Source: a virus (lineage: Duplodnaviria > Heunggongvirae > Uroviricota > Caudoviricetes). Taken from it: DNA of 25,916 bases. Of the stretch, positions 1 through 25,916 are shown one piece after another. The position numbers and the translations under genes are program-made. The notes beneath the pieces were generated by a model. It had not been told where the DNA came from and searched no databases. It worked only from the letters and a program-made list of their open reading frames with translations. The DNA is taken from positions 1-25,916 of the IMG/VR virus record IMGVR_UViG_2597490230_000001. One strand, 5' to 3'. Each line of letters opens with the position of its first letter. Positions within the stretch are counted from its first letter, which is position 1.

Positions 1-100
1 TAAGAGACTTTTCTACAGGTTACTTGGTCGGATTCGACTTCACCTATTTACTAACATCGCCTGGTTACTTTGCATCACTGCTTCACCGTTTGATGTAGTC

Positions 101-129
101 ACTATACAGCGTCTTTTCTGTAGTGTCAA
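101..129 (-). promoter_or_regulatory. sigma70 early promoter 1 (leftward)
   Basis: Minus strand reads TTGACA (129-124), 17 bp, TATAGT (106-101). An A-tract-rich UP-like segment lies immediately upstream (131-150). Confidence 0.85.
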
Positions 130-193
130 ACTTATTTTCACTTTATTTTTCATCTGATTTTCTAGATGAAAGTGAATCGCTTAACACGTTGTC

Positions 194-222
194 AGATTAA
201 CCAGGATTAAAACCCTTGTCAA
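194..222 (-). promoter_or_regulatory. sigma70 early promoter 2 (leftward)
   Basis: Minus strand reads TTGACA (222-217), 17 bp, TAATCT (199-194). Confidence 0.75.
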
Positions 223-287
223 TCCATCCAGGATAAAAATTTATCCTTTTATCGTTTGGCGTTTTGTATCGCCTCCCGATGAATTGA

Positions 288-316
288 ATATTAGAGATTC
301 CTGGTTTTACTTGCAA
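288..316 (-). promoter_or_regulatory. sigma70 early promoter 3 (leftward)
   Basis: Minus strand reads TTGCAA (316-311), 17 bp, TAATAT (293-288), with an A/T-rich upstream segment. Confidence 0.7.
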
Positions 317-348
317 GCGTTTATTTTAAAAAAGATTAAAATAGTTAC

Positions 349-361
349 TAACTCGCTGATT
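349..361 (-). promoter_or_regulatory. IHF-like site (1 mismatch)
   Basis: Minus strand AATCAGCGAGTTA versus consensus WATCAANNNNTTR, with an A-tract upstream. Confidence 0.45.
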
Positions 362-401
362 TATAAGAGAATTTATTTTCACTTATTTTCTACCTATTTC
401 A

Positions 402-414
402 TAACTCATTGATT
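402..414 (-). promoter_or_regulatory. IHF consensus site
   Basis: Minus strand AATCAATGAGTTA is a perfect WATCAANNNNTTR match. Confidence 0.55.
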
Positions 415-536
415 TATAACGATTAATTCCAATCCACCAGGTTTTAAATTATGAATAAGTCTTTGACTATCACACTTTAATCTATCTTGTCTATAGGATA
501 AGTCTTAATAGTTACCGCATGAATACAACAATGTGA

Positions 537-549
537 TAAGTCATTGATT
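537..549 (-). promoter_or_regulatory. IHF consensus site
   Basis: Minus strand AATCAATGACTTA is a perfect match. Confidence 0.55.
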
Positions 550-848
550 AACATGCGATTAGTTATCCCATACGTATAAAATCTATACACTGAAAAGAGA
601 AAAGACCAAAGAAAACAAACACATACGAATTAATCCTTATTAAACAGTCGCTTAGGTTAAAATGTGGTATCTTCCAGCCCCTGAAAGGATAGAATCTATT
701 GATTATGGATTATTGATAGATGGAAGTTATCAAGATGGAAGGGGATAAGAAACAACGTTTCGAACGTAGTAAAACACTGTTTCAATATTAAAATAGAAAA
801 GGTTAGCCATTAATAAACCGGCGTTTTAGTTTTGTAAAATAACGGGGA

Positions 849-1105
849 TGTTATAACGTAACAATATCTTTACTGGATATAATTACAGGTGGAGATATAA
901 CCAGGTAGTAACACTGTATGGATAGCCATGCTGTATGGATAATCAGTAGTACCGTGTGGATAGTTAGCTAATCATTAGTAACGTGTGGTAATTATGTGAT
1001 GTTATATTGTATCACCATTCCCGTGTCACTGTATCAGTACACTAGTACAAGGGTTTGTAATGTTATATTGTAACAGATGGGGGGGGGATGTGTGATGTTA
1101 TAACA
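849..1105. repeat. dispersed TGTTA-N5-TA(A/T)CA inverted-repeat motif family
   Basis: TGTTATAACGTAACA 849-863, TGTTATATTGTATCA 1000-1014, TGTTATATTGTAACA 1061-1075, and the palindrome TGTTATAACA 1096-1105. Confidence 0.7.
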
Positions 1106-1143
1106 TAAAGGGATTGTACTGGATGGATGTACAGCTAGGAGGC

Positions 1144-1156
1144 TAAGTGCTTGATA
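1144..1156 (-). promoter_or_regulatory. IHF consensus site
   Basis: Minus strand TATCAAGCACTTA is a perfect match. Confidence 0.55.
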
Positions 1157-1368
1157 TTTATGGGGAATTAGCGTATCAGCGTACTAGTGCAGAGAGGACG
1201 ACCCACTTCCCCCTTTTCGTGTGCGTGTGTGGCGACCCGCCTCCTATACCACCGCGTGTGAGTTCAATAATGAGGATATCCTGACTTGATTAATAGTCCA
1301 TATGAGGTCGCATCTGATTGTTCCGTGTGACTTACATATCTTTATTTTATTTCTTTTCAGTGTAAAGG

Positions 1369-1394
1369 GTAAGATTTTCAGAAAATTTGAACTA
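1369..1394 (+). promoter_or_regulatory. putative phage-sigma late promoter
   Basis: GTAAGA-N16-ACTA; the same bipartite motif recurs before several late genes. Confidence 0.65.
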
Positions 1395-1402
1395 AAGTTC
1401 AT

Positions 1403-1427
1403 GGGCGAAGGGGAAAGGGGTTCAGGG
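1403..1427 (+). other. potential G-quadruplex sequence
   Basis: GGG-CGAA-GGGG-AAA-GGGG-TTCA-GGG fits the canonical G3+N1-7 x4 pattern. Confidence 0.55.
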
Positions 1428-1636
1428 ATATTCACTATCCTTGTTTAATCCTCTTCTTATCTAACTCCTTCACTCAATTTCCCTTCTCAAAAGAGCCCGC
1501 CCTCTGTCTAAGGTATGACCTCCCATCAAACGCTGATAAGAATGACAAGCCATCAATCAGTGACCAATATGATATCCCATCTATCAGTGTAAATATGAAT
1601 AGCCATCAATGTTTTTCATCTTTTCAGTGTATCAGT

Positions 1637-1662
1637 GTAATGTTTTTCTTTAATCAGTGCTA
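1637..1662 (+). promoter_or_regulatory. putative phage-sigma late promoter upstream of terS
   Basis: GTAATG-N16-GCTA, about 90 bp before the terS start. Confidence 0.7.
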
Positions 1663-1749
1663 TAAGTCAATGTAGCATCTGTAAGGATATGAATTCTATG
1701 ACAGATGGGTGGAAGGTGGGAGCTACATTAGTTGAAGGAGTGATGTGTA

Positions 1750-2145
1750 ATGACTGATAACGATAATGAACTGATTGATTCTATTATTGAAGGTCGCTCC
1801 GTCAAGACTGGACAGTTTGTCAAGGGTAATACAGCAGGTAAGGGAAGACCTAAAGGTTCGAGAAACAAAATGACTCAACGAATGTTGAATCGTGTTGCTG
1901 AACGAAGTGAAGATGGTCTGTCAATGGAAGAAATCATGATGGATATCGCCCAAGACCCTAACATGCCCGCTGAGTTAAGATTCAAAGCTGCGGCTAAAGT
2001 TTCTGACCTCGTTTATCCGAAAGCATCCTCTGTTGAAGTTAAGATGGACGAGAAAGAGAGCATGACTAAAGAACAAATTGACGCTCGACTCAAAGCTTTG
2101 CTTGCTGGCAATATTGTTGAGACGAAGGAAGAAGACGAAGACTAA
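1750..2145 (+). CDS. terS: terminase small subunit
   Basis: 131 aa; N-terminal GQFVKGNTAGKGRPKGSRNK motif typical of small terminases; SD AAGGAG; first gene of the packaging module. Confidence 0.75.
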   Translation: MTDNDNELIDSIIEGRSVKTGQFVKGNTAGKGRPKGSRNKMTQRMLNRVAERSEDGLSMEEIMMDIAQDPNMPAELRFKAAAKVSDLVYPKASSVEVKMDEKESMTKEQIDARLKALLAGNIVETKEEDED

Positions 2146-2156
2146 GGTAGGTGGCT

Positions 2157-2390
2157 ATGATTGGACTGCTGTTTGATATTTTGATTCCTCGATTTGTCAC
2201 TGAACCTTTCTGCTTGAGTGGTAATGACAATGAAGGCTATGATGCTGTTTGTGCTTACCGATATCGAGAAGAAGGTGAGCGGTTCGATAAAGTCGCTGAT
2301 ATAAGTTACTTCAATCTCTTCGGGTTGATGTTGTTCATTAAGGTTAGACAAGATACAGTACGTAATTTTTCACGAGAAGACGTGCTGTAA
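2157..2390 (+). CDS. hypothetical protein
   Basis: 77-79 aa ORF directly after terS. Start is ambiguous (GTG 2151 or ATG 2157). No recognisable domain. Confidence 0.55.
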   Translation: MIGLLFDILIPRFVTEPFCLSGNDNEGYDAVCAYRYREEGERFDKVADISYFNLFGLMLFIKVRQDTVRNFSREDVL

Positions 2391-2455
2391 GTAAGGATAC
2401 CTTAGGACGTCTTTCGCTGGTATAGACGATTAAAGAATACCAGCCGCGAAATTAC

Positions 2456-2531
2456 GTTTCCATAGCTTAACGGATAGAGCAACAGCCTTCTAAGCTGTCG
2501 GTTGAAGGTTCGAATCCTTCTGGGAACGCCA
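2456..2531 (+). tRNA. tRNA-Arg(TCT)
   Basis: Acceptor GTTTCCA/TGGGAAC, anticodon arm ACAGC-CTTCTAA-GCTGT, TTCGAAT loop, encoded CCA. Confidence 0.95.
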
Positions 2532-2536
2532 TACAA

Positions 2537-2612
2537 GGGTGATAAGCACATATGGATGTGCGGTGGACTGTTAATCCAATGGTAGTTGGTTCGAATCCAA
2601 CATTGCCCGCCA
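2537..2612 (+). tRNA. tRNA-Asn(GTT)
   Basis: Acceptor GGGTGAT/ATTGCCC, anticodon arm TGGA-CTGTTAA-TCCA, T-arm GTTGG-TTCGAAT-CCAAC, CCA. Position 8 is A rather than the usual U. Confidence 0.9.
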
Positions 2613-2619
2613 AAACAAT

Positions 2620-2693
2620 AGGGATGTAGTGTAACGGTAGCACTTCGGACTTTGACTCCGACAGCCTAGGTTCGAAACCTAGCGTCCCTGCCA
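2620..2693 (+). tRNA. tRNA-Gln(TTG)
   Basis: Acceptor AGGGATG/CGTCCCT, anticodon arm TCGGA-CTTTGAC-TCCGA, T-arm CTAGG-TTCGAAA-CCTAG, CCA. Confidence 0.95.
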
Positions 2694-2731
2694 ATTCCTG
2701 AAAGGAATAACTGTTCCTTCAGAACAAACAT

Positions 2732-2805
2732 GGGTGATTCGTATAGTGGTATTACGCTGGATTCCAAACCCAGTCACCGGAGTTCGATTCTTCGATTGCC
2801 CGCCA
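2732..2805 (+). tRNA. tRNA-Trp(CCA)
   Basis: Acceptor GGGTGAT/ATTGCCC, anticodon arm CTGGA-TTCCAAA-CCCAG (A-C mismatch at the loop-closing pair), G73, CCA. Confidence 0.85.
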
Positions 2806-2808
2806 AAT

Positions 2809-2886
2809 TGCGAGTTACAGTTCTGGTTGAACTGGTCAGTCTCATAAACTGAATAAAGGTAGGTTCGATTCCTGCACTCGCCTCCA
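2809..2886 (+). tRNA. tRNA-Met(CAT), initiator-like
   Basis: Acceptor TGCGAGT/ACTCGCC with an unpaired U1-C72, D-stem A11-U24, anticodon arm TCAGT-CTCATAA-ACTGA, CCA. Confidence 0.88.
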
Positions 2887-2907
2887 CATTAAGGGCTATC
2901 TTTACCA

Positions 2908-3066
2908 ATGAATGAAAAAGTTAAATCCGTAATCTACAAAGATGGGAATGTTATAGTTCACATTGGTAAAGATGGTTTTGATTCAACACGATTCTTTGTA
3001 TTCTCAAAGGAAACTGCTAAAGAAGTAGTCGAAGTGCTGAATGAGTTTATTCGCAAACATAGCTGA
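2908..3066 (+). CDS. small hypothetical protein (52 aa, not in ORF track)
   Basis: MNEKVKSVIYKDGNVIVHIGKDGFDSTRFFVFSKETAKEVVEVLNEFIRKHS*. Fills the gap between two tRNAs, has a weak AAGGG SD, and its stop lies inside tRNA-Phe. Confidence 0.6.
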   Translation: MNEKVKSVIYKDGNVIVHIGKDGFDSTRFFVFSKETAKEVVEVLNEFIRKHS

Positions 3067-3127
3067 GATGGATTAGCGCTTGCCTGAAGAGCTTGAGAGC
3101 TTGGTTCGATTCCAAGTGTTTGCACCA
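3053..3127 (+). tRNA. tRNA-Phe(GAA), anticodon stem imperfect
   Basis: Acceptor GCAAACA/TGTTTGC, T-arm CTTGG-TTCGATT-CCAAG, CCA. The anticodon arm CTTGC-CTGAAGA-GCTTG has two U-U mismatches. Confidence 0.75.
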
Positions 3128-3216
3128 AATAACGAACGGTAAAAAATTTTGCGCGTTCGCTTCGCAGATGTTAAAGGGTCGCCACATGGGGCGCGTCTGT
3201 ATTGGAGGTTTAGTAA

Positions 3217-4701
3217 ATGGATTTTAATAACATCGATTTCGACAACTTGCCGGAACATGTTAAGTGGGAGATTATTGACTTACTAGAGGAAAGAGAAAGG
3301 GTCATTAAGTATAATCGTATTAACACTTTCGTGCCCTACAAGTTTCAAAAAGATTTTTATAAAGCAAGTGCAAAGTATAAGAGGCGCTTTCTATGCGCGG
3401 CTAACCGTGTGGGTAAATCCTACTCCGAAGCTGTAGAAGTGTACTATCACTTGTCTGGTCTGTACCCTGAATGGTGGGAAGGACACAAGTTTAACAAGCC
3501 AATTCTTTGTTGGTCTGTCGGTATTACAGGGGATTCGACGCGAAAGGTTCTTCAAAAAGAATTGTTCGGTACTCCTATGGGTAAAGACACTGATGCCTTG
3601 GGCACTGGTGCTATCCCGCGTGACCTGATTGATATTGATAACATTGAGAAAGACGGTAACATCATCAAGATTGCTAAGATTAAGCATCATGACGCCAATG
3701 GTCACTTCGATGGTTGGTCTACTCTCGAATTCCGTTCAACTCAACAGGGTGAACACGTACTGATGGGTGCGACAGTCGATTATATCTGGCTTGACGAAGA
3801 AGACCCATTCAAATCTATGGAAATCTATGCTCAGTGCGTTACTCGTACTGCTACGACTGGTGGTTTGATTACCATCACAGCGACACCTGAGAACGGTTTG
3901 ACGAAACTGGTAGACCTGTTCATGAAAGATATGTCGGGCTACTTATATTTTCAGAACGCTACATGGGATGATGCACCGCACTTAGATGAGGAAACTAAAA
4001 AAGAATTGCTGGCGTCTATTCCATCTTGGCAACACGAAATGCGAAGCAGGGGTATACCAATGATGGGTGAAGGTCTTATTTATGACATTCCTGAATCAAT
4101 GATTGCTATGGAACCAATTGAGATTCCACAACATTGGCGTCGGGTTTGTGCTATTGATATCGGTATTAGTCACGATACTGCTGCTGTTTGGACAGCTTAT
4201 GACGCTGCAACAGACACCATCTATGTATATGACTGCTACCACGCAGATGCGGGAGTTCCTGCAATGCATGCCACTGCAATTAATGCGAGAGGCAACTGGA
4301 TTCCTGTTATTCTTCCGCACGATGCTGACAACACCGAACGTGGCTCAGGTCGTAGCGTAGCATCTTACTATGCAGAAGCGGGCGTCAATGTTATGCCTGA
4401 AACGTTTTACAATCCTCTGGATTGGACTGGTAAGAAGAATAACTTTGTTGAACCAGGCATTATGGAAATTCTTCAAAGGATGAAGACTGGTCGATTCAAA
4501 GTATTCAGTACTTGCGGTCGGTTCTTCGAAGAATTACGTCGTTATCACCGTAAAGACGGTAAAATCGTTAAAGACTTCGATGATACGATGGATGCTACCC
4601 GATATTCAGCACTCTCTGTTGTTGCACGAGGATTAAGTGCGGGTGAAGCAAGCGCTGGCTACAACGCTGCGTACAATGACGGCTGGAATTATAACTATTA
4701 A
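3217..4701 (+). CDS. terL: terminase large subunit
   Basis: 494 aa; Walker A AANRVGKS, Walker B YIWLDEE, coupling motif TATP, RNase H-like nuclease AIDIG...DDTMDATRY; SD GGAGG. Confidence 0.97.
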   Translation: MDFNNIDFDNLPEHVKWEIIDLLEERERVIKYNRINTFVPYKFQKDFYKASAKYKRRFLCAANRVGKSYSEAVEVYYHLSGLYPEWWEGHKFNKPILCWSVGITGDSTRKVLQKELFGTPMGKDTDALGTGAIPRDLIDIDNIEKDGNIIKIAKIKHHDANGHFDGWSTLEFRSTQQGEHVLMGATVDYIWLDEEDPFKSMEIYAQCVTRTATTGGLITITATPENGLTKLVDLFMKDMSGYLYFQNATWDDAPHLDEETKKELLASIPSWQHEMRSRGIPMMGEGLIYDIPESMIAMEPIEIPQHWRRVCAIDIGISHDTAAVWTAYDAATDTIYVYDCYHADAGVPAMHATAINARGNWIPVILPHDADNTERGSGRSVASYYAEAGVNVMPETFYNPLDWTGKKNNFVEPGIMEILQRMKTGRFKVFSTCGRFFEELRRYHRKDGKIVKDFDDTMDATRYSALSVVARGLSAGEASAGYNAAYNDGWNYNY

Positions 4702-4720
4702 TTTTTGAGGAGTGTTAAGA

Positions 4721-7072
4721 ATGTCAGATTGCAAGATTACTGGCAACGTTATGCTTGACGACGAGACCCTAAGTACTCTCCAATATCAGGTAGGTACTTA
4801 CTATAACCACGCGATTGGTTATCATGAGGGCGAGTTGGGTGTACGTGCTCGAATGGGTTGGGAATACTATTACGGAAACCTCCCAGAACCCGTCACACGC
4901 GGTTCTTCACGTTGGGTTGACCGAAGTGTATGGGAAAGTGTCAACGGCACGTTACAGGAGCTTGTGAGCGTTTTTACGAGTGGTGAGGATGCAGTTAAGT
5001 TCTCTCCAATGCACTCGAAGGATGCTTCTGCTGCTATGGCTGCCACTAAGATGGTAAATAAAATCCTGTTGCGTGATAATCCAGGATTCAACGTACTTCA
5101 TGACGCCTTTAAGGAATGTCTTGTTGCACGTAACTCCTTCATCAAGCGTTACTGGAAAACTGAGAAGAAATCTTTTACCGAAGAGTTCGAAGATTTAACA
5201 AAAGATGAGTTGGATTTGTATTTATCAGAGATTCAAGGTGATATCATTGAGTTCACCGCTGAGTTGACAGATAAATCTGAAGAAGACGACCACGTTATCG
5301 AAACTCATTCCGAAGAAATGGATGATGAGCAAGATTTCAACAAGATTGAGGATGAAGTTCCAGCTAAACCGAAGAAATCCAAAGAAGATGATGGGTTTGA
5401 AGAAGGTATCGAAGATGAATTCGAAGCTGAAGATAATTCCGAAGAAGAAGACAAAGAAGAAATCAAACCACCAAAAGGTGTGATGGCTACAGAAGAGCCG
5501 AAAGAGAAAGAGAACGATGAAGAAGAACGTTTCTCTGGTCAGGTGACTTATGAAATCACAACTGAAGGCGTTTGTGTTGAGTACGTCCCATTTGAGGAAG
5601 TAATCGTTGAGCCAACCGCACGGTCACTCAAAGATGCTAACTACATTGGTCACAGAGTTCGTAAGAGTAAGGACGAATTGTTACTAATGGGATTTGATGC
5701 TGAAGCAATTGAGAATCTCAACCCTGCTTCTTCTGACATTGAAGCTGGTGTTATTGCCAACTCTCGTGTCAACAACTTAAACCCTTTAAACGTGAGTGAT
5801 GTTCTGTCCGTAGGTGATGAGAAAGCTGATAAGCTGTGGTTACATGAGAACTACATCAAGACTTCTCTCGTTACTGGTCGAATGGAAATCCTTCAAGTCT
5901 TCACGTTGAATGGTCAGATTCTTGAAGTCAACCGAGTAAATGAGTTCCCGTTTGAGACAATGACTCCATTCCCAATCCCTGGTTCTATTTGGGGTGAATC
6001 TGTTTTCGATATTACGAAAGATGTTCAGGATTTGACTACTACATTAGTACGTGGTGTCATTGATAATATCATGAACGCTAACTTCCGTCGTTACGAAGCG
6101 GTTAAAGGTCAATATGACCGTGAGTCTTTACTGAACAACAGACCAGGTGCTGTTATTGAAGTTCTGTCTCAAGGTGCGGTTACTCCTTTCCAACATCACC
6201 AACTTCCTGCTGGCGTTGATTCTCTGCTTGAGTATATCAATAGTAAGAAAGAAGAACGTACTGGTGTTTCAAAGGTTGGCCAAGGCTTAGACCCTAACGT
6301 GTTTAAAAACGACAACTCAACTGCCACTGTTAATATGGTAATGTCTGCTGCACAAAACCGTCTTCGTATGGTTGCACGTAACATTGCTCAACGTGGTATG
6401 ATGAGCCTGATGCTGTCAATCTATAACTTGGTTCGTGAGAATGGCAAAACTCCTATCTTTGTCGAAACTGCTAACGGTACGGTCACTCTTGACCCGCGTA
6501 AGCTGCCTCATCGTTCTGAGATGATTGTTGCTGTTGCTGTAGGTGACGGTGAGCGTAAAGAAAGAGCTGCTGCTCTCCAAGGTTTGATGATGAGTATGAC
6601 TCAGGTTCCGCAGTTACAACAGTTCCTGCAACCTCAGAACGCTTATCACTTGGCTGCTCAACTGTTTGAATCTATGGGCGTGTACGATGTTGAGAATTAC
6701 TTGACTCCTCTCGACCAGATTCCACCACCACAACCAGACCCAATCCAACAACTTACTATCCAGCAATTGCAGGAACAGATTAAGCAGATTGGTGTACAGA
6801 CTCAGAAACTCATTTCCGATGTTAATAACGAAGACCGTAAATCCGAGTTCGAGCAACAAAAAGCTGCTGATGAAATGACATTGAAGATGCAAGAGTCACG
6901 TAGCAATGTTGATATGAATGCTGAGAAGATGGCACTCGAACGTGCAAGACTGGACTTGGAAAGAGACCGTGTTGCTCTTGAGAAAGAGAAGATTGAACTG
7001 AAACGTCAAGAAATGTTGATGGAAGCTCAAATCGAAGCACGTCAAACCCGCCCAGTGTCTATCGGGAGATAA
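4721..7072 (+). CDS. portal protein
   Basis: About 783 aa directly after terL; portal-like segments (NRPGAVIEV, EERTGVSKVGQG) and a C-terminal coiled coil. SD GAGGAG favours ATG 4721 over GTG 4712. Confidence 0.9.
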   Translation: MSDCKITGNVMLDDETLSTLQYQVGTYYNHAIGYHEGELGVRARMGWEYYYGNLPEPVTRGSSRWVDRSVWESVNGTLQELVSVFTSGEDAVKFSPMHSKDASAAMAATKMVNKILLRDNPGFNVLHDAFKECLVARNSFIKRYWKTEKKSFTEEFEDLTKDELDLYLSEIQGDIIEFTAELTDKSEEDDHVIETHSEEMDDEQDFNKIEDEVPAKPKKSKEDDGFEEGIEDEFEAEDNSEEEDKEEIKPPKGVMATEEPKEKENDEEERFSGQVTYEITTEGVCVEYVPFEEVIVEPTARSLKDANYIGHRVRKSKDELLLMGFDAEAIENLNPASSDIEAGVIANSRVNNLNPLNVSDVLSVGDEKADKLWLHENYIKTSLVTGRMEILQVFTLNGQILEVNRVNEFPFETMTPFPIPGSIWGESVFDITKDVQDLTTTLVRGVIDNIMNANFRRYEAVKGQYDRESLLNNRPGAVIEVLSQGAVTPFQHHQLPAGVDSLLEYINSKKEERTGVSKVGQGLDPNVFKNDNSTATVNMVMSAAQNRLRMVARNIAQRGMMSLMLSIYNLVRENGKTPIFVETANGTVTLDPRKLPHRSEMIVAVAVGDGERKERAAALQGLMMSMTQVPQLQQFLQPQNAYHLAAQLFESMGVYDVENYLTPLDQIPPPQPDPIQQLTIQQLQEQIKQIGVQTQKLISDVNNEDRKSEFEQQKAADEMTLKMQESRSNVDMNAEKMALERARLDLERDRVALEKEKIELKRQEMLMEAQIEARQTRPVSIGR

Positions 7073-7074
7073 TT

Positions 7075-7302
7075 TTGGACAGTTCTTTAGTATACAAACT
7101 TAAAAACTTGATGGAGGGGGGTGACCTCTCCATTCTTTTACAAAGTATTAAACATGATATTGCCCTGAGTATAGTTCAAACTGCCTTCGACGAAAAGGTC
7201 AAGAGGGAAGAGCTATACATGCTAACTAAAGCTATAGATGGTTTACAGGTTAAGCTTCAGGAGTATGTTAACGAATATGATAAGATTCAGGAGAGTGAAT
7301 AA
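7075..7302 (+). CDS. small helical protein between portal and scaffold
   Basis: 75 aa, TTG start with GGAG SD, stop overlaps the next start (TAATG). Confidence 0.7.
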   Translation: MDSSLVYKLKNLMEGGDLSILLQSIKHDIALSIVQTAFDEKVKREELYMLTKAIDGLQVKLQEYVNEYDKIQESE

Positions 7303-8354
7303 TGGCTAATGACGCTATCGAAGTAACCAATCAAGAAGTAACCAACCCTATGTTTATCGACACTGACAACTTCAACTTCTTCGACTTAGAAGATGTTGTA
7401 CAGGAAGATACTAACGAGTTGGGTTATTCCACCAAACAAACTGGCAAAGACCTCATGACTGAAGATGAAATCGCTGACCTGACTGGTGGTGATGAAGTTG
7501 AAGAAGATGAAACTGAAGATGAAGTTGATGAGGATGTTGAGGACGAAGAGGATGAGTCCGAGGAAACGGAAGAAGGCGAAGTTGAAGTCACCGATGAAGA
7601 TGGTGAAGAAGTAGACTTTGAGTCTTACGAAGTGACCCTGCCGTCAGGCGAAGTTGTAGTTCTGAGTGAAGCTATTCAAGGTTATAAAGCTGCTTCTGAA
7701 CTGAAAGCTGAACGTGAAGAGTTTGAAACCACTCGTAATGCGTTTGCACAGGAATCAGAGAAAGTTGCTAAATATCTGGAACTCGCACGTCTTGAAGCCG
7801 ACCGTGTTATCGAAGATTATGAAGACTTCGACTGGGCTGCTTATAAGAAAGACGACCCTGTAGGTTATGTTGAGAACCGTGAATTCCTCGACCGCTATAA
7901 AGCTCGTCGTCAGGAAATTCTGAAAGCTCAAGAAGAGTTGGAAGCTGAAAAAGCTGAAAAAGAAGCTGAAGAGTTTAAAGTCAAGGCGCGTGAAGCAGGT
8001 GTAATCCTTGCTCGTGATATTCCTGGCTGGAACAACGATATGTATCAGCAACTGATGGTTTACGCGGTAGAGAATGGTGCTAATGCAGAAGACATTGCTA
8101 ATTCTGTTGACCCTGTTATGTTCAAAATCCTTCACAAGGCTATGCAACATGATAAAGGTAAGCAGGTTGTTAAAGCAAAAGTTAAACGTGTAGGTGGCTC
8201 TCCTAAGAAAGTAGCAACCCCGTCTGCTAAGCCTGCTCCTACTTCTGAAGCGACCCAGAAGGGTGCTGCTAAGAAAGCAATCATCAAGAAAATGGAAAAT
8301 GGCGGTCTGAATGAACGTGAACTGCGTAATTCCTTCAATTTCCTGGAAGATTAA
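7302..8354 (+). CDS. capsid scaffolding protein
   Basis: 350 aa; very acidic N-half, coiled-coil middle, basic/Pro-rich C-terminus; immediately precedes the capsid gene. Confidence 0.85.
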   Translation: MANDAIEVTNQEVTNPMFIDTDNFNFFDLEDVVQEDTNELGYSTKQTGKDLMTEDEIADLTGGDEVEEDETEDEVDEDVEDEEDESEETEEGEVEVTDEDGEEVDFESYEVTLPSGEVVVLSEAIQGYKAASELKAEREEFETTRNAFAQESEKVAKYLELARLEADRVIEDYEDFDWAAYKKDDPVGYVENREFLDRYKARRQEILKAQEELEAEKAEKEAEEFKVKAREAGVILARDIPGWNNDMYQQLMVYAVENGANAEDIANSVDPVMFKILHKAMQHDKGKQVVKAKVKRVGGSPKKVATPSAKPAPTSEATQKGAAKKAIIKKMENGGLNERELRNSFNFLED

Positions 8355-8365
8355 TAGAGTAATTT

Positions 8366-8391
8366 GTAAGGCTATGTAACAAAACGTACTA
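8366..8391 (+). promoter_or_regulatory. putative late promoter of capsid gene 1
   Basis: GTAAGG-N16-ACTA in the intergenic gap 90 bp before the capsid ATG. Confidence 0.75.
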
Positions 8392-8480
8392 GAATAGTAT
8401 GTTAACAACAAGGAAAAGCCTTGTGAGCTTAACACTAAGCCGCAAGGCAACAAACAATATTTTCAGAGGAGAATTCTCTA

Positions 8481-9419
8481 ATGGCAGATACTACTTTAGT
8501 TTCTTACGACCTTAACGGTAAGAAACTGTCTTTTGCAAACTGGATTTCAAATCTTTCTCCAGATGAAACACCGTTTGTTTCCATGACTGGTAAAGAAGCA
8601 ATCAATCAGACCCTGTTCCAATGGCAGACTGATACGCTGGAAACTGCGAACGCGAACAACGCTGTAGTTGAAGGTTCTGCTGCTGAAGCTCCAGTTCGTA
8701 GCTCTACCACTGTACTGTCCAACGTTACTCAGATTCTGCGTAAAGTTGTTCGTGTTTCTGACACTGCTAACGCTCTGGCGAACTATGGCCGTGGTCAAGA
8801 ACTCCAGTACCAGATGGAAAAAGCTGGTAAAGAAATCAAACGTGACCTCGAAGTTGCGCTTCTGCGTAACGGTGCGAAGGTTGATGGTTCCGGTACTGTA
8901 GCACGTAAAACCGCTGGCTTTAAAGCTCTGGTTGCTGCTAAAGATGCTGCTGACCCAGATACCGGTGCAGTTGTTCACAAAGAAACTGCTACCGCAGCTA
9001 CCATTCTGGAAGCTGAGCTGTTTGACCTGACGTACAACCTGTACCTGTCCGGTTCTAACGCTAACATCATCATGTTCCACCCGAAACACGCTGCTTTCTT
9101 CGCGTCTCTGATGGAAACTCCGGCTGCTGGTGCAAACCGCATGAAGATGTTCGATGGTCAGGATACTAAATTCAATCAGTATGTTTCTACCATCGTCGAC
9201 CCGCTGGGTCAGTTGTTCAAACTGATTCCTAACCGTTGGATGGGCGAGTCTGACATTTACTTCTTCACCCCGTCCGATTGGACCCAGATGGTACTGCGCG
9301 CTCCGCAGCGTACTAAACTGGCGAAAGACGGTTCTTACGAGAAGTGGATGGTTGAGATGGAAGTTGGTCTGCGTCACCGCAACCCGTATGCTTCCGGCAT
9401 CCTGACAATCAAAGCTTAA
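8481..9419 (+). CDS. major capsid protein (copy 1)
   Basis: 312 aa after the scaffold; capsid-like motifs (ETPFVSM, FQWQTDTL, NVTQILRKVVRVSDT); strongly host-optimised codons; SD GAGGAG. Confidence 0.92.
   Translation: MADTTLVSYDLNGKKLSFANWISNLSPDETPFVSMTGKEAINQTLFQWQTDTLETANANNAVVEGSAAEAPVRSSTTVLSNVTQILRKVVRVSDTANALANYGRGQELQYQMEKAGKEIKRDLEVALLRNGAKVDGSGTVARKTAGFKALVAAKDAADPDTGAVVHKETATAATILEAELFDLTYNLYLSGSNANIIMFHPKHAAFFASLMETPAAGANRMKMFDGQDTKFNQYVSTIVDPLGQLFKLIPNRWMGESDIYFFTPSDWTQMVLRAPQRTKLAKDGSYEKWMVEMEVGLRHRNPYASGILTIKA
8541..8587 (+). repeat. 47-bp perfect direct repeat, copy 1 (copy 2 at 9560-9606)
   Basis: TGGATTTCAAATCTTTCTCCAGATGAAACACCGTTTGTTTCCATGAC is identical in both capsid paralogues. 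Confidence 0.95.
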
Positions 9420-9441
9420 TAGCTGTTGATTAACAACCTTA

Positions 9442-9475
9442 AAGGGGAGGAGAAATCCTCTCCTTTTTTTTTTTT
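9442..9475 (+). terminator. rho-independent terminator between the two capsid genes
   Basis: AAGGGGAGGA-GAAA-TCCTCTCCTT stem-loop followed by a 12-T run (9464-9475). Confidence 0.9.
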
Positions 9476-9499
9476 AGAAAAGTTCTAGGAGATAACTAG

Positions 9500-11257
9500 A
9501 TGGCAGATACCACTTTAGTATCCTATGACCTGAATGGTAAGAAACTTTCGTTTGCGAATTGGATTTCAAATCTTTCTCCAGATGAAACACCGTTTGTTTC
9601 CATGACAGGTAAGGAGAGCATTGCTCAAACTCTTTTCCAATGGCAAACCGATGCACTCGAAGCAGCCGTTGATAATAACGCAGTTGTTGAAGGCTCACAA
9701 GCTGAAGCACCTATTAGAAAAACCACCCTGACTCTCAACAACGTTACCCAAATCCTCCGTAAAGTCGTTAAAGTATCTGACACATCTCAGAGTCTTGCAA
9801 ACTACGGTCGTGGTAACGAATTGAAGTATCAGATGGAGAAAGCAGGTAAGGAAATTAAGCGTGACTTGGAAGTTATCTTCCTTTCCGACCAAGATAGAGT
9901 AGATGGTGATGCAACAACCACTCCTCGTAGAACTGCTGCTTTCCAGAAACTCGTTGCAGATTTTGAAGTAGCAGACCCTGATACTGGTGCTATTGTTCAT
10001 AAAGCAATGGCAGGTGAAACTCCTACTGAATCTGAAATCTTTGACATTACTTATAACCTGTATCTGTCTGGCTCCAAAGCAAACATTATCATGTTCCATC
10101 CTAAGTTCGCTTCCTTCTTCAGTTCACTGATGGAAGTTTCTCAGAGTGGTAATCGTGTTAAGCTGTTTGATGGTGAAGACACTCGTTATAACAAGTATGT
10201 GACTGAAGTAGTTGACCCACTGGGTTGCACTTATAAACTGGTTCCAAACCGTTGGATGCCAGAAAAAGCAATCTACTTCCTCAGCGCATCTGACTGGACT
10301 CAAATGGTTCTCCGTGCTCCAGAAAGAACTAAGCTTGCAAAAGATGGTTCTTATGAGAAATGGATGCTGGAAATGGAAGTAGGCCTGAGACACCGTCACC
10401 CTTATGCCTCTGGTATTCTGTTGACTGCAAGTGCTGCTCCTGCTGACCCAGTTGCCTCTATCGCACTGAACAATTCGAACTTCTACGGCGGTTTGAATGC
10501 TCTGCAAGTTGGTGCTGCTGCAACTTCCGATGCCGTTGCTGCTACAGTTTCTACAGCTAACGTAACTATCCTGCCTGCCACTGCAAACCAAGCGTTTACC
10601 GCTGTGAGCTCTGCTCCTGCTGTTGCGACTGTTGCAATCCAAGGTAGTTCTGTTAAGATTACAGCTGTAAGTGCTGGTACTGCAACCTTGACAGTTACCT
10701 CTGTTGGTGACCCAACTAAGACTGCAACTGCTACAATTACTGTTTATGATAGAAGTGTTTCTACTGATTCCTTCTCTAATCAGCCGTTGTATGTAGGTCA
10801 GACTCAGACTATTGGCAAGTCAATTGATGTTTCAACCCCTGCTCCAACTTGGAGTTACGTATCCCTGGATACATCGGTTGCGACTGTTAACAGCTCTGGT
10901 GTGACTACTGCTGTTGGTTCCGGCTTTACCCGTATCCGTGCAATTGCTACTGTAAACGGTATTCGCTTCTTCGACCAATCTGGTCTTGATGTTGAAGCTG
11001 CTGTAGTGGTAACTCCTAATGCTACTGCCCGTTCAGTTGCTGTAGGTTCTACGGTTAACCTGGGTTCTGACTTCACCGCAACTCCGTCTTCTGCTCAGAC
11101 TAAAGGCTTCACCTACACATCTGGCACTCCTGCCAATGCAACGGTTGATGCTTCTGGTGTTGTAACAGGTGTTGCTGCTGGTACTTCAGTAATCACTGCA
11201 ACTTCTAAAGCAGACCCAACTAAGTCCGCTAATAAGACAGTTACTGTAACTGCTTAA
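9500..11257 (+). CDS. major capsid protein paralogue (copy 2) fused to C-terminal Ig-like (Big_2-type) domains
   Basis: 585 aa. The first ~312 aa align to copy 1 (first 39 aa identical). The remainder is Thr/Ala/Val-rich with about three Ig-like repeats (e.g. NATVDASGVVTGVAAGTSVITATS). SD AGGAG. Confidence 0.92.
   Translation: MADTTLVSYDLNGKKLSFANWISNLSPDETPFVSMTGKESIAQTLFQWQTDALEAAVDNNAVVEGSQAEAPIRKTTLTLNNVTQILRKVVKVSDTSQSLANYGRGNELKYQMEKAGKEIKRDLEVIFLSDQDRVDGDATTTPRRTAAFQKLVADFEVADPDTGAIVHKAMAGETPTESEIFDITYNLYLSGSKANIIMFHPKFASFFSSLMEVSQSGNRVKLFDGEDTRYNKYVTEVVDPLGCTYKLVPNRWMPEKAIYFLSASDWTQMVLRAPERTKLAKDGSYEKWMLEMEVGLRHRHPYASGILLTASAAPADPVASIALNNSNFYGGLNALQVGAAATSDAVAATVSTANVTILPATANQAFTAVSSAPAVATVAIQGSSVKITAVSAGTATLTVTSVGDPTKTATATITVYDRSVSTDSFSNQPLYVGQTQTIGKSIDVSTPAPTWSYVSLDTSVATVNSSGVTTAVGSGFTRIRAIATVNGIRFFDQSGLDVEAAVVVTPNATARSVAVGSTVNLGSDFTATPSSAQTKGFTYTSGTPANATVDASGVVTGVAAGTSVITATSKADPTKSANKTVTVTA
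9560..9606 (+). repeat. 47-bp perfect direct repeat, copy 2
   Basis: Identical to 8541-8587. Confidence 0.95.
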
Positions 11258-11264
11258 TCAACCT

Positions 11265-11295
11265 AAGGGGTAGGGGTTATCCCCTCCCCTTTTTT
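11265..11295 (+). terminator. rho-independent terminator after capsid copy 2
   Basis: AAGGGG-T-AGGGG-TTAT-CCCCT-CCCCTT stem with one bulge, then a T run. Confidence 0.85.
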
Positions 11296-11313
11296 CATTT
11301 CTGGAGGTTAAAG

Positions 11314-11598
11314 ATGGCTGTACCATCTCCGCTATACAAGCTTAACTATCCAATTGAAACTGAAGAAGCTAAGAAATTCTGGTCTTCAAATTTGAAATTG
11401 AACAGAATCAAAGCTATCATTGCCTTTTCTCTTGATTTAGAAAATGCTAATGACAACTTGAGAAGATATGGATATTCTAAACAATATAGAAATCGCGCAT
11501 TGAGGGCTTTTGGTCAATACGTGAACAACCCAACTATGGCGGGTGTTCCTTTCAACCAATTGGAAGACAAGTGGTGGGAAGAAATGCCATACGCATAA
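11314..11598 (+). CDS. hypothetical protein
   Basis: 94 aa, strong SD GGAGGT; no recognisable domain. Confidence 0.75.
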   Translation: MAVPSPLYKLNYPIETEEAKKFWSSNLKLNRIKAIIAFSLDLENANDNLRRYGYSKQYRNRALRAFGQYVNNPTMAGVPFNQLEDKWWEEMPYA

Positions 11599-11611
11599 AT
11601 AAGGAGTTAAC

Positions 11612-11803
11612 ATGTGGGCTTTCTTTGTTAAAGCCCTCGTGGCATTTGGGTACAACCTGATGGTAGCGCTAATTGGTGAGGCTATGATTCAATGGGTGTT
11701 CTTCAAAGTGACGCGTTGGCTTACCTCTAAAACCAAAACCAAAGTTGATGATGAGTTTATCGAGAAGTTAGAAGATAACTACAAACGCGGTAAGGGTGGT
11801 TAA
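11612..11803 (+). CDS. small membrane protein, holin-like
   Basis: 63 aa; hydrophobic N-half, charged C-tail with TKTKVDD; SD AAGGAG. Confidence 0.55.
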   Translation: MWAFFVKALVAFGYNLMVALIGEAMIQWVFFKVTRWLTSKTKTKVDDEFIEKLEDNYKRGKGG

Positions 11804-11815
11804 ATTTAGGAACTA
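11790..11815 (+). promoter_or_regulatory. putative late promoter of tail genes
   Basis: GTAAGG-N16-ACTA, followed by the hairpin AGAGAGTA...TACTCTCT and SD AGGAGG. Confidence 0.75.
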
Positions 11816-11850
11816 AGAGAGTATGTAAAAGTACTCTCTCAGGAGGAGAC

Positions 11851-12540
11851 ATGATTCAGATTAACAACTATAAAGATTTTAAAGAGGCAGTGGGGTTATG
11901 GCTCAACCGTAAAGACTCTGCCACTCTTAATAACATTCCAATGTTTATTAACTTCGCTGAAAAGCAGTTTACCCGCCTTGTTAAACTTCCATATTATGAA
12001 ACAAAAGTCAGTTTCACTATTAATGAGAATTTTAACTTTGTAGTAATTCCTCAAGACTTTCTGAGTGCTAAACATGTTATGGTAAATGGTAAGCCATATA
12101 ACCGTACAGATGTTGAGACATTCATGAGATTGAAGAACATGGGTAATTTTAGTGATGTTCAAGCTGCTGGCACAGACCCGAATCCACAACAGGACGTTCT
12201 GAAAGCCGGTTCTACTTCAGAGACAAATTTCTTCTTTGCTCGTATTGGTGAACAGATTCACTTCTTACCAACACCTGTTATTGGTGACATTGTTGAGATT
12301 ATCTATCACCAAGATATCCCTGAGATGCAATTTGATAATGACCAACCATATTCACTTCTTGTTGCTCCGGATGTAATGTTGTACCTGGCACTACGCCATG
12401 CTTCAATCTTCCTTCGTGATAATGAGCAAGAAGTTTATTGGATGCAAAAAGCTCAAGAAGCTGCTGACTCTATGAATCAACAGTTGGACGATGCTGAATG
12501 GTCTGGTTCTGCTCTGGTTGTTCCATTCTTCAATCGCTAA
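11851..12540 (+). CDS. head-tail adaptor (tail tubular protein A-like)
   Basis: 229 aa; YKDFKEAVGLWLNR...IPMFINFAE and APDVMLYLALRHASIFLRD pattern typical of podovirus adaptors; position after the capsid genes. Confidence 0.75.
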   Translation: MIQINNYKDFKEAVGLWLNRKDSATLNNIPMFINFAEKQFTRLVKLPYYETKVSFTINENFNFVVIPQDFLSAKHVMVNGKPYNRTDVETFMRLKNMGNFSDVQAAGTDPNPQQDVLKAGSTSETNFFFARIGEQIHFLPTPVIGDIVEIIYHQDIPEMQFDNDQPYSLLVAPDVMLYLALRHASIFLRDNEQEVYWMQKAQEAADSMNQQLDDAEWSGSALVVPFFNR

Positions 12541-12549
12541 GGAGAAACA

Positions 12550-13326
12550 ATGTCTTTACTTTTAAGTGGTGCCCCTTCACAACCGGCAGCATTTGAATCG
12601 ACATTAAATGATGATGCTGCAATCCTCCAAGGTGCGCAGCCTAACGTTGGTCTTTTCGCTTGGACTACAAACGATTTGACCTCTGTTAAAGATATTATCA
12701 CTTATGTCCAAACTGCTCTGGAAGCCGCTAACTCTGCCCAAGCATCTGCAATTGCTGCTGACGCTTCAAGGCAAGAGGTTTTAGCTATTAAACTTCAGTA
12801 CGACCAGATTGTAGTTCAAATTGACCAGCAGTATTCTGATATGGTTAACTTGGCTAACTCTATCTCCGTTGATACTACTCAAATCCAACAATATGTTACT
12901 CAGGCTCAGAACATTAAGACAAGTGTTGATGCTTCCTATCAACAGGTTAGTCTTTGGAGAGATGAGATTCAACAATATCAAATGATGGCTGTTTACCAGT
13001 ATCGGGACAGAACAATCACAGGTACTACAGTTGAAATTGGACCACTGGCAGGCTCTGTACAGAGGTTGACTCTCAACTCCTCGACGACTACTGTGACGAT
13101 TGGGTCGTTTTCAGATGGTCCCGACAAAGCAAGACAACTAACCCTTTTAATTAAACAAGGTACTGGCTCTAACAAAGTTGTCTGGCCATCTTCAATCAGG
13201 TGGAACAATAACAGAGCTCCTGTACTTTCATATTTAACTGGTCGTGTGGACGTAATCACACTTTTAACTTATAACTCAGGTGCATCCTGGTATGGTTTCT
13301 ACAACGGGGGTTGGTTCGATGCTTAA
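12550..13326 (+). CDS. tail fibre/appendage anchor protein
   Basis: 258 aa: N-terminal module, long coiled coil, and a C-terminal beta domain (LTLLIKQGTGSNKVVWPSSIRW...VDVITLLTYNSGASWYG) common in tail proteins. Confidence 0.7.
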   Translation: MSLLLSGAPSQPAAFESTLNDDAAILQGAQPNVGLFAWTTNDLTSVKDIITYVQTALEAANSAQASAIAADASRQEVLAIKLQYDQIVVQIDQQYSDMVNLANSISVDTTQIQQYVTQAQNIKTSVDASYQQVSLWRDEIQQYQMMAVYQYRDRTITGTTVEIGPLAGSVQRLTLNSSTTTVTIGSFSDGPDKARQLTLLIKQGTGSNKVVWPSSIRWNNNRAPVLSYLTGRVDVITLLTYNSGASWYGFYNGGWFDA

Positions 13327-16222
13327 TGCTTTAGTTAATGGTAATTTTGAATATAGTGATGTTCAATCCATGTTGGAGGGACATCTCAGATTCCTCGACA
13401 AGAATACTGGTTTGACAAATAATGCTAGATTAGACCATTACGTGTTTAACCCACAAGGTATTATGTCTAACAACAGACACTTCATTGCAGAAGCTCAAAT
13501 GGAGGCTCAACCAAATGGTGATGCTACCACAGAAGCCCAGTCAATCCAAATCTTAGGCTATGCTTATGCTTATCTTGGTACTGGTGAAGAGAGATATAGA
13601 CAACATGCAAAATCTGCTTTTAATGCGTACTTGAACTATTTCTACAATGCAATGGGTGATAATCCAATTCCATCAACTCCTATGAGATATATCTGTAACT
13701 GGTTGGTTAACGGTAAAGAACCTGTTCTTGCCAACTGGCCTCTTGCAACAGATGGTTACCCAACCCACGGTGGTTTCCAAGGTGAAATTCTGAACTGGAC
13801 TAATGGTAGAACTTTAATTCCACATGGTGCTCCCTATTGGGGCGAGTATCTGGACAAATTTACATTTGCCTTTGATGGTGCCCTTGGCTGGAAATCAATC
13901 GTTGCAACAGTGTACGGCCTTAAAGATGATGGTGTTACTACTGATTGGAATAAAAAAGGTACTCAATATGATGTAGATTGGGTTATAGCGTATACAGGTC
14001 AGAAAATTGACTGGGATGGTAACATTTTATCAGAAGGTCACCCAGTATCTGAAAGAGGTACTGTACAGCTTAAAAACACAAGTGTCAACGGTCCTCACAA
14101 GGCTAACTGGTGTAACAGGCAACCTGTTGAGCATGGTGGTTTTTTGATGGACAGAAACACCCCTTGGCATAATAGACCTATGAACGTACCGGTTCGAGGC
14201 GTTCTCAACTATGGTAACGCAGCAGATGCTGAGGAATGGTTTGCTGATGCAGCGTATCTGATGTGGAAGATTTGTGCAGAAGATGACCCAGATAAAGACA
14301 AATACTATTTGGTTTATCGATGTGTAATTGAGACTTGTCAAGAATATGCACTGATTGACCGTACCGACTACTTCTTCCGCAAGCAGGTTGGTGCAGGTGG
14401 TCCGTTCTCTGATGGTATCTCCTATGATTACACTTACCCAGATGGTGTTGATGTGACTTATACTCGTGACTCTCAGGGTTATATTGATTGTCAATTGGAT
14501 AAGGCAGCACAACATTCTATGGAACAGCAATCTGTTTGGTTTGACATTGACAATAACTCTCGTGTTCTTACCACGATTGCAGGTCAGGATAGAGTTGGTA
14601 AACCTCTTAATGTTTCTGTTAAGATTAAAGTTGCACCATCTCGCCAAACACCAGAGGCAAATTGGGCTACATGGCAAGCAAAACTTCCATATACCCCTGG
14701 TTTTACTCCAATTGCAATTGAGACTAAGATGCAAGATTTCTACCAATTGGTTGATTCCAATGGTAAAGACTTCATCATGGCAGATGCTCGTGTTGTTGTG
14801 GATTATGGAACAGCACAAACCTTAATGCAGTACTCATCTAATATTATCGACGGTCGTTCTTCAATTGTAGCACACACAAACTTCCCCACAGATGATGGTG
14901 GTACAATTATCGGTTTCTGGTTAACAGAGGCTGAGAAGATTAAACCAACCAGTATTGTTATTAAATCAAACACTGGCATGGAGATTGGTGTAAAAGATGA
15001 TGCTGGATGGGCATGGCATTGGTTGGTAAGTGGCACAGGTGAACAATGGAGAGAAGTCCCACTTGATTGGTCTCAAATCAAATTGAACAGTTGGCAACAG
15101 AATGAACAAAAACCTGTTGACTGGCCTCCAGGTGTTCCTTGGAATCCTCCAACAAGGCCTAAAAGCTTTGTTGGTACAGGTGAAGTTAGCCAAATGTCAA
15201 TTACTAAGAACAGTGCATCACTTACTGCATATTGTGAATGGTATTGTGTAAACACTATTCCACAGACATACAGAAGTGGTAAACAAGTTCTCATGATGTA
15301 CACTGTAACTATCGCTGGTGATGATGAATTTGGTTTCAAACTCGGTGATTGTAGGGTTCTTGGGAATCTTCAAGGTGGTCTATTCTGTACACCAGGTGTT
15401 ATCCCATTCTCGAACATCTATAGTTCAGAATCAACAACTCAGTTTGACGGTTGGCATGGTATGCCTTATCCAGGTTATCAACACCCATTTATTTGGGTTT
15501 ATAATGACCAGAATGACCCTCAGGGAATCCAATTGACAAACATGATTGAGTTTTTATATCAATCTCAAGTTTGGTTTAATCAACAATTTGGTATCCTTGG
15601 CCCTGGTGCTTCTGCTTATATCTGGGATAGGTGGGATAACTACAAATATGGTACACCAAACACTTGGACAATGTACCACTGGGGTGATGGTCATGCTTGG
15701 GCTGGTTATCAACCTCGTGCATACTTCTCGGCAGCTCGTGCTTGGTATGAACTTGTTGTTGCTGGTAGACCTGTTCCAACTAAACTGAAAACCTACGTTG
15801 AAAACTGGACTAAATGCCTCTACAAACTGATGAGTGAAAATGGTGGTGTTTCACCTACTGATTTCACAACAGATGGTAGAATTGTTTGTGACCCAACTGA
15901 TTTTACAGGTCATATGTGTGGTTTGTGGCTTGCTGGTGCTTGTATTTCATACCTTGCAGGTTCCAAAGTAGAACACTCGGATAGACTTATTGAAATGTTG
16001 GTAAACGAACTGGCGAAAGAGTATGTTGTTACTGGTGTCCCAAATCATGTAATGGATGGGTCCTGGTCTCCTGCTCCAAGAATTAACACTGGCTCTGGTC
16101 CTGAAAACAATGGTATGTTCTTTGGTTTCTGGTCTGGTGAGATTTTAAGGGGCTTAGGTTTGTATCTTATGTATAAAGAGATGAACCCTGGCGATAACAT
16201 GTACGAACGTAAGAAGGATTAA
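13319..16222 (+). CDS. large tail-associated protein, glycoside hydrolase (GH8-like alpha/alpha barrel) candidate
   Basis: About 967 aa from ATG 13319, which overlaps the upstream stop (the track starts at GTG 13280). Motifs ATTEAQSIQILGY and NAADAEEWFADA resemble the GH8 Glu and Asp motifs. Trp/Tyr-rich. Confidence 0.6.
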   Translation: MLNALVNGNFEYSDVQSMLEGHLRFLDKNTGLTNNARLDHYVFNPQGIMSNNRHFIAEAQMEAQPNGDATTEAQSIQILGYAYAYLGTGEERYRQHAKSAFNAYLNYFYNAMGDNPIPSTPMRYICNWLVNGKEPVLANWPLATDGYPTHGGFQGEILNWTNGRTLIPHGAPYWGEYLDKFTFAFDGALGWKSIVATVYGLKDDGVTTDWNKKGTQYDVDWVIAYTGQKIDWDGNILSEGHPVSERGTVQLKNTSVNGPHKANWCNRQPVEHGGFLMDRNTPWHNRPMNVPVRGVLNYGNAADAEEWFADAAYLMWKICAEDDPDKDKYYLVYRCVIETCQEYALIDRTDYFFRKQVGAGGPFSDGISYDYTYPDGVDVTYTRDSQGYIDCQLDKAAQHSMEQQSVWFDIDNNSRVLTTIAGQDRVGKPLNVSVKIKVAPSRQTPEANWATWQAKLPYTPGFTPIAIETKMQDFYQLVDSNGKDFIMADARVVVDYGTAQTLMQYSSNIIDGRSSIVAHTNFPTDDGGTIIGFWLTEAEKIKPTSIVIKSNTGMEIGVKDDAGWAWHWLVSGTGEQWREVPLDWSQIKLNSWQQNEQKPVDWPPGVPWNPPTRPKSFVGTGEVSQMSITKNSASLTAYCEWYCVNTIPQTYRSGKQVLMMYTVTIAGDDEFGFKLGDCRVLGNLQGGLFCTPGVIPFSNIYSSESTTQFDGWHGMPYPGYQHPFIWVYNDQNDPQGIQLTNMIEFLYQSQVWFNQQFGILGPGASAYIWDRWDNYKYGTPNTWTMYHWGDGHAWAGYQPRAYFSAARAWYELVVAGRPVPTKLKTYVENWTKCLYKLMSENGGVSPTDFTTDGRIVCDPTDFTGHMCGLWLAGACISYLAGSKVEHSDRLIEMLVNELAKEYVVTGVPNHVMDGSWSPAPRINTGSGPENNGMFFGFWSGEILRGLGLYLMYKEMNPGDNMYERKKD

Positions 16223-16225
16223 TTA

Positions 16226-16666
16226 ATGTACAGTGCTAATGGTGTTGTTAGAACGTTATCTGCTACCGACCCTAGCACTGCACAAATTGTCGTTGCTGCT
16301 GGTACTCCTAACGCTAGTCAATTTGGTTGGACTTCCAATGATTTGACTAACGTTAAGGATTTAGCACAGTGGGTTAGTGAGGCACAGAATGCGGCTGAGT
16401 CCGCCTCTACTAACGCACAGTATACAGCGGATGCTTTGACATATGTGCAGGCTCAGGTTGGACATATTGATGCGGCTTTAATTGATGTTAATACAATCCA
16501 AACTCAGTTGCAAGCCATGCTTACTGCTACTGATGCTAAGATTTCAGATTTTAACACAAAATACTCAGCTTTCCAGACTGGATATGCTGATTTCCTTGTC
16601 AAATATGCTGATTTTGCTTATAAATGGCAAATGTGGTATGATGAAACCCATCCGACTACTCCTTAA
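16226..16666 (+). CDS. coiled-coil tail protein, paralogue of the 12550 N-terminus
   Basis: 146 aa; FGWTSNDLTNVKD matches FAWTTNDLTSVKD of the 258-aa protein. Confidence 0.7.
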   Translation: MYSANGVVRTLSATDPSTAQIVVAAGTPNASQFGWTSNDLTNVKDLAQWVSEAQNAAESASTNAQYTADALTYVQAQVGHIDAALIDVNTIQTQLQAMLTATDAKISDFNTKYSAFQTGYADFLVKYADFAYKWQMWYDETHPTTP

Positions 16667-16692
16667 GTAATTTTTTAACAAAACCGCCACTA
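16667..16692 (+). promoter_or_regulatory. putative late promoter
   Basis: GTAATT-N16-ACTA in an intergenic gap; the -10 lies inside the inverted repeat ACCGCCA...TGGCGGT (16683-16712). Confidence 0.65.
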
Positions 16693-16731
16693 ATGTTTAT
16701 GTTAATGGCGGTAATATAGGATGATATTGAG

Positions 16732-16983
16732 ATGGAAAATTCGCTGAAGAATATCATGATTGGTATTGCAACCTCACTATCGGTTGCATCCATAGGTGTG
16801 GGTCTCAATACCTATGTAGATGTTCAGGTTTTAAAAAATAATCAATCTGAGCAGCGGGATATCGTGAAGACTACACAAGAGATACTTAATAGAATAGACA
16901 AAACTCAAGCAGTTCAGGCAGAAACGATTAAGGCTCTCTCTGAAGTTGTGAACAGTTTAAATGAACGGGAGAAATCTAAATGA
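16732..16983 (+). CDS. single-TM plus coiled-coil protein (holin-like)
   Basis: 83 aa; N-terminal hydrophobic helix followed by a heptad-rich tail. Confidence 0.5.
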   Translation: MENSLKNIMIGIATSLSVASIGVGLNTYVDVQVLKNNQSEQRDIVKTTQEILNRIDKTQAVQAETIKALSEVVNSLNEREKSK

Positions 16984-17870
16984 CGGTAGAAGTCGCATCG
17001 TTTATCTCTGACTTAGAGATTACATATCCCCGTCAAGGTGACTTGATTAAAGAGGGTGACGACCACATTCGTATGATTAAACGAGTGTTGCAACAAACCT
17101 TTGCGGGATTTAATAGTTTTGTAACAATGTCCTCTGCATCCATGAATAACTTGGATAAGAATTTTAAATTCTCATCTGATTCAACGGATATTGATGGTTC
17201 AGTACTATTTAATGGTACTCAAAAGACAATTAACTTCAATAAAGGCGGTGTTCTTGTTAACAGAAACATCGTAACAGGTGTTCCACTTCCTCGTGACGGT
17301 ACGATTGGTCTTAATGACGCTGTTAACCGAGATTACTTGGAAAACAAAGGTGGTGCAACTCGTGCAGCTTGGCCTGTAGGTTCAATCTACATTTCAGCCA
17401 CAGATACAAACCCAGCAGCAACCCTTGGCTTTGGTACTTGGTCAGCGTTTGCACCTGGTCGTGTGCTGATGGGTGTTGGTGTTGGTAATGACGGTTCTGA
17501 TACTGTAAATATTCAAAACCCACTTGTTACTGGTGGTAGATATTATCACACACTGACTGTTGGTGAAATGCCTGCTCACGCACATGGTCATGATATTGGT
17601 GGTACAGCAGTTTCTGCTGGTTCTCACAACCATGAATATGCTGGTGATGATAACTTACCAGCCCACTGGGGTGTTGCTCAAGAACAAGCTGCGAGGTATG
17701 ATGCTGACTCAGATGGGTCTAGGTGGTCTCGTAAATATTTTACCTCAACCAGTGGTGCTCACGAACACGCATTGAGAATTACAGGCGGTGTTCAATCTAC
17801 TGGTGGTAACCAAAAACATAACAACATTCAGCCCTATATTACCGTATACATGTGGCGTAGAATGTCTTAA
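16980..17870 (+). CDS. short tail fibre
   Basis: 296 aa; N-terminal EGDDHIRMIKRVLQQTF anchor, collar-like AWPVGSIYIS...GTW...GRVLMG, HxH motifs, C-terminal HNNIQPYITVYMWRR. Confidence 0.8.
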   Translation: MTVEVASFISDLEITYPRQGDLIKEGDDHIRMIKRVLQQTFAGFNSFVTMSSASMNNLDKNFKFSSDSTDIDGSVLFNGTQKTINFNKGGVLVNRNIVTGVPLPRDGTIGLNDAVNRDYLENKGGATRAAWPVGSIYISATDTNPAATLGFGTWSAFAPGRVLMGVGVGNDGSDTVNIQNPLVTGGRYYHTLTVGEMPAHAHGHDIGGTAVSAGSHNHEYAGDDNLPAHWGVAQEQAARYDADSDGSRWSRKYFTSTSGAHEHALRITGGVQSTGGNQKHNNIQPYITVYMWRRMS

Positions 17871-17883
17871 TGGGAGTTAGTCC

Positions 17884-19599
17884 ATGACAATTATGAGATT
17901 ACGTAGTGTCGGGAATACCGGTGTTACAACTGATATCCCTGCATACGACTTAAAGCCCTCTGACTGGTCTTGGGCTAACAACGTTAGATTCCAAGCCAAT
18001 AGGGTTCAGAAGATTGGTGGGGCTAAGGCCTCACTCACTCGTGCAATGCCAAAACAGCATCCATTGGGTGTTGTTCAGCGTCCACTTACTGAGGCACTTT
18101 TATACGGGACTTATAACCCTGTTACAAAGAAAGGTGAACTCTGGGAAGCTTCCGGTAACACACACACTAAAGTTTCTAAGAAAGTAAGTGGTGCTTTTGT
18201 AGACTATAATGCTACACCTCAATATGGTTGGGATTATACTACACTTTCAAACACCATTATCTTTAACACAAGACTGTCAGACCCACAAGGTATTAAACCT
18301 GGTGATGCGAATTTCAGTGACCTGCCTGGTTGGGGTAAACCTAATTCCTCTGGTTCTACCACCGTAGACTGGAAGGCCAACAGGATTCGAGCTTTCAAAA
18401 ACTACCTGTTGTGTATGGGTATTTGGGAAGCAGGTGTTGAGTATCCTCAACGAGTTCGTTGGTCAGACGTTGCAATGGTTGGTCAATTACCTCAAAACTG
18501 GTATCAAGACAGTGACACTTCTGATGGCGGTTTTAACGACCTGACAGACTCACTTTCTCACATCATTGATGGTAGACCTCTTCGTGACTCCTTTGTAGTC
18601 TATACTAACCGAGATACGTTCATTATGGACTATGTTGGTGGTACAATGGTTTTTAACTTCCGTAAAATCTTCTCTGATTCTGGCATACTAGCTCCAAACT
18701 GTTGTGTTGAATTTGAAGGTAAGCATTTTGTTATTTCTGAAGATGATATCTTCGTTCATAATGGTTCAACAAGACAGTCTGTTGCAACTGGTCGAGTTAA
18801 AGATTACTTGATGGGTCAAATCTCTCAAAATAACTACGATGCGACTCGTGTATATGCGTATCCGGCTAAAAAAGAGATTTGGATTGCCTATGTATCAAGT
18901 GGTAACACAGGTGAGTCTGTTGGTCCAAACTCAGAGAAAGTTTACGCTTGTGACAAAGCGGCTGTTTGGTCTTGGCAGTATGATACTTGGTCTTTTACAG
19001 ACCTTCCATATGTCTATGATATTGGTATTGGTATCTCTCCTGAAACAGATACTCGTTTCTGGAATGATGAATTCTTTGTACCAACACCAGAACATCCAAA
19101 AGAATATGGTGAATATCCGTGGGAAGAACCTGAAATTCCCGATGATACTTGGGAACGAGAGGCCCAGGCATTTACAAGACATGTAATGTTTGGTGCATCA
19201 TCTCACATGTGTTTCTACCAACTCGATGCTGGTTATACATGGGATAGGTGGAACTCTACCACTGAAACAACAAACCCTGTTCCTGTTGTTTGTGAGTTGC
19301 AAAGAGCTGCACTTGATTTTGATGAACAAGAGCCAGATATTTCCTATCACAAATGGTGGAGAGCTGTTTATCCACAAATGGGAGGTGAGGGGACTGTTAG
19401 ATTTTATATTGGCGGTTCTAATAGTCCAAATGGGGAGCCAACTTGGGATTCTTGGCAAGATTTTGATATTGAGAATGATTCGAAGGTTGACTGTTTCAGT
19501 AACTACAGATATCCAGCAATTAGGCTGTTAGATGCTTCTGAAGGTACTTGGTCAATGGTTGGCTATGATGTTGAATACTTCAGAGAAGGGAATAGATAA
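17884..19599 (+). CDS. tail nozzle protein (tail tubular protein B-like)
   Basis: 571 aa, beta-rich (RVRWSD, WSWQYDTWSF); position after the fibre matches the podovirus nozzle. Confidence 0.75.
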   Translation: MTIMRLRSVGNTGVTTDIPAYDLKPSDWSWANNVRFQANRVQKIGGAKASLTRAMPKQHPLGVVQRPLTEALLYGTYNPVTKKGELWEASGNTHTKVSKKVSGAFVDYNATPQYGWDYTTLSNTIIFNTRLSDPQGIKPGDANFSDLPGWGKPNSSGSTTVDWKANRIRAFKNYLLCMGIWEAGVEYPQRVRWSDVAMVGQLPQNWYQDSDTSDGGFNDLTDSLSHIIDGRPLRDSFVVYTNRDTFIMDYVGGTMVFNFRKIFSDSGILAPNCCVEFEGKHFVISEDDIFVHNGSTRQSVATGRVKDYLMGQISQNNYDATRVYAYPAKKEIWIAYVSSGNTGESVGPNSEKVYACDKAAVWSWQYDTWSFTDLPYVYDIGIGISPETDTRFWNDEFFVPTPEHPKEYGEYPWEEPEIPDDTWEREAQAFTRHVMFGASSHMCFYQLDAGYTWDRWNSTTETTNPVPVVCELQRAALDFDEQEPDISYHKWWRAVYPQMGGEGTVRFYIGGSNSPNGEPTWDSWQDFDIENDSKVDCFSNYRYPAIRLLDASEGTWSMVGYDVEYFREGNR

Positions 19600-19823
19600 T
19601 GGCAGTAATTGATAGGACAAAACAACCCTATCGAATTTATAAGCCACTTTTTCTTGATGAAAAACAAATGAAGATGGACTTGGACCGAGAGTTCGAGTCC
19701 GTCTCTCAGGCTTTGATTTGGGTTACAGATAACATGCTTTTAATCGTTAAGTCGTTGAATGAGCTCAGAGCTATTCACAGCTTACCTCCGATTGAGCTTA
19801 ACTATCCGACTATTAAAAATTGA
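19599..19823 (+). CDS. small virion protein (possible tail needle/plug)
   Basis: 74 aa, start overlaps the nozzle stop, helical. The function is a positional guess. Confidence 0.55.
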   Translation: MAVIDRTKQPYRIYKPLFLDEKQMKMDLDREFESVSQALIWVTDNMLLIVKSLNELRAIHSLPPIELNYPTIKN

Positions 19824-19834
19824 GGAGTCGATAA

Positions 19835-21073
19835 ATGGGTAAGAAGAAGTCACAGACTACTAAAACTGAGTCGAAGACTGAGAATAATCCGTGGGCACCT
19901 GCCCAAGGTCAGTTAAAGGATATTCTGTCTGAAGCTCAAGAACAGTACGAAAAGACTGGTGGTCTTGATGGTAACTGGATTGATAAACAGTTCCCTGATT
20001 TGACTCCAGAGATGAAGGCATCTCTTAGTAATCTGGCTAGTTCTGGCCAGCTTAACCAAGTAGCTGATAATATCAACAAAATTACCTCTGGTGCTGCTGG
20101 TAATGTTAATCAAGCTGGTTCTGCATTAGGTGGTATGACCTCTGGTGGTATTACAGGTCAACAAATTAACGACTTGGCAAGTCAGTTGTATGATTCCGAT
20201 ACTGTTAAATCTCAAGTGGGTAATCTCACTGAAGATGCAATGAAGAATTATGACCGACAAGTCAATCAACTTAACCAGCAAGCTGGTGCAACAGGTAATA
20301 TGGGTTCCTCCCGTGCTGGTGTTGCTCAGGGTGTAATGGCTGGTGAAACTAACAAGGCAATTGCCCGTGGTACAGCAGACATTGAAAATGCTGCACGTAC
20401 TTCAGCTTATCAGCAAGCTATGGGTACTCTGCAAGGCAACCAACAAACTAATCTCTCTGCTGCCGGTGCTCTTGGTCAGTTGGGTATGAATCAGGGTCAA
20501 CTTCAAGCTGGTAATGCTGGTATCTACCAGAACATTCTCCAGAACGAAGCCACTGCTGCTAATACTACCCAAACTCAGGCTCAAGGTAAAGCCGAAAATG
20601 ATTGGTTTAACCAAACAGGCGGTGCTAATGCTGGATGGGATAATTTATCTAAATACCTTAGCATGGTTGGTGCGGTTGGTGGTATGGGTGGTACTTCCAA
20701 CTCTACTGGCAAGAATACAGCATCTGGTGGCGGTGGTGGCATGCTCGGAACTGTCATGGGTCTTGGTTCCACTGGTGCTGGCATTATTGGTGCTGGTGCT
20801 CAAGCCGGTTGGTGGTCTGACGCTTCTATGAAGAAGAATGTTAAGAAAACCGGTAAGACCAAAGATGGTACTTCTACTTATGAGTGGGAGTGGAACGAAG
20901 CTGGTAAGAAGAAGGGCATGAAGGGTAAAGGCTCTGGTGTTCTTGCTCAGCAAGTTGCCAAAGAGAAACCTGAAGCAGTTAAGAAAGCTCCGGATGGTAA
21001 ATTGATGGTTGATTATGACCAAACTCAAGTTACTCCGAAGAATTCCAAAGCTAAGAAGAAAGGTAAAAAATAA
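19835..21073 (+). CDS. internal virion/ejection protein with C-terminal intramolecular chaperone (peptidase S74-like) domain
   Basis: 412 aa, Gln/Gly/Ala-rich; WSDASMKKNV...GVLAQQV...LMVDY matches the S74 pattern. Confidence 0.75.
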   Translation: MGKKKSQTTKTESKTENNPWAPAQGQLKDILSEAQEQYEKTGGLDGNWIDKQFPDLTPEMKASLSNLASSGQLNQVADNINKITSGAAGNVNQAGSALGGMTSGGITGQQINDLASQLYDSDTVKSQVGNLTEDAMKNYDRQVNQLNQQAGATGNMGSSRAGVAQGVMAGETNKAIARGTADIENAARTSAYQQAMGTLQGNQQTNLSAAGALGQLGMNQGQLQAGNAGIYQNILQNEATAANTTQTQAQGKAENDWFNQTGGANAGWDNLSKYLSMVGAVGGMGGTSNSTGKNTASGGGGGMLGTVMGLGSTGAGIIGAGAQAGWWSDASMKKNVKKTGKTKDGTSTYEWEWNEAGKKKGMKGKGSGVLAQQVAKEKPEAVKKAPDGKLMVDYDQTQVTPKNSKAKKKGKK

Positions 21074-21092
21074 GGGGCTTCGGCCCCTTTTT
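21072..21092 (+). terminator. rho-independent terminator
   Basis: AAGGGGC-TTCG-GCCCCTT with a T5 tail; C(UUCG)G loop. Confidence 0.85.
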
Positions 21093-21103
21093 AAGGAGGA
21101 GTG

Positions 21104-22003
21104 ATGGGAAACCTTTTAAAAGATGGTTTGGATTATGTCAAACAGACAGTTTGGGACCAACCTAAGGATATTATAACTAACGTAGCAAAGGGTAAGCCTG
21201 ATAAAGCTTTTAGTTCCTGGAAGCACACTTTTGGTGATAACAATGACATGGAAGAAAAACTCTTCAATGATGTTGGTATCAGAGGTTGGGTAGGTTCTCA
21301 CCCAACTGAGACAGCAGGTGCTGCTGTTGGCTCTATCTTTGGTGGTATCTATGCTGCTGGTGCATATGGTGCAACTGCTGCTGGCGGTGCAGCCGCTTCA
21401 GGTGCAGGTAGTGCCGCAGCCGGTGGTGGAGCTGCTGCTACTGGTTCTTCTGCCCTTGGTGGCGTTGGTGCTGGTGCTTATCTGGTTCCTGCTTCATCTG
21501 GTGGTGTTGCTGCAACAGGTACTGGTACAGGTATTGCATCCTCTGGTGCTCTTTCTGCTGCCACTGCGAATGCTCCATCAACAATGGCACTAATTAACAT
21601 GGGTAACGCTGGTATGGCTGGTTCTGGTGCTGTAACATCCAGTGCAGGTACTGCTGGTGCTGCCTCTGGTGCTGGTATGGGCTCCTTTTCACCTGCTTTA
21701 CTGGGTAAGGAAGCTGCCGCTAGTGCAATCACCTCTGGTGGAGGTGCTGTTCCTGCTAGTTATGCAAGTGGCACTGGTAAATCGGCTTTGAGTAACCCTG
21801 ATACCTGGAGTCAGATTTCCAGATTAATGAATTCTGTCAAACCTAGTGACCAAGACCAGCAACAATTGGGAGCACCTCAATTGGCACCTGGATACCGTGG
21901 AAGTTTCAACTTTGACCGTAAGGCTTTCCAAAATCAGGCACTAACAAAGACGTACAGTGACTTATATAACAGCCCTACAAGAGCTGCTAATATTAAATTC
22001 TAA
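21104..22003 (+). CDS. Gly/Ala-rich internal virion (ejection) protein
   Basis: About 299 aa with a long hydrophobic G/A/S low-complexity middle. SD spacing favours ATG 21104 over GTG 21101. Confidence 0.7.
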   Translation: MGNLLKDGLDYVKQTVWDQPKDIITNVAKGKPDKAFSSWKHTFGDNNDMEEKLFNDVGIRGWVGSHPTETAGAAVGSIFGGIYAAGAYGATAAGGAAASGAGSAAAGGGAAATGSSALGGVGAGAYLVPASSGGVAATGTGTGIASSGALSAATANAPSTMALINMGNAGMAGSGAVTSSAGTAGAASGAGMGSFSPALLGKEAAASAITSGGGAVPASYASGTGKSALSNPDTWSQISRLMNSVKPSDQDQQQLGAPQLAPGYRGSFNFDRKAFQNQALTKTYSDLYNSPTRAANIKF

Positions 22004-22013
22004 GGAGAATTAG

Positions 22014-22559
22014 ATGGCCACTAATGCCTACTTAGAGCGCATGAATCAACTCCGTTCTGAAAGACGTCAGAATACAACTAGACAACTAGAAGAAGCGGGC
22101 GTTCCGATTCGTCGCCCTCAAGAACAACAAGCTCCAGTTTCACCATCAGGTGTTCCAACTGGGGAAGCCCCAATCCCGCAAGAAGATGAATCTTATAAAG
22201 ATACTCACTTCTACAACGCCTTTGAAGGTTATAAACAGAAAGACCCATATTTTAGTGGTGTCATGGATGAAATGACCAAACTGGCTACAGGTCTTCGTGA
22301 ACAAGTTAAACTTGGTTATATGCCAGAACAGGTTGCACGTCAGAGACTTACTCAATTTGTTGGAGATACCCAACAGCACTTCATTCGTAATAAGCCTAAG
22401 ATTCAAGAAGAAGAGAAGAATCGTCAAATGCAAGCCCTTCTTGGTGCAATCACACAGGTAACAGGTGCTCAGCAGGCTCAACAACAAGTTCCGCAGAATC
22501 AAGAAATCCCGCCTGAAGGTATTTCACCTGAACAGGCAGCTCAGATGGAGGGGCAATAA
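22014..22559 (+). CDS. putative internal virion protein
   Basis: 181 aa, helical and Gln-rich; SD AAGGAG; lies in the ejection-protein block. Confidence 0.65.
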   Translation: MATNAYLERMNQLRSERRQNTTRQLEEAGVPIRRPQEQQAPVSPSGVPTGEAPIPQEDESYKDTHFYNAFEGYKQKDPYFSGVMDEMTKLATGLREQVKLGYMPEQVARQRLTQFVGDTQQHFIRNKPKIQEEEKNRQMQALLGAITQVTGAQQAQQQVPQNQEIPPEGISPEQAAQMEGQ

Positions 22560-24196
22560 TGGCAGATTCACCAAGCTTAATGACTTATGCGATTGGCGCT
22601 CTTAATCCAGAGGTCGGGTATCAAATTGGTATGCAAAACGTGAAGAGAGTTGTTAGTCCTATTATTAACACTTCTCTTGCTGAGAATGATTTTAAAGAAG
22701 CTAATGGTCGTTATCCTAATTCCGCTGAAGAGCGTGATAATTGGGTTAAACAACAAGGTCAAGTTGAACGTGATAGAAGAGCCCAACAAGCTCAACAGAC
22801 TCCTCAACAGGACCCAAATACACCTCAGGGTGCATTAGCTCAACAATTACCTACACAACCAGCGACACAATATAGTGCTCAAGACCAAGCAGCTCAACAA
22901 AGAGGTGCTTTGCAGCAAGAGGCTCAAGCTAAGACAGTTCAACAGGCTCAAGCTGCTAAAGATGGTTATACTGATGTTCCTGATGCTGCTGAGAATCCAC
23001 AAGGTTTCCTGGCTGCTAAGAACAAGAATAAATCAGCAGGTGTAGGTGGTACTTCTGGTCAAATTAACTTTGGTGAAGGTGGTCCTAAAGCACCAACTCC
23101 TCAGCAATTGCAGAATATGCAACTGGACCAAGAAGGTAAGAAAGCTGCTTTTAATATGGACGACATGCCAGCTTGGTATGAGTCTCAATCTTTTAACTAT
23201 GGTTTGATTTCTTTTGGTTTGAACTTACTGTCTGGTAATGATTTAGCAACATCTTTTGCTGCTGCTGGTCAGGCCTTTGGTGACATGTATGGTCAAGAAC
23301 GTAGAAGTGCATGGGCTCAAGATTTGATTTCTCAAGGTTACACGCCTACTGAAGTTGAAGAGTACGTCCGCACTGGTAAATCTGATGTTCTGACAGACCC
23401 TATGAAGAAACAAGCTGCTCAGATTCAAATGCAGACTAACCTGCAACAACTCAACAACCTGCAATACGAAAACTCTGACGAAATGCGTCAATATAAGCTC
23501 GACCAAGACAAGTTCGACCGAGATATCAAAATCCAACAGTTGGAAGATTCTCGTGCTGCTCGTGCAGAATCGGCTGCTTTACGTCGTGAATCAATGGCTG
23601 CTGCTCAAGAAGAACGTGAGATTCGTCGACAAGAGCGAGCTGAAAGAGCTGCTGCTAAAGGTGCTGAGTATAAAGAAAGTTTGGCTAAGGCTGAGAACTG
23701 GTACACTCGTGCTAGACAGGGTTATAAGAACTACGAAGACACTGTTAAATCTTATGGTGGTGTTGACAAGATTTACTCCAACAATGCGTTTGGCAAGTTA
23801 ACTCAAGCTGCAATGACCGATATGGTCTTCTCTGGTGACCAAACCAAAGAGGTTGCTGCTAAGCAGTTGGATGAGAAATATGTTACCACTATTAACCGTG
23901 AACGTGAGTTCCTTGCTCCTCTGCTTCGTAAAGACTCTGGTGCTGCGATTTCTCAAGGCGAATGGAAAACCACAGGTGAGATTTACTTCCCACGTCCTGG
24001 TGATACCAAACTCGCACAAGAGCAGAAAGCACAATCCCGTGTTGTTGCAATGCTGGCAACTAACCCACATGCTTCTGGTGAACTTCGTTATGTTGTTGAC
24101 CAGTACACTCAGGGTAATGTGAAAGCACTTAAAGAGTTGAACGGTAAGGTTTACGCACAAAGTCCACAAGGACAGTGGTTTGAAGTTCCACAATAA
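22559..24196 (+). CDS. internal virion (ejection) protein
   Basis: 545 aa, Gln/Ala-rich coiled coil; start overlaps the upstream stop. Confidence 0.7.
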   Translation: MADSPSLMTYAIGALNPEVGYQIGMQNVKRVVSPIINTSLAENDFKEANGRYPNSAEERDNWVKQQGQVERDRRAQQAQQTPQQDPNTPQGALAQQLPTQPATQYSAQDQAAQQRGALQQEAQAKTVQQAQAAKDGYTDVPDAAENPQGFLAAKNKNKSAGVGGTSGQINFGEGGPKAPTPQQLQNMQLDQEGKKAAFNMDDMPAWYESQSFNYGLISFGLNLLSGNDLATSFAAAGQAFGDMYGQERRSAWAQDLISQGYTPTEVEEYVRTGKSDVLTDPMKKQAAQIQMQTNLQQLNNLQYENSDEMRQYKLDQDKFDRDIKIQQLEDSRAARAESAALRRESMAAAQEEREIRRQERAERAAAKGAEYKESLAKAENWYTRARQGYKNYEDTVKSYGGVDKIYSNNAFGKLTQAAMTDMVFSGDQTKEVAAKQLDEKYVTTINREREFLAPLLRKDSGAAISQGEWKTTGEIYFPRPGDTKLAQEQKAQSRVVAMLATNPHASGELRYVVDQYTQGNVKALKELNGKVYAQSPQGQWFEVPQ

Positions 24197-24207
24197 TGGA
24201 GAGATGA

Positions 24208-25916
24208 ATGAACTTAGTAACTGACCCAGAACTGTTAAAGGAGTTAGAATCTGGATATGGGGCATCTTCGGGTGCTCCGTCAGTTTCACCTCGTGGTGAG
24301 ACGAGTCCGGATGAACAAACTCAAAGCGCTCCACAGGAAGGTCGTAATTGGGGTTTATACAACCAGGAAGATGGTTCTATAATGGACTCTATCGGCTCTG
24401 GTATGTCTCGTCTTGGTAGGGCGACTGCTGCTGCATTCGTTCCAGTAGGCGATGATGATATGTCTGATTATGCAATCTCTCGCGCTCGTATTGCTAGTGC
24501 AGAGAACAAAGCAGATATGGAAAAACTTGGTTATGCAGGTCAAATTGCTGCTGGTGCAGCTACATATGCTCCTGTAATTGCCGCTGGTCTGGCTAACCCT
24601 GTTGCAGGTGCAGCTTTGATGGGTGGTGCAACAACTGCTGATTCACTTGCTTCTCAGTTGGATAATAATCAAGATTTAGACCTCGATTCGGCTCTTGGTG
24701 CAGGTATTACCTCTGCTGGTGTTGACCTTGCTACAATGGGTATGGCATCGAAAGGTATGGATATTGCAAAAACCCTGACCAGTCCTCTTCGTAGAGGTGC
24801 TGCTGGTACAGCGGTTCAGGCTGCTCAGGGTGCTACATCCAACGCCGCTGCTCAAGCTTCTATTAACTTGGCATCTGGCCGTCCTTGGAATGAAAACCTC
24901 GGAGAAGCAGCTACAATTGGTGCTGTTGCAGGTGGTGGTTTACATGCAACACTTTCCGGATTAAACAGAACTACTGGTAGTCCAGAAAATCCAGGTGGTA
25001 AGAAGTCTATAGACGACCAGGTTAAGTTTGAAACCAAATCTGGGATTACTCCTTCTAATGACTATCGTAACCAAGTTTACGAATACGACAATAAACGTTA
25101 CCAGTACGATAACGACATTGATAACATTGACATTGATAATATTGCCGATTTAGACTCTGCTGTTAAGGCTAAAGTTGGTCTGGCGATGGAAAACAGTACT
25201 GCATCTGCTGTTAAAGATGCTGCTAAGATTTATGAGAAGTACAACTTCCCTAACACAATTAACATTTGGGATGTAGAAGCTGGCCACGGTATTGCAAGTC
25301 CTGAAACTGGTAACATTGCTCGTGATTGGTTCCAATTCTCTCCACAACAACTGTCTGATGCTGGTGAATCTATTACCAGAGCTCGTCAAACAATCACAGG
25401 TCGTGCTAAAGCTCGTGAAGCTGGTGAATTCGATACGGCTTTCTCTGAGAAACTCAAAGAGTCTTATGATAAAGCGCAAACTGAGTTTGAATCAAGAGCT
25501 TCTGCTAACCACAGACTGATTGAGACGATTCGTGCTAATTCTCGTGATGCTGAACGTGGTGTAAAAGATAATCTTACTGACCTGTCTCGTAACCTTGACT
25601 CTTATCAGAAGATGATTCGTGACGCTAACAACGGCAAAGCTCCTGACATGGACACTCTTCGTCGTACAGTTGAAGACATTGAAAGATTGTCAAAACTCAC
25701 AGGTACTCGTGACCGTTTGAAATCCTTAGTAGATGACGGTGACCGCTTTGATGGTGTATCAAACCTTCAAACTGCACTGTTAGTTTCTCGTGGTACTAAG
25801 AAACTTGACACTTCTATTAAGAATGCTAACCCTAACTCAATGAAGGTTAATGCTCAAGCTGGTAACATGATTGATGCTGCTTCTGTTGCTACTGGACACC
25901 TTTGGGTTCCACTGTT
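24208..25916 (+). CDS. large internal virion protein, 5' part (runs off window)
   Basis: ATG 24208 with GGAG SD 6 nt upstream; MNLVTDPELLKELESGYG... The frame is still open at the window end (...ATGHLWVPL). It is absent from the ORF track, presumably because it has no stop. Confidence 0.85.
   Translation, partial: MNLVTDPELLKELESGYGASSGAPSVSPRGETSPDEQTQSAPQEGRNWGLYNQEDGSIMDSIGSGMSRLGRATAAAFVPVGDDDMSDYAISRARIASAENKADMEKLGYAGQIAAGAATYAPVIAAGLANPVAGAALMGGATTADSLASQLDNNQDLDLDSALGAGITSAGVDLATMGMASKGMDIAKTLTSPLRRGAAGTAVQAAQGATSNAAAQASINLASGRPWNENLGEAATIGAVAGGGLHATLSGLNRTTGSPENPGGKKSIDDQVKFETKSGITPSNDYRNQVYEYDNKRYQYDNDIDNIDIDNIADLDSAVKAKVGLAMENSTASAVKDAAKIYEKYNFPNTINIWDVEAGHGIASPETGNIARDWFQFSPQQLSDAGESITRARQTITGRAKAREAGEFDTAFSEKLKESYDKAQTEFESRASANHRLIETIRANSRDAERGVKDNLTDLSRNLDSYQKMIRDANNGKAPDMDTLRRTVEDIERLSKLTGTRDRLKSLVDDGDRFDGVSNLQTALLVSRGTKKLDTSIKNANPNSMKVNAQAGNMIDAASVATGHLWVPL

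What the first reader, a model, noticed from the sequence alone, without database searches (positions are those of the whole stretch)
8481..11295. Two tandem capsid paralogues: plain copy, strong terminator, then Ig-decorated copy
Phages such as T7 make a minor C-terminally extended capsid protein by ribosomal frameshifting. Here the same outcome appears to be hard-wired by gene duplication. Copy 1 (312 aa) has its own late promoter and ends at TAA TAG. A GNRA hairpin with a 12-T tail follows, and copy 2 (capsid domain plus ~3 Ig-like domains) has an SD but no match to the late-promoter motif, so it should be made only by read-through. The predicted result is a mosaic shell with the Ig display ratio set by termination efficiency. 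The paralogue has diverged in its capsid domain, so it could occupy specific positions (pentons, or caps versus the tube of an elongated head). The T12 run is slippage-prone and could tune the ratio. It may be shared by 7-11-like relatives; I cannot check this.
Basis: partly seen in the sequence, partly recalled or inferred. Interest (0 to 1): 0.75.

Follow-up and report, generated by a model that had tools for sequence, protein, structure and literature searches.

The report
Two capsid genes replace a frameshift
Salmonella phage 7-11 encodes its shell protein twice in a row: a plain, heavily expressed copy and, behind a transcription terminator, a second copy carrying three antibody-like surface domains, so two genes appear to do what related phages do with one gene and a ribosomal frameshift.

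Summary
The genome length (89,916 bp) equals that given for Salmonella phage 7-11. Gene 8 (8481-9419, 312 aa) and gene 9 (9500-11257, 585 aa) are both full SU10-type HK97 capsid proteins, 74% identical. Gene 9 adds three Ig-like domains. Between them lie a GAAA-loop hairpin and a T12 run.

The published late promoter P8 sits before copy 1, and no promoter match precedes copy 2. Only 24 nt separate the T run from its start codon.

The closest single-copy relatives (Kuravirus, Privateervirus) make the same "capsid + Ig" product by -1 frameshifting at GGGAAAG, and their terminator follows the Ig ORF. No two-copy phage keeps a slippery site.

Both copies are under strong purifying selection. Copy 1 has far stronger codon adaptation in all nine two-copy phages checked. 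The pair is old and is shared by Moazamivirus, Crifsvirus and Libingvirus.

Still untested: read-through level, presence of copy 2 in virions, and any position-specific role. I found no conserved copy-2 signature. The terminator also gates genes 10-11, and 12-15 if P12 is silent in vivo, much as I recall for T7's T-phi.

This scan reached the same reading earlier on a 7-11 relative, and it also found 8-gene capsid arrays. Both two-gene annotations are already public. Verdict: a new variant of a known kind, moderately interesting.

The parts
8366..8391 (+). Late promoter P8 (GTAAGG-N16-ACTA), read by host RNA polymerase with phage sigma gp47
   Evidence: Pattern scan. The consensus and the primer-extension and in vitro proof are in PMC8948821. 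GTAA and ACTA are conserved at the same place upstream of copy 1 in Crifsvirus, Libingvirus and Privateervirus.
8418..8448 (+). Stable hairpin in the 5' leader of the copy 1 mRNA (role unknown; mRNA stabiliser or processing site are guesses)
   Evidence: Fold of 8398-8480: -23.1 kcal/mol, z -4.46, 0 of 200 shuffles as good. The 3' arm GCCGCAAGGC is conserved in Moazamivirus and Crifsvirus.
8466..8471 (+). Shine-Dalgarno GAGGAG of copy 1, inside the block GGAGAATTCTCTA-ATG, which is identical in all Grimontviridae rows except Csa009 (one base differs) and the more distant SJSY21
8481..9419 (+). Gene 8, capsid copy 1: plain SU10-type HK97 major capsid protein, 312 aa, 34.3 kDa
   Evidence: Pfam PF17236 1.4e-83. 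Frequency of optimal codons 0.83, rank 2 of 100 ORFs. dN/dS 0.04-0.07 against its closest orthologues, up to 0.23 against A24.
8541..8587 (+). 47-nt stretch of copy 1 identical to copy 2 (9560-9606): a recent copy 2 to copy 1 gene-conversion tract specific to 7-11 (minimum 8549-8582; changes T28 to D)
   Evidence: Exact run. The alignment shows that copy 1 of SE131, SeKF_80, pSal-SNUABM-01 and PKM.Hi.22.6 has a different sequence there, while copy 2 of 7-11, SE131 and SeKF_80 has the 7-11 sequence; the copy 2 genes of pSal-SNUABM-01 and PKM.Hi.22.6 differ at several positions. Metagenome contigs X1 and X9 show ten clustered differences at 8549-8582.
9441..9475 (+). Terminator T1: 11-bp stem, GAAA loop, T12 (9464-9475)
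   Evidence: dG -16.1. A hairpin followed by a T-rich stretch is conserved between the two copies in Moazamivirus, PKM.Hi.22.6, Crifsvirus and BUCT695, with different stem sequences. T-run length is 9-12 among relatives.
9487..9491 (+). Shine-Dalgarno AGGAG of copy 2
9500..10420 (+). Gene 9, capsid domain of copy 2 (aa 1-307)
   Evidence: Pfam PF17236 3.4e-77. Foldseek to SU10 capsid 7z45/46/48, E 5e-29. It keeps every invariant residue of a 40-sequence family alignment. dN = 0 against SE131 and SeKF_80 at dS 0.07. Fop 0.64.
10451..11254 (+). Gene 9, three Ig-like domains (about aa 318-416, 420-499, 503-585)
   Evidence: AlphaFold2 pLDDT is mostly above 90. Pfam Big_2 is significant for domain 3 (8.6e-9) and sub-threshold for domains 1 and 2. 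Foldseek also returns tandem Ig-like arrays. The history is mosaic: dS 0.65 against SeKF_80, versus 0.07 in the capsid domain.
11266..11295 (+). Terminator T2 after gene 9 (stem with one bulge, TTAT loop, T6)
   Evidence: dG -18.1. It is in the same relative position as the terminator after the Ig ORF of the frameshifting relatives Csa009 and YF01.

Best explanation
Gene 8 (copy 1) is the bulk shell protein of the prolate head. Gene 9 (copy 2) is a minor capsid subunit. Its capsid domain fits into the same HK97 lattice, and its C-terminus displays three Ig-like domains on the outside.

Late transcripts start at P8 (and upstream at P1). Most stop at terminator T1 right after copy 1. The fraction that reads through carries copy 2, and, past a second terminator T2, genes 10-11. 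It also carries genes 12-15 if P12 is as silent in vivo as reported. The plain-to-decorated ratio would therefore be set mainly at transcription, with weaker codon adaptation of copy 2 adding to it.

This is the two-gene equivalent of the long capsid isoform that Kuravirus (phiEco32, SU10, YF01) and Privateervirus make from one gene by -1 frameshifting at GGGAAAG.

Shown: gene structure, promoter position (published), terminator anatomy and its conservation, absence of a slippery site, purifying selection on both copies, codon asymmetry, and phylogeny.

Inferred: termination efficiency, co-assembly, surface display, and the adhesive role of the Ig domains.
For: Promoter:
- P8 at 8366-8391 fits the experimentally defined late consensus, and gene 8 is one of the mapped late promoters (PMC8948821).
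- No strict or relaxed match, and no sigma-70-like site on the + strand, lies between P8 and the copy 2 start.
- No motif in 9300-9499 recurs elsewhere beyond chance 11-13-mers.

Terminators:
- T1 and T2 are the best-scoring (longest-stem, T-tailed) + strand terminator-like sites in 4-26 kb of the late region, and they flank copy 2.
- The T1 hairpin is conserved in position, with different stem sequences, in three genera.

Comparison with relatives:
- Csa009 has GGGAAAG at nt 948-954 of a 957-nt capsid gene. Its -1 frame encodes Ig-like plus Big_2-like sequence (recognised by eye from the translation), and its only strong terminator follows that ORF.
- YF01 is the same.
- The long isoform was detected by MS in SU10 and Privateer (PMC4281155, PMC7881722).
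- None of the six two-copy copy 1 genes tested has an in-frame slippery heptamer.

Selection:
- Between paralogues dS is about 2 and dN/dS about 0.09.
- The copy 2 capsid domain has dN = 0 against SE131 and SeKF_80, and dN/dS 0.03 against pSal-SNUABM-01.

Expression proxy:
- Fop of copy 1 is 0.83 (rank 2 of 100 ORFs; genome median 0.55). The copy 2 capsid domain scores 0.64.
- Copy 1 exceeds copy 2 in all nine two-copy phages.

Co-assembly:
- The first 39 residues are identical. The spine helix (aa 104-128 of the model) is largely conserved up to about aa 120, and aa 281-300 are 95% identical.
- Divergence is concentrated in aa 121-180 and 201-260.

Age:
- All copy 2 genes form one clade (96/96).
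- An independent duplication in Moazamivirus is rejected at p-AU 0.031.
Against: - There are no transcript-level or virion-protein data for any two-copy phage in the searchable literature.
- The public runs that hold this DNA are contigs and cannot rank expression.
- In SU10, the best-studied relative, cryo-EM showed no density for minor capsid proteins. Per PMC9965538, SDS-PAGE showed no band for the long isoform, contradicting the earlier MS result (PMC9509320, PMC9965538). Incorporation of Ig-bearing subunits in this lineage is therefore itself disputed.
- The authors of the 7-11 transcription study suspect that the phage antiterminates (PMC8948821), which could make T1 much leakier than its sequence suggests.
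- T1 gates more than copy 2. P12 showed no activity in vivo, so genes 10-15 may also depend on read-through. The terminator may therefore be a general capsid-gene attenuator, comparable to what I recall of T7 T-phi, and not a dedicated ratio setter.
- The codon adaptation of copy 2 (0.64) is still above that of low-copy structural genes (0.50-0.57), so it may not be rare.
Confidence: 0.62

Rival explanations
1. Copy 2 is a position-specific shell protein, not a random substituent. It would form the pentons, or the cap capsomers, of the prolate head, as gp24 does in T4 and MCPp in mycobacteriophage Jabs. The low read-through level would match the small number of such positions.
For: - In SU10, 55 of 715 capsid subunits (7.7%) sit in pentamers (PMC9509320), a fraction a leaky terminator could deliver.
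- Paralogue divergence falls in what I take to be the axial domain (aa 121-180, 201-260). The annular loop of that domain is what differs between SU10 pentamers and hexamers.
- The cultured Aeromonas phage APT65 has three plain capsid paralogues plus one extended paralogue, 50-56% identical. Display alone cannot explain that.
- Adjacent hexon and penton capsid genes exist in Jabs.
Against: - Only 2 alignment columns separate all copy 1 from all copy 2 sequences. Single-copy outgroups show both states at both columns.
- SU10 builds pentamers and hexamers from one protein (PMC9509320).
- In the frameshifting relatives the long isoform has the same capsid domain as the short one, so the ancestral Ig-bearing form cannot have been position-specific by sequence.
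- Known vertex paralogues (Jabs MCPp, 257 against 594 aa) are the shorter, undecorated partner.
Confidence: 0.15
2. Copy 2 is expressed but is not a stable part of the mature virion. It could act during assembly, be shed, or serve another role such as a decoy or adhesin released at lysis.
For: SU10 cryo-EM found no density for minor capsid proteins. Per PMC9965538, SDS-PAGE found no band for the Ig-bearing isoform (PMC9509320, PMC9965538).
Against: - Copy 2 keeps every family-invariant capsid residue.
- Its capsid domain is under extreme purifying selection (dN = 0 at dS 0.07), as expected for a subunit that must fit a lattice.
- MS detected the long isoform in SU10 and Privateer particles (PMC4281155, PMC7881722).
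Confidence: 0.13
3. Copy 2 has its own unrecognised promoter, or T1 is largely bypassed by antitermination. The two proteins would then be made at comparable levels and the shell would be a true two-protein lattice.
For: - The 7-11 transcription paper suspects antitermination.
- An earlier scan note reports a promoter-like box class missing from the published map (e1-1853843).
- Copy 2 has a good SD and moderately high codon adaptation.
Against: - Only 24 nt lie between the T run and the ATG. Any promoter upstream of that must still pass T1.
- There is no late-consensus or sigma-70-like match and no recurring motif in 9300-9499.
- A hairpin with a T-rich tail is conserved between the copies in three genera.
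- A codon-adaptation gap of about 0.1-0.3 between the copies is conserved in nine phages.
Confidence: 0.07

Closest known systems
Frameshift-made long capsid isoform of Kuravirus (phiEco32, SU10 gp9+gp10, YF01) and Privateervirus (Privateer, vB_CsaP_009)
   Same: Same capsid family (PF17236) and same portal, small gene, scaffold, capsid order. Same end product: an HK97 capsid domain with C-terminal Ig-like or Big_2 domains. A late promoter lies before the cassette and a terminator follows the Ig-coding part (PMC4281155, PMC7881722, PMC9965538).
   Different: No slippery heptamer in 7-11. The long form has its own complete capsid domain, only 74% identical to the short form, with its own start codon and SD. 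An extra terminator lies between the two. The ratio would be set by transcription termination instead of by frameshift efficiency, and the two capsid domains can evolve apart.
T7/T3 gene 10A/10B and terminator T-phi (from general knowledge; frameshift rate of about 10% cited in PMC9965538)
   Same: A major and a minor C-terminally extended capsid protein. A strong but leaky intrinsic terminator lies directly after the capsid gene, and downstream structural genes depend on read-through.
   Different: In T7 both isoforms come from one gene and one mRNA, and the terminator follows both. In 7-11 the terminator lies between the two forms. T7 uses its own RNA polymerase, whereas 7-11 uses host core enzyme with a phage sigma factor (PMC8948821).
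Vertex or penton capsid paralogues: T4 gp23/gp24 (general knowledge) and mycobacteriophage Jabs MCPh/MCPp (bioRxiv 10.64898/2026.07.24.740622)
   Same: Two paralogous HK97 capsid genes in one phage, adjacent in Jabs, with very unequal copy number in the shell.
   Different: In those phages the rare paralogue is undecorated and structurally specialised for fivefold positions. In 7-11 the presumed rare paralogue carries the decoration, and no conserved paralogue-specific signature was found.
Tandem arrays of SU10-type capsid genes in uncultured phages, and the four-gene set of Aeromonas phage APT65
   Same: Same family and same synteny. Most members carry different C-terminal extensions. Hairpins lie between some members (earlier scan notes e1-5355765 and e1-5355766).
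   Different: Seven, eight or four copies instead of two. The plain copies are last (L017, L018) or first (APT65). The first members are tightly packed without hairpins.
Engineered 'mosaic' display phage with a duplicated, recoded capsid gene (TP-84; PMC12205831)
   Same: A second capsid gene carrying a display module is placed beside the native one. Synonymous recoding keeps the copies from recombining.
   Different: That system is man-made. In 7-11 the synonymous divergence is natural (dS saturated), and the copies nevertheless still exchange short tracts (the 47-nt conversion).

Membership tests
SU10-type HK97 major capsid protein (Pfam PF17236) | Full-length profile match above the curated cut-off | tested here: met
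   Copy 1: 281 bits, profile 6-289 of 292. Copy 2: 260 bits, profile 6-288 of 292. Cut-off 24.1 bits.
SU10-type HK97 major capsid protein (Pfam PF17236) | HK97 fold resembling the solved SU10 capsid protein | tested here: met
   The copy 2 model matches 7z48/7z46/7z45 chains at E 5e-29, target TM 0.6-0.67. By sequence it matches 7z45 at E 2e-104. Copy 1 was not modelled; it is 74% identical to copy 2.
SU10-type HK97 major capsid protein (Pfam PF17236) | Position in the head module (portal, small gene, scaffold, capsid) | tested here: met
   SU10_portal at 4712-7072, then a 75-aa gene, a 350-aa acidic scaffold-like gene, then copies 1 and 2.
SU10-type HK97 major capsid protein (Pfam PF17236) | Presence in the virion shell | not testable with these tools
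   No proteomic or structural data for 7-11 or any two-copy relative were found.
Programmed -1 frameshift capsid isoform (T7 10B, SU10 gp9+10, Privateer minor capsid) | In-frame slippery heptamer (X XXY YYZ) near the 3' end of the capsid gene | tested here: not met
   None in copy 1 of 7-11 or of the five other two-copy phages tested. GGGAAAG is present in Csa009 and YF01.
Programmed -1 frameshift capsid isoform (T7 10B, SU10 gp9+10, Privateer minor capsid) | Extension encoded in the -1 frame directly after the capsid gene, with no start of its own | tested here: not met
   The Ig domains are in frame with a second complete capsid domain that has its own ATG and SD.
Programmed -1 frameshift capsid isoform (T7 10B, SU10 gp9+10, Privateer minor capsid) | Product is a capsid domain with a C-terminal Ig-like extension beside a plain form | tested here: met
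   It works like this family but is not a member.
Vertex-specialised capsid paralogue (T4 gp24, Jabs MCPp) | Conserved sequence or structure differences that distinguish the paralogue across relatives | tested here: not met
   Only 2 discriminating columns (G131/Q, P264/A), and both states occur in single-copy outgroups.
Vertex-specialised capsid paralogue (T4 gp24, Jabs MCPp) | Location at fivefold vertices | not testable with these tools
   Needs cryo-EM or labelling.
Intrinsic (rho-independent) terminator acting as an attenuator after a capsid gene (T7 T-phi type) | GC-rich hairpin followed directly by a U tract | tested here: met
   T1: 11 bp, GAAA loop, dG -16.1, U12. T2: dG -18.1, U6.
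Intrinsic (rho-independent) terminator acting as an attenuator after a capsid gene (T7 T-phi type) | Downstream genes lack their own promoter and so need read-through | tested here: met
   No late or sigma-70-like promoter match before genes 9-11. P12 is reported as inactive in vivo (PMC8948821).
Intrinsic (rho-independent) terminator acting as an attenuator after a capsid gene (T7 T-phi type) | Measured partial termination | not testable with these tools
   No RNA data from infected cells. The runs found are contigs.
Bacterial Ig-like domain group 2 (Pfam PF02368) | Profile match above the cut-off | tested here: met
   Whole protein 40.3 bits (cut-off 22.8). Domain 3 alone scores 35.7 bits. 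Domains 1 and 2 score 20.4 and 16.3 bits, below the cut-off, but are predicted as beta-sandwiches with pLDDT mostly above 90.

The most novel reading that the evidence does not exclude
In the SU10-type prolate phages, capsid-gene paralogues are not interchangeable display variants. They are position-coded building blocks. Copy 2 of 7-11 would occupy defined capsomers (pentons or caps). The 4-, 7- and 8-gene arrays of relatives would encode distinct capsomer classes of an elongated shell; SU10 has eight capsomer classes, two pentamer and six hexamer types. Gene order, hairpins and terminators would then set the stoichiometry of each class.
Probability: 0.13. Interest if true: 0.85.

Novelty: new variant of a known kind. 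Interest (0 to 1): 0.55.

Why it matters
Ig-like domains on phage heads are widespread, and their role is still argued over (adhesion to host surfaces or to mucus). In most phages they are added by frameshifting, which ties the decorated form to the essential capsid gene.

In 7-11 and its relatives the decorated form is a separate gene behind a separate control element. Three consequences follow:
- The decorated subunit can be deleted, swapped or re-dosed without touching the major capsid protein. That makes a clean test system for what the Ig domains do, and for whether such subunits enter the shell at all, a point disputed for SU10.
- One lineage shows two solutions to the same dosage problem, translational recoding and duplication plus attenuation. 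This is a usable case for how recoding signals are gained or lost.
- Once the decorated copy is a free gene, its capsid domain can diverge and the gene can multiply. This may be how the 4- to 8-gene capsid arrays of related phages arose.

The natural layout is also a template for mosaic phage display.

Tried and rejected
- Motif hunting. My first upstream motif (TAACAAAAC-N12/13-TATGTTAA, two sites) turned out to be parts of the published promoters P8 and P16, not a separate element. The phiEco32-type element (AATGTATA) has no relevant site.
- A second hairpin pairing the T run with the copy 2 SD (9470-9492) looked attractive. It is no better than shuffles (z -0.45), so I dropped it.
- Public sequencing runs. 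Only metagenome contigs and a few metatranscriptome contigs hold this DNA. Laid on the region they give T-run lengths and variants, but no expression levels. One 326-nt contig from an RNA library of a relative bridges 9292-9621 across T1. DNA carry-over cannot be excluded, so I do not count it as evidence.
- Virion proteomics for 7-11, SE131, pSal-SNUABM-01, GAP52, A24, BUCT695, ECO319P1 and APT65: nothing in the searchable library. The 2011 genome paper is not held.
- Independent duplications per genus. This is rejected for Moazamivirus (p-AU 0.031) but not for Crifsvirus (0.096) or BUCT695 (0.26). The first small tree was an unresolved polytomy. Long-branch attraction among the faster copy 2 genes remains possible.
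- Complex prediction (copy 1 with copy 2) was not run.
- Mapping substitutions onto capsomer interfaces was not possible, because the SU10 paper text gives no residue ranges for its loops and I had no coordinates to compute on.

Full report
WHAT IS THERE

The window is the left 25.9 kb of an 89,916-bp genome. That is the length given for Salmonella phage 7-11 (table in PMC10782986), and the region is 97% identical to SE131.

Two same-strand ORFs occupy the finding. Gene 8 is at 8481-9419 (312 aa, 34.3 kDa) and gene 9 at 9500-11257 (585 aa, 61.7 kDa). Both match the Pfam SU10 major capsid family over the whole profile, and gene 9 also matches Big_2. The two capsid domains are 74% identical over 309 residues.

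An AlphaFold2 model of gene 9, built on 40 homologues, gives an HK97-like domain followed by three confidently predicted beta-sandwiches at about aa 318-416, 420-499 and 503-585. By Foldseek the first part matches the solved SU10 capsid protein (E 5e-29), and the remaining matches are tandem Ig/cadherin/S-layer arrays.

Gene 8 ends TAA TAG. An 11-bp hairpin with a GAAA loop (9441-9466, -16.1 kcal/mol) and a run of 12 T (9464-9475) follow. AGGAG and the gene 9 ATG come 24 nt after the T run. A second terminator (11266-11295, -18.1 kcal/mol) follows gene 9.

PROMOTERS

The late promoters of 7-11 were mapped by primer extension and by in vitro transcription with the phage sigma factor gp47. The consensus is GTAAtg-(16)-aCTA, found before genes 1, 8, 12, 16, 22, 28, 48 and 69 (PMC8948821).

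My scan places exact matches on the + strand at 1369, 8366, 11790, 16667, 21918 and 29211, plus one inside the portal gene. The site at 8366-8391 is therefore P8, 90 nt upstream of gene 8. GTAA and ACTA are conserved at the same place in Crifsvirus, Libingvirus and Privateervirus.

Neither the strict nor a relaxed pattern occurs between 8366 and 11790. No sigma-70-like site lies on the + strand between 8458 and 10212. Nothing in 9300-9499 recurs elsewhere beyond chance 11-13-mers. Only 24 nt separate the T run from the ATG, so any RNA polymerase that reaches gene 9 must have passed T1.

T1 and T2 are the best-scoring + strand terminator-like sites (longest stems with a T tail) in 4-26 kb of the late region. 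Genes 10 and 11 also lack a promoter. P12 was reported active in vitro but not in vivo, so genes 12-15 may depend on the same read-through. T1 is thus best seen as a general attenuator placed after the bulk capsid gene, comparable to what I recall of T7's T-phi, with gene 9 lying in the attenuated zone.

THE COMPARATIVE ARGUMENT

The nearest single-copy relatives make a capsid-plus-Ig protein by recoding:
- In Kuravirus (phiEco32, SU10, YF01) and Privateervirus the capsid gene ends with GGGAAAG. A -1 shift fuses it to a downstream Ig-like ORF.
- Both isoforms were found by mass spectrometry in SU10 and Privateer (PMC4281155, PMC7881722, PMC9965538).
- I verified the site in vB_CsaP_009 (nt 948-954 of 957; by eye the -1 frame reads as Ig-like plus Big_2-like sequence) and in YF01.
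- In both phages the only strong terminator follows the Ig-coding part.

By contrast, none of the six two-copy phages tested has an in-frame slippery heptamer in copy 1. All those examined have a hairpin with a T-rich tail between the copies, with different stem sequences in Moazamivirus, Crifsvirus and Libingvirus.

So the cassette "late promoter, capsid, Ig, terminator" is shared. The 7-11 group has a second capsid domain fused in frame to the Ig part, and an extra terminator in front of it.

AGE AND SELECTION

Synonymous divergence between the copies is saturated (dS about 2) and dN/dS is about 0.09 in every phage tested.

With outgroups, all copy 2 genes form one clade (96/96). An independent duplication in Moazamivirus is rejected at p-AU 0.031, though not for Crifsvirus or BUCT695. 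A single old duplication is favoured, but long-branch attraction among the faster copy 2 genes is not excluded. Privateervirus, which frameshifts, nests beside Moazamivirus copy 1. Either it lost copy 2, or the history is more complex than one switch.

Copy 2 is not decaying. Its capsid domain is identical in protein between 7-11, SE131 and SeKF_80 at dS 0.07, and it retains every residue invariant in the 40-sequence family alignment.

The Ig part has a different history. Against SeKF_80 its dS is 0.65 (1.28 in the last domain), with dN/dS about 0.2. This points to exchange of the display module between lineages. Its length also varies among relatives, from about 100 aa (BUCT695) to about 470 aa (PKM.Hi.22.6, five Big_2 stretches).

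DOSAGE PROXIES

Using the classical E. coli optimal-codon list (my own knowledge of Ikemura and Sharp-Li), copy 1 scores 0.83. That is second of 100 ORFs, against a genome median of 0.55. The copy 2 capsid domain scores 0.64, and low-copy structural genes score 0.50-0.57. Copy 1 exceeds copy 2 in all nine two-copy phages.

This fits a major/minor split, with copy 2 at intermediate rather than trace abundance.

WHERE WOULD COPY 2 SIT?

Identity between the copies is highest in the first 39 residues (100%), in the segment containing the first part of the long spine helix (aa 101-120, 90%), and in aa 281-300 (95%). I infer that these are elements that tie capsomers together. Divergence is concentrated in aa 121-180 and 201-260, which I take to be the axial domain. 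That is compatible with co-assembly.

Only two columns distinguish all copy 1 from all copy 2 sequences, and outgroups show both states there. I therefore found no signature of a conserved structural specialisation. A penton or cap role is not excluded, since 55 of 715 SU10 subunits are pentameric (PMC9509320). Aeromonas phage APT65, with three plain paralogues and one extended paralogue, shows that display is not the only driver of capsid-gene multiplication in this lineage.

CAVEATS

- Nothing here measures RNA or protein.
- SU10 cryo-EM saw no density for minor capsid proteins, and per PMC9965538 SDS-PAGE showed no band for the long isoform (PMC9509320, PMC9965538).
- The 7-11 transcription paper suspects antitermination.
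- T-run length varies from 9 to 12 among isolates and metagenome contigs. I have no evidence that this changes termination, and tracts of nine or more are already long.

WIDER CONTEXT AND NOVELTY

Both genes are annotated as major head proteins in public records (note). [quoted passage not shown] I found no paper that analyses the pair, the terminator, or the link to frameshifting.

This scan reached the same reading earlier on a 7-11 relative (e1-1729689) and had described an eight-gene array (e1-5355765, e1-5355766). I found such arrays independently: seven and eight tandem full-length PF17236 genes after portal and scaffold on 56-kb and 189-kb contigs.

I rate the finding as a real, well-supported new variant of a known kind. 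The known kind is a minor Ig-bearing capsid isoform. What is new is a separate paralogous gene dosed by an attenuator instead of by recoding.

Noticed in passing
window 8541-8587 and 9560-9606: This is a 47-nt exact identity between otherwise saturated paralogues. Comparison shows a recent copy 2 to copy 1 gene-conversion tract specific to 7-11 (minimum 8549-8582), changing T28 to D. Copy 1 of SE131, SeKF_80, pSal-SNUABM-01 and PKM.Hi.22.6, and of two metagenome relatives, keeps the unconverted sequence. The paralogues therefore still recombine.
   Followed up: yes
L017:3434-13570 and L018:4429-14917: These are uncultured relatives with seven (753, 472, 463, 468, 435, 364, 352 aa) and eight (438, 469, 475, 460, 443, 447, 361, 307 aa) tandem, full-length SU10-type capsid genes directly after portal, a 73-aa gene and scaffold. 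Most carry C-terminal extensions with no Pfam family. The first members are packed 2-15 nt apart. The last members are separated by GC-rich hairpins and, in L018, a 139-nt AT-rich spacer before the plain copy.
   Followed up: partly
L019:6049-10243 (Aeromonas phage APT65, OP491958): This cultured phage has four tandem capsid paralogues: three plain (310, 310, 307 aa) and one extended (428 aa), 50-56% identical. Hairpins lie between members 2-3 and 3-4. No paper discussing this was found.
   Followed up: partly
L004:3621-5164, L005:3564-5092, L006:3605-5133 (GAP52, A24, ECO319P1): In Crifsvirus, copy 2 stops inside what looks like its first Ig-like domain (...SDNESIAKGA, TAA). A 146-aa ORF starts 2 nt later in the -1 frame, with an identical junction in three independent isolates. 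The two ORFs together are colinear (65% identity) with an uninterrupted 597-aa copy 2 on a related 75-kb metagenome contig (L015). Candidate explanations are a conserved split, reinitiation or recoding. No canonical slippery site was seen.
   Followed up: partly
window 10421-11254: The Ig-like part of gene 9 is mosaic. Against SeKF_80 its dS is 0.65 (1.28 in the last domain), while the capsid domain of the same gene has dS 0.07 and an identical protein. This suggests exchange of the display module between lineages.
   Followed up: partly
window 8418-8448: A very stable hairpin lies in the leader of the capsid mRNA (fold of 8398-8480: z -4.46). Its 3' arm is conserved in Crifsvirus. Its function is unknown.
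   Followed up: no
window 11266-11850: Genes 10 (94 aa) and 11 (63 aa, hydrophobic N-terminus) lie behind both terminators and before P12, which is reported inactive in vivo. If so, the adaptor and fibre genes 12-15 are also fed by read-through from P8 and P1.
   Followed up: no
window 9464-9475: The T-run length differs among close relatives: 12 in 7-11, 10 in SeKF_80, and 9 in SE131, pSal-SNUABM-01 and PKM.Hi.22.6. Three metagenome contigs have 11, 10 and 9.
   Followed up: partly
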